Shown here: positions 1 to 64,000 of the stretch, one piece after another
Position numbering within the stretch: position 1 is the stretch's first letter
Layout of the letters: the number at the start of each line of letters is the position of its first letter
Assembly: GCA_048885925.1 (NCBI GenBank)
Contig: JBHLLG010000006.1
Span: forward strand, 1-64,000
DNA length: 64,000 bases
DNA from: Candidatus Hermodarchaeota archaeon
Lineage (GTDB): Archaea; Asgardarchaeota; Lokiarchaeia; Sigyniarchaeales; SOKP01
Direction: 5' to 3'
The notes under the pieces: model-generated
What the model saw: only the letters and a program-made list of their open reading frames with translations
The model's database searches: none
Told to the model about the DNA's origin: nothing
Position numbers and translations under genes: made by a program

Positions 1-1257
1 ACTGAAGAATTAAAAAATGAACAATATGAAGATATTAAAAAAGAATTAAAAAATTTTACTAAAAAACTACGTGAATTTATTGAAAAGTTATGTGTTGCAA
101 TAATTCCTGTAAAAGAAATGCCTTGGGTCGATGTTGTATTTCAATCAGTTCCACGTATAATTTTTCACAAGAAACTTGAGTTATTAGATAATTCAATAGC
201 TTATTATGGTGAAATTAAGTGTCTTATTACAAGACCTACTCTTTTTGGAAAAATGAAAAATGAAAAACCATTATTTGCTCCGGTTATGGGTGCTATTGAT
301 TTAGGTGGTTATAAACTCGATGAGTCGCAAGCAGGTCCTAAGTCTCAAATCTTTTCCTATGTAAAAGCAATAATTAATTCACTGGATTCAACTATTACAA
401 AAAATCATTTAGCAAAGTATCATGAGGCATATCAAAGACATGGTGATCCAATCTGTGATTTTTTAATGAAAGATAATGAATTAATGAATTCAATGGAGAG
501 AATTACTTCAGGTTTAGAAACTAATAGGATTTTAACGGATATTGCTGTCTATAGCATAGCGATACCACAAACTACTGATAAAACTACTTTAATTCTAGTC
601 ACAGACGAAGGGAAAGATCCAAATAAATACTCTAGGTGTTTTGAAGCACTACTAAGATTTTCAGCTGAATGCTGTAATATTCCAACGCAACAACCTCCAA
701 CTAGTGCACAACCACAAGCTCAAGTACCAAGCTCATTAAGAACTCCTGGTGGTCAAGAACTCAAAACATGGACAGCTGAAGAATTGGCAGAAGAAGCACA
801 GAAAAGAATGACTTCTCAGTCAGACATACCCTCTTGGAGTGAAGAAGAACTATTAAAATTTGCCACAGAAAGAGGAACAGGCTTGCCAGATGGAATGGAA
901 GTTTGGACTGAAGAGGAATTAGAAGAATTAGCAAGAAAGAGACAAGGGGGATTAGATATTCCGGAATGGAAAGAAGATGATAGTTTAAAAGAGTGTGCGA
1001 AATGTGGGTACAGCTTACGACCCGGATGGAATAGGTGCCCCATTTGTGAAACTCCCGTCGGAGCTGAGCCTGAATCAAAACCTTCTGAAGAAGTTATCCC
1101 CGAATCTAGTGAAAAAAAGGAAGAAGAACAAACTGATGAAATAAAAGAAGAAATTTTAGATAAAATTGAAGAAGAAAAAGAAGAAATTTTAGATAAAGTT
1201 GAAGAAGAAAAAGAAGAAATTTTAGATAAAATTGAAGAAGAAAAAGAAGAAGAATAA
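1..1257 (+). CDS. Hypothetical protein, 5'-truncated at the window edge, with W-[TS]-x-EEL repeats, a zinc ribbon and an acidic repetitive tail
   Basis: The frame of ORF 118..1257 is open back to position 1. It contains WTAEEL/WSEEEL/WTEEEL repeats, a CAKC...CPIC zinc ribbon and a Glu-rich C-terminus. Confidence 0.8.
   Translation, partial: TEELKNEQYEDIKKELKNFTKKLREFIEKLCVAIIPVKEMPWVDVVFQSVPRIIFHKKLELLDNSIAYYGEIKCLITRPTLFGKMKNEKPLFAPVMGAIDLGGYKLDESQAGPKSQIFSYVKAIINSLDSTITKNHLAKYHEAYQRHGDPICDFLMKDNELMNSMERITSGLETNRILTDIAVYSIAIPQTTDKTTLILVTDEGKDPNKYSRCFEALLRFSAECCNIPTQQPPTSAQPQAQVPSSLRTPGGQELKTWTAEELAEEAQKRMTSQSDIPSWSEEELLKFATERGTGLPDGMEVWTEEELEELARKRQGGLDIPEWKEDDSLKECAKCGYSLRPGWNRCPICETPVGAEPESKPSEEVIPESSEKKEEEQTDEIKEEILDKIEEEKEEILDKVEEEKEEILDKIEEEKEEE
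1144..1251 (+). repeat. In-frame 33-nt tandem repeat (3 full units plus a partial), encoding KEEILDK[IV]EEE
   Basis: Units aaagaagaaattttagataaa[a/g]ttgaagaagaa at 1144-1176, 1177-1209 and 1210-1242. Confidence 0.95.
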
Positions 1258-1418
1258 TTATTAATCTAATTTTAGTATTAATTTATTGAGTTCTTTTATA
1301 AATAACTATCAGTTAATAGCTTTTATAAGTTAAACCAAAAACTTTAAATATAATATCAGCAAGATTCCAAACTTTTTTTAAGTTAATTTTATTTTCAAAC
1401 ATATAAGAATTAAGACTT

Positions 1419-2429
1419 TTGGAATTGTATTTGTTACACAACATCTTTTTATTCAAAGGAAATAAAATTCAGGATTTAGAGGATCTTAATGTATTTTACT
1501 ACCCTAATGAAATAATAAGTCTTAAAGATAAATTACTTATCAAAAAAATTATTGATGAACATGATATGAAAGATGTTATACAACAAATAACTTCTAATCA
1601 CTATCAGATTGATGAGCCTATTGCTCAATATATCAATGATTTAAACTTATACACTTCTTGTATTAATGAAAATATTATCATTGGTCTAATTTTTGATAAC
1701 AAAGATAATCCATATGACTATAAGGAAATTTTTAAAGAATTATTAAATGAACTTTTGAATAATGGTAATGGATATTCATTTGATGATGAAATAGAAGTTG
1801 ATAATTTATTAATATCTATGTTTATAGATATTCGACGGTTTGGTGACGAAGTAATTGAAAAACCTACTGAATTTGATTATTATTTTCAAAAAGAAGCGTT
1901 TTTTAAAATTTTCCTCTTCGGAATTGATGAAGTGGGAAAATCAAGTTTAGTAAGACGATTAAAAACTGGTGAATTCAATGATAATTACTTCACTCCAACT
2001 CGTAAATTTAATATTGAATATCTTCCGGTAGATGAAAAAGGATTATTAGCAATCTGGGATATGCCTGGACAGAGAAATTTTAGACCAAAATGGTTGATTG
2101 GGATTCAGGAATCTAATATTATTCTCTATATGATTGATATTGCGAATCAAAGAAGATTTGAGGAGTCAAGAAGTGAGTTTTGGAATGTACTAGATAAAGA
2201 TGAATTTAATGGAATTCCATTACTCGTTTTAGGAAATAAAAGCGATTTAGTTAAGTTCTCACAGGAAAATTTTAATGAACAACTTTTAAAATTAAAAGAA
2301 GAAATATCAGATTTTTATAATTTTATTAAATTAAAAAATCGAAAATGGAATTTCTTATTCACATCAGTAAAAACCAATTTTAATATTGACAATGTAATTC
2401 CAGCGATATTTGATTTGCTCTCTTCTTAA
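1419..2429 (+). CDS. Arf/Rab-like small GTPase with an N-terminal longin-like extension
   Basis: G1 GIDEVGKSS, G3 WDMPGQ, G4 NKSD, G5 TSVK. The ~155-aa N-terminal alpha/beta region is typical of Asgard GTPase fusions; the longin assignment is inferred. Confidence 0.85.
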   Translation: MELYLLHNIFLFKGNKIQDLEDLNVFYYPNEIISLKDKLLIKKIIDEHDMKDVIQQITSNHYQIDEPIAQYINDLNLYTSCINENIIIGLIFDNKDNPYDYKEIFKELLNELLNNGNGYSFDDEIEVDNLLISMFIDIRRFGDEVIEKPTEFDYYFQKEAFFKIFLFGIDEVGKSSLVRRLKTGEFNDNYFTPTRKFNIEYLPVDEKGLLAIWDMPGQRNFRPKWLIGIQESNIILYMIDIANQRRFEESRSEFWNVLDKDEFNGIPLLVLGNKSDLVKFSQENFNEQLLKLKEEISDFYNFIKLKNRKWNFLFTSVKTNFNIDNVIPAIFDLLSS

Positions 2430-2593
2430 TATGTAGTTTTAAATACATTACATAATAATAAAACTCTCAATCTTGGAAAATTATTAAGCTTTCATGCATT
2501 AAACATTAAATTTAAATATCTAGCCATTTAAATTTCTATTATATGAAATAAAAACTAATTATTTCTCTTTTTATAATTAATTAGGGATAAATA

Positions 2594-3187
2594 ATGTCTA
2601 AGAGACTTAAAAAAGAATTACAAGTAATGATCGATGAGAAACTAGGACAATTATTTTTTGGTGATAAAAAGAAAGATTTACGTTTACTAATGTTGAGACC
2701 TATAGATTTGATTGAATTCTCCGAGTTTGCAGGTACAAATGCTGATGACATATTAGCCTGGGTAGGAAAAACACTTGGGAGGAGTTATATGGATAAATTT
2801 TTCCATAATAAAGACTGGCTTCCAGAAACTATGGCTACAAAAAAAGAAGTCGTCTTTGGCAATCTTGAAGCTCTAGAACTCATGGGGTATGGAGAATTAA
2901 GATGTGTCTTTAAAAAAGATCATATCTTAATTGCAGTATCAGATCCTCTCGCATTTGAAGAAAAAGATAATATTATGGCAAAAAACTTATGTTTACTTTA
3001 TCAAGGTATTTTTACAGGTATGTTCGAAATGCTTCAAATTGATGTTACAGTAGAAGAAATTGAATGTACTTTATTAGGTAACGAGCGATGCGTATATAAA
3101 TTTGAGCTCATAGAAGAACAACTCGAAGATGCATTAGTGGATGAAGATTCAAGCGAAAATGTTGCTGCTTTTCTATCCGCCCTTTAA
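2594..3187 (+). CDS. V4R (4-vinyl reductase/Bet3-related fold) domain protein
   Basis: Motifs MGYG, C-x4-G-x3-G and EIECTLLGNERCVYKF are typical of V4R. AGGG SD-like sequence upstream. Confidence 0.8.
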   Translation: MSKRLKKELQVMIDEKLGQLFFGDKKKDLRLLMLRPIDLIEFSEFAGTNADDILAWVGKTLGRSYMDKFFHNKDWLPETMATKKEVVFGNLEALELMGYGELRCVFKKDHILIAVSDPLAFEEKDNIMAKNLCLLYQGIFTGMFEMLQIDVTVEEIECTLLGNERCVYKFELIEEQLEDALVDEDSSENVAAFLSAL

Positions 3188-3342
3188 GTCTTAATTTTTG
3201 TAACACTTTTTTGAATTATCAATATAAATTTAAAAAATTCTAAAATTTGGATATTATAAGTTCACTTTTTATTTTATCACAATTAAGATAGATTTTTATA
3301 TTCAATTTGATGATCTATAACTCAAATTCTATTTAAAGAAAA

Positions 3343-5046
3343 ATGAGGGTTGAAAACACTATGAAAAAAATTGACCTTAAAAAATTTTTATTTTTATTAT
3401 TTGCGATTTCTTTACTTTCTTTTGGAACCAACGTGAATTTAATTGATTTTAGAACTAAAACTATATTAACTGAGAAACCTAAAACTGCAGTAAGTTTAGG
3501 CTTAGCTGCATGGATAATAATAGCAGGAGACCGATCAGATCACGATAAACTGGCTTTAATAAGAAATGGATGTGATCAGGCTTATGAGGCATTAATAAAT
3601 CGAGGATTTAGCGCTACTGATATATACTATTTAGATCCTGCTTATTCAACAGCAGGAAATCCACAATCGATATATCGAGATACTGATACAACACATACAA
3701 ATATTCAGAACGCCATTACTACTTGGGCTGCTGGAAAAGTCGATTCAACTCATGGACTTGGAATTTACATGTTTGATCATGGGGGCAATGGACACATGTG
3801 TATTCCTGGAACTCCAGAACTTACTGATACTGACTTAAATACTTGGTTAAATACACTAGAAACTAGTACGGCTTGTAATAGAGTACTTATTATTTATGAA
3901 GCGTGTCATGCTGGATCATTTATCAATCCAGTTAGTAAAAGTAATCGTATTATTTTAACTGCAACAGATATTGATCATGGATCATATACGAATCCTGCTT
4001 TTGATTGGGCTACTTTCTCTGAAGGATTTTGGTCATCAATAATACAATGTAAAACAATCGGAAAAGCATTTGAAGATGCTGAAGCATATGTAGAATCTGT
4101 AGGCGATGGAGACATACAATTTCCATGGATAGATGATAACCATGATGAGCTTGGCCATGAAACAGATGCATTTGGGCATCTACCTAATGGTGGAGATGGG
4201 GATGATGCATTAGATTATTGGATAGGAACGGGGACTAATTGTCCCACAATATTTATAGCAGCTTGGACATTGAGAGTTTTCATTAATCTAAGTAGTTTTA
4301 TCATACCCACATGGACAATAATTGATACAAATACGCTTGTTGAGAGAGTATATGTAAGAGTTTTACCCCCCAATTGGACTCCAACAGAAATTATCCCTGA
4401 CCCTGAATCTCCTGAAGGAACAAAACTTGGAGCACATACGGGTTATCTACTTATTGAATTATTAGATCAAGATAGGGATGGAAATTATACAGGAAATCTA
4501 TATAATCCTAATCTTCCAGATTTCTGGACTAATGAAGGAGATTATAAAATTGATATACTTGCTGAAACACAAGAAGGAGTTATTGCAGAAGTTGAAACAA
4601 CATATATTACTGCAAATCAAAATGGAACTGCGCCTCCAGATACAACATCTCCAACAATATCTATAACAAATCCAAAGGTAAATGCGGGAATAAAGGGTAT
4701 TATTAATATTACAGCTGAAGGAGACGATGATCAGGCTCTTGATAAAATTCAGATTTATTTTGATGGTAATTTGATGAAAGAAGAAACAATGCCACCATAT
4801 TATCCATATCCAGAAGTAATTTACAGTTTAGATACAGCAGATCATAGTTTTGGGCTTCATAACATAACAGCCATTGCCATTGATAAAGCAAATAACAGCC
4901 AAGAAACTTCAATATTAGTTACTATTGAAAGAGATCAAATCCCTGGCTTTCATATTACTTATATTTTTGCTGGCACATTTCTTGGAGTTATTATAATAGT
5001 TACATTATACATTAAACAGAAGTTATTAAGAAGAAATATAATTTAG
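3343..5046 (+). CDS. Secreted, membrane-anchored clan CD (C13 legumain/caspase-like) peptidase with an Ig-like domain and C-terminal IPGF-TM anchor
   Basis: Signal-like N-terminus, catalytic dyad motifs FDHGG and YEACHAGSF, Ig-like DTTSPTISITNP...AIDKANN, then QIPGF + TM helix + basic tail. Confidence 0.8.
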   Translation: MRVENTMKKIDLKKFLFLLFAISLLSFGTNVNLIDFRTKTILTEKPKTAVSLGLAAWIIIAGDRSDHDKLALIRNGCDQAYEALINRGFSATDIYYLDPAYSTAGNPQSIYRDTDTTHTNIQNAITTWAAGKVDSTHGLGIYMFDHGGNGHMCIPGTPELTDTDLNTWLNTLETSTACNRVLIIYEACHAGSFINPVSKSNRIILTATDIDHGSYTNPAFDWATFSEGFWSSIIQCKTIGKAFEDAEAYVESVGDGDIQFPWIDDNHDELGHETDAFGHLPNGGDGDDALDYWIGTGTNCPTIFIAAWTLRVFINLSSFIIPTWTIIDTNTLVERVYVRVLPPNWTPTEIIPDPESPEGTKLGAHTGYLLIELLDQDRDGNYTGNLYNPNLPDFWTNEGDYKIDILAETQEGVIAEVETTYITANQNGTAPPDTTSPTISITNPKVNAGIKGIINITAEGDDDQALDKIQIYFDGNLMKEETMPPYYPYPEVIYSLDTADHSFGLHNITAIAIDKANNSQETSILVTIERDQIPGFHITYIFAGTFLGVIIIVTLYIKQKLLRRNII

Positions 5047-5139
5047 AACTAACTTTTTTTTATCATTTATTTTATTGAAGTATTTTAAATAATATATGAA
5101 GCTATACAAATACAAACTTAGTTGAAAAAATTATTTAAT

Positions 5140-5159
5140 AAGTGTGAAGTTTCACACTT
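5140..5159. promoter_or_regulatory. Perfect 9-2-9 palindrome AAGTGTGAA-GT-TTCACACTT upstream of cdhA; candidate operator
   Basis: Exact inverted repeat about 180 bp upstream of the cdhA start, in an AT-rich intergenic region. Confidence 0.55.
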
Positions 5160-5338
5160 TTCTTGTTTAATCTACATTCCATTTTAAGTTTTTGAATATA
5201 AACATTAACTTTTAAATTTTCCAAAATCTCTTATTTGTAGAAATAAATCTCTAAAATAAATTTAAAATATGTTCAAAGATAAAAATACATATTATTCTAT
5301 TTTAATTTAAAAAAACAAAATATTGATGTGATAAACCT

Positions 5339-7718
5339 TTGGAACAAAAAGGGGCAAAAATAAAAATTGATGAGTATAAAGGACCTCTCGGTACCATTAA
5401 AGGATTCGAATTAACCACTGGTAAGATTGCTTACGGAGATGAAACAGAATGGGAACCTATGGGTCCACATCCAATGCCTCATATTCCTACATTAAGAGAT
5501 TGGTTTTTTAAGCTAATGGATAGATACAAGCCCACATATATGCCGATATATATGCACAATTGATCAGTGCATATACGGTAATTGCGATATGTGTTGCTTG
5601 TGTACCTATGGTAAATGTAATCTCTCAAAGGGAAGAACAGGGGCTTGTGGAATTAATATGGAGACACAAAATGCTCGTATAGTCGAGATTGCTTGTTGTA
5701 TAGGTGCTGCTTGTCATTCTGCGCATGGTGATCATCTCTTACATTGGCTTAAAGAGAAATATGGCAATGTTCCACTCAATTTCGGTAACAATATTGCTGT
5801 AGAAATGCCGTTAACTCGTCTAATTGTTGGAATGAAACCTGAAACATTGGAAGATTTAGAAACTGCAATGGATTGGGTGCATTACAATATAACCCAACTG
5901 TTAGCGGCGGGGCATACAGGACAAGAATCAAGTCATTTAGATTATGAATCAAAAAGCTTTTTAGCAGGATTATGCGATGCAGTAGGAATGGAAGTATCAG
6001 ATGCAGTACAAATTGCAGCTTATGGAATGCCAGTAGGTGATCCTAATGCGCCAATAGTCGAGTTAGGAATGGGTACCTTAAACCCGGAAAAAGCAAAAGT
6101 TTTAATGATCGGACATAATGTCGCTCCTGGAGTAGAATTAGTAGATTATATTCGCGAAAAGGGTTTAGATAATGAAGTTGATGTTGGAGCGATTTGTTGT
6201 ACAGCTCACGATTTAACAAGGTATTATGATGGAGCAAAAATAATCGGATCTTATTCAAGACAATTACATTATATCCGTTCTGGTTTAGCTGATGTTGTAA
6301 TGGTTGATGAGCAGTGTGTTGTCTTACAAACATATGAGGAGGCTAAAAAGGTAGGAGCACCATATATTACGACAAATGAAAAAATTATGGGTGGATTACC
6401 TGATAGAACAGGAGATCCTGTTAAGGAAATCGTTGATGATTTAGTAAGTGGTAAATTAGATGGTGTATTAATTTTAGATCCAATAAAAGCAGGCGCAGTT
6501 GCAGCTGAAACCGCTGTAAAGATTAAACCTATCAGAAATGCAAAAAGTGGTGTTCCAGACGAACAAGGATGTATTGCTATGGCAATGAATTGTAATGGAT
6601 GTGGAAACTGTCAAAGAAATTGTCCTAATGATTTACCTCTTGTAGAAGGTGTAAATTTAGCAAAGGATGGTGATTTTTCTTTACTAGCAAGTGTTTTTGA
6701 TGAATGTTTAGGATGTGGAAGATGTGAAAAAGATTGCATGAAGAATGTATCTCCCTTAACTTTAATAATGCATGCATCAAGAGAATACATCAGAACTGAG
6801 AAATATAATTGCAGATCTGGACGTGGACCAATTCAAGATACAGAAATTCGAAACGTAGGAGCTCCAATTGTCTTAGGTGAAATTCCTGGAATAGTTGCGA
6901 TTATAGGATGTTCAAATTATGCTCACGATATTCGAGAATTATATACTATGGCAGAGGAATTTCTTAGAAGAAACTATATAGTGGTAGTTAGTGGTTGTGG
7001 TGCTATGGATATTGGCCTTGTTAAGGATGAAGACGGTAAAACTCTATATGAGAAATATTCTGGTGATTTTGATCGGGGATGTTTAGTTAATGTTGGAAGT
7101 TGTGTAGCTAATGCTTGGATCACAGGTGCAGCTTGTAAAGTTGCAAATATATTTGCCAGAAGACCTTTACGTGGTAATTTTGAAGAAATTGCAGATTATA
7201 TTTTAAATAGAGTTGGTGCTGTTGGTGTTGCTTGGGGTGCATATTCTCAAAAAGCAGCTAGTATTGCCAGTATGGCTAATGGATTAGGTGTTCCCGCTGT
7301 AATTGGACCACATGGTGCAGAATATCGACGTATGTATCTTGGCAAATCATATGATGATGAATCTTGGAAAGTGTTTAATGCTCGTGATGGAACTTCGGGT
7401 CATCTAGTTGGACCTGGACCTGAACATCTTTTAACTCCAGCTGAAAGTATTGAACAGGCTATTTGTTTAGTTGCGAAATTAGCATTAAGACCTGCTGATA
7501 ATAGTAAAGGAAGAATGATAAAATTGTCTCATTGGATCGATTTAGAACGTAAATATAAGGGCGTTAAATTTCCGAATGACTTAGAAAAATTCATACGCCT
7601 TGAAGCAGATATTCCAATTAATATGAAAGATGAGATCCAAGAATATCTGAAAGAAAAAGACTGGCAACCAAAAGAGATAATAGATCCAACCCTTTTAAAA
7701 AGATTGTGTCGAACTTAG
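5339..7718 (+). CDS. cdhA: Acetyl-CoA decarbonylase/synthase complex alpha subunit (Ni-CO dehydrogenase), join(5339..5547,5582..7718), 781 aa after removal of a 34-nt intron
   Basis: ORF 5339..5563 carries the CdhA N-terminus (EWEPMGPHPMP...LRDW...RYKPTYMPI). ORF 5589..7718 continues CDMCCLCTYGKC...GACGI, GHN, ICCT, two CxxCxxCxxxC ferredoxin motifs, SGCG, GSCV. The two ORFs are out of frame by a 34-nt insert. Confidence 0.92.
5548..5581 (+). other. Candidate archaeal BHB/BHL (tRNA-endonuclease-type) intron in cdhA mRNA, 34 nt
   Basis: A 4-bp helix GCCG(5542-45)/CGGU(5576-79), a 3-nt bulge AUA(5546-48), a 9-bp stem UAUAUGCAC(5549-57)/GUGCAUAUA(5567-75) and an exon-exon helix CACAUAU(5533-39)/AUAUGUG(5587-93). 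Cutting after the 2nd nt of each bulge gives CCG ATT TGC GAT ATG (P-I-C-D-M). Confidence 0.8.
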
Positions 7719-7901
7719 TTTATTATAATTCTTTTATTTTCTTTTTTTATATCTTCGTATTTAATAATCAGAAATTTAAAATTTGTGAAGATTTTTAATA
7801 TATATTATATCAACCATTCTTTTACTTGTACCAAAGAAGTAACTTTAATGTAATGAATAATTTAATTATTATCTATTATTATATTAAAAATGTGAAATAA
7901 G

Positions 7902-8120
7902 ATGGACAAACAAGATAAAGACCTATTAAAATTATCAAAATTATGCGTCCATTGGGCTGATCATAATGATTCCCATAAAGAGAATTTTTTAAAATGGCGA
8001 AATATAGCTGAAGAAAAAGGAATAGAAACAGTTGTTATGAATTTAGACAAAGCTATTGAGATGTTGGATAAATGTAATGAATTTTTATTAAGGGCGAATA
8101 AAGAACTGGAATCATTATAA
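7902..8120 (+). CDS. Small helical His-motif protein (HWxxHNxxH), putative metal (Ni/Co)-binding
   Basis: LCVHWADHNDSHKENFLKW. GTGA SD-like sequence upstream. Lies directly downstream of cdhA. Confidence 0.7.
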   Translation: MDKQDKDLLKLSKLCVHWADHNDSHKENFLKWRNIAEEKGIETVVMNLDKAIEMLDKCNEFLLRANKELESL

Positions 8121-8189
8121 ATATTAAAATATTGATTGTTCTTTAAGAATAAATTTTGAAATTTCGGATAGTTTGTTTAGAACAATAAA

Positions 8190-9398
8190 TTAAAGGAAAA
8201 GATTAATTAACGGAAGTAGTTGCTCTTTAAAGTAATCTATTTTTCCTTCAACTAAATTCGGGTTCTGAGTAAGCATCCATAAATATACTGGTATTTGTAA
8301 TTCAGAATAATCAAACAATTTTTCACCTCGAATTGTAAATCCGTTAAGTGGTAAGTCTAATCGTATTGATTTTTCTCGTATTAAACCAATAGAATTATAA
8401 AAATTCGAGAGAGTTTGTAGTAACAAAGCTGTATTATTGACCAGCATTTCATCCGTATCTGTACCTGTATAACTTCCAAAAATTAGTCCATCCATTGAAA
8501 CTATGCTTGAAGCTTTTGCTTCTACTTGATGCGTAAATTCTTCAAGTATATGTTCGATAATTTCAGAAGTATCAGATACTTTTTTTAATGCAACACTAAA
8601 CATTTGCATTATAGTTTCTCTCTGAAAAATTGTTGTATCAGTATAATCGACTGAGAACTCTTCAAATTCATCTACAATACTGTTAAATTTATTTTTTATA
8701 CTTGTTACATTTTGTTGCCATTGGAGTGTTTTACGCACATCTTGATCACTTTTACTTAATACTACTAGAATCGAGGGTTTTTCATGTAATTCTTCTAAAA
8801 CTTTTAAAACTTCCCTAAAATAGTTTGCAGCCTCAGGAATTCTATCGGGATCTTGACTATCAACTACATATAGTACAATATCTGCTTCAGTAAAGAAAAG
8901 TTCAGGTCTATTAAAGTATAATTTTTCTCTATATTGTACTTGTCCACCAAGATCCCAGCTGATTATTGGATATCCAAAGAAATCCAACTTCTCCCTTTTT
9001 ACACCTCTTGTTGGTAGAAGTGATTTAATAATTGAGAATTTTTCTTGAACTAATGCGAGAATAGATGTTTTACCGCCATAATCTAAACCGATCATTAATA
9101 ATTTCTTATGTCTTTTTAGTTGTTCTTGTACATTTTTTTTAATTACTTGAGCGATTTTCACCCATTTTTGTAATATTGTTGGAAGAATCTCCTTTATCTC
9201 AGGTAAATTCGATAATGATACTGCAGCTAAATCTCCTATTGTTTTTATTCCATTATTAATTAAGTGTTCTGAATTTACATTATCAATTCCTATCAAAGTT
9301 TCTGGTTTGAGTCTTAAAACTTCTTCGAGTTCGTTTATTAAAACATTGCTTTTAAAAAAATCTTTAATAGCAACATTTTTACCAGTATTTTCTGACAT
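8190..9398 (-). CDS. HhH + Arf-like small GTPase + roadblock-like domain fusion
   Basis: HhH-like LIGIDNVNSEHLINNGIKTIGDLA; G1 GLDYGGKTS, G3 WDLGGQ, G4 SKSD; roadblock-like ASSIVSMDGLIFGS. Confidence 0.85.
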   Translation of the reverse strand: MSENTGKNVAIKDFFKSNVLINELEEVLRLKPETLIGIDNVNSEHLINNGIKTIGDLAAVSLSNLPEIKEILPTILQKWVKIAQVIKKNVQEQLKRHKKLLMIGLDYGGKTSILALVQEKFSIIKSLLPTRGVKREKLDFFGYPIISWDLGGQVQYREKLYFNRPELFFTEADIVLYVVDSQDPDRIPEAANYFREVLKVLEELHEKPSILVVLSKSDQDVRKTLQWQQNVTSIKNKFNSIVDEFEEFSVDYTDTTIFQRETIMQMFSVALKKVSDTSEIIEHILEEFTHQVEAKASSIVSMDGLIFGSYTGTDTDEMLVNNTALLLQTLSNFYNSIGLIREKSIRLDLPLNGFTIRGEKLFDYSELQIPVYLWMLTQNPNLVEGKIDYFKEQLLPLINLFL

Positions 9399-9617
9399 TA
9401 CGCATCAAATTAATTATTTTTTTTTTTATAACTTATATTCTTATGTTTAATAGTAAAAAAAGGTATTATTAAATATATATTGCTTTGTAAAAAAAAACTT
9501 TATCTAATTGAAGCAGTATTAATTAATTAGTAATTAATAAACATTTAAAAATCGATTGAATCAATAAGGGCTTATACTGTTTTTTGAGGAGTATAGCTAA
9601 TAAAAAGTTAAAATAAG

Positions 9618-10823
9618 ATGTCAGAGAATAGAATACCCGAAAATCTCGTTATTTGCATAGATGCATCAAGATCGATGTTTAAAAAAGATTTTACGCCTAA
9701 CCGATTAACATGTTGCATTGCTTCAGCGAAAAGATTAATTGAGGAGAGGTTCAGTTTAGATAGTTTAAGCTCATTTGCTTTAATAAAATTTTCTAATAAA
9801 GCGAAAAAGATTATATCTTTTACAGGTTCAAATTTTAAAGAAAATCTACTTGAAACCTTAAATTCTTTGACATGTAGTGGATATTCAGCTATTGGTGATG
9901 GATTAGCATTATCAATTAAAACACTTGTTGCAGAGTTACGTAAAGCTGGTGCTAAAACACCACGAATTATTTTAATTTCGGATGGAAATCCTATGAAAAC
10001 TGCTGCAGATCCTCTAAAAATGGCACGCTTAGCTCAAGGATTAAATATTAGAATTGATACATTTGGTATTGGAAATACAAGGCAAGAAAATATTCTTAAA
10101 CGAATAAGTGATATTACTGGTGGACGATATTTTTATAATAATGATCTTGAGTCTCTTATTCGATCAGCACGAGAAATAGCTGATGATAATTATAAAATAT
10201 ACGGAGCAAAAAAAGAGAATTTAATCGAAAATCCTGCTTTTCTTAGGAAAATTGCTGCAGATCTATTGAGAGTTCAAGATTTAACGAAAGATCAAGAACA
10301 ACGCGCTAAACAAATACGAGGGGAAGTAGACTTTAAGAAATGTTCAATTTGTTTTTCTGATCAAAATCCATATACTAAAGGCTCCTTCTATGTTACCGGT
10401 AGATATTGTCCCAATTGCACAACTCCCTTTCATATACATTGTTTAGCAGCATGGGCAGATTCTCAAAAAGATCATCAAGTACGGCGATCTGGTACTGCTA
10501 GGTGTCCACATTGTTTTTACCTTCTAAAAATTCCAATAGAAGTTACTCAAATTCAAAAATTAAAAATTCTTACCAAAACTCCAAAAGAAGAGGTCGTTCA
10601 AAAACCCGAAATAATACCCGCTAAATATATTCAAGATGTTAGTATACTTGGAGAAGAAGCTCTTTTTAAAGCATGTCCTATTTGTAATCTAATTTTTGAG
10701 AAGGGACACCCAGCAGTTCAATGTGGTAATCTCCAGTGCAATATCCTCTACCATGAAGATTGTTTTAAGAATTTGACAGACGGGCATTGTAAGAATTGCG
10801 ATTTCAAGTTGCACCTTTATTAA
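9618..10823 (+). CDS. VWA domain protein (Rpn10/Ssl1-like N-terminus) with two C4HC3 RING-variant fingers
   Basis: MIDAS motifs DASRS and ISDG, plus DFTPNRL. Fingers CSIC...CPNC...FHIHCL..W...CPHC and CPIC...CGNLQC...YHEDC...CKNC. Confidence 0.85.
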   Translation: MSENRIPENLVICIDASRSMFKKDFTPNRLTCCIASAKRLIEERFSLDSLSSFALIKFSNKAKKIISFTGSNFKENLLETLNSLTCSGYSAIGDGLALSIKTLVAELRKAGAKTPRIILISDGNPMKTAADPLKMARLAQGLNIRIDTFGIGNTRQENILKRISDITGGRYFYNNDLESLIRSAREIADDNYKIYGAKKENLIENPAFLRKIAADLLRVQDLTKDQEQRAKQIRGEVDFKKCSICFSDQNPYTKGSFYVTGRYCPNCTTPFHIHCLAAWADSQKDHQVRRSGTARCPHCFYLLKIPIEVTQIQKLKILTKTPKEEVVQKPEIIPAKYIQDVSILGEEALFKACPICNLIFEKGHPAVQCGNLQCNILYHEDCFKNLTDGHCKNCDFKLHLY

Positions 10824-10871
10824 AAGTTCCATTAATAATAATAATTACAATAAAAAGAATTTTGATTAATA

Positions 10872-11126
10872 ATGAATGATAATAGTAACGATTTACAGCA
10901 CCAAATAAGTGTAGCGGCTTACTTTCTTTCAGAGCTGAATTTAACATATGATAAATTATGTTGGATGTTAGCTAAAAGACAACTTTTAGCACAAGGAGAT
11001 ATGAGATATAGGGAGGAACAAAGAGTAAAAGAAAAAGCTGCAGAAATCTATTTTTCAGGACCAACATACGAGGTATTGTGCTGGTTGATTGCTGAGCTTG
11101 ATATTAAGATGAAATTGGGTAAATAA
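10872..11126 (+). CDS. Small protein made of a duplicated AAxx...YxxLCW motif; stand-alone copy of the C-terminal domain of the gelsolin at 36012-36851
   Basis: AAYFLS...YDKLCWMLA and KAAEIY...YEVLCWLIAE match AAFYLS...YNDLCWMLA and KAEQVF...YDELCWLNAE in the gelsolin protein. Confidence 0.8.
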   Translation: MNDNSNDLQHQISVAAYFLSELNLTYDKLCWMLAKRQLLAQGDMRYREEQRVKEKAAEIYFSGPTYEVLCWLIAELDIKMKLGK

Positions 11127-11273
11127 GAGAAACATATTCTATATACTTATTTCATACATATAGAATTATAATTATATTTTTAGCAATTAAAACTAATTAA
11201 TGAAACTTTTTTAAAATTACAATTTATAATCCTTATTATAGTAAAATAACTTGAAAAGCGAGCAAAAGAAAAA

Positions 11274-12173
11274 ATGGTTGAGTCTGAGTATTATTTGTAT
11301 GGTAATATAAAATTAGGAAGAGGAAAATTTAAGTTACCTCCTATTTTAATTGGTACTATTTTTTATCAAAATGAAACTATTGTTGATAGGAGGAATCCTA
11401 AAGTTTTTAATATTGAAAAAGCCAAGAAACGCATCAACACTCAGTTATCTCTATCAAAACAATATAAAATTCCTAATCTAATAGAAATATCCGCCATTAC
11501 TCCTGAATCCATGGTTAAATATTTGGAATTTTATTTGGATCATTTTACTCCTCCGTTCATATTGGGAGGAAATCTTGAATCTAGAATAGCTGGAATTGAA
11601 TATCTCAAAGAACGGGGTATTAAATCAGATCAATATATTTACAATTCTATTTCTAATCTGAAAAATAAAAAGGAAGTAGAAGCGATTCAAAAATTTGGAA
11701 TAAAATCAGTAGTAATCTTAATTCTTGGATCAGAAAATATGACTTCTACTCAAAGATATTCATATATCACCGAAAAAAGTCAACCTAATAATGTGAGTAT
11801 AATAGAGGGATTAAAAAGTATTGGCGTGGAGAAAATTTGGGTTGATGGTGGAGTTATTAACCTAGAAAGCTTAGCCCATATATTAGAGACTCAACAATTG
11901 ATTAGCGAATCTTTAAAATTTCCGGTCGGTACAGCTCCAAATCTTTTTCTTTTTCAATATTCCTCCCCGCGATTGAATCTCAAGTTTCATACAAGATATA
12001 GAAGAGCAAGTATAACATTTATCGTAACTTGGTTTTCTAACTTCATATTTTATGGACCAATTGAAGATGCTAAAGAATCATTTGCTTCCGTTTATCAGTC
12101 AATGGAGTTCAAGAATATACTTAAAAATGCAAATTTAAGACTCTTTAATCATTTTCAACTTGATGAAAGTTAA
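11274..12173 (+). CDS. MtrH-like (tetrahydromethanopterin methyltransferase subunit H family) protein, divergent
   Basis: PPILIGTIFY, IYNSIS, PVGTAPN and FIFYGPIEDA correspond to MtrH conserved blocks. No other mtr genes are adjacent. Confidence 0.7.
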   Translation: MVESEYYLYGNIKLGRGKFKLPPILIGTIFYQNETIVDRRNPKVFNIEKAKKRINTQLSLSKQYKIPNLIEISAITPESMVKYLEFYLDHFTPPFILGGNLESRIAGIEYLKERGIKSDQYIYNSISNLKNKKEVEAIQKFGIKSVVILILGSENMTSTQRYSYITEKSQPNNVSIIEGLKSIGVEKIWVDGGVINLESLAHILETQQLISESLKFPVGTAPNLFLFQYSSPRLNLKFHTRYRRASITFIVTWFSNFIFYGPIEDAKESFASVYQSMEFKNILKNANLRLFNHFQLDES

Positions 12174-12326
12174 AGATTTAATAATTTCAGTAGATTATAT
12201 GCATATAAAAATTGATAAAAAGCTATTAATACTAAGGTTTTAATATCTTAATTAAGACAATTTACATGTAAATTGTATAGAAATTTTAAAAGATTCTGTA
12301 AATATTCGATCCATTGATTTGATAAG

Positions 12327-13475
12327 TTGAAGAATATGATTAATAGTCGTTATGATGATGAAAAAGAACTCGAAGCAATAAAGCTAATAGATCAAGCAGA
12401 AAATCTTGCTGATCGAGGAAAAGGAAAAGAAGCAATCCAATTTTATGAAAAAGCAGCTTCAATATATCTTGATTTAGGAAGTTATATTAAACTAGATGAA
12501 TTATTTGCGAGAATTGCGCAAATTATCTCAAGATATCAAAATAATATTCAAGCTATATATAGATTGAAATCAATAATAAGAAAAACAGAAGAATTGAAGA
12601 TATATGAGGTTACTGCTAAACTTTTAATTCAATTGGGGAATATTGCATTTAGGATGCATGATTGGGAAACTGCCGGAGAATCATGGGAACAAGCCGCTGA
12701 TTATTTGTATGAAACTGATCCTGAAGAATATAATAGTCTTTCATCAGTATTTCTTCTAAAAGCAGGTCAATCATTTGAACGCTCTAGCATAAAAAAAGAT
12801 TGGGGGAAACGTTTAATCTTAAAAGCAGTGATGAAGATACACAAATTTGATGAAATTTATGAGATAGAGGAGAAACGAGCATTTAATTTATTATCTCAAA
12901 AAGAATTTGAAGCATCTGCAGAAAAGTTTTATGACATTGCAACATACTTTAGGAAAGCTTTAGATGATTTAGACAATATAATTGATGAAGAAGAATCAAA
13001 AGAAACATTTTTAAATGCTAAAGCACGGTTCATTCATTTTGTAGCAGAATATCAAACCGTTTCTGCATTATGTTTGAGAGCTTCTGAAAATCGTGCCCAT
13101 AATGAGAGGATTAAAAAATTAGGAATTCAATCTTTTGATCTATTTAAAGAATCAATCTCTATGCTTAAGTCATATCTTTTCCCGATTAAATCAGATTTTG
13201 ACCATGAAGTTGTTTTAAGAATTACTTTTGATACAATGTTAATGGCTATCATTCAAGCAATGCTAGATACTCATGAAATTAGTCCCATTAATTATCTCTT
13301 GGATGGCCTTGATGAAAATAAAGAACTTGTTAAAAATTTAAAGGAATCTCCTTATTATAAAATTACTGAAAGAATAGAAAAGGTAGGAATAAAAGAATCA
13401 TTTGATGACCTTTTAAAGACAAATTTAGGTCATTTTGAATTGATTAAAAACACGCTTATATCCTACTTTAAATAA
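12327..13475 (+). CDS. TPR/alpha-SNAP-like helical repeat protein (likely start ATG 12336)
   Basis: Helical repeats AIQFYEKAASIY, AGESWEQAADYL and ASAEKFYDIATYF. Confidence 0.65.
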   Translation: MKNMINSRYDDEKELEAIKLIDQAENLADRGKGKEAIQFYEKAASIYLDLGSYIKLDELFARIAQIISRYQNNIQAIYRLKSIIRKTEELKIYEVTAKLLIQLGNIAFRMHDWETAGESWEQAADYLYETDPEEYNSLSSVFLLKAGQSFERSSIKKDWGKRLILKAVMKIHKFDEIYEIEEKRAFNLLSQKEFEASAEKFYDIATYFRKALDDLDNIIDEEESKETFLNAKARFIHFVAEYQTVSALCLRASENRAHNERIKKLGIQSFDLFKESISMLKSYLFPIKSDFDHEVVLRITFDTMLMAIIQAMLDTHEISPINYLLDGLDENKELVKNLKESPYYKITERIEKVGIKESFDDLLKTNLGHFELIKNTLISYFK

Positions 13476-13552
13476 GGTTTTAATCTACTAAACTAACTAT
13501 TAAAAAAAGCAATAAATCCTTTAAATTTACTTTAAATTTCTTTTGTTATTAT

Positions 13553-14602
13553 TCAAATGGCGTCTTTTCCAACTATTTTAATTAATTTTTTAATTTCTTC
13601 ATCAGTTTTAGCAAAGACTCCAATGTTTCCAAGTTGAATTTCTTTTAATCCAATTTCCTTAACAGTTTTAAAAGTTTCTATAATCTCATCTAAATTTGGT
13701 GATCGATACAAATGTAATTTATATTGTGGAAAAAAAGCTAAAATATGAAAAGGGATATTCTCATCTATTTCCATAATTAATTGAGCAATTTTTTCAAATT
13801 GATCCATTTCTATAAAATTTGGAATATAAACTGTAAGAATTTCTAAAACAAAGTTCCTTCTAATTATTTCTTTTGGTGAATTTAGAACGGTTTTATTTGA
13901 AGTACCACATAATCTTCTATATTTATCCTCATCAAATGCTTTGATATCAAGCCAAAATGAATCTAATCCTGCTTTTTGAAGGAGATCTAAATTCTTAGGA
14001 GTAAGCCCAAATCCGTTGGTTTCTAAAAGTACATGAAGATTATCACATCTATCTTTTATTTTTTTTGTTGCTTCAGCATAGAAATTTGCCTGACATGCAA
14101 TATCTCCTCCTGTAAATGCAACAATATTTCTGGCGGGTCCAAAACCTTGAGGTCCAAATACAATTTTATCTCGGGAAACTTTATTTGGACACAATGGGCT
14201 TCTTTTATTAAAAATAATACAAGAACCACAATGTTTACATAAATCATTAGCATAATACATTAGAGCACGCTCACGTGGTTCAAGAACTGTAATATACTCT
14301 GCATATTTTTTGCAATTTTCGGCTATATCATCTGTAGAATACCATTTACCATTAAAATGTTTTGAAAATTCCCACGAATGACATTTAAGACAGTTATGAT
14401 TACAACCAGATTGATAAATTGAGAAATAATCCTCCGGTCTTGATAAATGCATAGCAGATATTACTCTATGATATTGATTCTTTATATATCTCAGCGTTGC
14501 TTGGCAGGCTGGCTTTTTTAAATTATCTTTTAAAGTAGTTTCGCAAGCCCCCTTCTGGTACCCTTGCTTTATCATATTACATAAAGAATTTCCATCTTTC
14601 AT
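13553..14602 (-). CDS. Radical SAM protein (PflA/AmmeMemoRadiSam-like activase family)
   Basis: CNHNCLKC, AFTGGD, LETNG, WLDIKAF, FHILAFFPQYK. Confidence 0.85.
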   Translation of the reverse strand: MKDGNSLCNMIKQGYQKGACETTLKDNLKKPACQATLRYIKNQYHRVISAMHLSRPEDYFSIYQSGCNHNCLKCHSWEFSKHFNGKWYSTDDIAENCKKYAEYITVLEPRERALMYYANDLCKHCGSCIIFNKRSPLCPNKVSRDKIVFGPQGFGPARNIVAFTGGDIACQANFYAEATKKIKDRCDNLHVLLETNGFGLTPKNLDLLQKAGLDSFWLDIKAFDEDKYRRLCGTSNKTVLNSPKEIIRRNFVLEILTVYIPNFIEMDQFEKIAQLIMEIDENIPFHILAFFPQYKLHLYRSPNLDEIIETFKTVKEIGLKEIQLGNIGVFAKTDEEIKKLIKIVGKDAI

Positions 14603-14814
14603 GAAAAAAGCTTTTTGAATTGTAAATTATATATTTTTTTTATTTTATACACAAATTTAATTGAAAAATATCAAAAAATTAATTTAAATATGATTCATTT
14701 TTCAATTTGTGATCTTTTTTTATAAATTTTAAAGACAAAATCATCTATGTAGAAACAACAAAGTTTATTAAGATCTAACAATACTAAATAATTAAATGTT
14801 TTAATAAGGAGAGA

Positions 14815-14893
14815 ATGGATAAAAACAATTCTCAAGGCTTCTTCTAAATATCTACAATGTTCAAGGAACAGTAGATAGAAAACAGTAAGCTTT
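14815..14893 (+). promoter_or_regulatory. Leader with SD + 10-codon uORF (MDKNNSQGFF) overlapping a long imperfect hairpin, upstream of the B12-radical SAM gene
   Basis: AGGAG upstream of ATG 14815, stop at 14845-47. Stems AAGGCTT/AAGCTTT, TATCTAC/GTAGATA and TGTTC/GAACA. Confidence 0.4.
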
Positions 14894-14941
14894 CCTTAAA
14901 AAAACTTCAAATAAAACAAAATCGATCGGTAAGAAACAATA

Positions 14942-16525
14942 TTGAAAATATTATATGTTAATCCTGCACGTCTTAGTTCTGGGCTTGATGCCATAATTAA
15001 GGGACCTCCTTTGAACCTTATATCAATTGCTGCTATGGTTCCGGAACATGATGCTAATCTATTTGATTTTAAGGTTCATAAATATAATGAAAAGAGATTT
15101 CGCTCATTATTAAATCAATATGATATTGTGGCTCTTACAAGTATGACACCACAGATCTCTCACGCATTCGAAGTGGCTGAAATAGCAAAAGAACATGGAT
15201 GTACCACCATAATTGGGGGATATCAACCAACTCTAGCTCCTGAATTTGTAGCAAAACATCCTGCAATAGATTATGCAGTTCGGGGCGAAGGTGAATACAC
15301 ATTCCGGGAACTAATAGATTATCTCGACGGAAATAAAACCAATATTTTATTAAAGGATATTGATGGTATTTCATATAAAGATTTAGAAGGTAAAGTACTT
15401 CATAATAAAGATAGAAAATTGGAATCTAATTTAGATAACTTTCCTATGCCACGTAGAGATTTATTAGATGATAGAAAATATATATATTTAGGTGCAAGAG
15501 TTGCTCAACTTGAATCTTCACGAGGTTGTCCACATAATTGTAAATTCTGTTGTATTATAAAGATGTGGAGAAATGCCAATCGTCCTGTCACTTATCGAAC
15601 AAAATCAACTAAAAGAATTATGCAAGAAATTTATGATATCGATTGGAAAAATGATTTTATCTTCTTCTGTGAAGATAATTTTACTATCAAAATAAAGCGA
15701 ACAAAGGAAATACTTGAAACAATTATTCGCTCAGGTGTTCCAAATAAAATGTATTTTTCTTGCCAATCTCGAGTTGATACATTATATCGAAATCCTTGGT
15801 TAATTGATTTAATGCATAAAGCTGGTATGAGGCAAGTATTCCTTGGAATTGAATCAGTTCATCAAAAAAGCCTGGACGCAATGAATAAACAAAATACCAC
15901 TCCAGATATGGTGAGAAAAGTGGTCTCCTCGCTACAAGATCGTGGAATTTCGATTTTTGGAGGGGTAATTATTGGATTTCCCGGAGAGACTAAAACGATG
16001 GTGAGACAAAATATTCAATATGCTAGATCTCTAAATTTAACTTGTATTCAATTTACGCCTATAACAGCTTTTCCAGGAACTGATTTTTATAATGAAATGA
16101 TAGAAAAAAAAATGGTTACTAGTCATAATTACAAACATTACAATTTATTTCATCCAATGATGCGAACAGAACAATTATCTAACTTAGAGATATATAGATT
16201 GGTAGCTGAAGCCTACTCCGCATACTATTTAAGTGGTAATTGGCTTAGGACACTCGCAAAAAGATATTGCAATCCTTTTGGGAAATATAATTGGATGGGG
16301 AGAAATATTCCTCGATTTGTTAAAACTTGTATTGTAAATGGCGTTGAAATGCTTCATACAATGGGAATGACTTCATCAATAATTTCTGAAGAAATGAGAG
16401 AAATAATGGCAAAAGGAAAGAGTAATAAAGTATTGAATATCAATAATCATAAAATTTTTCAAAAACAAAGTGAAGTTATTCCTCTTGTGAAAAAAACAAT
16501 AAAACCAGTAAAAATATCTAGCTGA
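14942..16525 (+). CDS. B12-binding domain radical SAM enzyme (class B methyltransferase/BchE-like)
   Basis: N-terminal cobalamin-binding region (IIGGYQPT, VRGEGE), then SSRGCPHNCKFC, EDNF, FLGIES and IIGFPGET. Confidence 0.9.
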   Translation: MKILYVNPARLSSGLDAIIKGPPLNLISIAAMVPEHDANLFDFKVHKYNEKRFRSLLNQYDIVALTSMTPQISHAFEVAEIAKEHGCTTIIGGYQPTLAPEFVAKHPAIDYAVRGEGEYTFRELIDYLDGNKTNILLKDIDGISYKDLEGKVLHNKDRKLESNLDNFPMPRRDLLDDRKYIYLGARVAQLESSRGCPHNCKFCCIIKMWRNANRPVTYRTKSTKRIMQEIYDIDWKNDFIFFCEDNFTIKIKRTKEILETIIRSGVPNKMYFSCQSRVDTLYRNPWLIDLMHKAGMRQVFLGIESVHQKSLDAMNKQNTTPDMVRKVVSSLQDRGISIFGGVIIGFPGETKTMVRQNIQYARSLNLTCIQFTPITAFPGTDFYNEMIEKKMVTSHNYKHYNLFHPMMRTEQLSNLEIYRLVAEAYSAYYLSGNWLRTLAKRYCNPFGKYNWMGRNIPRFVKTCIVNGVEMLHTMGMTSSIISEEMREIMAKGKSNKVLNINNHKIFQKQSEVIPLVKKTIKPVKISS

Positions 16526-16587
16526 ATAAAATAAATAATGAAATTCAATTACTTTTTACTAATTTAAATTATAGAAATTGAAAGCGT

Positions 16588-16911
16588 TTAAAACTGTATT
16601 ATAAGCTTAGTAAATTTTAATCTTGAAATTTTTTTAACTCCATGAGCCCCTGAAGCATAATCACACGTTATTAATCCTGCTTCCTCAAGCTTTTTTATTT
16701 GTGCTGATATATTCGCTTCTGTCATATCCAAACTAGATGCAATATTCGAAACATCCATCGGTTCTTCTTGAATATAATGAAGTATTTGACGTCTTGTTCT
16801 TGAAGACAGAGCTTTAACAATTTTCTCGATTTGCTCATCTGAATCTATTGATACAGATTCAGTATTATTTTGTAAATTAACCTCTAAAATATCATTATGT
16901 GTGATTTCCAT
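16588..16911 (-). CDS. ArsR-family winged-helix transcriptional regulator
   Basis: KALSSRTRRQIL...DVSNIASSLDMTEANISAQIKKLEEAGLI. AGGAG SD upstream. Confidence 0.88.
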   Translation of the reverse strand: MEITHNDILEVNLQNNTESVSIDSDEQIEKIVKALSSRTRRQILHYIQEEPMDVSNIASSLDMTEANISAQIKKLEEAGLITCDYASGAHGVKKISRLKFTKLIIQF

Positions 16912-17003
16912 AACTCCTTATCCAACCCTTAATAAAATTTTTATGGTTGTCTACAGTAAATCAATATTTTTAACGGTATTTATATTTACCTTGTGTTTCA
17001 TTT

Positions 17004-17018
17004 GTAATCAATGATTAC
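17004..17018. promoter_or_regulatory. 7-1-7 palindrome GTAATCA-A-TGATTAC; candidate operator
   Basis: Exact inverted repeat about 95 bp upstream of the ArsR-like gene, in the divergent intergenic region. Confidence 0.4.
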
Positions 17019-17726
17019 TATATAACTACAATACTTACAATTGATATTAAAAAAATCGTATATCTAAAATAAGATTTTATTTAGATAGATATTTGTCTAA
17101 TGAAATAAATTAAAATATTACTAATATAAACTGTTATTTCTATAAAAATTTTTTAGGTTTCAATTTTCTCTAATAATTTAATTAGCTCATCAATTAAATT
17201 GGACTCAATATTTAACCAAAGAGTTTTTAGGGTTAAATTTTTTGTTATAATAAAAATATCTCCAAAATTTATTAAAAAAATACCATAAAATTCCCACAAA
17301 TATAAATTTTCGATTATTTTAACACTTGATAATAGTTTTTATACCATTTTTAAAATTATAAAAAATTAAGTAGTTCTAATTTAATAACTAAAAAGCTCAT
17401 AAAGTTATCATAAAAGTACAATATTATCTTAAATCGCCTATTGAAAGTTAAGAAACTTATTAAATTATATCTAAACGTAATAAATTAATCTAAATTTACA
17501 TTAATAAAAAATTTTGAAATATATTTCAATAAAATCTGAAATTTTGATAATATTAATAATTTATAAACAATCTAGCAGGAAAAAGTTCCTTATCTATCAT
17601 TTTACTTTAATGTAAAATTTGATGAAAAAAGTAAAACACAATCATTTATATTCATAAGTTACTCTTATTACATATATTATAAATTAATACAAATATTACA
17701 AACAAAAATTGATGAGGATACTATAA

Positions 17727-18380
17727 ATGAGTCCAAATCCTGTTCAAAAAACTTCAACCACAAGAGGAGATAATTTGGATAGGCGAAATAAGTTAAAAGA
17801 TCCAACAAGTGTTATAACAGTTAGAATTGATGAAGAATTAAATAAAAATATTGACAAGGTACGTGTAAAATTGGGTATTTCTAAAGCCGATCTTATAAGA
17901 AATTATCTAGAAATTTCAAAATATGTAATAAAGCAAAAAGGATCAATTCAATCGTTGAATGACCGAGATTTTATAATAGTTAAAAAAAGCTATCTGAGAA
18001 AATTAATCGAGAATGAGGATGAAGATGAACAAATAAGATTAGGTGAAAAATTAGCTCGTTTTATTAATGATTGCGCAAGAATATATGGGAAATTACATAA
18101 TATTAAGTATAAATTAGATTTATGTGATAATCTTGGTTTTTTTCGTAAATTCATTGGTGAAAACAATCATATTTTAATAGATAAAAAATTTGGTCCACAA
18201 AAATTTGTTGAAGCTTTCATATGGAGACTTTTCAACCAATCAGATTTTAATACGGATTGGACAACTTCGAAAATTAAGGATCAGAGTAAAATAAGAGCTA
18301 CCTATAAGAAAGAAGTTCAACCAGTAGAGATATCATCATCCCATTTTTCCTTTGAATTTGCTAAATTGAGTGAAGAATAG
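17727..18380 (+). CDS. Ribbon-helix-helix (CopG-like) domain protein with a C-terminal extension
   Basis: VITVRIDEELNKNIDKVRVKLGISKADLIRNYL. GAGGA SD upstream. Confidence 0.75.
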   Translation: MSPNPVQKTSTTRGDNLDRRNKLKDPTSVITVRIDEELNKNIDKVRVKLGISKADLIRNYLEISKYVIKQKGSIQSLNDRDFIIVKKSYLRKLIENEDEDEQIRLGEKLARFINDCARIYGKLHNIKYKLDLCDNLGFFRKFIGENNHILIDKKFGPQKFVEAFIWRLFNQSDFNTDWTTSKIKDQSKIRATYKKEVQPVEISSSHFSFEFAKLSEE

Positions 18381-18413
18381 ATTTTGAAAATTAAGATGAA
18401 AATAGAGTTAATT

Positions 18414-20144
18414 TTAACTTTTATCTATAATCTCTTTTAAACCTAGAATGGGAATAATTACCATGTTGGGTCTAAATAGGATTTCATAATTTAATTCATG
18501 GAGCGCTCTTTCTATATAGAAATAAGTTGTTAAGGTATAATCTGGATTTAAATTTTTCATAATTTTTCCCATTAATTTGGATTCCCATAAATTAATGATT
18601 TCAACGATAATATCAAGAACCTTTTTTAAAGGTCGAGCAGCTCTCCTGAAAAAAAGATTATAAAGAATTTCTTCCGGTACTTCATATTTGTGTTCTTGTA
18701 TGATATATTTATCAATAAACTTAAGTAAAGTATTGAATTTGATATAACTCAGAGCTCTTAAAAATGAGGCTAAATCTTTCTCAACTGGAAATTTTTTCTT
18801 CTTTTCTTCATAAGAGAGTTGTGGGTCGCCTTCGAAATCTATGAAATAATAAGAATATTTCCCACCAACAATGTTATATAAAATTTGCTCCATATGTAAA
18901 TCTTGATGCACGGGCTGAATCTCAATTTGAGATTCTTTATATTCAGAACGGAATTGTTCTATAATATCTTTAATATCAAGAAGAATTGAACTGATTTTTG
19001 GCAAATTGTAAAAAGTACTTTCTGGTTGGTCAGTCATATGAATTTTTAGATTTGAAATCATTGAATTTAATTTTTCAGTATAATCTTTCAGATATATTCT
19101 GCTATCAACTGTTTCTAAATTATACTCTTTTTGAGAGGGTAAAATCAATGATTTATGTAAATTATTAATATAAGTTCCTATCTCAGAAGATACTAATAGA
19201 GTTTCTTTGCACTTTTCTTTAATTAATTGAGATGTATTTGATTTATCAAGAAATTTAGAATAGTCCTTATTGATATCCATGAATTCAGTGTTAATCATTT
19301 TATTAAGCTCATTCCAATAGATATCACCCAAGTTACCTATATTAGGAACACTTTCAATTATCCCAATTATATCTCTTTCTTGTAATGTGATAGTTCCATA
19401 GATTTTCGGCGCATTTGGAAACATATTTTTAACTAATACAAATAGTATAGATGGTTCTAAACTTATTGAATAATCTTTATAAGATTTTAGCACATACGAA
19501 ATTCCTTTTTGAGCGGGAGCTCTCTTATTAGATAAGTTTAATGAAAATAATATGTTTGTAGTATTCCCTTTTCCTAATTGATTTATTGAAAGCTCATATC
19601 TATCCGGGTAGAGTGATGCTTCTATTAAATTCTGTACCTTTTGCATATTTATTTCGTCTTCAAACTGTTTGTTATACAACGTCAATTCTAGACTAAATAA
19701 TGGAAACTTTTCTGAAATACCCGCATCAAATAGCATTTTCTTCCAGAATAATATGCAAAATTCTGCCTCTAATAGGTTAAGTGTAATTACTTTTTGTTCA
19801 TCATCAATTGTTATTGCTAATTTTTTACTGAAAGTGTTCTCAGTAAGTCTTACAATATTATTGCGTGTTTTTTCAGTACTTTCAAGAATTTCTTCAATTT
19901 TTTCATAATAAATTAAAGGTATAAAATAAGGCTTAGAATAATGCTGCGTTTTAACTTCGATTATTGTCAGCATAATTCTATCTGCGATGATTTCAAAATA
20001 TTTTATCAAAACGTCAAATTCTAAATTTGATAGAGCTGATTTATCGCCAAACCAGCGACGAGATAAAAGCCATCCCTTAAATTCATTGGAATTATATACT
20101 CCTTGGATTAAATTCTTATCAAAATAATTTAACATAAAGACCAA
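18414..20144 (-). CDS. Maltokinase (Mak/Pep2)-like aminoglycoside-phosphotransferase-fold kinase
   Basis: N-terminal WLLSRRWFGDK, then HQDLHMEQIL, IDFEGDP, KDLASFLRALSY and RALHELNYE...RP...IP. Confidence 0.8.
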   Translation of the reverse strand: MVFMLNYFDKNLIQGVYNSNEFKGWLLSRRWFGDKSALSNLEFDVLIKYFEIIADRIMLTIIEVKTQHYSKPYFIPLIYYEKIEEILESTEKTRNNIVRLTENTFSKKLAITIDDEQKVITLNLLEAEFCILFWKKMLFDAGISEKFPLFSLELTLYNKQFEDEINMQKVQNLIEASLYPDRYELSINQLGKGNTTNILFSLNLSNKRAPAQKGISYVLKSYKDYSISLEPSILFVLVKNMFPNAPKIYGTITLQERDIIGIIESVPNIGNLGDIYWNELNKMINTEFMDINKDYSKFLDKSNTSQLIKEKCKETLLVSSEIGTYINNLHKSLILPSQKEYNLETVDSRIYLKDYTEKLNSMISNLKIHMTDQPESTFYNLPKISSILLDIKDIIEQFRSEYKESQIEIQPVHQDLHMEQILYNIVGGKYSYYFIDFEGDPQLSYEEKKKKFPVEKDLASFLRALSYIKFNTLLKFIDKYIIQEHKYEVPEEILYNLFFRRAARPLKKVLDIIVEIINLWESKLMGKIMKNLNPDYTLTTYFYIERALHELNYEILFRPNMVIIPILGLKEIIDKS

Positions 20145-20235
20145 AACTTTTCTATTTTTAGTAATAGAATTAGTTATCTTTTATAATTAAAAATTTTTAC
20201 ATATATTTAAAACTATAAATTGTAAATTCTTAAAA

Positions 20236-22410
20236 ATGCCTGAAAAGAACATTAATTTACCTATAGTCTTCCACTTTCACCAACCTGTAGATAATTTTGA
20301 ATGGGTGTTTGAAGATGTGTATAAAAAGTCATACAAACCTCTTATTGATAACATATTTGATTTTGATGATATCAAATTTACACTTCATTTTTCTGGAAAC
20401 CTATTAGAGTGGTTTCTTAAGAATAAGCCTGATTTCCTAGAGAAATTAAAAATCATGGCTAAAAGGAATCAGATAGAAATCATAGGAGGGGGATATTATG
20501 AACCGATCTTTTCTATAATTCCTTATCGTGACAAAATCGCCCAAATAAAGAAATTAACTGATCTTATTAAGAGAGAGTTTGGATTGGAAGTAAAAGGTGC
20601 TTGGTTATCAGAAAGAGTATGGGAACCAAATTATCCCTCATTTTTAAGTGATGCTGGATTAAAATACGTTATTGTTGATGATAATCATTTTCGCGCTACT
20701 GGGGTAACTGAAGAAGATACTTTCTATTCATATATTACTGAGGATGAAGGAAAAACATTGAGAGTATTTCCTATCAATGAAGAACTGAGGTATTTAACAC
20801 CATGGAAACCAACTTATTTATCTATTGACTATTTGAGAAAAAATGCGGATGATATTGGGGATAAAGTTGCCTTGCTAATATCTGACGCAGAAAAAATGGG
20901 AGTATGGGGGACTACTCATCAAATCTGTTACGTAGAGGGTCAAGGCCATCATGATGGAGATAATGGGAAGCCATTTATTCCTGCTTTTTTTGAACAAATT
21001 AGGAATAATACTTGGATAAAATCTCTAACTCTCTCTGAATATATGGACAAATTTTCAGCAAAGAATTTAGTATATTTACCAACCGCAAGTTATGATAAAA
21101 TGGAAGAATGGGTTTTACCAACCTATATTCGCCAAAAATTTAAACGAATTCGAAAATCACTTAAAGATGATGAGACTAAGAAAGAAATGTACCAATTTTT
21201 AAAAGGCGGATTTTGGAGATATTTTCTAGTAAAATATCCAGAATCCAATAATATGCATAAAAAAATGATTCATGTAAGAAATAAATTGATTTTTGCTGAA
21301 GAAAATCTACTAAAAAATGATAATGAACAACTTATTTCTGTTATATTAAAAAAAATTAGTGAAGCTTGGGATGAAATATATAAAGCACAATGCAATGACT
21401 GTTATTGGCATGGATTATTTGGAGGCATTTATTTACAATTTTTAAGATTTTCAGTTTATTCACATCTTATTAACGCTGAGAAGATAATAGATGAAATAAA
21501 TGCATTGGTTAACCCAAAATTGAAATCTTATATCTATATTACGCCAATTGATTTTATTAAAGATAGTAAAACGGAATACTTAATTGAATCGAATATATTT
21601 AATGTTTATATTAATCCCAATGATGGTGGGACTATTTTTGAATTAGACTATAAACCGAAATCTTACAATCTTTTAAATACCCTAACACGATGGCCAGAGG
21701 CTTATCATAAAAGCAAAAAACTTGAGACAAAGGAAGTTATGGTTGATCGTTTTAGAAGGAGTTTATTACGCCTAAGATTTTTACATAATGAAGTTTCATT
21801 TGAAGAACTCCAGGCAGATCAATATTATGAGTTTGGAGATTTCGTTAATGAAAGCTTCCGAGTTACTAGTAGTGAAAAAGAAGAAACAATAGCAATTATA
21901 GAAATGGAAAAAATTGGTAGTATAAAAGATACAGATTCAAATGAAAGGAATCCTGTAAGAATTACTAAGGATATTTACATAGAAAATAACGAATTAAAGG
22001 TTATAGTAAGGATCATTTTTGACGAAATTCCAGGAAAAGAAAAAATTTTAAGCCATATTATAAATAATTTAAATTTCGCAATTGATATCCCCATTTTCTT
22101 TAATGGGAATACTGAAGAATGTTATTGGGAAAGTGAACAAGCAAATATTAAAGACAAAAATGAGAGAAAACTATTGAGTAAAATTCAATATAGTGGTTCT
22201 CATTTTAAAGCTTATGATAGCAATTACGATTTGAATTTTGAGCTTAATATATCAAGTAAAACTGATTCAATAAAAATCAATAAATTCCCAATTATAGCAT
22301 ATGCATATACAGAAGATGGTTATAAAGAGATTTATCAAGGCTTAAATGTTACTCCTCTCATTAAACTCCAGAAAAACTTAGAAATTCAACTAACCCTACA
22401 AATATTTTAG
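20236..22410 (+). CDS. GH57 4-alpha-glucanotransferase/alpha-amylase
   Basis: HFHQP, GGGYYEPI, GAWLSERVWEP (nucleophile), SDAEKMG (acid/base), AQCNDCYWHGLFGGIY. Confidence 0.92.
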   Translation: MPEKNINLPIVFHFHQPVDNFEWVFEDVYKKSYKPLIDNIFDFDDIKFTLHFSGNLLEWFLKNKPDFLEKLKIMAKRNQIEIIGGGYYEPIFSIIPYRDKIAQIKKLTDLIKREFGLEVKGAWLSERVWEPNYPSFLSDAGLKYVIVDDNHFRATGVTEEDTFYSYITEDEGKTLRVFPINEELRYLTPWKPTYLSIDYLRKNADDIGDKVALLISDAEKMGVWGTTHQICYVEGQGHHDGDNGKPFIPAFFEQIRNNTWIKSLTLSEYMDKFSAKNLVYLPTASYDKMEEWVLPTYIRQKFKRIRKSLKDDETKKEMYQFLKGGFWRYFLVKYPESNNMHKKMIHVRNKLIFAEENLLKNDNEQLISVILKKISEAWDEIYKAQCNDCYWHGLFGGIYLQFLRFSVYSHLINAEKIIDEINALVNPKLKSYIYITPIDFIKDSKTEYLIESNIFNVYINPNDGGTIFELDYKPKSYNLLNTLTRWPEAYHKSKKLETKEVMVDRFRRSLLRLRFLHNEVSFEELQADQYYEFGDFVNESFRVTSSEKEETIAIIEMEKIGSIKDTDSNERNPVRITKDIYIENNELKVIVRIIFDEIPGKEKILSHIINNLNFAIDIPIFFNGNTEECYWESEQANIKDKNERKLLSKIQYSGSHFKAYDSNYDLNFELNISSKTDSIKINKFPIIAYAYTEDGYKEIYQGLNVTPLIKLQKNLEIQLTLQIF

Positions 22411-22532
22411 TATTTATACTTTTGGATACTTTAAAATTTTGTAGATATTAGGACTAATTATGTCGGTTTTAATAGGTTTTAAATATATTAATGGTTAAAT
22501 AACTATTAAAAAAACACTATTTTTGGTTTTTT

Positions 22533-22676
22533 ATGGGATTATACAATAATGGAAAACGAAATGGAGTAACATATAATAATAAATCATTAAAGCACAGAAT
22601 TGAAAATAATCAACATGTTAAACAAGTAAGAAAAGAATTGCTTAAAAACAAGTTAAAAAAATCGCTCCAAGAATAA
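22533..22676 (+). CDS. Unannotated basic microprotein (47 aa), paralog A
   Basis: Manual translation MGLYNNGKRNGVTYNNKSLKHRIENNQHVKQVRKELLKNKLKKSLQE. Shares a motif with the ORF at 22847. Confidence 0.65.
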   Translation: MGLYNNGKRNGVTYNNKSLKHRIENNQHVKQVRKELLKNKLKKSLQE

Positions 22677-22846
22677 TCCTTTATTATATTACCTAAAATG
22701 GAACTTATTTTATAAAATTTAAATTCAAATTTCTTATAAAAATTAAATATTATACTATAAAAGGATTTCAAGTAATAACAATTGCTTTTTTATAGGGTAT
22801 TTATAATCTATATATTGAATATAATTATATTTTATTCTGTTGAAAT

Positions 22847-22993
22847 ATGAAAAACAAAAACTCTTACGAACAATGCTCAAGCTGGAATTGCTGCGATGAG
22901 CATCTCTTTGAATGTATTGAGAGATCACAGCACGTTAAACACATTAGAAATCAATTAAAGAAAAAAAAATTAAAAGAGCATTTCCAAATTTAA
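22847..22993 (+). CDS. Unannotated basic microprotein (48 aa), paralog B, Cys/His-rich N-half
   Basis: Manual translation MKNKNSYEQCSSWNCCDEHLFECIERSQHVKHIRNQLKKKKLKEHFQI. Shares IExxQHVKx[VI]RxxLxKxKLK with the ORF at 22533. Confidence 0.65.
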   Translation: MKNKNSYEQCSSWNCCDEHLFECIERSQHVKHIRNQLKKKKLKEHFQI

Positions 22994-23014
22994 TTTAATA
23001 ATGGTACTATATTT

Positions 23015-23707
23015 CTAGGATTCAAATCCATATTTCCCAATGAGAGGGACAAAGCGCACACCTGTTATCTTTTTTGAATCAAAATTATCTCCAGATTTTT
23101 TAATAATGTACAAATTTTGCGTAAAGCTTTTCGATCCTGCGGGAATACAAAGAATACCTCCATTTTTTAACTGATCTCGTAAGGGTAAAGGCAACTTTGT
23201 GGGTGAAGCAGCAGTTACTAATATTTTATCATAAGGAGCTTCTTCAGGATATCCTAAAGTACCATCCCCATGTATTACTGTAACACTGTTTTCATATCCT
23301 GTTACTTTAAGGCTCTCTCGTGCACTATTTGCTAATTCCTCATGGCGTTCAATAGTAAAGACATGACCTGGATTCTCCGAATCTACTGGAGATACTAATT
23401 CTGCGCATAAAGCAGCATGATATCCTGAACCTGTTCCAATTTCTAAAACTTTTTCTCCTTCTTTCAATTCAAGATACTCACACATCATAGCATTCATGTG
23501 AGGGGCGCTGATCGTTTGTCCTAATCCAATAGAAAGAGGTGAATCCATATATGCACCTGATTTAGCATCGTCCGGTAAAAATTTATGTCTAGGAACCTTT
23601 AACATTGCCTTAATTACTTCTGGTTTAGTTAATATCCCACGATCTTTTAGATTATCAACTAATCGCTTTCTTTTTTCTTCAAAAGTCATTTCTAATAATG
23701 AATTCAT
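23015..23707 (-). CDS. pcm: Protein-L-isoaspartate O-methyltransferase
   Basis: VPRHKF, GQTISAPHM, VLEIGTGSGY, APYDKILVTAA, VRFVPL. Confidence 0.95.
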   Translation of the reverse strand: MNSLLEMTFEEKRKRLVDNLKDRGILTKPEVIKAMLKVPRHKFLPDDAKSGAYMDSPLSIGLGQTISAPHMNAMMCEYLELKEGEKVLEIGTGSGYHAALCAELVSPVDSENPGHVFTIERHEELANSARESLKVTGYENSVTVIHGDGTLGYPEEAPYDKILVTAASPTKLPLPLRDQLKNGGILCIPAGSKSFTQNLYIIKKSGDNFDSKKITGVRFVPLIGKYGFES

Positions 23708-24978
23708 AATGATTTATTTCTAGTAAATTTTAATTTACTAAGGATATAAATTTTGTCGTTCTTTTCAACTTCCTTATTAATCCTTAAATTAATTTTAACT
23801 GGATCGCTATATCTCTTTCTAGAAATACTTTTTATCTTCTCTCCTTTATAGATCATTTTTTTTATAGTTTCGATCAAATATGTATTGGGGCCAATAATAA
23901 TTATTTCATCATGTAAATTAAGTGGAAATTCTAAGCTTTCAAGTAAAACATTTGCGGATTTGCTAGGTTTATCATAACTTAAAACTTTCCCTAAATAAGA
24001 TTTTTTATATTGGGATACATTTCCTCTCTTTTTTAATTCGACATCCTCAATATTGGGGCGATGAAAGTAAAATCCAGTATGAAAACCACGATTATAAACC
24101 TTTGATAATCTTCTTAACCAATTTTTTACTTTTTCTCTTGTATATGTACCATCAAAATAACTATCAAGTGCTTCCTTATAACATTCAGCAACAGTTCTAA
24201 TATATAGTGGATCTTTCATTCGTCCCTCTATTTTAAACGCATCTATTTTTACATCTATTAATTCGGGAATATATTCTATCATACACAAATCTTTTGCATT
24301 CAAAAACATTTGACCATTATAAATGAATTCATTATTCACATCGTCAATAACTCTCCACTCTCTTCTGCATGGTTGGACACAGTTTCCTCGGTTTGCTGAA
24401 AATTCTTCGGAATCACAAATGGTAGCAGAAAGATAACATCTGCCTGAAATTGAAGTGCACATTGACCCATGAACAAAACATTCAATTTTAATTTTTGTTA
24501 AAAGATGTTTAATCAGCTTAATCTGTTGAAGTGATAATTCCCTTGCTAATATAATCCTTTCTGCACCCATATCTTCATAAAATTTTGCAGATTCGATATT
24601 TGAGACATTAGCCTGTGTTGAAACGTGAAAGTCTATATTATATCGTTTTGCAATTCTAATTGCTGCAATATCATGAGCAATAATTGCATCAATCCCAGAT
24701 TCTCTAGCTTCAGATATAAGATTTTCTAAATCATGCAATTCGGAATCGTAAATTAAAATATTTGTGGTTAAGTAAGCTCTTAATGGTGGATTTTGATTAT
24801 GACAATAATCCACTACTTGTTTCAACTCTCCCCGTTCAAAATTCTTTGCTTTTGCTCTCATGTTATAACTTTTAATACCAAAATACACAGCATCAGCCAA
24901 ATGACCTATTGTTTTTAATGTATTCCAATCTTGAATAGGAGCAAGGAGTTCTGGACGCTTGTTTTTTAATTGATTCAT
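23704..24978 (-). CDS. U32 family protein (TrhP/RlhA-like hydroxylase-type peptidase family)
   Basis: ELLAP, ADAVYFG, HVSTQAN, ECFVHGSMCTSISGRC, NRGNCVQPCR, KIEGRMK. Overlaps the pcm start (ATGA). Confidence 0.9.
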   Translation of the reverse strand: MNQLKNKRPELLAPIQDWNTLKTIGHLADAVYFGIKSYNMRAKAKNFERGELKQVVDYCHNQNPPLRAYLTTNILIYDSELHDLENLISEARESGIDAIIAHDIAAIRIAKRYNIDFHVSTQANVSNIESAKFYEDMGAERIILARELSLQQIKLIKHLLTKIKIECFVHGSMCTSISGRCYLSATICDSEEFSANRGNCVQPCRREWRVIDDVNNEFIYNGQMFLNAKDLCMIEYIPELIDVKIDAFKIEGRMKDPLYIRTVAECYKEALDSYFDGTYTREKVKNWLRRLSKVYNRGFHTGFYFHRPNIEDVELKKRGNVSQYKKSYLGKVLSYDKPSKSANVLLESLEFPLNLHDEIIIIGPNTYLIETIKKMIYKGEKIKSISRKRYSDPVKINLRINKEVEKNDKIYILSKLKFTRNKSL

Positions 24979-25097
24979 GTATTTTTTAATTAATATTTAT
25001 TATTATGAAAATCTAATTCTATCTAAGGATTGTATCATTTTTAAAATTATTAAGATGAGAGAATTATATGACAATAGAAACAAAACTCCATTAGTTT

Positions 25098-26888
25098 TTG
25101 ATCATCATGCCCGATTTAATCCAAGAGGAATTAAAACGTATTAAATATTTTAGAAGAGAGGGTAAATATAGAAAAGCACTAGATGTTATTTCTTCCTTGG
25201 ATAATATAGAAGATATTGCTAAGAAGGATTGGTTTGATTATAAGAATATTGAGATTGATGTTCTAATAAGACTAAACCAGTTTGAAGATTCTTTCAAGTT
25301 GATAGAAGAGGTCTTTAATGAAAGTCAAAAACTGGGATTAACACTTTATTCTTTTGATGCCTTACATTATAAGAGTTATATTACATATTGGACGGGTAAT
25401 TTAGAAGAAGCTCATAATTTGATTCTAAAATCTGAAAAATTACTAAATTCATTGACAGATATAGCTCCTGTAGATTTTTCAGAACGTAAGGGTGTTTTAC
25501 TATCTGATAAGGCTTATTTATTTTCACTTAAAGGAGAATTAAAAACCAGCTTAGAGTTTGCGGGCAAGTGTTTGGAAATTTATGAGGATATTGAAAACAA
25601 GGAAAAGATTTCTATGAGTTTGTATCAATTATCATATATATGTAGTCATATGGGAGATTTTAATAATGCATTGAAATACGGGAGAGAGAGCTTAAAATAT
25701 GGGGAATTGATTAAAGAAGAAAGGATTAAGATTTTAATCGAAATTGCAGATATTCACGGTTTTATGGGGGATTTGGAAAAAGGTATCGAACTTCTTGAGG
25801 AAGCTCTAGTACTAGCAAAGGATATGAACATAAGTCCTTGGATAGCGACTATTCTTTTACAATTAGGAATTCATTATCGAACAAAAGGGTTACCTAATAA
25901 AGCTATTGTGTCATTAGAGCAAAGCCTTCAAATTTCCAAAAAAACACAAATCCAAATTTTAATATTTGGGGCTTATATTTGGATGTCGATTATAAAAATT
26001 GAAGAGAATATCTTGGAAGATATTCCTAAGTACTTGGAACATCTCCAACAAATTGCTGAAGAAACCTCCAGTTTTAATTTCGATAAAGGATTTCGAGTTG
26101 CAAAAGCCCTTTATTTAAAGCGGAAGAATTTACCTCATCAAAAGATTGAAGCTAAAAAATTATTGAAACAAATAACAAAAGAGAAAGTAACTAACGCACC
26201 AGTTCATATTATAGCGATTATCAACTTATGTGAACTCCTCTTGGAGGAACTTAGTAAAACCAATGATATTGAAATATTAGAAGAAATAAAACCTCAACTC
26301 TACAGATTGATCAATATTGCTGAAAGCCAGAAATCTTATCCTTGGTTAGTAGAAACATATTTACTTCAGGCAAAATTATCTCTACTGACATTTAACGTGA
26401 AGGAAACACGACGATATTTGACTCAAGCTCAACAAGTAGCCGAAAGACATGGTCTTAATCTATTAGTGATAAAAATTACAGGTGAACAGGAAAATTTGTT
26501 AAAACAATTAAATATGTGGGAGAAATTAGAAGAATCAAATGCACCTTTAACTGACCGATTAGAATTGGCTCAATTAGGTGAACAAATGGAAAGAATGGTT
26601 AGTAATAGGACGATGTTAGCTAGAGTTACTGAAATAGAAGTCACAGTTCATAAAGATCGGAAAGTTTGCCTTGTTTGCAAAGGAGAAATAGTAGGCTTTA
26701 TGTATGTTTGTGAATGTGATACAATCTATTGTGAAAATTGTACTCAGGCATTAACTGAATTAGAAAATATTTGTTGGGTGTGTAATGCTCCAATCGATAA
26801 ATCTAAACCTGCAAAATCTTATAAAGACGATGGAGAAGGAATCAGTTTAAAAATCTCGAGTAGAGATCCAAAAGAACCTAAAAACTGA
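25098..26888 (+). CDS. TPR-repeat protein with a C-terminal Cys-rich RING-like zinc finger
   Basis: Multiple TPR-like helices; CLVC...YVCECDTIYCENC...CWVC. Confidence 0.85.
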   Translation: MIIMPDLIQEELKRIKYFRREGKYRKALDVISSLDNIEDIAKKDWFDYKNIEIDVLIRLNQFEDSFKLIEEVFNESQKLGLTLYSFDALHYKSYITYWTGNLEEAHNLILKSEKLLNSLTDIAPVDFSERKGVLLSDKAYLFSLKGELKTSLEFAGKCLEIYEDIENKEKISMSLYQLSYICSHMGDFNNALKYGRESLKYGELIKEERIKILIEIADIHGFMGDLEKGIELLEEALVLAKDMNISPWIATILLQLGIHYRTKGLPNKAIVSLEQSLQISKKTQIQILIFGAYIWMSIIKIEENILEDIPKYLEHLQQIAEETSSFNFDKGFRVAKALYLKRKNLPHQKIEAKKLLKQITKEKVTNAPVHIIAIINLCELLLEELSKTNDIEILEEIKPQLYRLINIAESQKSYPWLVETYLLQAKLSLLTFNVKETRRYLTQAQQVAERHGLNLLVIKITGEQENLLKQLNMWEKLEESNAPLTDRLELAQLGEQMERMVSNRTMLARVTEIEVTVHKDRKVCLVCKGEIVGFMYVCECDTIYCENCTQALTELENICWVCNAPIDKSKPAKSYKDDGEGISLKISSRDPKEPKN

Positions 26889-27057
26889 GCTTAACTAAAA
26901 TTTGTAGCACAAATTACTATTGCTTTAAAATCGTATTCATTAAATAAAAAAAAGACTTGAAAAGCGCCAAATTTAATATCACCCTTAATCTTAGATAGAT
27001 TAAAAGCATTAAAAGAATTATTGAAAATAAATTAATTATTGAAATTGGTATATAAAA

Positions 27058-27624
27058 ATGAAAGTCGTATTATTTAATGGAAGCCCCCGAAAAGAAGGAA
27101 ACACTTTTCATTGTTTAAATGTTGTAATGGGGGAGTTAAAGGCTGAGGGAATTGAATGTGATTATGTTTGGATTGGAAAAGAAAGATTGCAAGGTTGCAC
27201 TGCTTGTTTACAATGTAGAGATAATGATGACCAAAGATGTACAATAGAAGGAGATAATATGAATTATTACATAGAAAAAATGTTAGAATCTGATGGAATA
27301 ATCATTGGTTCTCCAACTTACTTTTCAGATTTATCAACAAGTACCAAAGCATTGATAGAACGTGCTGGATATGCTACGGGAGGTCATTTAAAACATAAAG
27401 TTGGTGCTGCTGTAGTAGCAGTCAGGAGAGCTGGTGCCAATCATGTATTTTCTAGCATTAATTATTTCTTTCTGATTAAACAAATGTTTGTTGTAGGCTC
27501 TAGTTATTGGAATTTAGGTATTGGAAGAACCCCAGGAGAAGTATTAAATGATGAAGAAGGTATTAAAACATTTGAAAATTTAGGGAAAAATTTCGCTTTT
27601 TTGCTAAAAAAACTAAAATCTTAA
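27058..27624 (+). CDS. Flavodoxin-family iron-sulfur flavoprotein (NADPH-dependent FMN reductase fold)
   Basis: NGSPRKEGNT, GCTACLQC...C, GSPTYF, RRAG. Confidence 0.9.
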   Translation: MKVVLFNGSPRKEGNTFHCLNVVMGELKAEGIECDYVWIGKERLQGCTACLQCRDNDDQRCTIEGDNMNYYIEKMLESDGIIIGSPTYFSDLSTSTKALIERAGYATGGHLKHKVGAAVVAVRRAGANHVFSSINYFFLIKQMFVVGSSYWNLGIGRTPGEVLNDEEGIKTFENLGKNFAFLLKKLKS

Positions 27625-27670
27625 TACTTTTTTCTTTTTATAATAAGTAAAATCCAAGTTCAGAGTTAAA

Positions 27671-28846
27671 ATGGATACATTAGATTTAAATCAAGTAAAT
27701 CGGTTTACTTTACAAAAAAACCATCTAACAGAGGAAACAAAATGTGATGATCTAATTCAAATAACCGAAGATTTATGTGGTCTCCATTCAACCGGTCTTA
27801 CAACTTCTTATTTATCTCTATTTGTAAGAACTAATAACTTCAAAAAAGAACATTTGGAAAAAGAACTGTATATAAGTAAAACTCTTGGTAGAATTCGTGG
27901 AATGAGAAAAACATTATTTGTTCAAACAAAAAACATGATTCCAATTGTTTTCGCAGCAACTATTAGTCTAATTGAAAAAACTCTTGAAAAATATATGGAA
28001 TATCATAAAATTTCATTAAAAGAATATCAAGAAATTTCAAATCAAATTATAAATCTATTAAAAGGAAGAGAATTATCTACTTCCGCCATGAAGAAAGAAT
28101 TAAATTCAAAAAGATTAATTCCCGAAATTATCCATTTGATGTGTAATTATGGTATTTTAATAAGAACTAAACCAATTAAGGATTGGAAGGATAGAAGGAA
28201 TGAATACGCTCTTTTCAAGGATTATTTTCCAACCATCAATTTAGAAAAGGTCAATCAGAAGGAAGCAATTCAATATTTAATAAAAAAATATGTAAAAACA
28301 TACGGACCTGTGTCAGAAAACGATATATCATGGTGGACAGGCTTAACAAAATCAAAAATAAGAGATGCTATAAAGAATTTTGAAGATAGTCTTAAAAAAG
28401 TAAAAATTATATCATGTAAAGGAAATTTTCTAATGGATAATTCCGATATGAAAGAATTACAGAAACTTACTAATCTTGACAAACACACATTATCATTATT
28501 ACCTGAACTCGATCCTTATCCAATGGGCTATAAAGAGAGAGAACGATATATTGATATACACAATCATAATAAGATTTTCGATCGTTCTGGAAATATTGCT
28601 GCAACAATAATTTTAGATGGAATTGTAATTGGAGTTTGGGATACTGAAAAAAAACCTAAACCTACTCTCAAATTTCATTTATTCAATCCAATTGAAAAAG
28701 ATATACTTGATGAATTGTATTCTAAAGCAAATAAGATTGGAGAATTCTATTTTGATAAAAAAATAGAGATTAAGGAATGTCCATCAATGATTCCTTTAAC
28801 AGAAAGGACTGCTGGAGGATTCATGTCTCCACTTAAAAATTGTTGA
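27671..28846 (+). CDS. HTH_42 winged-helix protein (AlkZ/YcaQ-like DNA glycosylase family)
   Basis: GLHS, MRKTLF, YGPVSENDISWWTG, LLPELDPYPMGYK, GIVIGVW. Confidence 0.8.
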   Translation: MDTLDLNQVNRFTLQKNHLTEETKCDDLIQITEDLCGLHSTGLTTSYLSLFVRTNNFKKEHLEKELYISKTLGRIRGMRKTLFVQTKNMIPIVFAATISLIEKTLEKYMEYHKISLKEYQEISNQIINLLKGRELSTSAMKKELNSKRLIPEIIHLMCNYGILIRTKPIKDWKDRRNEYALFKDYFPTINLEKVNQKEAIQYLIKKYVKTYGPVSENDISWWTGLTKSKIRDAIKNFEDSLKKVKIISCKGNFLMDNSDMKELQKLTNLDKHTLSLLPELDPYPMGYKERERYIDIHNHNKIFDRSGNIAATIILDGIVIGVWDTEKKPKPTLKFHLFNPIEKDILDELYSKANKIGEFYFDKKIEIKECPSMIPLTERTAGGFMSPLKNC

Positions 28847-28889
28847 AATCAATAATTTATATCATTTATCCACTATTTTTATAAGATTT

Positions 28890-29855
28890 TTAGGTTCTAT
28901 AATAGGGTGATTTCGTTAATAGGAGATATTGGATTAAAGGACTTGCTAAACGAGCAAGTGCTCTTCTCTTTGAGTAAAGCTTTCTTAATTTTTCCACATA
29001 ATCCTCAAAATTTTTCTTTTGATAACGAAGGATCCTTTGAGATTCTTCAGTGTCAATCCAATCAGTATAAAACCAATCTGAATTATTTCTTGGAATTTTA
29101 AAGGCTGAATCTGGAGGCATAGAAACACCCATTACTTCAAACATTTTTTCAGCATATGTCCTTTGAAATATCTGGCAAGATTTTCCTCCGCCAATTAGCA
29201 ATATTTTATCAGTAATATTCGTTGTAACTGCGTTTGCAAAAGCAGTAGCAGCATCTTTGACATAAATAATTTCAATTCTCTGGTCAAGAGGTACTTCATA
29301 TATAATAGGATCTATAACTAGAGGAAATTTTAGAGAAGCAACTGCGCTTAAACGCAAAATTAACCAAGGAAGTCTACTTTCTTTTGTTAATCTTTCCATT
29401 TCTACTTTATGATGAGAATAATTATCTGTAGGGTTTAATGGTTCATCTACACATCTTGGAGGTTTACAATTCATTTTTGGTCCATAAACACTATAAGAAC
29501 TAGCAATTATAAGTTTAGGTGGTTTTTTCTGCATTTGAGCAGCTTCAATTAGATTCTTAGTTCCTCTAACGTTTACTTTATACGCTAATTTGGGATTTCT
29601 TTCACTTAATGGAGGAATAATAGCAGCAAAATGGATAATACAATCTTGATTAATAACAACATTATTTACTACTTCAGGATTAGTTATATCTCCCCAAATA
29701 GTTTCAAAATGTGCTGTTTTAGATACTCGTTTTTCAGTTCTCTTGGTTCTAGAATTCTTTAGATCAAAACATCTAATTTCGTGATCTTCTTTAACTAGTT
29801 TCTTTAAAGTGCTTTCGCCTATATTACCAAAAGCTCCTGTTAAAAGGATTCGCAC
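28890..29855 (-). CDS. NAD-dependent epimerase/dehydratase (extended SDR)
   Basis: TGAFGNIG, HFAA, VNVRGT, SS.SVYG and YxxxK (YSHHK). Confidence 0.9.
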   Translation of the reverse strand: MRILLTGAFGNIGESTLKKLVKEDHEIRCFDLKNSRTKRTEKRVSKTAHFETIWGDITNPEVVNNVVINQDCIIHFAAIIPPLSERNPKLAYKVNVRGTKNLIEAAQMQKKPPKLIIASSYSVYGPKMNCKPPRCVDEPLNPTDNYSHHKVEMERLTKESRLPWLILRLSAVASLKFPLVIDPIIYEVPLDQRIEIIYVKDAATAFANAVTTNITDKILLIGGGKSCQIFQRTYAEKMFEVMGVSMPPDSAFKIPRNNSDWFYTDWIDTEESQRILRYQKKNFEDYVEKLRKLYSKRRALARLASPLIQYLLLTKSPYYRT

Positions 29856-30165
29856 AAAATTTATGATCCAATTTATCTATTTAAATTTTTTCTTAGAAAC
29901 TCGTTTAAATAATTCGATTATTGCTTATTCTAATTAATAAATTCAAATTTAAAGAAAATTTTTTGATTTTTAATCAAAAAATTATTAGAATTGACCCAAT
30001 TAACAACAATACTGAATTTATGATCTAATTTAATCACTATTTATGTTGATACTGTAAATTTTTAGTACATAAATATCTTATAACATACAATTTTATAAGT
30101 TAGTATTTAGTAAATTATTAATAAAGAACCGTATTATTCTATTTGTTATTCAAAAATATAAGGAT

Positions 30166-32469
30166 ATGTTCTTGAGGTTTAGAAAATCAAATTATACAAA
30201 TCATATCATATTAATTTTTTTAATAATTTTATGTGCTTTTTTAATTTCAAATTCCTTTATTTCCTTTTCACATGCGCAGATTAATGGTGAAACTATTTCT
30301 ATCTCTTCTAATTTGGAATTTTCTGAATATTCAGAAATAGAAGGGGAAAAAGTAAATATGAGTTCTATTAATATTGAATTACCTGAATCAAATTGGACCA
30401 TTACAGATATAAAAGTTAACATTTCGGATATAAAATTAGGCAGCGAAATTATAACAATTGAAGACAGCGAAACAACGTTTGAAATAGTATGGAATAAAAA
30501 TGTCAATTTCAGAACGTTTGCATTGGCAACGCAAATTGAGATTTTGGAAGTTACAGAGCTATTTGGAGTCTACATATATGCACGCAAATCAGTTCAAGCG
30601 ACACAGACAATTAAATTCCAACTACAGGGATTTGATGAGGGGAATAATAAACCTAATGGAATTATTCTTAGATCTATTGATTTGAATATATCTAATAATT
30701 TGGATTGGTATTATCAAGATTTTTCCTCAGATTCAATTGAACTTACAGTTGGAAATTATTCATTAGTTATGAACGGAACTAACTTGATTGCCAATCCAGA
30801 TGCTACGTATAATTGGCAGAAGGATCACTTGGATCCTGATATTCGAAATCTACATACTTCCTCTTACATAACCTCATGGAATTCAGGTATTGTAAATACA
30901 AGCTTTTTATGTAAATTGAATCAAACTGTAGATCGGTATTACATTCCTTCAGATCTAAATATGTCAGCTGAATTTGATGGAAAAGATTACTCCATCCCAG
31001 ATTCTGGATTGTTAGAAGTTGTCAATATAACTTATCTTTCGGAGGAAACTAATATGTATATTCCTATTACAATAAATAAGTCTGTGAAATTAGATTTCAA
31101 TTTCCAATATACTCTTAATTTAACAAATGAGTTCTTTACATTAAGCTCTGGGTATATTAAAGAATTTAATAATCAATGGTCTTTATCACCTTTATTTCAT
31201 AGAATTTCACAAATTTACTTTGTAAAATTTCGATATCCAAGGAATTGGTACAATTTTACGGTAAACAGAAAAGTAGGTAGCACTTGGGAGAACGTTACCT
31301 CAATTATAGATATTGATTTGAACAATCGAATAATCACATTTCCAAACAATACCTTAGTGGTCGGTTCTGATTGGAGGATTATTGCAAATTCTCCGAAAAT
31401 TGAGTTTACTTTAAATTTTCCTATTGTTGAATGGGAGACTAAAGAAGATTTACAATTTTCTGTTATCTTACCTTTTGTGGATGGGACTCTTACATTCGAT
31501 TTAATAAATCCAACAGGTTTTGGTTTTAACGAGCCAATAGTAAAAGAAGTAATATCTCTAGAAACGTACTTCAATTATACAATCCCTGAAAATGCTTTAC
31601 AAGGATTCTATATTGCATATATCTTTTGGAATAATGCAACAGATGCAGGGTTTAACTCGCAAGAGTTTGAGGTCATAAAACATAAAGAACCATTTAATCC
31701 AATTTGGATCTGGGTCGCTGTTTTTTCTACAATTGGAGCTTCTGTGTTAATTTATTTTTCATATATCACTATAAAGAGATATAACATTAGACGTACAGAA
31801 AGGGCTGAGAAACTTAAAAACAAATGTATGGATGCATTAAGTTTAGAACATATCATTGTTTCAGAGAAAAAGTCTGGATTAAATTTATATCAACAAAGGT
31901 TTGCAGAAAGAGAAATTGACGCTTCAATGATTTCAGGATTTTTGCAAGCTATTCATTCTTTTGGAATAGAATTAATGAAAATTGAAGATAGATCTCAGAC
32001 TATTAAACTGGAATATAAAGGTTCGATAATTTTAATGTCTGAATTTGTTAATCTTCGATTAATTCTAGTTATGAAGGAAAGCCCTTCAAGAAACTTTCTT
32101 TATTCTGTAGAAGATTTAGCATTTGATATTTATCGACAATATGGTAAAATAATTGATGAATTTAACGGAGATATTAAACCATATAGAGGTATTGAAGATC
32201 TTCTCAAAAGTCACTTATATACATCCTTTGTGTATCCTTTTGAAATAGCAAAAATTGATAAATTAGAAAAAATCAGGATTAGTCAGAGTGAACGATTGTT
32301 TATTAATAAAGCTGTATCTTTAATGAAGCAAAATAACAAAGATCATTTCTATATACGGTCATTTTTCCCTGAAAATACTTGTTCTCCTAAAGATATAGAA
32401 ATAATTCAAGGTTTAATAAATAAAAAAATATTTCAGGTTCTTACTCCTAAATCTCAAAAATTTAAGTAG
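30166..32469 (+). CDS. Single-pass membrane protein with a large sequon-rich ectodomain and cytoplasmic longin-like domain (paralog 1)
   Basis: Signal peptide, many N-x-S/T sites, TM helix near aa 512-535, cytoplasmic SGLNLY...MISGFLQAIHSFG. Homologous to 32699 and 55266. Confidence 0.8.
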   Translation: MFLRFRKSNYTNHIILIFLIILCAFLISNSFISFSHAQINGETISISSNLEFSEYSEIEGEKVNMSSINIELPESNWTITDIKVNISDIKLGSEIITIEDSETTFEIVWNKNVNFRTFALATQIEILEVTELFGVYIYARKSVQATQTIKFQLQGFDEGNNKPNGIILRSIDLNISNNLDWYYQDFSSDSIELTVGNYSLVMNGTNLIANPDATYNWQKDHLDPDIRNLHTSSYITSWNSGIVNTSFLCKLNQTVDRYYIPSDLNMSAEFDGKDYSIPDSGLLEVVNITYLSEETNMYIPITINKSVKLDFNFQYTLNLTNEFFTLSSGYIKEFNNQWSLSPLFHRISQIYFVKFRYPRNWYNFTVNRKVGSTWENVTSIIDIDLNNRIITFPNNTLVVGSDWRIIANSPKIEFTLNFPIVEWETKEDLQFSVILPFVDGTLTFDLINPTGFGFNEPIVKEVISLETYFNYTIPENALQGFYIAYIFWNNATDAGFNSQEFEVIKHKEPFNPIWIWVAVFSTIGASVLIYFSYITIKRYNIRRTERAEKLKNKCMDALSLEHIIVSEKKSGLNLYQQRFAEREIDASMISGFLQAIHSFGIELMKIEDRSQTIKLEYKGSIILMSEFVNLRLILVMKESPSRNFLYSVEDLAFDIYRQYGKIIDEFNGDIKPYRGIEDLLKSHLYTSFVYPFEIAKIDKLEKIRISQSERLFINKAVSLMKQNNKDHFYIRSFFPENTCSPKDIEIIQGLINKKIFQVLTPKSQKFK

Positions 32470-32698
32470 GTAATAGTTATTGCTTCAATATTTTCCATTT
32501 TAGAATCATGATATCTACTAATGATAATTTTTAACTATAACCAAGAAAATTAAGTTATTTTTTTTATCAAAAATTTCATAATCAATATGATTTAAATAAT
32601 AAAGTAATGAATTAAGATTTAAATAACTGAATTATGATTAAGTTATTAATTATAATTATGAAAATAAAATATTTAGCAATCTCGTTAGGGGGATTTAT

Positions 32699-34957
32699 AT
32701 GGGAAAAAATTTAAAAATAAAATATTGTGCTGTTTTAATTACTATTTTATCCTTTATCATTTTAAATATTTCAAAAATCTCATACGCTCAAGATAATAGT
32801 GGAACTTTATTAATTTCTACTAATTTAGAATTTTTTGAATTTTCAGAAATAAAAGGAGAAAAAATGAATATTAGTTCTATACATATTGATTTACCCGAAC
32901 CAAATTGGACCGTTTCAAACATACAGGTAAATATTTCTGATATAAGCTTAGGTAGTGAAATTAAAATTATTGAAGACTCCGAAACAACGTCTGAATTAGT
33001 ATGGAATAAAAATCCTCCAACTAGAACATTGGGTCTAGGAACGCAAATTGAAATTTTGGAAGTTACTGAACTATTCGGAGTCTATATAAAAGGATACAAA
33101 ACTCCAGAAGCGACTGAGACAATTAAATTCCAGTTACATGGATTTGATGAATATAATCATAAACCTAATAATACAGTCTATAGATCTATCGATTTGAATA
33201 TATCTACCAATTTGGATTGGTATTATCAAGATTTTTCCTTAGATCCAATTACACTTCAAGTTGGCAATTATTCACTAGTTATGAATGGAACTGATCTACT
33301 CGAAAATCAATATGCGAGGTATTATTGGCAAAAAGATGACGTAGATCCTCAAATTCAAAATCTTTATACCTCCTCTTATATACTTACTTGGAATTCAGGT
33401 ACAGTAAATTCAAGCTTTTTATGTAAATTGAATCAAACTGTTGATGAGAATTACCTTCCTACAGACCTAAACATGACAGTAGAATTTGATGGAAAAGATT
33501 ATTTAATACCTGCATCTGGATTTTTAGAAATTGCTAACATAACTTATTTTTCGGAGGAAATTGATTTGTATATTCCTTTTACAATCAATAAGTCGGTAAA
33601 CTTAAATTTTAATTTCAATTCTACTATTGCTTTAACAAATGAGTTCTCAACAATAAGCTTGGTACAGATTAAAGAACTTAATAATGAGTGGTCCTTATCA
33701 CCATCATTTAATAGAATTTCACAAAATTATTTCGTAGAATTTAATTTTCCAAAGAATTGGTATAATTTTACAGTAAACAGAAAAATAGGTAGTACTTGGG
33801 AAAATGTAACCTCATTAATTGATATTAATCCAATCAATCGAATTCTCACGATTCCAAACAATACCATACTGGTCGGTTCTGAATGGAGGATTATTGCCTA
33901 TTCTCCGAATGTTGGGTTAGATATGAATTTTCCAAAGACTGAATTCGGTCCAGGTCAAGAAATCCAATTTTCAATTAGTGCTCCAATCCCACCTAGAAAT
34001 ATTATTTTTCGGCTAATTAATCCCTTAGGATTTACAGCTCAATCAGATGCAACTTATACTATAGAATCAACAAGATTAGAAGATTTAATTATATCCTATC
34101 AGCTTCCTTCTAATCCTTATGAAGGAATTTATAAAGCTTACATCTTTTGGAACAACCAAACTACTGCTGGTGTAGTAAGTCAAGAATTCTTAATAACTGT
34201 TCCATTTGTTTTGGATCCAATGTTAATTATTATAATTGTAGGAGTGGTTGCAGGCATTTCTATTGTCAGCTTCACATCATATAAACTTGCTAAAAATAGT
34301 AAAAGAAAACATGAAGAACATAGACAAAAAATTTTTAATAAATACGTTGATGTTTTAAATCTTGAGTACTTTATAATAATCCATAAAAAATCAGGGTTAA
34401 ATGTATATGAGCAGATGCTGACAGCAAAAACCATCGATGCTTCTCTAATCACAGGTTTTTTAGAAGCTATCCGAACATTTGGAATTGAACTTACCGGTTC
34501 TGGTCAACAATCTCAAACAATTAAGTTAGAATATCAGCAGTCAAAAGTTTTGATGTCCGAGTTTAAGAATTTTAGAATTTTACTTATTATGAAAGAAAGT
34601 CCTTCCCATGATTTCTTGGAATCAATTAAAGCACTTTCTTATGATATTGATAATAGGTATGGAAATTTACTCGAAAATTTCAGAGGAAATATTGATCAAT
34701 TTGTAGGTATTAGAGATTTACTAGAACTGCATTTACAGACCTCATTAATATATCCATTACAAATAGTCAAAAAAGATGTAAAACTTAATTCTTATGAAAA
34801 ATCCATGGTACATAGAGCTAAAACTATGATGAAAAAGAAGAATATGGATTATTTCACTGTAACTAATTTACTATCAGTTAGAAAAGAATTTGATGCAAGT
34901 GATGCAGAAACAATTCTCCACTTAATAAAGAAAAAGATTTTTCAACCAAAAACCTAA
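32699..34957 (+). CDS. Single-pass membrane protein, paralog 2 (tandem duplicate)
   Basis: Ectodomain strongly similar to 30166 at DNA and protein level. Cytoplasmic LITGFLEAIRTFG. GGGGG SD upstream. Confidence 0.8.
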   Translation: MGKNLKIKYCAVLITILSFIILNISKISYAQDNSGTLLISTNLEFFEFSEIKGEKMNISSIHIDLPEPNWTVSNIQVNISDISLGSEIKIIEDSETTSELVWNKNPPTRTLGLGTQIEILEVTELFGVYIKGYKTPEATETIKFQLHGFDEYNHKPNNTVYRSIDLNISTNLDWYYQDFSLDPITLQVGNYSLVMNGTDLLENQYARYYWQKDDVDPQIQNLYTSSYILTWNSGTVNSSFLCKLNQTVDENYLPTDLNMTVEFDGKDYLIPASGFLEIANITYFSEEIDLYIPFTINKSVNLNFNFNSTIALTNEFSTISLVQIKELNNEWSLSPSFNRISQNYFVEFNFPKNWYNFTVNRKIGSTWENVTSLIDINPINRILTIPNNTILVGSEWRIIAYSPNVGLDMNFPKTEFGPGQEIQFSISAPIPPRNIIFRLINPLGFTAQSDATYTIESTRLEDLIISYQLPSNPYEGIYKAYIFWNNQTTAGVVSQEFLITVPFVLDPMLIIIIVGVVAGISIVSFTSYKLAKNSKRKHEEHRQKIFNKYVDVLNLEYFIIIHKKSGLNVYEQMLTAKTIDASLITGFLEAIRTFGIELTGSGQQSQTIKLEYQQSKVLMSEFKNFRILLIMKESPSHDFLESIKALSYDIDNRYGNLLENFRGNIDQFVGIRDLLELHLQTSLIYPLQIVKKDVKLNSYEKSMVHRAKTMMKKKNMDYFTVTNLLSVRKEFDASDAETILHLIKKKIFQPKT

Positions 34958-34961
34958 ATAT

Positions 34962-35234
34962 TTATTTTTTAAACTCTTTTTTTTTCTTTTTCAAATTAGG
35001 AATTTCAATAACAAATCCTATTATCGCTATAGTTAATAATGGGATTGTAGTTATGAAAAAAAGAATTGCAAAATATATATTCAATTTTTTATACTTAACT
35101 TCGATTTCTTTTTTCCTAATTAATTTGTGAAATCCTTCATATCTCAGTACAATGAAATTTTTTGTCCATACTAACATCTTAACACCAAGGACACATAAAA
35201 CTATGCCAGCAACTAATGTGTAAATTTCAATCAT
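34962..35234 (-). CDS. Small two-TM membrane protein
   Basis: Two hydrophobic segments and a basic tail. Fills an intergenic gap. Confidence 0.55.
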   Translation of the reverse strand: MIEIYTLVAGIVLCVLGVKMLVWTKNFIVLRYEGFHKLIRKKEIEVKYKKLNIYFAILFFITTIPLLTIAIIGFVIEIPNLKKKKKEFKK

Positions 35235-35331
35235 TTCAAAATCTAATAAAAAAAAATAAATAAGTATTTAAAACTTAATAATTAGAAGAAGGCAAATGAA
35301 TTTTTAAGTATAAAAAAAAAGAAATATTTGG

Positions 35332-35919
35332 TTATTCAGATTTTTTACGCCAGACGGTAAAGTATACAATAATTAGTATTACTGCAGCAGGAATTCCTAA
35401 TACAATTAAAATCCACATAAATGTTAGGAACCATGAAGATAACCAATAAGTATATGGTAATGCGCCAAATTGAGTACGATAATTACCATCCACAGCAATA
35501 TATATACAATAAGCAATAAACATGAAGAAACTGAAACCTCCGCCTCCACCTGCCTCTTTTGCGCGACGTTTATCTTTCTTCTCTCTATCCTTAAATTCTT
35601 GTTTTTCTTCAGCTGGTAACTTGCGCCACCATAGATATCCTCCTATCCCAAAGAATAACCCTGATGGAACACCTACAAATAGAAGTTCCCACAAAAATAT
35701 TAGGATAATAAATCCAACAACCCAATCTAATTTCCATTGAGCAATTGTTGCGCTCCCGTAGTTACCGATAGGACTTGTTTCTATAAACCAAATTAACACC
35801 AAAAGTGCACCAATCGCAGCACAAACTCCAGCAATAATTATACCGATAAATACTTTCCAGTGTTCTCGTATTTTCTTTTTCCAAAACTGTTCGTCAGCTA
35901 ACTTTTTACTATCTTCCAA
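35332..35919 (-). CDS. Hypothetical 4-TM membrane protein with an internal repeat
   Basis: Hydrophobic helices; WELLFVGVP...WWRK and WILIVLGIP...VWRK halves. AGGTG SD before the TTG start. Confidence 0.75.
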   Translation of the reverse strand: MEDSKKLADEQFWKKKIREHWKVFIGIIIAGVCAAIGALLVLIWFIETSPIGNYGSATIAQWKLDWVVGFIILIFLWELLFVGVPSGLFFGIGGYLWWRKLPAEEKQEFKDREKKDKRRAKEAGGGGGFSFFMFIAYCIYIAVDGNYRTQFGALPYTYWLSSWFLTFMWILIVLGIPAAVILIIVYFTVWRKKSE

Positions 35920-36011
35920 GGAAATTACACCTTAAATTTATTAATTTTTATTAAAGAATTATCAAAAAACTAATATTTGGTAATATATAAAATTATCTAC
36001 ATTTATTCTCT

Positions 36012-36851
36012 TTAATAATTAAAAATCTTTTTCTTCTTTTCAAGAAAACTTTTTTTAGTTAAGATGTCCATTTCTGCATTTAACCAACAAAGCTCATCGT
36101 AAGTACAACTTGAATTGAAAACTTGTTCAGCTTTTTTTTTAATATCTTCAATAGAAGGCATATCAAGATTTATTTTTTGAATTTTTTCGGCTAACATCCA
36201 ACATAAATCATTGTAGGAATATCTATCTAAAGAAAGATAAAAAGCAGCTTCTCTTATTTGGGTTTTAAGATCAGGTTCTTCAAATTCCTCTTTAACTTCT
36301 TCTTCTGGTTTTTCTTCTATTATTTCTAGTTTACGTTCTATTTTATCTAAAGGTTGTTCAAACTTCACAAATTTTATGGCTTCTTCACTTTCCTTTAGCC
36401 TTTTCAATAGTTCTAACTTTCTATGATCTTTAATTTGCTGGAGCCAATTTATTATTCTTGTTTCAGTCTTAATTTCTCTTTCTTCTGGAACTCCATCTAA
36501 TCCAATAGATACAATATGTTCAGGAGACGTCTCAAATACAAATTCGGGCCTTCTTTCAATTGATTTTCCCGGGATAAGCCCCTTTTTAAGGTCGTGCATC
36601 ATAGCCAAAAAAGATCCGTACTCTCTTTTCTGCTTCATGATAAGTATTTTTGTAGATCCACCTCGCTCTTTATCTATCTTTCTTGCTATATTCGCTGTAA
36701 TATCCTTTTTAGATTGAGGAACCGATAATCCAACCCAAATATAAATTGTGTTCTTTTCTTCGTCATCAACCAGATAGACATTATCCTCTTTAAAATCTAG
36801 CCACTCTATCTTTACTAAATCTCCCTTTTCATTAATGTTAAATAACTGCAT
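36012..36851 (-). CDS. Gelsolin-domain protein with a C-terminal LCW-repeat (X-like) domain
   Basis: VYLVD...IYIWVG...KK..A..IA...IMKQKRE..F is a gelsolin-like core. Acidic linker, then duplicated YxxLCW motif. Likely start ATG at 36851 (the track starts at 36872). Confidence 0.85.
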   Translation of the reverse strand: MQLFNINEKGDLVKIEWLDFKEDNVYLVDDEEKNTIYIWVGLSVPQSKKDITANIARKIDKERGGSTKILIMKQKREYGSFLAMMHDLKKGLIPGKSIERRPEFVFETSPEHIVSIGLDGVPEEREIKTETRIINWLQQIKDHRKLELLKRLKESEEAIKFVKFEQPLDKIERKLEIIEEKPEEEVKEEFEEPDLKTQIREAAFYLSLDRYSYNDLCWMLAEKIQKINLDMPSIEDIKKKAEQVFNSSCTYDELCWLNAEMDILTKKSFLEKKKKIFNY

Positions 36852-37022
36852 TACACTCTCTCTTATGTACAATCTAATAATATAGAAATAAATAAATTAA
36901 AAGTTTAAAAATCTTTTTTGCTGAAACTTTTTGTATATTCACTTAAGTTTTTTAGTGAAAACACTATTATAATTTTAATAAGCTATTTGAGCTTTTTAGT
37001 TTAGACAAAATTTTTAGTAATT

Positions 37023-37490
37023 ATGAGTGAACGAAAAATTGATGAAAGAGACTCAACCATAGTGGAATATGAAAAAATTATTGAGGAGTTAATGAAAGAA
37101 AACCAGACTCTTAAGAATAGAATCACTGACTTAGAAATTGAGATTATGAAACTTAAAGAATCAGGAATCATTTTTGAAGAAATATCAGCTCCCGTTGTTC
37201 AAAGAGATATAAAACAAATTGAAGAATTTAAACCTATAACTCAAATGAAGAAAGAGGTTATTTCAGAACCTTTCCATTATCAAGATACTGTTTCTCTTGA
37301 ATTAGGCAAAGGACCGATTGTAGAGGGGATATCGAGAAGGGAATGTCCAATTTGTGGGAATACAAATAAACTACTTATTCATGAATTGATTGATAGAGAT
37401 CGTATAATTTCTGCTTACCCGAAAATGTACGGAAAAAAATACAAATGTGGTTCATGTGGAAGAGAATGGCGGTTACCTCTAGAAATGTAA
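37023..37490 (+). CDS. Coiled-coil + C-terminal zinc-ribbon protein
   Basis: Heptad-rich N-terminus; RRECPICGN...YGKKYKCGSCGREW. Divergent from the gelsolin gene. Confidence 0.8.
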   Translation: MSERKIDERDSTIVEYEKIIEELMKENQTLKNRITDLEIEIMKLKESGIIFEEISAPVVQRDIKQIEEFKPITQMKKEVISEPFHYQDTVSLELGKGPIVEGISRRECPICGNTNKLLIHELIDRDRIISAYPKMYGKKYKCGSCGREWRLPLEM

Positions 37491-37645
37491 AAGTTTTGAA
37501 TTTTATATATCCTCTTTATTTTAAGATTATTCTTATTTAAGCAACATTAGAAATTCATTTTCTTAAACATGTTCAGATTTAATTTTATATTAAATTCTGC
37601 TTTATTAATGTTATAAAATAATTTATATATATAATAGGGAATTTT

Positions 37646-37972
37646 ATGAGTGAAAAAGATATTAGGAAAAAAGTATTAGATTTAGAAAATCTATTGGAAT
37701 ATCAAAAAGGATCCGTTGTTAGCCGAACTTTAATAAATAAAGATGAGGGTACAGTAACATTATTTTCTTTTGATAAAGGAGAAGGCTTAAGTGAACATAC
37801 AGCTCCATTTGATGCACTTGTCTATATACTTGATGGAAAAGCTGAGATAAAAATCTCTAATGAAGATTTTATAGTAAATGAAGGTCAAATGATAATTATG
37901 CCTGCAAATCAACCTCATGCTTTAAAGGCGCTTGAAAAATTTAAAATGATGTTAATAATGATAAAATCATAA
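37646..37972 (+). CDS. Cupin domain protein
   Basis: FSFDKGEGLSEHTAPFDA and MPANQPHALKA. Confidence 0.92.
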   Translation: MSEKDIRKKVLDLENLLEYQKGSVVSRTLINKDEGTVTLFSFDKGEGLSEHTAPFDALVYILDGKAEIKISNEDFIVNEGQMIIMPANQPHALKALEKFKMMLIMIKS

Positions 37973-38015
37973 AAAACTAAAATGAATTTATATTAACTTT
38001 TTTCTTTTTATAATT

Positions 38016-38174
38016 GTGAATGATAAAGATATTTCTGATGATGATTTAGAAGAAGAGTTAGATAAAGCTCTTAAAGCTAACGAGAAAAAAAGAGACGTTT
38101 TTAGTATTATGAGGAAGGAAAAGGAATCGTTAGAAGTTAAAGAAAAAAGACTTAAAAAAGATTTTAAGTATTAA
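38016..38174 (+). CDS. Unannotated 52-aa highly charged helical microprotein
   Basis: GTG start; MNDKDISDDDLEEELDKALKANEKKRDVFSIMRKEKESLEVKEKRLKKDFKY. Purine-rich, coding-like composition in an otherwise empty gap. Confidence 0.55.
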   Translation: MNDKDISDDDLEEELDKALKANEKKRDVFSIMRKEKESLEVKEKRLKKDFKY

Positions 38175-38239
38175 TAATTTTTTCAATATAAAGCTGTAAA
38201 ACTTTAAAATTCCCTACTTTTTGAGGTTAAGGATTTTGG

Positions 38240-39451
38240 CTATTCTGAAAATTTAGGCTTAGCTAAAATATATAACAGGGAAGTCACCATGATAAACATC
38301 ATTGAAATTGCTAAGATTACAATATAAACTCCAGTGATCCCAAACATGATCGAGAATGGTGCAAGGGTCGTTGGAACTAAAGCAATACCTGTAAAATATC
38401 CTGTAGTTAGCGATCCAGCTAAAACTCCGCGTCGTTTTGGGGATAGTACTTGACTATAATATGTTATTAAAGTAAAAAGTATTCCTCCTGAAAGTCCAGC
38501 TAAAATCCAACCTGGAATCAAAAACATAAACCTGTGAGGGTTAGTAATATCTCCTATTATCAATAAGCTTATGATTGAACAAATTAGTATTAACATACCA
38601 GTGAATAGTGGAATTTTAACACCTTTTCGCTTAATTAAATTTCCGGTTAAAATCCCTGTTATTGCTGCTCCAAGCCCAGCTAATCCTAGAACTAATCCAA
38701 TTAAAGTTTCATTTATTATATGTGCTAAAGTTTTTGATGTCCAGATATTTATGGCTATATAGGTATAGGCGATTAGAAAACTAGATATTATCATCAGAAT
38801 TACTGGTAATCGACGCCATTCTATTGAAATTTGCCGTAGTAAATTACGAATTCCAGAATCTTCAGATATTTTTTGAGTTGGTCTTCTCGTCAAAATAAAG
38901 AAAATTAAGCAAAAACAAGTTATTATTATAAATAATATATAAATTGACTGCCATCCAATTAAAATCAATTGAGAAGCAATTAAAGGGCCTAATCCAACAC
39001 CTAAATTTGCGCTAGCACCTAGATATCCCAATTTTTTTGGAATATTTTGCAGTTGATTAATATCCGTAATTAATGCGATAAGAATTGGGTTTATAAATCC
39101 AAAACCTATTCCTCCTATTATATTAGCAATTATATACATCCTAAGATTAAATGATAATGCTGCAGTCAACATTGCTATCAAAAATATGATCAATCCTAAT
39201 ATTAATACAGGAAATCTACCCTTTACATCTGATATAGCACCAGAAAATAGTTGGGTCAATGCAAATGGGAACATAAATGCAGGAATTGCGATTAATATAT
39301 TGTCTGGTGTTACATTAAAATCAGCTGAAAGAACACCAAATAATACATTAATTATGTTTCCAGTCAACGGACCTAAAAGAAAAAGTAAAAATATTACATA
39401 TTCAAGCCATTTTGAATAATGAATAGATTGCTCTTGGATATTTTGATTCAT
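38240..39451 (-). CDS. MFS transporter
   Basis: Motif A GAISDVKGRFPV; about 12 TM helices. Confidence 0.9.
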   Translation of the reverse strand: MNQNIQEQSIHYSKWLEYVIFLLFLLGPLTGNIINVLFGVLSADFNVTPDNILIAIPAFMFPFALTQLFSGAISDVKGRFPVLILGLIIFLIAMLTAALSFNLRMYIIANIIGGIGFGFINPILIALITDINQLQNIPKKLGYLGASANLGVGLGPLIASQLILIGWQSIYILFIIITCFCLIFFILTRRPTQKISEDSGIRNLLRQISIEWRRLPVILMIISSFLIAYTYIAINIWTSKTLAHIINETLIGLVLGLAGLGAAITGILTGNLIKRKGVKIPLFTGMLILICSIISLLIIGDITNPHRFMFLIPGWILAGLSGGILFTLITYYSQVLSPKRRGVLAGSLTTGYFTGIALVPTTLAPFSIMFGITGVYIVILAISMMFIMVTSLLYILAKPKFSE

Positions 39452-39533
39452 GTCTTTTTTTATTGGTAATTCTTATTTAAAGTATTGTTTTTTAATTTAA
39501 AGGAAAATTACTATCATTATTAATGGATTAAAG

Positions 39534-40001
39534 ATGTTAGAAATCAAGCAAGTTAACTCGGAAGAACAAATAAAACTAACCCGTAAACTTTTCATTGAAT
39601 ATGCTAAGTACCTAGATTTTGATTTGGACTTTCAAAATTTTGAAGAGGAGTTAAAAACATTGCCAGGGGATTATTCACCCCCAGATGGACGTATTTTATT
39701 AGCTTTTTATAATGATAACTTAGCTGGATGTGTAGGTTTACGAAAATTTAAAGATGAAATATGTGAAATGAAAAGATTATATGTACGACCAGAATTTCGT
39801 AAAAAAAGAATTGGAAGGGCTTTATCCGATGCAATTATCAATCAAGCGCTTAAAATAGGTTATCACTTCATGCGTTTGGACACGCTACCTCATATGAAAG
39901 TAGCAATTGCGCTTTATCTTTCATTAGGATTTAAAGAAATAAAACCGTATTGTTATAATCCCTTTGAAGGTGCGAAATTCTTCGAATTAAATTTATCCTA
40001 A
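39534..40001 (+). CDS. GNAT N-acetyltransferase
   Basis: CEMKRLYVRPEFRKKRIG, LDTL, AIALYLSLGF. Confidence 0.92.
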   Translation: MLEIKQVNSEEQIKLTRKLFIEYAKYLDFDLDFQNFEEELKTLPGDYSPPDGRILLAFYNDNLAGCVGLRKFKDEICEMKRLYVRPEFRKKRIGRALSDAIINQALKIGYHFMRLDTLPHMKVAIALYLSLGFKEIKPYCYNPFEGAKFFELNLS

Positions 40002-40065
40002 AAATTTTTTAATTTTCAAAATAAGTATCAAAACATTTATATAGTAGTTTTTCTCAATTCTGTAA

Positions 40066-40091
40066 TGACTTTAATTTTCATAATAAAGTCA
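40066..40091. promoter_or_regulatory. 8-10-8 inverted repeat TGACTTTA...TAAAGTCA just upstream of the SD of the 975-aa hydrolase gene
   Basis: Exact inverted repeat at 40066-73 and 40084-91, with the GGTGA SD immediately downstream. Confidence 0.4.
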
Positions 40092-40107
40092 AAAAAAAGG
40101 TGAAATC

Positions 40108-43035
40108 ATGTATCTTAAAAAAATTAGAATATTTTCAATTGCGGTTCTATTAATCTTAGGATTATGTATTTTTGTAACCCCAGTTTTTTCTTGGTCTTTT
40201 GATAAAAATTGGAATAAAAAGTGTGAACCTAGAGTACCCGCTGAAGATGAAATTTTCGGTTGGATTGAGGATTTGTGGAAAATAGGCGATCAAGGTCAAT
40301 ATGGTTATCGAATGCCAGGAACGTCCGCAGATCATGAAGGTGCCGAATATGTTTTAGAGAAATTCGAGGACTTCGGATTAGAAGATACATTTATGGAACC
40401 TGTATCTATACCTGTGAATTTTCCTGATGTATGGAGTTTAACAACACACGTAGGTGGAGTAGATACATCTATACCTTGTGGTTTTGTTCGTTATGCTAGT
40501 TTCACTCCTCCAGAAGGAATTAGAAGAGAAATGATTTATGTAGGTATGGGATCTCCTGATGATTTTGCATTAGCAGATAGTACTAGTGGTGTAGCAGATA
40601 AAATAGTTGTCGTAGATTTGGTTGCTCCTGGTATTCCAATGGCCGTGGTTGAACTTTTTTCATTATTTAGTTATGACCCAGATAATACATTTCCCGGAGA
40701 TAAGATTACTGAAAATTGGCCTGTAGCTAATATCAACAGTGCATATGACTTAGCTGCTGGATATGGAGCTGCTGGATTTATTGGCATACTTACATTTACA
40801 GCTAATGATATCCATCAATACTTACATGCATATGTTGATGGTTCTATTCCAGGACTTTATATAAGCCCAAATGATGGTAATGATTTAAGGAGTTTATTAT
40901 TGAGTGGAACTCCAGTTGAAGCGACAATGGTTTTAACTGGCTACATAGGAACAGGCCTAACTTACAATGTTTATGGTTTTCTACCAGGTAAATCAGATGA
41001 AACTATTGTTGTAGTTTCTCACCATGATGGATGGGCAACTAATGAAGCTTCAGGAATGTCGGTAGTTATGGCTTTGGCAAAATATTTTGCGAAGATTCCT
41101 AAATGCCATAGAGAAAAATCAATGATATTTCTTGGACTATCAAGTCATTTTGGTATACGACCTAGTTTATTAGATATGTGTCCACAAATTGCCGCAGTCG
41201 TAGATAAAATCGTTGCTGATATTAGCGTTGAGATGATTTCAAAACAATATAGAATTATAAATGGGGAATTTGTCGAAACTGGTTTAATTTCTCCAAGAGC
41301 ACTATTTGTTTCAGGACTCCCAGGATCGGGAAATCCATATCTATTAGATTTTGCTGCGGAAGCTATTGTTGAAAATGATTTAGTTCGTACATCCATCCAA
41401 CCAGCTTCTGGAGGTCTTTTTCCTAACGCACCAGGAGAAGGCGGATTATTTGATGCTATAGGAATACCAACTGTACATCTTATAGCACATAATGCTCCTC
41501 AATTCACTAATATGGATACTCCTGAAACTGTAGCTAAAGATGCTCTAGTACCTACGGTAAAAGCTTTAAGAGACATAATTAACCAAATTGATGAAACTCC
41601 AACACCGTTATTGAAATGGGATATGACTGTAGATGCTCGGAGCGTGAAAGCATATCCTGAACTAAGAGAATATATTTGGGAGTTAGAAAGGCCTCCATTT
41701 GGTCAATTTGATAGAATAGGTTTACATAGATTAGTGAAAACAGATATTAAACCAGAAGGAGTAGTATTCATCTTACCGGGAACTTGGAGTAACGGTGAAC
41801 AATTAACTTCAAACCCGCCTGAAGACTGGTGGACACATGATGAAGATCATAGCTTTGCCTTCTATCTAGCAAATAGAAATTTTGATGTCTATGCAATAGA
41901 TTACAGAACCCACTTTGTAAATCAATATTTGAATCCTCCTGATCTTGCCTTTATGGCAGAATGGGGTTGGGATGAGTGGATAAGTGACATAAAGGAAGCA
42001 GTAGAATTAGCGAAAGTAGTATCTGGAGTTGATAGAGTATATATAGCCGGTGATAGTTTTGGTGGAAGTGCTGCTATGAATTATGCGTCAATGTATTGGA
42101 ATGAAGATCTCAAAGGGATTCTCTTACGGGATGGTGGAACCGGAGCTAAATACCCTGAATTAGTTACTAATTCATACAACTTACCAGCAATAATAGCTGG
42201 AATGATAGCAACAGGTCAATGGTCTAGTGAAGTAGGTGGTACTCCCGGGTCAACATTTGTAATGCAATATGCTGATCAGTATCCTAATGCTCCTGCTGAA
42301 TTTCCACCAGGAAATCCACTTGCTCCTACAATTAATCCTTTTACAGGTTTGCCTTGGGCAAATATTAGAGAGTGGGCTGCATTCATGATATATATGGCAT
42401 GGGGTCCTGGTGTGGTTACTAATATCTATGGAGGTTATGGTGATGCTGCTGTAATGATCCATATTGACGCTACATTTGACAGATATTGGCCTACAAGATT
42501 AAATCTTGAAAGCGCTGCAATAAGGGATTGGGACAACTGCCCATATGTAGCATTTGATTTCGATGATCATTATTCTGAGATTGATGTTCCCATACTTGCA
42601 TTTACAAGTGAATTAATGGGTTTAGCTTATTGGGGACCATTTAAACACGGTATTGCTAATCCAGACTTTACAGGAATTTATTTATGGGGTTATGGTCATT
42701 TAGATGTTTATTCAGGTGAATATTCAGCAGAAGAAGTGAGTCAACCTACTTATGAGTGGCTAATGAGCCATAGAATGCTTGCTGGATTCGGCAGAATTTG
42801 GTACGATGGAGGATGGATCTGGGGAGAAGCAGCAATCTATATTAATGCATCTACAATTGAACTAAGGATTAATGAAATTCGTGTATCATGGGATATTCTT
42901 AGTATATGCATTAGTCATAAGCACGAGATTTATAGAGGAAAGAATGATTACAGTAGAATTACAGTGATAATAACTAAAAAAGGATTTTCAACTGCCAGCG
43001 GTTATAAAGTTTTCTTTATGGGTGTCAAATTATAA
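40108..43035 (+). CDS. Secreted PA/M28-peptidase-like + alpha/beta-hydrolase fusion protein
   Basis: Signal peptide; YRMPGT, PA-like insert, NVYGFLPG, SHHDG, EASG; then DVYAIDYR, nucleophile elbow GDSFGG and GYGHLD. Confidence 0.8.
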   Translation: MYLKKIRIFSIAVLLILGLCIFVTPVFSWSFDKNWNKKCEPRVPAEDEIFGWIEDLWKIGDQGQYGYRMPGTSADHEGAEYVLEKFEDFGLEDTFMEPVSIPVNFPDVWSLTTHVGGVDTSIPCGFVRYASFTPPEGIRREMIYVGMGSPDDFALADSTSGVADKIVVVDLVAPGIPMAVVELFSLFSYDPDNTFPGDKITENWPVANINSAYDLAAGYGAAGFIGILTFTANDIHQYLHAYVDGSIPGLYISPNDGNDLRSLLLSGTPVEATMVLTGYIGTGLTYNVYGFLPGKSDETIVVVSHHDGWATNEASGMSVVMALAKYFAKIPKCHREKSMIFLGLSSHFGIRPSLLDMCPQIAAVVDKIVADISVEMISKQYRIINGEFVETGLISPRALFVSGLPGSGNPYLLDFAAEAIVENDLVRTSIQPASGGLFPNAPGEGGLFDAIGIPTVHLIAHNAPQFTNMDTPETVAKDALVPTVKALRDIINQIDETPTPLLKWDMTVDARSVKAYPELREYIWELERPPFGQFDRIGLHRLVKTDIKPEGVVFILPGTWSNGEQLTSNPPEDWWTHDEDHSFAFYLANRNFDVYAIDYRTHFVNQYLNPPDLAFMAEWGWDEWISDIKEAVELAKVVSGVDRVYIAGDSFGGSAAMNYASMYWNEDLKGILLRDGGTGAKYPELVTNSYNLPAIIAGMIATGQWSSEVGGTPGSTFVMQYADQYPNAPAEFPPGNPLAPTINPFTGLPWANIREWAAFMIYMAWGPGVVTNIYGGYGDAAVMIHIDATFDRYWPTRLNLESAAIRDWDNCPYVAFDFDDHYSEIDVPILAFTSELMGLAYWGPFKHGIANPDFTGIYLWGYGHLDVYSGEYSAEEVSQPTYEWLMSHRMLAGFGRIWYDGGWIWGEAAIYINASTIELRINEIRVSWDILSICISHKHEIYRGKNDYSRITVIITKKGFSTASGYKVFFMGVKL

Positions 43036-43247
43036 AGAAAGCGGTTTTAAAAAATTTAAATTCCCTTTTTTTTAATTTTTGAAAATTTTCATTTTGATAA
43101 AGGTTATAATGAAATCCATGAATTAAACTAACATCATAAATTAATTATATCTTCATAGAATTTTTAGAAAAAATTAAGAAAAGTAAGTTATTAAAAAGAA
43201 TCTCTATAGTAATAAGATAGAGGAAGTAATTTATTTTTAAACAATTA

Positions 43248-44783
43248 GTGATTACCAGAAAGATGACACTTATCCAAATATTTGATGGTTATAATACAAT
43301 TGGCGGAAATAAAATTTATTTGGAAGAAAAAGATGAAGGTTTTTTTCTTGACTTTGGAATGAACTTCAAAAAATACGGAGATTTTTTCCAAGAATTTATT
43401 TCCCCCAGAATACCCAGAGGTATTCATGATCTACTGCAACTTAATCTAATTCCTAAACTTAATATTTATCGAAAAGATTTAATTCCATCAGACACCAATA
43501 CTTCTTCTTTTCCTTCTCTAAATGTAAATGCGATACTTCTAAGCCATGCCCATATGGATCACTGTGGGAATATAGGATTACTCAGTACCAATTATCCAAT
43601 TATTGCCTCACCTCCTACTATTACTTTACTCAAAGCAATGTTAGATTGTTCTTCTTCAATGTTAGGTTCTGATGTTGCCTATTATTCACTTAAATCACCA
43701 CATAATGACAAACGAATTTTAAAAACAGAAAAGTACAAAGAATATGGTCGTAATTTTATATGTACAGAGCCTTTTTCTAAAACATTTCAAGAATTCTTAA
43801 CTACAACTTTTAAAAGTAGGACAAAATTCACTGAAGGAAATCTTATGGATCTAATTGAATTTTCCACTAATTTAGAAATAAAAGCCTATGAAGTTGATCA
43901 TTCTATTTATGGGGCTACAGGTTATATTATCTCTGGTGATAATACTATTGCATATACAGGTGATTTTCGGTTACATGGTAAAATAGGAGAAAAAAGTGAA
44001 GAATTCATGAAAGAAGCTAAGGATGCATCCATCTTAATAATTGAAGGGACTAGAGCTGCTAGAGAAGATGTTAGTGAATCTGAAGAGATAGTGTATGAAA
44101 ATTGCTTGAAAGCCGCTGAGGATGTGAAAGGTCTCATTATTGCAGACTTTACAGCTCGGAATTTTGAAAGATTGGAAATTTTTAAATTAATTGCTGAAAA
44201 GGTTGACAGAACTCTTATTATAACTCCAAAAGATGCATATCTACTTAAAGCCCTTGAAATGGCTGATAATATTAATAGAATAAGGGATTTGAGGGTTTAT
44301 AAAGACTTAAAAGCAACAACCAAAGGTTGGGAACAAATTCTACTAAATAGTGAAAGCGAACTTAGCTATATAGATCCTTCAGAGATCTCAAAAAATCAAG
44401 AAAAATTCATCATCTGTTTTTCTTTTTATGAAATAAAGAATTTATTGGATATTAATCCTAGTAAAGGCATGTATATTTACTCTTCCAGTGAAGCATTTGA
44501 GGAAGAATCAGAATTTGATTTTCTTCGTTTATATAATTGGCTTAAATATTTTGGATTTGAGATTGTTGGATTTGAGGTTTTTGAGGAAGTTAATAAATTT
44601 AGACCTCGATTTACAAAAGGATATCATGCTTCTGGTCATGCTTCAAAATCGGACTTAATTAAAGTAATAGATTATATAGATCCTGATATAATAATTCCAG
44701 TCCACACAGATAATCCTGAATGGTTTACAAACTCATATGATAAATCCATTCTTTTAAATGATAGAAAAAAGTATATTGGGTAA
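43248..44783 (+). CDS. Metallo-beta-lactamase/beta-CASP RNase J-like hydrolase (likely start ATG 43263)
   Basis: IGGNKI, LDFG, LSHAHMDH, VDHS, YTGDFR, HASGHAS, IPVHT. Confidence 0.88.
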   Translation: MITRKMTLIQIFDGYNTIGGNKIYLEEKDEGFFLDFGMNFKKYGDFFQEFISPRIPRGIHDLLQLNLIPKLNIYRKDLIPSDTNTSSFPSLNVNAILLSHAHMDHCGNIGLLSTNYPIIASPPTITLLKAMLDCSSSMLGSDVAYYSLKSPHNDKRILKTEKYKEYGRNFICTEPFSKTFQEFLTTTFKSRTKFTEGNLMDLIEFSTNLEIKAYEVDHSIYGATGYIISGDNTIAYTGDFRLHGKIGEKSEEFMKEAKDASILIIEGTRAAREDVSESEEIVYENCLKAAEDVKGLIIADFTARNFERLEIFKLIAEKVDRTLIITPKDAYLLKALEMADNINRIRDLRVYKDLKATTKGWEQILLNSESELSYIDPSEISKNQEKFIICFSFYEIKNLLDINPSKGMYIYSSSEAFEEESEFDFLRLYNWLKYFGFEIVGFEVFEEVNKFRPRFTKGYHASGHASKSDLIKVIDYIDPDIIIPVHTDNPEWFTNSYDKSILLNDRKKYIG

Positions 44784-44914
44784 TTTTGGATTTAAACTCC
44801 CAAGTTCAAAATCATTTTATTGAAATATAACATGATAAAATTAATTCTATAAAGGAAAAACCTTTAAATTAAACCAATTGAATACATTAATTAAAATAAT
44901 CCTTTTGTAACAAA

Positions 44915-45499
44915 ATGGCAAAAAACAAGATTAAGATTGGACCACATTTATATCCTATGCCAGTTGTACTTATCGGTGCAAATGTAAATGGAAAACCAAA
45001 TTTTGAACCATTAGCATATGTGGGGATACTAGAAGAAAAACCCCCCTTGATCTCAATTGCTTCCTATGAAACTCATTATACTAATATTGGTATAAAAGAA
45101 AATAACACATTCAGTGTTAATACCCCCTCAGAAGGTATGATTGAAGTTACTGATTACTGTGGAATACATTCAGGCAAGGAGGTTGATAAATCAGAAATTT
45201 TTGAGATTTTTTATGGAGAATTGAAAACCGCTCCAATGATAACCCATGCTCCATTAAACCTTGAATGTAAGGTTATTAAAACAATAAATACTAAAAAAAT
45301 CACTGGTGCAGAAAAATGTCACGAAATTTTCATCGGACAAATTATGCATGCTTACGCTGATGAATATTATATAACAAATGAATTACCAGACATTCGAAAA
45401 TTAAATCCAATATTATATTCAAATGATCGTTTTTATTGGAAATTATCTGCTGATATTGGTAAAGCTTTCAGCATAGGAAAGAATTACAAAAAAGAATAG
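44915..45499 (+). CDS. Flavin reductase family (flavoredoxin-like) protein
   Basis: YPMPVVLIG, FSVNTP, DYCGIHSG, APMI...LEC, HEIFIG. Confidence 0.9.
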   Translation: MAKNKIKIGPHLYPMPVVLIGANVNGKPNFEPLAYVGILEEKPPLISIASYETHYTNIGIKENNTFSVNTPSEGMIEVTDYCGIHSGKEVDKSEIFEIFYGELKTAPMITHAPLNLECKVIKTINTKKITGAEKCHEIFIGQIMHAYADEYYITNELPDIRKLNPILYSNDRFYWKLSADIGKAFSIGKNYKKE

Positions 45500-45721
45500 A
45501 ATAAATTCCATTTTTTTTTATTTTCTTATTATTAAATTAAAAGTTAAAAAAGAGAATTTCTAGTTTTTTTTGTATATTTTAATAATAAAAAAAAGGGAAT
45601 CTGTAAGATGTAAAATACAACTAAAAAGAAGTTTATGACCTTATTTTTAAATATTTCTTATCTCGCAAAATTCCTGATATTTAAACTTTTTACTCTTTTT
45701 TTTAATTAATAATAAAACTTA

Positions 45722-45976
45722 TTAATAAAAAGATTTTCGGCTTTGAGTGCTTACCCGAGGACCTTTTTCTATAACTTTAACTCTACTAGCTTGTGGTCCT
45801 TTTTGACCCTGACTAGTTTCATATTCCACGATATCTCCCTCATAAATTATTTTAAATTCTCCTTCTCCACCTTTTATAGCAGAGTAATGGACAAAGATAT
45901 CAGGAGATCCATCATCGGGGGTAATAAACCCATAGCCCTTTTTTTTGTTAAACCACTTTACTGTTCCTTTTCCCAT
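45722..45976 (-). CDS. csp: Cold-shock domain protein
   Basis: GTVKWFN, RNP1 KGYGFI, RNP2 IFVHYS, KGPQA. Confidence 0.95.
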
Positions 45977-46198
45977 TGATAAAACCTACTAAATTGGGAT
46001 TATGAAATATAAGTATTTCTTTATAATAAGTTTATGGATTAATTTTTTGCATGGCGTTAATCAAACTTAATTTAAATTGATATTTTCTTCCAAATACATC
46101 TTTATATAAAACATTATATAACTTTTGACAATCAGCATAAATTTTAATTTTAAATTTAATATTTACAAAAGTAAAGTAAGAAAGATAAAATAACTGAA

Positions 46199-46747
46199 AT
46201 GTTAAATAATAGTCCTAATGGTAATATTGAAGAACTACCGCGAGTTGGTTCAGCACTTTATAATCTTATTCATCCTGATGAAAAAGTGAGAATAAAAACA
46301 TTAAGAAAATATAAAAGAATAAATAAATATGTTGTGCTTCCACTTTATAGATCGGGAATCTTACCATTATTAGGTTTTGGAAGAATTTTTCTTATTTTAA
46401 CAACAAAAGGACGGATAACTGGGAAAAAAAGAAGAACTCCATTAGAATATCACTGGATTGATGGAGTAATAACTATTTTTTCTGGAAGGGGTGAAGATGC
46501 AGGTTGGATAAAAAATGTACGTGCTAATCCAGATGAAGTTAGGGTACGACACGGTTTTCATTTTTTTAAACCTCATGTGGAATACGTAACAAATGAAAAA
46601 GAAATGCTTTCTATTATTAAATGGTATGTTCTCAACCATAATAGATCAGCAAAGCTATTATTTGGTTGGAACCCAAAATTCGATGATCCTGAAAAAACAG
46701 ATTTTTCAAAAATGTTGAAAACCATAACGATAATAAGACTTTTATAA
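46199..46747 (+). CDS. Deazaflavin (F420)-dependent nitroreductase-family oxidoreductase
   Basis: LTTKGRITGKKRRTPL and WIKNVRANP. Confidence 0.85.
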   Translation: MLNNSPNGNIEELPRVGSALYNLIHPDEKVRIKTLRKYKRINKYVVLPLYRSGILPLLGFGRIFLILTTKGRITGKKRRTPLEYHWIDGVITIFSGRGEDAGWIKNVRANPDEVRVRHGFHFFKPHVEYVTNEKEMLSIIKWYVLNHNRSAKLLFGWNPKFDDPEKTDFSKMLKTITIIRLL

Positions 46748-46754
46748 TACATTT

Positions 46755-48509
46755 ATGAAGACCATGCTTAAAAAGTTAAAATTGAGATTTAAAAATCTCC
46801 GAGATTCCATGAGTCTGCTCTTTTTAGTTTTAAACATATCCTCAATAATAATTATCATTGTTGGACTTATTGATTTTACGCTAAATAAAAATTTATTAAA
46901 TTTTATAATATTTACTTCTATTGGTATTTTCATTATTATTGGGATACCAGCTTTCTTTTTTATAAGAATTAGGAAAAATATGACAATATTATCATCTTTT
47001 AAGAGAGAAAAAAAATTATCTTTGAGATTCACTCCAATTATTATAGGAATATTTATAATTATAACTATTATCTCAAAACAATACGGACTTTCCATTTGTA
47101 TCTCTATAATATTAGCTGGTTATCTTTTGGGATATTTAATTACTCCTATAATTATTGAAAAATATCAACGTGTTTCACGTTTTATAATTGCTTTAATGAT
47201 AATTTCTATAGCCATTCCTTTTGGATTCTTTTATCGAGGAACTTTAAATCCTAGAACTGCTTCACAAGTATGGATTATGCATAAAATAGATAATCCGGGA
47301 TTTTTACTTCCCAATGGACTTGACGCTGCAGATGTGAATAACGACGGATTTCTTGATTACTTAACAAATTATGAATGGGATGGGAAAATTCGCATTGCTT
47401 TCCATCCTGGTATTTCCAATGTTAAAAGTAGCTGGCCTGCTATAACGATTGGAACAGTAGATAATGCCGAAAATGCCGCATTTGGAGATTTCGACGGAGA
47501 TGGAAATTATGATGTAGTCGTTGCTCATGGATCTGAATTATTCTCTCATTCGGGGATACTTATAATATGGGGACCAAATCCAGATAATGCTAAAGATCCA
47601 TTTGCTTGGGAAAAAACTTCTGATATAAAAGGAACAAGGGATGCTGGGCAATTTCATTATGTTAGAAGTTATGATATTAATATGGACAATGCTACGGATA
47701 TTGTTGTTGGAGGAAGAGGAACAAATCCACGAGCGGGATTGAAATGGATTGAAGCACCGACTTTAGGAAACCCTCGTAATCTTTCATTATGGAAAATTCA
47801 TAATATTGATCCTGATATAGAGAGTGGTCATGGTTTTGTATTCGGAGATATTGACCAAGATGGTGATGATGATATTACACTATGCAATTCAGATTGGGAT
47901 ACTTCTAATGCAAATGAAAAAATTATTTGGTATGAGAATCCTGGTCCTGGAAATCTTACTCAAATGGAACCTTGGTCGAAACAAATTATTTATCAAGGAT
48001 CTGAATTCTATAGTAAAGAACAAGTTACTCTTTATGATTTTACAGAAGATGGGTTTCCCGAAATTATAGTGCATACGAAGAATCATATTTATTTATTTAA
48101 AAATCCTCAAAATCTTAGTTCTTGGGAATTAATTACAGTTTTAAAAGCTCCAGAAACACGTTGGTGTGCCAGACCCATTAAGATAGAGGATATTAATAAT
48201 GATACAAAACCAGATATTATAGGAATGCTAATCCATTATGATGGGTCGCTCCCAAATTCTAAAGCTGCAGTTTTTTGGATGGAGTATTCTGGGACAGATC
48301 CTTTAAGTGCTGAATGGGAAACACATGTAATAAAGTGGGGTGACGGATTTATTGGAATTGGAACTTATAATGGTGAGAAATGGGACCAATGTTTATTTGG
48401 TGATATCGATCGTGATGGAGATATTGATATTATCGCAAATTGCGAAGAATTTCATACTTTAGGCTTTGTATTCATTTCAGTAGTCTGGTTCGAAAATCCC
48501 TTGATATGA
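46755..48509 (+). CDS. Membrane-anchored FG-GAP/VCBS repeat beta-propeller protein
   Basis: N-terminal TM helices; repeats DVNNDGFLD, DFDGDGNYD, DIDQDGDDD, DINNDTKPD and DIDRDGDID. Confidence 0.85.
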   Translation: MKTMLKKLKLRFKNLRDSMSLLFLVLNISSIIIIIVGLIDFTLNKNLLNFIIFTSIGIFIIIGIPAFFFIRIRKNMTILSSFKREKKLSLRFTPIIIGIFIIITIISKQYGLSICISIILAGYLLGYLITPIIIEKYQRVSRFIIALMIISIAIPFGFFYRGTLNPRTASQVWIMHKIDNPGFLLPNGLDAADVNNDGFLDYLTNYEWDGKIRIAFHPGISNVKSSWPAITIGTVDNAENAAFGDFDGDGNYDVVVAHGSELFSHSGILIIWGPNPDNAKDPFAWEKTSDIKGTRDAGQFHYVRSYDINMDNATDIVVGGRGTNPRAGLKWIEAPTLGNPRNLSLWKIHNIDPDIESGHGFVFGDIDQDGDDDITLCNSDWDTSNANEKIIWYENPGPGNLTQMEPWSKQIIYQGSEFYSKEQVTLYDFTEDGFPEIIVHTKNHIYLFKNPQNLSSWELITVLKAPETRWCARPIKIEDINNDTKPDIIGMLIHYDGSLPNSKAAVFWMEYSGTDPLSAEWETHVIKWGDGFIGIGTYNGEKWDQCLFGDIDRDGDIDIIANCEEFHTLGFVFISVVWFENPLI

Positions 48510-48576
48510 GGCCTTATTAATACTAATCAATTAAATAGATAAAATTAAATATAAATTGATATAAATAAAAGCATAA

Positions 48577-49191
48577 ATGTGTTTATGGTTTATTTTCTCA
48601 ATTTTAGGTATGTGTTTTATGGTGCCAGTCCATTTTTTATCAGTTGAACATATAAAACTCCAAAAAAAGTACGGAAAGGAAAAAGGTACTAGAATTGGGG
48701 ATATTCTTGGTATGGTTTCGGGATGGGGATTTTTTCTATTTTGGTTTGGAGTTTGGCTTGCACCACAACCTAGATTTTCAATTCCACTTTTTCAAAACAT
48801 CAATTTATTGATTCCTGTTTTCAATCTTTCTATTCCACTATTCCATCTAATGATTTCAATACCTCTTATCTTAATAGGTGCTTGGTTTGGAATTGGAAGT
48901 GTTAAAAAAACATCATTAAAAGTTGCAGAAACGCATAGAGCTGAAAAAGTAATATCTTCAGGATTGTATAATGTAATGCGTCATCCACAATATTTTGGTG
49001 GAATATTAGCACACATAGGAATTTCATTTTTATTATCTTCATTCCTTTCATTAATTTTCACCCCAATCATAATTCTCTTAAATTTTCTTATCTCGTGGAA
49101 AGAGGAGAAAGAATTAATTAAAGAATTTGGTAAAGATTACGAGGAGTATAAAAAAAAAGTACCAATGTTTCTTCCAAAGTTAAGGAAATAA
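48577..49191 (+). CDS. ICMT/PEMT-family membrane methyltransferase
   Basis: GLYNVMRHPQY and EEKEL...FG.DYEEYKKKVP. Confidence 0.88.
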   Translation: MCLWFIFSILGMCFMVPVHFLSVEHIKLQKKYGKEKGTRIGDILGMVSGWGFFLFWFGVWLAPQPRFSIPLFQNINLLIPVFNLSIPLFHLMISIPLILIGAWFGIGSVKKTSLKVAETHRAEKVISSGLYNVMRHPQYFGGILAHIGISFLLSSFLSLIFTPIIILLNFLISWKEEKELIKEFGKDYEEYKKKVPMFLPKLRK

Positions 49192-49287
49192 ATAAAAATT
49201 TAACAGCGCTATTTTTTTTGATTTTTGGGAATATATATGAGTTATGTACTATTTCATTTTTTTAATAACAGATAAAAGTTAAGGAAT

Positions 49288-50532
49288 ATGTCATCCTCGA
49301 AGCAATCCACATTATCCTATCGAGCATGGCCTATATTTTTTCTTGGATTTATAAGATTATTTTATGTATCCATATTTGAAAGAGCTCTACAAAATTACCT
49401 TTACTTTGATATAGGTATAAAGGAAAGTGTATTAGGATTTATAAGTTCAGCAGGGGCAATAAGCTACATTTTTGCTCCTATTTTAGGTCAATTTATTACA
49501 AATAAGTTTCTAGGAATTAGGAAAGCTCTTATAATAAATTGTGTATTAACACCAATATTAACTGGATTTCAAATATTAATTCCTGAAGCTTGGTTTTTAA
49601 TTATATGTCGCATTTTACTTGGATTGGCAATGGGATTGTTTTGGCCTAACACCCTTTCTCTATTAAGTAAGTGGCAAAAAGTAAGTAGTATTGAAAAATC
49701 AAAGAAAAACTTCGCTCTTTTTAATTTCTCATGGAATTCTGGGTTCATTAGTGGACTTCTTATTGGTTTTTTATGGGCATTTTCTTGGAGTGATTATAAT
49801 GCTATGTTAATATCTTGGTTAATATCATTCCTCTTAATTCCTATAAGCTTCTTCATAAAAAGTGAAAAAGATTTAGAGATTTCAAAAAAAATAGTGATTT
49901 ATCAATCAGAAGACCCGCTATCTCATCTTGATATCGAAGAAGATTTAGTAGTGAATTCAAATACTCCAATGATCGTTTATCCCGTACTGTATTCATGGAT
50001 AATTATTTCTTTTTTAGCAATATCAAAATCAATTTTTATTTTTGGTTATCCTATTTTAGTAAAAGCACTCTTATCCGAGGATTATTCCTATCTCACGTAT
50101 CTTGTGCAATGCGGGTTACAATTAATGCAACTTATTGGTTTAACATGGATAAATTCAATGAAAATTTATAGCAGAAAATTAGCTTCCTTGATAAGTATTA
50201 TTACTGTTGCCATTGTGGCATTCACAATTGTTCTTTTAGGAAATATTTGGTATATTTCAGTTATAACTGCTATTGTTGGGTTATTTTTAGGATTAATACA
50301 TGGGGTTGGCCTAAAAATAATGTTAGAATATGGAACAGCTGAAAACACTTCAAAATATGCTACAATCAATGAAATCATAGTAGGTATGGGCTTTGGCTTA
50401 ACCCCTATAATTGCTGGGTATGCCATGGAAGTGTACATCTATGGAATACATATATTTTTGATCATCTTCGGAATTATAATTTTAATATTACTATTCTTTC
50501 TTTCCCAAAATATACATAAGGAAAAAATTTGA
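49288..50532 (+). CDS. MFS transporter
   Basis: About 12 TM helices; RILLGLAMGLFWP and FNFSWNSGF. Confidence 0.82.
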   Translation: MSSSKQSTLSYRAWPIFFLGFIRLFYVSIFERALQNYLYFDIGIKESVLGFISSAGAISYIFAPILGQFITNKFLGIRKALIINCVLTPILTGFQILIPEAWFLIICRILLGLAMGLFWPNTLSLLSKWQKVSSIEKSKKNFALFNFSWNSGFISGLLIGFLWAFSWSDYNAMLISWLISFLLIPISFFIKSEKDLEISKKIVIYQSEDPLSHLDIEEDLVVNSNTPMIVYPVLYSWIIISFLAISKSIFIFGYPILVKALLSEDYSYLTYLVQCGLQLMQLIGLTWINSMKIYSRKLASLISIITVAIVAFTIVLLGNIWYISVITAIVGLFLGLIHGVGLKIMLEYGTAENTSKYATINEIIVGMGFGLTPIIAGYAMEVYIYGIHIFLIIFGIIILILLFFLSQNIHKEKI

Positions 50533-50561
50533 ATTTAAATAGATTCAGAATTTTAAATTAT

Positions 50562-51047
50562 TTAAATATTCGATTGATTATTTTTAAAAAAATTTTTTAA
50601 ATGATTAATTAATTCTAATTCCAAATCTGCATCTTTCGGATATCCTTTTTCTGTTTGTTCTAAAAACTCATTTCTCAAATACTGCTCAATATCTAAAGAA
50701 TTGCCCAAGAATTTTATTAAATTATTGATCTCGAAATCATTTTCTACAATATTAGATAAAAACATATAAATCATAATACTTATTGCCTCTTCAAAATCTC
50801 TAGCTCCAACTACAAGAATAATATTTCTTTTAAATAACGTTCCTTGATAACTGAAGAGATTTGCATTCCCCCATTTTTTTATTTTGTATTTTAAGAAATC
50901 TAATACTCCCAAAATCTCAAGAGGTGTTTTTTCTTGATCTAGCTTAAAAAAAATTCCACATTCTGCCTTTTGTTCATAAATTGTTATTAAATTATTTATT
51001 TGAATTTTAAACTTTGCATTTAATGACGACGAGTTCTTCTTTGACAT
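50562..51047 (-). CDS. Hypothetical protein
   Basis: 161-aa ORF filling the gap; no recognisable motif. Confidence 0.6.
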   Translation of the reverse strand: MSKKNSSSLNAKFKIQINNLITIYEQKAECGIFFKLDQEKTPLEILGVLDFLKYKIKKWGNANLFSYQGTLFKRNIILVVGARDFEEAISIMIYMFLSNIVENDFEINNLIKFLGNSLDIEQYLRNEFLEQTEKGYPKDADLELELINHLKNFFKNNQSNI

Positions 51048-51108
51048 ACAATCAAACTATAAAATCATAAAAACTTATTATAGATAACTATAAATCTTTA
51101 ATATTTTA

Positions 51109-51327
51109 ATGAATGAATCGGTTAAATTTGATAAGAAATTTAGAAATCTCGCTTTAATAATATTAATCATTGCTTCATTCATCCTTACAATTTGGATTGT
51201 ACTTTATTTAAATTCACCAGAATTAGCATCCCCATTATTAATCTCTATAGGAATAGCATTATTATTAGCCGGAATTCTTTTATTCACCAGAATTCAATAT
51301 ATAATTTGGATGAAAACAAAATACTAA
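51109..51327 (+). CDS. Small two-TM membrane protein
   Basis: Two hydrophobic helices. Confidence 0.6.
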   Translation: MNESVKFDKKFRNLALIILIIASFILTIWIVLYLNSPELASPLLISIGIALLLAGILLFTRIQYIIWMKTKY

Positions 51328-51430
51328 CAACCAAATTTTTATTCTTATTACCTAATTACTATATTAGTATAAAATTATTAAATTAACTTCGCATTATTTT
51401 TAATTAGTAATATAACAGAAGGGGTCAAAA

Positions 51431-51955
51431 ATTCCTTTATTTAAAATTTGTATAGTGGGAGATTTTGGAGTAGGTAAAACTACTTTACTTCACCAATACT
51501 TAGAAAGGAGATTTACCCCCAATATAGCATCTACTATAGGATCTAATTTCTTTGTAAAACGACTCAAATTACCTAAAATTCAGGACATTATAACTCTACA
51601 GATATGGGATTTAGCAGGACAAGAACATTTTAAGTGGGTAAGGCATGAATTTTACAAGGGTGCGAAGGGAATAGTATATGTTTTCGATATTATGAATAAA
51701 AAAACATTTGAAGATCTTTATAATTGGAAAAAAGAAATAGATAAAGTTATAAAGGGTTTTTCTAGTGTACTTGTTGGAAATAAGCTTGATTTAGTTAATT
51801 CTGAAAACCAAGTGATTTCTCATAGAGAATCTGATCACCTTATAAAATTTTTAGGTGTATGTGGATATTTTGAAGCAAGTGCGAAATTAGGAACTGGTGT
51901 GGAAGATTTCTTTTTAAAATTAGTAGCAAATATGAGCAGAAAATCTAGTTACTAA
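51431..51955 (+). CDS. Rab-like small GTPase; true start probably upstream of the annotated GTG (candidate ATT at 51431)
   Basis: In-frame IPLFKICIV precedes GDFGVGKTT; then TIGSNF, LQIWDLAGQE, FYKGAKG, VGNKLD and EASAK. In-frame TAA at 51413 with no ATG/GTG/TTG before 51455. Confidence 0.85.
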   Translation: MPLFKICIVGDFGVGKTTLLHQYLERRFTPNIASTIGSNFFVKRLKLPKIQDIITLQIWDLAGQEHFKWVRHEFYKGAKGIVYVFDIMNKKTFEDLYNWKKEIDKVIKGFSSVLVGNKLDLVNSENQVISHRESDHLIKFLGVCGYFEASAKLGTGVEDFFLKLVANMSRKSSY

Positions 51956-51989
51956 TCTTTTTTTTTAACTATAACACTTATTTTGCTAA

Positions 51990-52823
51990 TTAAAAGAAAA
52001 TAAAAGATTCTAAGTTAAGTAAACCGAACCCAGTTTCTAATAATTCACCCAAACGAGTAATAAATCGGGTGGCAGGAGCACCATCCACAACATCATGATT
52101 AAATAAGACTGTCATCGTTAGATATTCTCGAATTTCAATTTTATCATTAATTACTCCTGGCTTTTTTGTGATTCCTCCTACTCCAAAAGCTAAAGGATGA
52201 TTAGTAGTAGGAATTGGCCAACCGTGTAGTTTTCCAAACATACCTACGGAAGAAACTATAATAGTTCCCATAAGTTGTTTTACTTTAATAGGATCTTTTA
52301 ATCTCTTCTTTATTAAAAAACGTCTCAGAAATTTTGGTAAAGAAAGGTAGGAATCTACCTTACTTTTTATATCATGTTTTCCTAGTACGGTTGCTCCACT
52401 TACGGCTTCGGATTTTGCTTGTCTTATTTCATCACTAATTTGTTTGACGGTTTTTTTATTTGTTTTTCTAATAACAAGTGGCATTGGGGATTTCACGTCA
52501 TTAACTGTTCTTTCAACTGTTATTGAAATATCAACATCATCAAATTTGATAATTTTATTCTTTCCCATCATCATGGAATGAACTTCCTTGAAATCACTTG
52601 CAGCTTGTCCAATACACTTAAGAAGCCAAGCAGTGAAAGATAATTTCTCATGTGTATTCTTTTCATGCTCTTGAATTTTGTTCCTTCCCTCTGTGACATC
52701 AAATTCAATCAAACCTTTTACATAATGCTTGTTATCTCCTAATGCAAGGAAATCCAATATTGGAATTCTTACTTTTGGAAAATCGGATATTTTATAATGT
52801 CCGATTTTGTTTAAATCCTTCAT
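51990..52823 (-). CDS. Stand-alone 2-oxoacid dehydrogenase E2-like acyltransferase catalytic domain
   Basis: EFDVT, GTIIVSSVGM, FNHDVVDGAPATRF. No lipoyl domain. Confidence 0.85.
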   Translation of the reverse strand: MKDLNKIGHYKISDFPKVRIPILDFLALGDNKHYVKGLIEFDVTEGRNKIQEHEKNTHEKLSFTAWLLKCIGQAASDFKEVHSMMMGKNKIIKFDDVDISITVERTVNDVKSPMPLVIRKTNKKTVKQISDEIRQAKSEAVSGATVLGKHDIKSKVDSYLSLPKFLRRFLIKKRLKDPIKVKQLMGTIIVSSVGMFGKLHGWPIPTTNHPLAFGVGGITKKPGVINDKIEIREYLTMTVLFNHDVVDGAPATRFITRLGELLETGFGLLNLESFIFF

Positions 52824-53087
52824 ATTTTGTTTCTTTATTATCTTTGAATCTATGATATTTTAGATCCTACAATTTATAAACTTGATCTTATGATTCAAGT
52901 AGCCTATATTCATTTTGTATTATTTCTAAACTTTTTTCTTTTAAGTCCCAGAAAATTATTTATTATATTGCCAATATGGATGAATAGAGTAAAAATAGAA
53001 AAGAAAACATTATTAACGATTCTGTAATAAATTCTATTAGACTACTTAAAATCGTAATACCTTTCTCCTTGTTTAAAGAATTAGATC

Positions 53088-54509
53088 ATGGATACCAAAA
53101 CAGAAAAATTACTTAATAGCATTGCCAATAAAGCAAAACTAGCTGAGGGCCTTGAGGGTATTAGATCAATTCTTTTAACTATGTATCGCTTCCCTTCTCT
53201 TAAAAACAAAAAAGTTTCACAAAAAACTGAAATCGCCATTCCTGCTCTTGCAGCTACTAGAAATGAACTAGTTAAAGCGGGTATAATCGAAAAAAGTAAT
53301 TATCTTGGAGAAAAAGGAAAAAAATGGGTCGAACAACACTTAAATTTAATTCTTGATTATGAACCTTTTCCTGATAGATTACATATTGAACTGAATGAAA
53401 TTCTTGAAGCGTTTCCTTATTTAAAGAAGCTTGAGAATTTTCTTAAGGATCGACCAACAGCAGAATACGCATTGGATCAATCTCATGCAAATTTCCATAC
53501 TATTCTAAAAAGATTAATATATTTACTTAAAAAAGGAGATATTGAAGGAAGAAAAATAATATTCCTTGGTGATGACGATACAACATCGTTAGCAGTTGCA
53601 TTGACAGGATTAGCTAAAGAGATAACAGTTTTAGATATTGATGAGCGGATTTTGGATTTTCTTTCAAAATCAGTATTAGAATTATCATTAAAAAATTATA
53701 ATGTTGTTCATCATGATTTAAGAGATCCATGTCCAGAAAATATCAAGAATTATTATGATGTTGTTGTGATGGATCCTCCCTATACCAATGAGGGATTACG
53801 CTTATTTTTAAAAAGAGCTAGGGAAGTTATAAAATTAAATATTAAAACAAATGAAAGAATTTATCCAATAATGGGAAAAAAATGCTTACTTTGTTTTGGA
53901 AATAAACCCCCAGAAGAAACGATGAACATACAATTATCAATATTAGATCATGGATTTATCCTTAAGGAAATGATCCCCAATTTCAATCATTACATTGGTG
54001 CGAGTATTTTAGGGCAATTTAGTCATCTTTATTACTTACAATCAGTAAATCCAATAAACCCTGAATTAACCTATGATTATGATTCACAGCCTATTTATAC
54101 TTCTGAAATTAAAGATGGAAGATCTTTACTTTTTCGTCCAATTGGATATCACTTTATAGGAGAAATGCGATTTATTTCTGAAAATTTACTTATGGATAAC
54201 AATTTTATATTCCAAGCATTTTTGGATTCTCTCAAATTAGCACAATTAACGATAATTGATATTTATAATCACAGTTACCATCCGTATGGATATAGTATAG
54301 TAGCAATATTAGAAACTAGCCATGCGGCTATTCATACATGGCCAGAACATGGTTATGCTAGTGTAGATTTTTTTATCTGTGATGAATTTCAAAAAGGATT
54401 AAAAGCTCTTAATTTACTAAAAAAAGAACTAAAACCAAAAACAGCTAAATTTTTTTACATTGAGCGTGGTAAAGAAAAAATAGATAAATATACTCCTGTT
54501 GAAATTTAA
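53088..54509 (+). CDS. Branched-chain polyamine synthase (BpsA-like) fused to S-adenosylmethionine decarboxylase (SpeD-like)
   Basis: BpsA-like LDQ, IIFLGDDD, VLDIDER, HDLR, MDPPYT.EG..LF; C-terminal GYH...PYGYS...LETSHAAIHTWPEHGYASVDFFIC of pyruvoyl AdoMetDC. Confidence 0.88.
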   Translation: MDTKTEKLLNSIANKAKLAEGLEGIRSILLTMYRFPSLKNKKVSQKTEIAIPALAATRNELVKAGIIEKSNYLGEKGKKWVEQHLNLILDYEPFPDRLHIELNEILEAFPYLKKLENFLKDRPTAEYALDQSHANFHTILKRLIYLLKKGDIEGRKIIFLGDDDTTSLAVALTGLAKEITVLDIDERILDFLSKSVLELSLKNYNVVHHDLRDPCPENIKNYYDVVVMDPPYTNEGLRLFLKRAREVIKLNIKTNERIYPIMGKKCLLCFGNKPPEETMNIQLSILDHGFILKEMIPNFNHYIGASILGQFSHLYYLQSVNPINPELTYDYDSQPIYTSEIKDGRSLLFRPIGYHFIGEMRFISENLLMDNNFIFQAFLDSLKLAQLTIIDIYNHSYHPYGYSIVAILETSHAAIHTWPEHGYASVDFFICDEFQKGLKALNLLKKELKPKTAKFFYIERGKEKIDKYTPVEI

Positions 54510-54647
54510 GAATTAATAAATAGATTTAAGGATCGTAAATCAGAATATTTTTAAAATTCTAAAAGATGAAATTTTCTTTTATTTTCTAATGGAAAATATT
54601 AAATACTTCAATATCATTCTTTTTCAAAAAATTATATTAAAAATTTA

Positions 54648-55151
54648 ATGATGTTAAAAATTACTAAAAAAAGATTTATTTATATCTTTGTAATATTCTT
54701 TTTAGCAAGTTTATTCTTAATTTCTGCAAAAGTAACAGCAAATTACCCTTCAAGTATGAGTTTGAGTTATAACTCATCTACTAAAGTACTTGATGTTACT
54801 ATTACTCATAACATCGGCTCTGATTCGCCTAATGATCATTACATAAAACTTGTCGAAATAAAACTAAATGGTTCTACAATCATAAGTCAACCCTACACTA
54901 GTCAACCCAACACTAATACATTTACTTATCAATATAATATGACTGCAGGAGATGGAGCACCTGTTCAAGTAACTGCAACCTGTAACAAATTTGGAGACAT
55001 TACAAGGTCAATAATTATAGGTGATGATTCTGGTAATCAAAATGGAAGTACAGAGATATCCGGGTACCTTGGATTCTTAATAATCACAAGCTTGGCTTTA
55101 ATTGTTCTCTTACCCTTAATTTATAGAAAAATAAAAATAAGAATTATTTAA
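54648..55151 (+). CDS. Small secreted Ig-like protein with a C-terminal ISGY-TM anchor
   Basis: Signal peptide, ITH...HYIK.VEI...CNKFG, then EISGY + TM + basic tail. Confidence 0.75.
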   Translation: MMLKITKKRFIYIFVIFFLASLFLISAKVTANYPSSMSLSYNSSTKVLDVTITHNIGSDSPNDHYIKLVEIKLNGSTIISQPYTSQPNTNTFTYQYNMTAGDGAPVQVTATCNKFGDITRSIIIGDDSGNQNGSTEISGYLGFLIITSLALIVLLPLIYRKIKIRII

Positions 55152-55265
55152 AATTAACATTTTTTTTAATTTAAATTCTAATCTTATTACTCTTTAATAG
55201 ATATAAACAAAAATTTTTTAAGTGAGATATGTAGAATTATCCATAGAAACCAACTAATTGACAAA

Positions 55266-57542
55266 ATGAAATCTTTTAATAAATTAAAAAAAATACTACT
55301 ATTTTTCATTGTTATAAACTCTCTAACATTTTTAATAAATATTCAAGATGGTTTTGCCTTGAATAATAATGAAGAATATTTAGATATTGATATTGAGTTT
55401 GAAATGTTTGAAGTTTCGGTTCAAGAAGGTTTTTATAATACTGTCAATTCTCTTGATATTGCATTACCGACTCCAACTTGGAATATTAAAGATCTTGAGA
55501 TGAATTTTACTAATATAGAATTTGATATTGAAACAAAGACTATTGAAGAAAATCCAACTAATAATGTACGTATATATAAAAAAGATAAAGGCTTTGGTGT
55601 TCAAATCGATATCACTGAACCTACTATTATTTATGGAGTGTATCTCTACGGATATGAGATTATGACTGCTACAACTACAACTATTAGAGCTCAAATAAAT
55701 GGTTATGATTATATTTGGAATAAACCAAACGCAACAAAATATAGGTCAACAGTATTGAATATGTCCGGTGAGACAAAATGGTATTATCAAAATTTTTCTT
55801 CACCACTCCCTCTCTCAGAAGGTTCTTATTATTTAATAGTTAATGGCACACAAATGCTTCCACAAGATGCTGCAGATTATTATTGGTATATGAATGATAT
55901 TAATCCTATTTACCCCGAATTGTATACTTCAAGTTATGATTCTGGTACTGGTACGTGGTTAGAAGGAATACAAGGAGCTCCATTTCTCTATGCCTTAAGA
56001 CAAAAAGTAAATACGTCTATTTTTCCAGAAAATATCAATATGACTGCTCAAATTGATGGAAATTCATATACTATATCAAATGGAAGTTCTCAGGGAAAGG
56101 GATTTTTAAAAAAAACAAATGTGAATTATAGTCCGAATAAAAATAAGATTAATATTGAAATTAAAAGTGATATTGATTCTCCTTTAAAATGTAATCTCTC
56201 GTACAATATAAACATAAATAATATTTTAGTTTCACCGGGTAAATTAAAAGTTAAATATAGTGAAACAAATGAATGGATTTTAACACCAGAAATAAAAAAA
56301 TATTCGAATAATCATACTATCAAATTTATTTACCCAAATAATTGGTATGGGATCCAAGTTCTGAAAGATTATACTGACATCACTTCAGAGCTCTTAGTAG
56401 ATAATATTAATAATTATATTCTTCTTCACAGTGAAGTGATTCAAAATAATAGTTATTGGGAAATAAGAGCAAGATCACCAAGTATTAAATTTACTCTTAG
56501 TGCTCCTATAACGAAGTTTAAAACAGGGCAAGAATTAGAATTTTCTATAGGGAATCCTATCTTGCCAGGTAATTATACATTTAAACTATATAATCCAATT
56601 GGAATAGAAAAAAACATTATTAAAAAAGAATTACCAAAAGATAGTAACAATTTCTCTTACAATGTTCCATTAAAGGCAACCGTAGGAAATTATACTGCTT
56701 ATGTTTTTTGGAATAACCAAACTGATGCGGGAGCTCAAGTTCAAATTTTTCAAATTTCTCAAGTTACTTCAAAAGATAACAATTGGGTTTTTCCTTTAAT
56801 CATTGGATTAGCAATAGCAGGAGGGGTAGTAATAATTGGAGGTTCAAGTTATTTAACAATCAAAAAGTCCCAATCAAGAAAAAGGGAAAAATTAAAAATG
56901 ATCTTAGAAAAATGCACTGATATTATGAGTTTAAGACATATAATTGTACTCCATACCAAATCAGGAATTGATGTCTATTCTCAATCATTTGGAGGAGAAG
57001 AACTTGACCCTACACTTATAGCAGGATTTTTACAAGCTATTCATAATTTTGGATCAGAGGTAATTGAGCATGCCAAAGATTCTCGAACTGTAAAAGTAGA
57101 ATATCAAAAATCTAATATTATTATGACTGAGTTTGTAAATTTAAGATTAATTATTATTATGGATAAGAATCCTTCAAAAAATTTTTACTATTCAATCGAA
57201 TCTCTTGCCTACTATATTTATAAGTATTATGGGAAATTATTAGAAAAATTCCAAGGAAGTCTTAAACCATTTCGAAGTATTGAAAAATTAGTAGAAAAAA
57301 CACTAAATGTCCCATTTATATACCCATTGAAGATCAAAGTTAATAAAAATTTGAAATTAAGCCAAAGTGAAAAAGAAATGGTTAAAAAAGCATCAACTTT
57401 CATGAAAGAAAATAATTTTGATTATTTCTATTCTTTATATCTCCTTCCAGATAACGTCTGCAGTCCAAAAGATTATGGAACAATCCTTAATTTAATCGAA
57501 AAAGGTGTATTTCAACCTATTGAAGATAAATCGAATCAATAA
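55266..57542 (+). CDS. Single-pass membrane protein, paralog 3 of the 30166/32699 family
   Basis: Shared WYYQ[DN]FS, FWNNQTDAG, TM helix, LIAGFLQAIHNFG and CSPKD. Confidence 0.8.
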   Translation: MKSFNKLKKILLFFIVINSLTFLINIQDGFALNNNEEYLDIDIEFEMFEVSVQEGFYNTVNSLDIALPTPTWNIKDLEMNFTNIEFDIETKTIEENPTNNVRIYKKDKGFGVQIDITEPTIIYGVYLYGYEIMTATTTTIRAQINGYDYIWNKPNATKYRSTVLNMSGETKWYYQNFSSPLPLSEGSYYLIVNGTQMLPQDAADYYWYMNDINPIYPELYTSSYDSGTGTWLEGIQGAPFLYALRQKVNTSIFPENINMTAQIDGNSYTISNGSSQGKGFLKKTNVNYSPNKNKINIEIKSDIDSPLKCNLSYNININNILVSPGKLKVKYSETNEWILTPEIKKYSNNHTIKFIYPNNWYGIQVLKDYTDITSELLVDNINNYILLHSEVIQNNSYWEIRARSPSIKFTLSAPITKFKTGQELEFSIGNPILPGNYTFKLYNPIGIEKNIIKKELPKDSNNFSYNVPLKATVGNYTAYVFWNNQTDAGAQVQIFQISQVTSKDNNWVFPLIIGLAIAGGVVIIGGSSYLTIKKSQSRKREKLKMILEKCTDIMSLRHIIVLHTKSGIDVYSQSFGGEELDPTLIAGFLQAIHNFGSEVIEHAKDSRTVKVEYQKSNIIMTEFVNLRLIIIMDKNPSKNFYYSIESLAYYIYKYYGKLLEKFQGSLKPFRSIEKLVEKTLNVPFIYPLKIKVNKNLKLSQSEKEMVKKASTFMKENNFDYFYSLYLLPDNVCSPKDYGTILNLIEKGVFQPIEDKSNQ

Positions 57543-57563
57543 TCTACCTCTTTAAAATTAGAA

Positions 57564-58454
57564 TTATTTACTTTTTCTTAATGTGAAAATTAACACTAAC
57601 ACTAACGGAATTCCTGTAATAAGCATATGTATAGTTAAGAAAACTTCTCTCGTAATCATAGCTAAAAATAGATAACTATATGCCACATAAATTAAAATAG
57701 TTGGTGGTACAATATCAAACAAAATTACACGTTTTAAATTTTCTCTTTTGATTAAAATAATAATAGAAATAAAAGAAATCGTCAAAATTTCAAAAATAAT
57801 AACTATTATTAAAGGTAAGTTATACAAAAAAGAAATTAGAGTTATAGAACCAATACTAAGCATTAATAATAAGGCTAATGGAATAGCCAGAAAAATAGTG
57901 TAAATTTTTCGATATGTAGAATTATGATTATCAATTTCCCTAATAGTTAAGATTTGAAATCTTTTCTTCTCTCTACTCCAGTTTAAATTGTAAGAGATTA
58001 AATATGCAATTGAAATTATAAACCACCCAGTAAAGTTAAAACTGGGTATTCCAAAAAAAGAACCACCCTCAAATTTCCATGTCCATAATCCCAAACTAAC
58101 AGCAATCGGATCCATACCCCAATCTAAGCTAAGAGCAAGTAAAGAAGTCGTTAAAATGCGAACTCCGAGACTTAAATTTAATCGTTCAGTTATAATCATT
58201 GAACTATAAATAATTCCCACCCATGCTAGTGGAATCGATAAAGGTACTATTCCAAAAAACATTATAGCTTCTTCAGCATAATAATGATGCCCTGATATAA
58301 TTCCTATAACTTCTAGAAAAATACCATATAAAAATAAGCTTACTAACATTAGTAATCGTTGAATACGGTTAGAAGATCCATTAAATATTGCATGAATTAC
58401 TGCTAATCCACATAAAATGGTCGCTGTAGGAATAGTAAAAGTTGCTAAACTCAT
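57564..58454 (-). CDS. Carotenoid biosynthesis protein family (CruF/DUF422-like) membrane protein
   Basis: EVIG..SG, VPLSIPLAW, DWGMDP.AV..G.WTW, GIPSFNFTGW. Confidence 0.75.
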   Translation of the reverse strand: MSLATFTIPTATILCGLAVIHAIFNGSSNRIQRLLMLVSLFLYGIFLEVIGIISGHHYYAEEAIMFFGIVPLSIPLAWVGIIYSSMIITERLNLSLGVRILTTSLLALSLDWGMDPIAVSLGLWTWKFEGGSFFGIPSFNFTGWFIISIAYLISYNLNWSREKKRFQILTIREIDNHNSTYRKIYTIFLAIPLALLLMLSIGSITLISFLYNLPLIIVIIFEILTISFISIIILIKRENLKRVILFDIVPPTILIYVAYSYLFLAMITREVFLTIHMLITGIPLVLVLIFTLRKSK

Positions 58455-58543
58455 AGTTGAATATTACTCTATTTTTACATTTTACAAAAGTACAAACATT
58501 TATATATACTATTTACTATTCTAATTTTACAGTAAAAATTTTT

Positions 58544-58566
58544 ATAGTAAAAAAACTTTTTACTAT
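58544..58566. promoter_or_regulatory. 10-3-10 inverted repeat ATAGTAAAAA-AAC-TTTTTACTAT with additional half-sites; candidate autoregulatory operator
   Basis: Exact inverted repeat about 20 bp before the wHTH start. TTTACTATTCTA is repeated near 58512, and TTTTACAGTAAAA lies near 58525. Confidence 0.5.
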
Positions 58567-58584
58567 TCTAAATGTGATAAAAAT

Positions 58585-59007
58585 ATGGCTAAAAAAAAAG
58601 AAAAGAAAAAACCAATTTTTGAAAAAGTTGGACTTGTATTTAGGAGCCCTGTAAGAGCTGATATTTTGCGAGAGCTTTCAGAAAATCCACAGAAACCAAT
58701 TGAAATCGCTGAAAATATTGGACTTCAAAAACAAAACATTAATTATCATTTGAATGCGTTAAAAAGAGGTGGATTAGTTAAAACTCATAAAAAAGAATTA
58801 ACAGAAGCAGAAATGCCAAAAGGTAAAGGAACAAGAATTAATGGAATAAGTAAAAGTGGCAAATTAAAAGTTACTCAAGGGGTGGAACTTACCAAAAATG
58901 GAAAAAATATTGTAAGTCAATTTATAAGTCCACTTTATGAAGAAATGGTTGAAGAAAAAGAACGTGTAAAAAAAGTACTTAAGAAAGATAAAAAGGAGGA
59001 TGAATAA
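58585..59007 (+). CDS. ArsR-like winged-helix regulator
   Basis: SPVRADILRELSE...EIAENIGLQKQNINYHLNALKRGGLV. Confidence 0.85.
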   Translation: MAKKKEKKKPIFEKVGLVFRSPVRADILRELSENPQKPIEIAENIGLQKQNINYHLNALKRGGLVKTHKKELTEAEMPKGKGTRINGISKSGKLKVTQGVELTKNGKNIVSQFISPLYEEMVEEKERVKKVLKKDKKEDE

Positions 59008-59009
59008 GT

Positions 59010-60047
59010 TTGAAAAATGAAAATATTCAATTTGTAAAATCAATGTTTGAAAATCCATTAAATTTTCTTAAATTAGAAACTCCTCAAGTTTATAAAAACA
59101 TGGTAGTGATCCCAATCATTATTCAACATGACAAATCTCTTGATTTTATTACTATTCAACAAGCTGAAGAATTAGAATTAATCGAGATAATAGAAACTGA
59201 TACCGTTGGAGAATTAGAAGTTATCAATAAAAGCAATAAACAAGTTCTAATTCCGTTTGGAATGACAGTTCATGGTGGAAAACAAGATAGGACAATCTGG
59301 GAACCAATTTTATTACCAATTGGGGAAAAGCAATCAATTCTTAAACAAAATCCAGGAAATCCTATTCATAAATTTAAAATTCCTGCTAAATGCGTGGAGC
59401 AATCAAGATGGACCTATACAAAAGGACGTGGTTTCAAAGCAGCAAAAACAAGATTACATCCAAATGTTGCATTTGAAGCAATTTCTGCAGCGGGACAAGG
59501 TGCTGTTTGGCAAGAAATCCAATCTCATCGAACTGAAATGAATTATGCCCTTGCTATTGCTCCAACTCAAAGCTATCTAGAAATGACGAAAGAGTCTGAA
59601 AAAGATACAGAAAGAATAATAAAAAATTTCAAAAATATAGAAAATCAATGTGGAATTGCGGTGTTTATAAATGGGGAATTTATAGGAACCGAATTTTATG
59701 CTAATTCAGATGCATGGAAATTTATGAGTCATGATATCCTTAGAGCTTTTGCAATTGAAGCTTTAAGATTCGAGGATAAATCTCATAAAAAAGAAACCAC
59801 TGAATTTCATGATGAACTTATTAAAATTCTAAATAACCTTACGTTCGAATTTGACACAAGAGAAGGAGTAGGTCTTGGGAATGTAGTTGAATTCCATTCT
59901 AACAATAACAAATGGAGGGGGATTACACTAGTACACAACAACAGTCTGATTCAGTTCTATTTAGTGTCAAAACGAGGAGGTTATCAAGAACAATCTCGGG
60001 CAAACATTCAATTTCAAACTATGATTAACCAGAGATATCAAATCTAA
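59010..60047 (+). CDS. ARPP-1/DUF6569-like domain protein
   Basis: LEVINKS...GGKQDRT...CVEQSRW...QGAVW...QCGIAV. Starts 2 bp after the wHTH gene. Confidence 0.7.
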   Translation: MKNENIQFVKSMFENPLNFLKLETPQVYKNMVVIPIIIQHDKSLDFITIQQAEELELIEIIETDTVGELEVINKSNKQVLIPFGMTVHGGKQDRTIWEPILLPIGEKQSILKQNPGNPIHKFKIPAKCVEQSRWTYTKGRGFKAAKTRLHPNVAFEAISAAGQGAVWQEIQSHRTEMNYALAIAPTQSYLEMTKESEKDTERIIKNFKNIENQCGIAVFINGEFIGTEFYANSDAWKFMSHDILRAFAIEALRFEDKSHKKETTEFHDELIKILNNLTFEFDTREGVGLGNVVEFHSNNNKWRGITLVHNNSLIQFYLVSKRGGYQEQSRANIQFQTMINQRYQI

Positions 60048-60105
60048 TTTAATTAAATTTTTAAAAACTCTTTTTTTTCCTAATATCAATTTTGTTTAAA
60101 GCCTG

Positions 60106-60792
60106 TTGGAAAAAACTTATTATTTAGACTTTATTTCAAGAGATATGGATATAGTTACCTTATTTATAACTTATGGGATATTATTTCTTGGTGAGTTAGG
60201 AGATAAGACACAATTAATTGTGTTTAATTTGGCTTTAGAATACAAGAAATTTTATAAAGTTGGCATAGGTGTTACGATTGGATTTGCATTCTTAGTAACC
60301 ATTGGTGTCTTTTTTGGAACAGTTATTACGCAGTTTGTTCCACTTTTCATAATCTCAATAGTTTCTGGAATTGTTTTTATTTTAATAGGTGTTCTAGAAG
60401 CGCGAAATCTTAAGAAATTCTATCTAGAACACAAAAAGGGTAAGGATAACTCAATTGAACCTATTTCTGATAATAATCAACCAGAAGATACAAAAAATTT
60501 AACATCAAGATTTCATAAATTTAAAAATAATCCATACTTAGCAGGATTTATCTATATTTTTATAATGGAGTTAGGAGATAAGACCCAGATTTTAACTATT
60601 ACTCTTGCTTCAAGATATGGATTACCATTAGAAGTATGGTTAGGATCATTTTTAGCTTTAATCTCTGTGGCATGGATTGGAATACTTTTTGGTGGATTTA
60701 TAGCAACAAAAGTACCAAAATTTTATTTAAAATTAATCTCTACTTCGATCTTCATTTTCGTAGGAATTTTAATATTAATTACATCATTCTAA
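60106..60792 (+). CDS. TMEM165/GDT1 (UPF0016) Ca2+/Mn2+ transporter (likely start ATG 60145)
   Basis: Two ELGDKTQ motifs. Confidence 0.93.
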   Translation: MEKTYYLDFISRDMDIVTLFITYGILFLGELGDKTQLIVFNLALEYKKFYKVGIGVTIGFAFLVTIGVFFGTVITQFVPLFIISIVSGIVFILIGVLEARNLKKFYLEHKKGKDNSIEPISDNNQPEDTKNLTSRFHKFKNNPYLAGFIYIFIMELGDKTQILTITLASRYGLPLEVWLGSFLALISVAWIGILFGGFIATKVPKFYLKLISTSIFIFVGILILITSF

Positions 60793-60820
60793 ATTCATAA
60801 AAATAATAAGAAAGTTAATT

Positions 60821-61297
60821 ATGAATACGTTAGTAGTTTTTTATTCAAGGACAGGCAGAACTAAGCAAATTGCTGAAATTATTTCTAATAGTTTAAGTTG
60901 TGATTATGAAGAAATTATTGATACTAAGAAAAGAACTGGCTTGATTATAGGATTTCTAAAAAGTGGATATGATGCGACGAGAAAAAAGCTAACAACCATT
61001 AAAGATCCTCAGAAAAATCCTGAATTATATGATTTAATAATTCTAGGAACTCCAATTTGGAATAAAAGGATGACACCTGCTATAAGAACTTATATCAATG
61101 AAAATAAAAGTAAATTTAAGAAAGTTGCATTTTTTTGTACCGAAGGTGGATCTGGAGGATCAGAAACTTTTGAAAGTTTAGCTGAACTAAGTGAAAATGA
61201 ACCATTATCAACCTTGGAACTTACAAAAAAAGAAATTAAAAAAGGTTTACATACTGAAAAAATCAATTTCTTTATCAAAGAAATACAGAAAAGTTAA
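60821..61297 (+). CDS. Flavodoxin
   Basis: YSRTGRT, LGTPIW, FFCTEGG. Confidence 0.9.
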   Translation: MNTLVVFYSRTGRTKQIAEIISNSLSCDYEEIIDTKKRTGLIIGFLKSGYDATRKKLTTIKDPQKNPELYDLIILGTPIWNKRMTPAIRTYINENKSKFKKVAFFCTEGGSGGSETFESLAELSENEPLSTLELTKKEIKKGLHTEKINFFIKEIQKS

Positions 61298-61331
61298 TTA
61301 TTCTTATAATATATAACTTCTAAATGAAAAA

Positions 61332-61913
61332 CTATTGTAATTTATATCCTTCTCTGAAAGCATATAAGTTCATGTCTATTTTTTTTTTTGAAAAATGTTC
61401 TTCTAAAGATCTCTCAATTTTTTCTTTCTTTATTGGTAAAAATCTTAAAATATAACCTAGCATAATGGTATTTACAGTCTTGGGTCCTTTTATTATTTCT
61501 TTAGCAATATTCGCTACTGGTATAAAATATACATAATCGGAATGTTCAAATAATGTGTCTAATAGATAATTTAAGGAAGGATATTCTTTACCAATAATCT
61601 TTTTTTCATAGGTAGAAATAACTAATTTTGTATTTTTGTCAGGTCTGGTATATTTTAATACATCTAGTATACTACTCTCCTCTAATGCAATTATCATATC
61701 TGCTGTTCCTGTCATTGGTATAGGAGCATTCAACTTATTTCCGAAGCGAAGGAAACATGTCACCTTTCCTCCTCTTTGGCTGAGACCATGAGTTTCAGAA
61801 GTGATAACTTTATATCCTTCTCTCATTAATGCATTACCTAAGATTTGTAACAGTCTAATTAATCCTTGTCCACCCAGACCACTAATCACTATTGTATAAC
61901 TTTCAAATTTCAT
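61332..61913 (-). CDS. iorB: Indolepyruvate:ferredoxin oxidoreductase beta subunit
   Basis: SGLGGQG, SETHGLSQRGG, NTIMLG. Coupled to iorA (ATGA overlap). Confidence 0.92.
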   Translation of the reverse strand: MKFESYTIVISGLGGQGLIRLLQILGNALMREGYKVITSETHGLSQRGGKVTCFLRFGNKLNAPIPMTGTADMIIALEESSILDVLKYTRPDKNTKLVISTYEKKIIGKEYPSLNYLLDTLFEHSDYVYFIPVANIAKEIIKGPKTVNTIMLGYILRFLPIKKEKIERSLEEHFSKKKIDMNLYAFREGYKLQ

Positions 61914-63859
61914 TTTGACTCCTCCGTAATAATCGCATTATTTGGACAAATTTCTTCACATATACCACATCCTAAACATAAATTGGGATCTATATAGGCA
62001 ACATTCTCTCTTTCAGCGATAGCAGGACATCCATATTGATTATAACACAGACCACAATTATTACATACTTCTTTTTCAATACATCTTATTGCTTTGACTT
62101 GTCTTTTAAAAGATTTCTGAATACACTCGGCTTTAATAACAATTACATGTAAATTTTTACTTTTTAAAACATCAAATCCTTTTTCATAAATAAGATCTTT
62201 TAACTTTTCGGAATAATTTCCACCATTTAACTCAGATTTCTTAATAACACTTACAATTGCTCCAGTACCTTGTAAAAAATTTTCTAAATCTATACTTTTT
62301 TTAAAAATCCCCTCTTTATAATAGCGAACATCACTCCCTGGATGGGGTTGTTGCCCTGTCATTCCGATCCAACCGTTATCTAATATTAAAACTAAAATTG
62401 GAGCTTGATTATGGATTCCATTAAGGAGCGCAGGAATTCCTGAATGAAAAAATGTACCATCTCCTATGATTGCAACATTTAAACTATCACTTGTCTGAGC
62501 AACTCCTTGAGCTAAAGCTATACTGGATCCCATACAATACTTAACATTCGCAAAATTAAATGGTGGTAAAGCAAGTAAAGTATAACAACCGATATCCTGA
62601 TAAAAGTAAACTTCTTTCCCTATATCGGATTTTAGTTTTTTAACAGCTTTTGTTAATGCATACCCCGTTGTCCTATGAGGACATCCAGCACATAATATAG
62701 GATTTCTTGGGACTGTATTATAAACTTTCTCATTAATTTGATTTAAATCTATCTTCGGCTTCAGATTAGTTATTTTCATCAATGCTAAAGTAACCTTGGT
62801 GGGATTCAGTTCTCCAACAAACGGTAGTAATGATTTTTCTTTAGAATATGAAAAAGGATCCTTCCCATGAATTTTCACGTTAATAGATTTTTTTTGAGCG
62901 ATAGCTAAAATCTCAGTTTCAAGAAAGGGATCATTTTCTTCTACAACAAATACCTGTTTAAATTGTTTGAGAAAAGTTGCTATTTTTCTCGCGGGAATTG
63001 GATTTATAAAACCTATTTTGAGTATTGGTGCTTCAAGTTCAAGAAATTTCAGTGCTTCACATACATAACTATATGACACACCACTGGTGATTATTCCTAA
63101 TTCATCTTTATTTCTTAAATGCTCATTTTCAATTCTGTTTAATGGGCTATTCTCAGATATTTTTAGTGCCTTCTTCATTCTATTATATATATGATCTTCT
63201 TTTAAATCTAAAAAATAAAGCCTTAACGCAATATTTACTTCTTTAGATAAATCAAACTGATCTTCAATCTCAGACTTTTTAAGTTCTCCAATTACTACAT
63301 TACTCCTCGCATGAGACACCATAGTAACGGTTCTTAATATAACCGGTAGTTTTAATTCTCTTGAAATTTTAAAAGCTTCTCTGGTAAAATCTAAACATTC
63401 TTGGGGATCACCTGGCTCTAACGCAGGGATTTTTAATAGTTTTAAATAATTCCTTGAATCCATTTCTACAGCACTTGAATGTTGTTGAGGATCATCGGCT
63501 ATTACAATAACCATCGCTGAATTCTTGTTCTTTGGACGCGTCGTAGCTAGAGCAAATAATGGATCAGAAGCAACATTCAGACCTACATTCTTCATACCTA
63601 CCATTGAAGTTGCTCCTCTAGAATATGCTGCACCTGCCACTTCAATAGCAACTTTTTCGTTAATACTACTTTCTACCCATTTCATCCCTACTTCTCTGAA
63701 AATCTCCATAAAATTTTCTCCAACTTCAGAGCTGGGTGTACCAGGATAATAAGTATAAACATCTATGCCACTTTCTAAAGCACCGCGAACAATTGCTTCA
63801 TTTCCTAGTAAAAATTTCTCATCACCAGGATTACCTTTAACAATTTTATTATAACTCAT
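61910..63859 (-). CDS. iorA: Indolepyruvate:ferredoxin oxidoreductase alpha subunit
   Basis: LLGNEAIVRGA, YPGTPSSE, NEKVA.E, CAGCPH, DIGCY, IGDGTFFHSG, C-terminal 2x[4Fe-4S]. Confidence 0.95.
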   Translation of the reverse strand: MSYNKIVKGNPGDEKFLLGNEAIVRGALESGIDVYTYYPGTPSSEVGENFMEIFREVGMKWVESSINEKVAIEVAGAAYSRGATSMVGMKNVGLNVASDPLFALATTRPKNKNSAMVIVIADDPQQHSSAVEMDSRNYLKLLKIPALEPGDPQECLDFTREAFKISRELKLPVILRTVTMVSHARSNVVIGELKKSEIEDQFDLSKEVNIALRLYFLDLKEDHIYNRMKKALKISENSPLNRIENEHLRNKDELGIITSGVSYSYVCEALKFLELEAPILKIGFINPIPARKIATFLKQFKQVFVVEENDPFLETEILAIAQKKSINVKIHGKDPFSYSKEKSLLPFVGELNPTKVTLALMKITNLKPKIDLNQINEKVYNTVPRNPILCAGCPHRTTGYALTKAVKKLKSDIGKEVYFYQDIGCYTLLALPPFNFANVKYCMGSSIALAQGVAQTSDSLNVAIIGDGTFFHSGIPALLNGIHNQAPILVLILDNGWIGMTGQQPHPGSDVRYYKEGIFKKSIDLENFLQGTGAIVSVIKKSELNGGNYSEKLKDLIYEKGFDVLKSKNLHVIVIKAECIQKSFKRQVKAIRCIEKEVCNNCGLCYNQYGCPAIAERENVAYIDPNLCLGCGICEEICPNNAIITEESK

Positions 63860-64000
63860 TTTCTCTAAAGGATCAGATCAGAATTTGTATATATATTATC
63901 AAAAATTTGCCTTACAATTTATCTTTACATAATTTTAAAATTTATTCATTTAAGGATTCAAATTTTATATCTTTCAAACTGAAAGAAGTTATCTATTTAT

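What the first reader, a model, noticed from the sequence alone, without database searches (positions are those of the whole stretch)
5533..5593. Candidate tRNA-endonuclease-type (BHB/BHL) intron in the cdhA mRNA of an Asgard archaeon
Seen in sequence: cdhA is split into two out-of-frame ORFs exactly inside the conserved motif Y-x-P-x-C-D-x-C-C-x-C. The 34-nt insert folds into a 9-bp perfect stem (UAUAUGCAC/GUGCAUAUA, 9-nt loop containing the exon-1-frame UGA). This stem is separated by a 3-nt bulge (AUA 5546-48) from a 4-bp exon-intron helix (GCCG/CGGU). After the helix come AAU (5580-82) and a 7-bp exon-exon helix (CACAUAU/AUAUGUG) across an internal loop. Established: archaeal splicing endonuclease (EndA) cuts after the second nucleotide of each bulge, and RtcB-type ligase joins the exons. 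Applying that rule removes 5548-5581 and gives CCG-ATT-TGC-GAT-ATG = P-I-C-D-M, restoring a 781-aa CdhA with all Fe-S-ligand cysteines and no leftover insertion. Archaeal protein-coding introns are known to me mainly from crenarchaeal cbf5. Inference: a spliced mRNA for the Wood-Ljungdahl CO dehydrogenase in a eukaryote-related lineage could be a post-transcriptional on/off switch, conceptually like non-spliceosomal HAC1/XBP1 splicing, and might signal a wider unrecognised class of Asgard mRNA introns annotated as frameshifted pseudogenes. Caveat: the 3' site looks like a relaxed BHL rather than a strict BHB, and a competing 5-bp helix register exists.
Basis: partly seen in the sequence, partly recalled or inferred. 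Interest (0 to 1): 0.95.

Follow-up and report, generated by a model that had tools for sequence, protein, structure and literature searches.

The report
Spliced mini-intron inside an Asgard cdhA gene
A 34-base hairpin insert that splits the CO-dehydrogenase gene cdhA of an Asgard archaeon has the shape of a tRNA-type (bulge-helix-bulge) intron, and similar mini-introns interrupt several other protein genes in this archaeal family, so these cells probably splice some messenger RNAs.

Summary
cdhA is split at 5548-5581 by a 34-nt insert, and removing it restores a 781-aa ORF through the conserved Cys motif.

- **Not an artefact or pseudogene.** Contigs from two other studies carry the insert. 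Two insert-bearing orthologues differ at dS 1.37 but have dN/dS 0.032 in both exons.
- **One rule fits many inserts.** The bulge-helix-bulge geometry is a 4-bp exon-intron helix, a 3-nt bulge cut after nt 2, a hairpin, 4 nt and 2 nt. It places in-frame boundaries for 34 inserts of 29-34 nt at 12 sites in 6 genes of this family: cdhA (6 sites), cdhC (2), cooS, an EF-2-like GTPase, a nucleoside phosphorylase and a JAMM protease.
- **The structure is conserved.** The central helix pairs in 71 of 76 cells against 41.7 expected (0 of 20000 permutations). Stems covary.
- **The enzymes are encoded.** The genome has RtcB and an EndA with the crenarchaeal broad-specificity loop.

No RNA data could be laid, so splicing itself is inferred. 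The proposed on/off switch is untested. I found no report of Asgard mRNA introns.

The parts
5339..5547 (+). cdhA exon 1 (TTG start; 69 codons plus 2 nt of the Ile codon)
   Evidence: ORF list and translation. tblastn aligns it with the N-termini of intact CdhA orthologues. dN/dS is 0.034 against the other intron-bearing orthologue.
5548..5581 (+). 34-nt intron: 1 nt of the 5' bulge, a 27-nt hairpin, 4 nt of the central helix and 2 nt of the 3' bulge. It carries the exon-1-frame stop TGA at 5561-5563.
   Evidence: Absent exactly from 21 of 25 orthologous loci. Homologous 34-nt inserts sit at the same site in G002 and G085. Removal restores a 781-aa ORF. Present in DNA contigs from independent studies.
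5582..7718 (+). cdhA exon 2 (last nt of the Ile codon, 711 codons, stop)
   Evidence: Prismane PF03063 plus 4Fe-4S dicluster domains. dN/dS 0.032.
5542..5545 (+). 5' strand (exon) of the central 4-bp helix H (GCCG)
   Evidence: Pairs with 5576-5579. The same geometry is paired in 71 of 76 cells over 19 distinct site/helix combinations.
5546..5548 (+). 3-nt 5' bulge (AUA); predicted cut between 5547 and 5548
   Evidence: Unpaired in the MFE and centroid structures. The same 3-nt spacing holds in the other inserts.
5549..5575 (+). Intron hairpin h': 9-bp stem with a 9-nt loop
   Evidence: G002 keeps all 9 pairs through one G-C to A-U double change and one U-A to U-G change.
5576..5579 (+). 3' strand (intron) of the central helix H (CGGU)
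5580..5586 (+). 3' splice-site region. AAU (5580-5582) carries the predicted cut between 5581 and 5582. It lies in an asymmetric internal loop, not a strict 3-nt bulge.
   Evidence: The positions directly next to the bulge do not pair, so the motif is relaxed.
5533..5539 (+). 5' strand of the 7-bp exon-exon helix
   Evidence: Pairs with 5587-5593 in the MFE and centroid structures.
5587..5593 (+). 3' strand of the 7-bp exon-exon helix

Best explanation
The 34 nt at 5548-5581 are an archaeal bulge-helix-bulge-type intron in the cdhA pre-mRNA.

**Proposed mechanism**
1. In the transcript, four exon nucleotides (5542-5545) pair with the last-but-two tetranucleotide of the intron (5576-5579).
2. 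On one side of this helix sits a 3-nt bulge followed by the intron's own 9-bp hairpin.
3. On the other side the 3' splice site lies two nucleotides beyond the helix, in a loop closed by a 7-bp exon-exon helix.
4. The splicing endonuclease EndA cuts after 5547 and after 5581.
5. RtcB joins the exons, and the ribosome then reads an intact 781-aa CdhA.

**What is shown**
- the structure and its exact geometry;
- its recurrence at 12 sites in 6 genes;
- covariation in the stems;
- strong purifying selection on both exons of intron-bearing genes;
- repeated exact loss or gain of the introns;
- EndA (with the broad-specificity loop) and RtcB encoded in the genome.

**What is inferred**
- that cleavage and ligation really occur;
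- that EndA and RtcB are the enzymes;
- the exact cut positions.

The introns look like tolerated, perhaps mobile, elements. No regulatory role is shown.
For: 1. **The gene is functional despite the insert.** G000 and G002 both carry the homologous insert. Their spliced CDSs differ at dS 1.37 and dN 0.044, giving dN/dS 0.032 (exon 1 0.034, exon 2 0.032). Intron-bearing versus intronless gives 0.029. The intron differs at only 6 of 34 nt while pS is 0.63. G000 has only one cdhA.
2. **One parameter-free rule fits all inserts.** The rule is 1 nt + hairpin + 6 nt. It restores ..YMPICDMCCLCT[YF]GKC.. in all 13 cdhA loci tested, including 4 loci with two inserts 21 nt apart.
3. **The same rule finds 5 more split genes in G000.** Pfam profile coordinates run on across the junction: ACS_CODH_B_C 154|156, Prismane 457|458, GTP_EFTU 35|49. 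Further sites are in cdhC of G099, G004, G017 and G124 and in cdhA of G110.
4. **The exon-intron 4-bp helix is real.** It is paired in 71 of 76 cells over 19 distinct combinations. The permutation mean is 41.7 (sd 4.1), and 0 of 20000 permutations reach the observed value.
5. **The stems covary.** At cdhA site 3 (4 sequences), 96.2% of cells are paired and 5 pairs changed on both sides. 4 of 500 shuffles reach this, and slid controls pair at 44-60%. The G099 and G000 cdhC introns differ by two compensatory pairs.
6. **The cooS intron is a strict hBHBh'.** It has a 6-bp exon-exon helix next to the 3-nt 3' bulge.
7. **Presence is patchy and loss is exact.** The EF-2-like intron is seen in 7 genus genomes, and an eighth is inferred from open-frame length alone. 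It is absent exactly from the others. The gene tree needs 6 changes, at least 4 of them forced by well-supported branches.
8. **The machinery is encoded.** RtcB scores E 4.8e-171. EndA matches PF01974 and PF02778. Its best PDB match is the A. pernix EndA chain 3p1z_B, with the K44-P45-R46 positions of the crenarchaea-specific loop identical. In A. pernix that loop gives cleavage of relaxed BHL motifs (PMC3241643, abstract and passages).
9. **The lineage is intron-rich.** ARAGORN finds 31 tRNA genes, 19 of them with an intron. Asgard tRNA genes are reported as heavily interrupted (bioRxiv 10.64898/2026.10.13.758758, abstract and passages).
10. **The DNA is real.** Contigs from two further studies carry the insert.
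Against: - **No RNA evidence.** No run on record as RNA holds the stretch, and the two RNA runs laid gave 0 contigs. The spliced junction has never been seen.
- **The cdhA 3' site is not a strict 3-nt bulge.** It is a 1x6 or 2x7 internal loop. The aEF2, deoA, cdhC and JAMM introns also lack a helix directly next to the 3' bulge.
- **The EndA architecture is unresolved.** Only one EndA gene was found. No beta-subunit paralogue was found by Pfam at E <= 5 or by jackhmmer on all ORFs of 80 aa or more.
- **Some instances deviate.** G124 cdhC has a 5x2 internal loop in place of the 3-nt bulge. L103 has a weak hairpin, and L074 and L082 have stem mismatches. The G020 site-1a insert is 33 nt, with a degenerate Cys motif downstream, in a scaffold with an N run.
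- **Weak covariation in one alignment.** In the EF-2 alignment covariation is not distinguishable from shuffles (87 of 500).
- **No genome-wide excess.** At loose thresholds the correct length class shows no excess of ORF-joining hairpins (6818 / 6924 / 7091). The class is small in this genome, or my scan is insensitive.
Confidence: 0.85

Rival explanations
1. Translational bypass: the ribosome hops over the 29-34 nt, as in phage T4 gene 60 or the byp elements of yeast mitochondria (both recalled). The mRNA is never cut.
For: The inserts are short, hold a hairpin and usually carry a stop codon soon after the break. The genes are clearly functional. No RNA data exclude an uncut mRNA.
Against: Bypass needs matching take-off and landing codons, and none match: cdhA AUA vs AAU; EF-2 GAU vs AAA; cooS UAU vs CCA; JAMM UUC vs UAA. 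Bypass does not explain why the intron's 3' tetranucleotide is complementary to the four exon nucleotides three positions before the break in 71 of 76 cells. It also does not explain why the cooS insert forms a complete hBHBh'.
Confidence: 0.05
2. RNA-level or DNA-level excision by machinery other than EndA/RtcB, for example an unknown nuclease recognising the hairpin, or programmed DNA deletion in part of the population.
For: The EndA beta subunit was not found. The 3' sites are mostly relaxed. Enzyme identity is inferred only.
Against: The geometry is exactly that of EndA substrates: a 4-bp helix, a 3-nt bulge, and cuts two nucleotides into each bulge. The EndA alpha subunit has the loop that allows relaxed motifs. 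DNA contigs of two other studies keep the insert. The only insert-free contig laid differs in flanking sequence and looks like another organism's orthologue.
Confidence: 0.06
3. An inactivating insertion: cdhA is a pseudogene disrupted by a small palindromic mobile element or a replication slip.
For: Read literally, the gene is two out-of-frame ORFs. The G020 copy does look decayed.
Against: dN/dS is 0.032 in both exons since the two insert-bearing lineages split, at dS 1.37. It is the sole cdhA in a 95%-complete genome. The insert is single-copy, and no target-site duplication is visible at its borders. The same class of insert sits in an EF-2-like GTPase and four other conserved genes that stay open.
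Confidence: 0.02
4. An assembly or sequencing artefact.
For: The genome is a 181-contig metagenome assembly.
Against: Contigs of runs from two other studies span the insert with 1-2 differences. Diverged homologues of the insert occur in other genomes.
Confidence: 0.01

Closest known systems
cbf5 pre-mRNA introns of Crenarchaeota (Watanabe et al. 2002, seen only as a citation; Yokobori et al. 2009, PMC2738675, search listing and abstract start)
   Same: A BHB-type intron inside a protein-coding ORF. It is thought to be removed by the tRNA splicing endonuclease, it occurs in a lineage with a crenarchaeal-type EndA, and it is gained and lost among relatives.
   Different: The host genes differ (cdhA, cdhC, cooS, an EF-2-like GTPase, a phosphorylase, JAMM). 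The cbf5 of this genome is uninterrupted. The lineage is Asgard. There are several sites per gene, including two introns 21 nt apart. No RNA proof exists here, whereas the abstract of PMC2738675 states that cbf5 pre-mRNA splicing was found experimentally.
BHB intron in the 5' UTR of HVO_1309, Haloferax volcanii (PMC7714728, passages)
   Same: An mRNA substrate of archaeal EndA. The paper states that cbf5 was until then the only other mRNA case.
   Different: It lies in a UTR, so it does not interrupt the reading frame. It was shown by in vivo knock-down and in vitro cleavage.
Non-canonical BHB/BHL introns of archaeal tRNA genes, abundant in Asgard (bioRxiv 10.64898/2026.10.13.758758; PMC5829648)
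   Same: Same motif, same predicted enzymes, same relaxed forms (HBh', BHL), short length and many independent gains. This genome's tRNA genes are also intron-rich.
   Different: [quoted passage not shown] Splicing must also compete with translation.
HAC1/XBP1 unconventional mRNA splicing in eukaryotes (recalled; RtcB's role in XBP1 is mentioned in the abstract of PMC8718801)
   Same: Non-spliceosomal removal of a short frame-changing intron from an mRNA by an endonuclease plus an RtcB-type ligase.
   Different: There the nuclease is Ire1, the sites are stem-loops rather than BHB motifs, and splicing is a regulated stress switch. No regulation is shown here.
Translational bypass elements (T4 gene 60, mitochondrial byps; recalled)
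   Same: Short hairpin-containing coding gaps in functional genes.
   Different: They need matched take-off and landing codons, which are absent here. They have no exon-intron helix.

Membership tests
Archaeal bulge-helix-bulge (BHB) intron | Central 4-bp helix between the two splice sites | tested here: met
   5542-5545 pairs with 5576-5579, 4 of 4. Across 19 distinct site/helix combinations, 71 of 76 cells are paired against a permutation mean of 41.7; 0 of 20000 permutations reach this.
Archaeal bulge-helix-bulge (BHB) intron | 3-nt bulge holding the 5' splice site, followed by a helix (h') | tested here: met
   AUA at 5546-5548, then a 9-bp stem. The spacing is the same in the 28 instances. 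One later instance, G124 cdhC, deviates.
Archaeal bulge-helix-bulge (BHB) intron | 3-nt bulge holding the 3' splice site on the opposite strand, closed by an outer helix (h) | tested here: not met
   In cdhA the 3' site lies in a 1x6 or 2x7 internal loop closed by a displaced 7-bp helix. This is the relaxed HBh'/BHL form, not the strict motif. The cooS intron of the same genome does meet the strict form, with a 6-bp h next to a 3-nt bulge.
Archaeal bulge-helix-bulge (BHB) intron | Excision at the predicted cuts restores a functional RNA | tested here: met
   The 781-aa ORF and the exact conserved motif are restored. Pfam coordinates are contiguous for the other genes.
Archaeal bulge-helix-bulge (BHB) intron | Structure, not sequence, conserved among homologues (covariation) | tested here: met
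   Compensatory pairs in G002. Site 3 has 5 pairs changed on both sides. cdhC G099 vs G000 differ by two compensatory pairs. The EF-2 alignment is weak.
Archaeal bulge-helix-bulge (BHB) intron | Splicing endonuclease able to cut relaxed motifs, and an RtcB ligase, encoded in the genome | tested here: inconclusive
   EndA alpha has K-P-R identical to the A. pernix crenarchaea-specific loop, and RtcB is present. No beta subunit was found.
Archaeal bulge-helix-bulge (BHB) intron | Spliced RNA and excised intron observed; cleavage by EndA shown | not testable with these tools
   No RNA holder is listed, and 0 contigs of two RNA runs were laid.
Translational bypass element | Matching take-off and landing codons flanking the gap | tested here: not met
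   AUA vs AAU in cdhA. GAU/AAA, UAU/CCA and UUC/UAA in the EF-2, cooS and JAMM inserts.
Miniature transposable element (MITE-like insertion) | Multiple copies per genome and a target-site duplication | tested here: not met
   Only the insert itself matches at full length in G000. Other hits are 20 nt or shorter at E >= 0.15. No direct repeat flanks the insert.

The most novel reading that the evidence does not exclude
These are mobile BHB mini-introns that colonise the most conserved motif-coding sites of protein genes in one Asgard family. They would spread by reversal of the EndA/RtcB reaction on mRNAs that mimic half a BHB, followed by copying back into DNA. They build genes with several introns and a 21-nt micro-exon. 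On this reading, splicing by the tRNA machinery is a routine step, and possibly a gate, in expressing the CO dehydrogenase/acetyl-CoA synthase system: three of the six interrupted genes in this genome are cdhA, cdhC and cooS. That would mean mosaic protein genes and obligatory mRNA splicing existed in the archaeal relatives of eukaryotes, independently of spliceosomal introns.
Probability: 0.15. Interest if true: 0.95.

Novelty: new variant of a known kind. Interest (0 to 1): 0.85.

Why it matters
In the papers I could search, protein-coding BHB introns in archaea rest on one gene family (crenarchaeal cbf5) plus one 5' UTR (PMC7714728).

This work adds at least 12 intron sites in 6 genes of one family of Asgard archaea. 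They include central carbon-fixation enzymes and a translation GTPase. cdhA alone has six sites, and some alleles carry two introns separated by a 21-nt exon.

If the splicing is confirmed, three things follow:
- The tRNA-splicing machinery of the closest archaeal relatives of eukaryotes routinely matures messenger RNAs.
- Genes now annotated as frameshifted pseudogenes in Asgard MAGs need re-reading. This changes metabolic reconstructions such as the presence of a working Wood-Ljungdahl pathway.
- Open questions become directly testable on a compact, well-defined substrate. How does splicing compete with coupled translation? How do such introns arrive at conserved sites? How are they lost so precisely?

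Tried and rejected
**RNA evidence.** The look-up of sequencing runs listed no RNA holder. Read laying on RNA runs X21 and X22 laid 0 contigs. This says nothing about expression.

**Genome-wide scans of G000**
- The structural rule plus ORF joining showed no excess of the correct length class at loose thresholds (6818 / 6924 / 7091; table).
- Only with a 4-of-4 central helix, a stem of 7 or more and a loop of 14 or less did real cases stand out: 10 hits, 6 convincing.
- A relaxed scan (3 contiguous pairs, folding-energy filter) gave no enrichment and no clear new case. Its filters even dropped cdhA, cdhC and cooS.
- The scans see only ORF-breaking inserts up to about 127 nt, so the count of 6 is a lower bound.
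- Rejected hits that join neighbouring genes rather than exons: C75 (agmatinase-like | deoxyhypusine-synthase-like) and C1:293786 (glycyl-radical enzyme | activase). The protein names are my reading of the junction peptides, recalled and not tested.
- Left open: C19 TrmI | tRNA_bind, where Pfam shows two separate domains, and a C133 GTPase candidate.

**Other checks**
- EndA beta subunit: not found with PF01974 or PF02778 at E <= 5 or with jackhmmer.
- cbf5 of G000 is not interrupted.
- The G103, G051 and G110 cdhA copies with short open frames were intact in the 65-nt stretch. The G103:C76 and G051 stretches reach their contig's end; in G110 the introns lie elsewhere.
- Of the 80 named loci from the search for related loci, 69 had both anchors. 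63 of these were uninterrupted and 6 carried insert types already seen. They are probably the same genomes, so I did not count them as independent.
- Literature: searches found no report of Asgard mRNA BHB introns. Subscription journals and supplements are not covered.
Full report

Yes. cdhA is read as two ORFs in different frames: 5339..5563 and 5589..7718. The downstream ORF is a Prismane/CO dehydrogenase with 4Fe-4S dicluster domains.

The energy is -25.3 kcal/mol, z = -3.72, and 0 of 200 dinucleotide shuffles fold as well. Deleting 5548-5581 gives a single 781-codon frame through the conserved Cys motif. Deleting 5549-5582 also gives Ile-Cys, so the protein alone does not fix the cuts.

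The 61-nt element occurs once in the 3.9-Mb, 29% G+C, 181-contig genome.

**2. Artefact or dead gene?**

Neither.
- Contigs from runs of two other studies span the insert with 1-2 differences. One of these is G5562A in the loop, which keeps a stop codon.
- In the first sample of 40 related genomes, 25 cdhA loci could be read across the site. 21 are uninterrupted at exactly this point and 4 carry inserts.
- G002 carries a homologous 34-nt insert at the same place. Its stem keeps all nine pairs through one G-C to A-U double change and one U-A to U-G change.
- Between the two insert-bearing genes, dS is 1.37 and dN is 0.044, giving dN/dS 0.032. Exon 1 alone gives 0.034 and exon 2 gives 0.032. This matches the 0.029 found against an intronless orthologue.
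- The insert itself differs at only 6 of 34 positions, while synonymous sites differ at 63%.
- G000 has no second cdhA.

A gene under this much constraint on both sides of a frame-breaking insert must get rid of the insert, or step over it, when it is expressed.

**3. One rule, many inserts**

BHB geometry predicts that an intron consists of:
- one nucleotide (the third of the 5' bulge);
- a hairpin;
- four nucleotides that pair with the four exon nucleotides lying three positions before the hairpin;
- two more nucleotides.

The rule has no free parameter once the hairpin is seen. It fits the cdhA insert and also a series of other inserts found by following the gene through its relatives.

The 65 nt that encode RYKPxYMPICDMCCLCTYGKCN are a hot spot. 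Sites in cdhA:

| Site | Position | Length | Genomes |
|---|---|---|---|
| 1a | after the 2nd base of the Ile codon | 34 nt | G000, G002, G085 |
| 1b | one base earlier | 29-32 nt | G005/G083, G078, G088, G107, G073; four unrelated stems |
| 2 | after the Asp codon | 30-31 nt | G069, G158, G065 |
| 3 | after the Leu codon | 31 nt | G005/G083, G095, G078, G088/G107 |
| 4 | further downstream | 32 nt | G020, G110 |
| 5 | further downstream | 30 nt | G110 |

Four genomes carry sites 1b and 3 together, which leaves a 21-nt exon between two introns. Spliced by the rule, all 13 loci tested give the exact conserved motif. The three loci that hold the whole gene give ORFs of 783-787 aa.

At least 15 of the 124 family genomes with a cdhA match carry one or more such inserts. 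The rest were judged only by open-frame length.

**4. Other genes in the same genome**

I scanned G000 for the structural rule combined with ORF joining. With a 4-of-4 central helix, a stem of 7 or more and a loop of 14 or less, it gave 10 hits, 6 of them convincing:

| Gene | Intron length | Position |
|---|---|---|
| cdhA | 34 nt | in the Cys motif |
| EF-2-like GTPase | 30 nt | between the G1 and G2 motifs |
| AMP/thymidine-phosphorylase-like | 30 nt | inside DKHSTGG |
| cdhC | 30 nt | |
| cooS-type CODH | 32 nt | |
| JAMM/MPN protease | 31 nt | inside the HSHPG..S..D motif |

Pfam run on the separate halves shows profile coordinates that run on across the break: ACS_CODH_B_C 154|156, Prismane 457|458, GTP_EFTU 35|49, and Glycos_transf_3 starting at position 11.

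The cooS intron is a strict hBHBh' with a 6-bp exon-exon helix. The other five have a canonical 5' half and a relaxed 3' site.

At loose thresholds there is no excess of the correct length class. Such introns number a handful, not hundreds, or the scan is insensitive.

In relatives:
- The cooS intron is seen only in G000, out of 20 genomes with a match.
- The EF-2 intron is in 7 genus genomes (an eighth is inferred from frame length) and is exactly absent from the others.
- cdhC has the G000 site again in G099, with two compensatory stem pairs. A second site 15 nt upstream occurs in G004, G017 and G124.

Altogether I count 34 instances at 12 sites in 6 genes.

**5. Statistics on the structure**

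- For the 28 instances (27 distinct; 19 distinct site/helix combinations), the exon-intron helix is paired in 71 of 76 cells. Permuting the intron tetranucleotides among sites gives 41.7 with sd 4.1, and 0 of 20000 permutations reach 71.
- At cdhA site 3 (4 sequences), 96.2% of cells are paired and 5 of 13 pairs changed on both sides. 4 of 500 shuffles reach this, and sliding the partner gives 44-60% paired.
- In the EF-2 alignment (7 sequences), 96.7% of cells are paired but there is little variation. It has one double change, reached by 87 of 500 shuffles.
- Deviant instances: G124 cdhC has an internal loop instead of the bulge. L103 has a weak hairpin, and L074 and L082 have stem mismatches. 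The G020 site-1a insert is 33 nt with a degenerate motif, in a scaffold with an N run and a G+C-rich foreign piece.

**6. Machinery and lineage**

G000 encodes RtcB and one EndA with both Pfam domains. Its closest solved relative is 3p1z_B, the Aeropyrum pernix enzyme. The K44-P45-R46 positions of the crenarchaea-specific loop are identical. In A. pernix that loop confers cleavage of relaxed and BHL motifs, and K44 is needed for it (PMC3241643, abstract and passages).

PMC5829648 (passages) reports that Asgard archaea have (alpha-beta)2 EndA with this L1 loop. I found no beta paralogue in G000, so the architecture here is open.

ARAGORN finds only 31 tRNA genes in this 95%-complete genome, 19 of them with introns. 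This fits the report that Asgard tRNA genes are heavily interrupted (bioRxiv 10.64898/2026.10.13.758758, abstract and passages).

The closest named cdhA records (up to 95% identity) are labelled Promethearchaeota/Promethearchaeia, the Asgard phylum in the current taxonomy.

**7. Rivals**

- **Translational bypass** fails for lack of matching take-off and landing codons. It also leaves the exon-intron helix unexplained.
- **A MITE-like insertion** fails on copy number and the absence of a target duplication, and above all on the selection data.
- **A different nuclease or DNA excision** cannot be excluded without experiments. It has nothing in its favour beyond the missing beta subunit.

**8. 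Dynamics**

On the EF-2 tree the intron label needs six changes, at least four of them forced by well-supported branches. Intron-bearing G000 is sister to intronless G011. The intron copies are homologous, so repeated exact loss, or transfer by recombination, is the simplest reading.

All six G000 introns sit in the most conserved motifs of their proteins. Self-splicing introns and inteins show the same habit (recalled). The reason here is unknown.

**9. Comparison with what is known**

In the papers I could search, BHB introns in mRNAs are known from crenarchaeal cbf5 and from one Haloferax 5' UTR. PMC7714728 states that cbf5 was the only earlier case (passages). Six searches found nothing on Asgard mRNA introns.

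The mechanism proposed here is therefore of a known kind. What is new:
- the lineage;
- the genes;
- the number of sites;
- the multi-intron alleles with a micro-exon;
- the concentration in CODH/ACS genes.

**10. Verdict**

RNA proof is missing, and the regulatory-switch idea is untested.

Noticed in passing
G000 whole genome: ARAGORN finds only 31 tRNA genes in a 95%-complete genome, 19 of them with an intron. Many tRNA genes are probably too interrupted to be detected.
   Followed up: no
L018 (G020:C22) about 935-1155: The G020 cdhA scaffold holds a run of 10 N and a G+C-rich piece unlike the rest. It also has a 1-nt deletion near the 3' end. This looks like a chimeric or poorly assembled copy, so its 33-nt site-1a insert is not reliable.
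   Followed up: partly
L176: A 2.6-kb contig labelled Maribacter sp. carries an Asgard-type cdhA at 87% identity. It is probably a mis-binned contig.
   Followed up: no
G000:C19:18316-18348 (L038): A 33-nt BHB-like hairpin with an in-frame stop lies between a TrmI/GCD14 methyltransferase ORF and a tRNA_bind-domain ORF. It could be an intron joining them or just two neighbouring genes.
   Followed up: partly
G000:C133 about 1500-1575: A 67-nt candidate would join a 143-aa ORF to a small-GTPase ORF just before the P-loop. The structure is weak and it is unverified.
   Followed up: no
cdhC sites in L035, L188-L191; cdhA site 1b: Both cdhC intron sites have the same exon context (UGGC then AA or UA before the cut), and cdhA site 1b has UGCC-AA. 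This may be a preferred insertion context.
   Followed up: no
window 5562: Contigs in runs of two other studies read A instead of G in the intron loop. This changes TGA to TAA, so the in-frame stop is kept.
   Followed up: no
window 5339: G000 cdhA appears to start with TTG, where the G002 orthologue has ATG.
   Followed up: no
G005, G083, G078, G088, G107 cdhA (L015, L097-L100): Two introns lie 21 nt apart, leaving a 7-codon micro-exon. I know of no archaeal precedent (recalled).
   Followed up: yes
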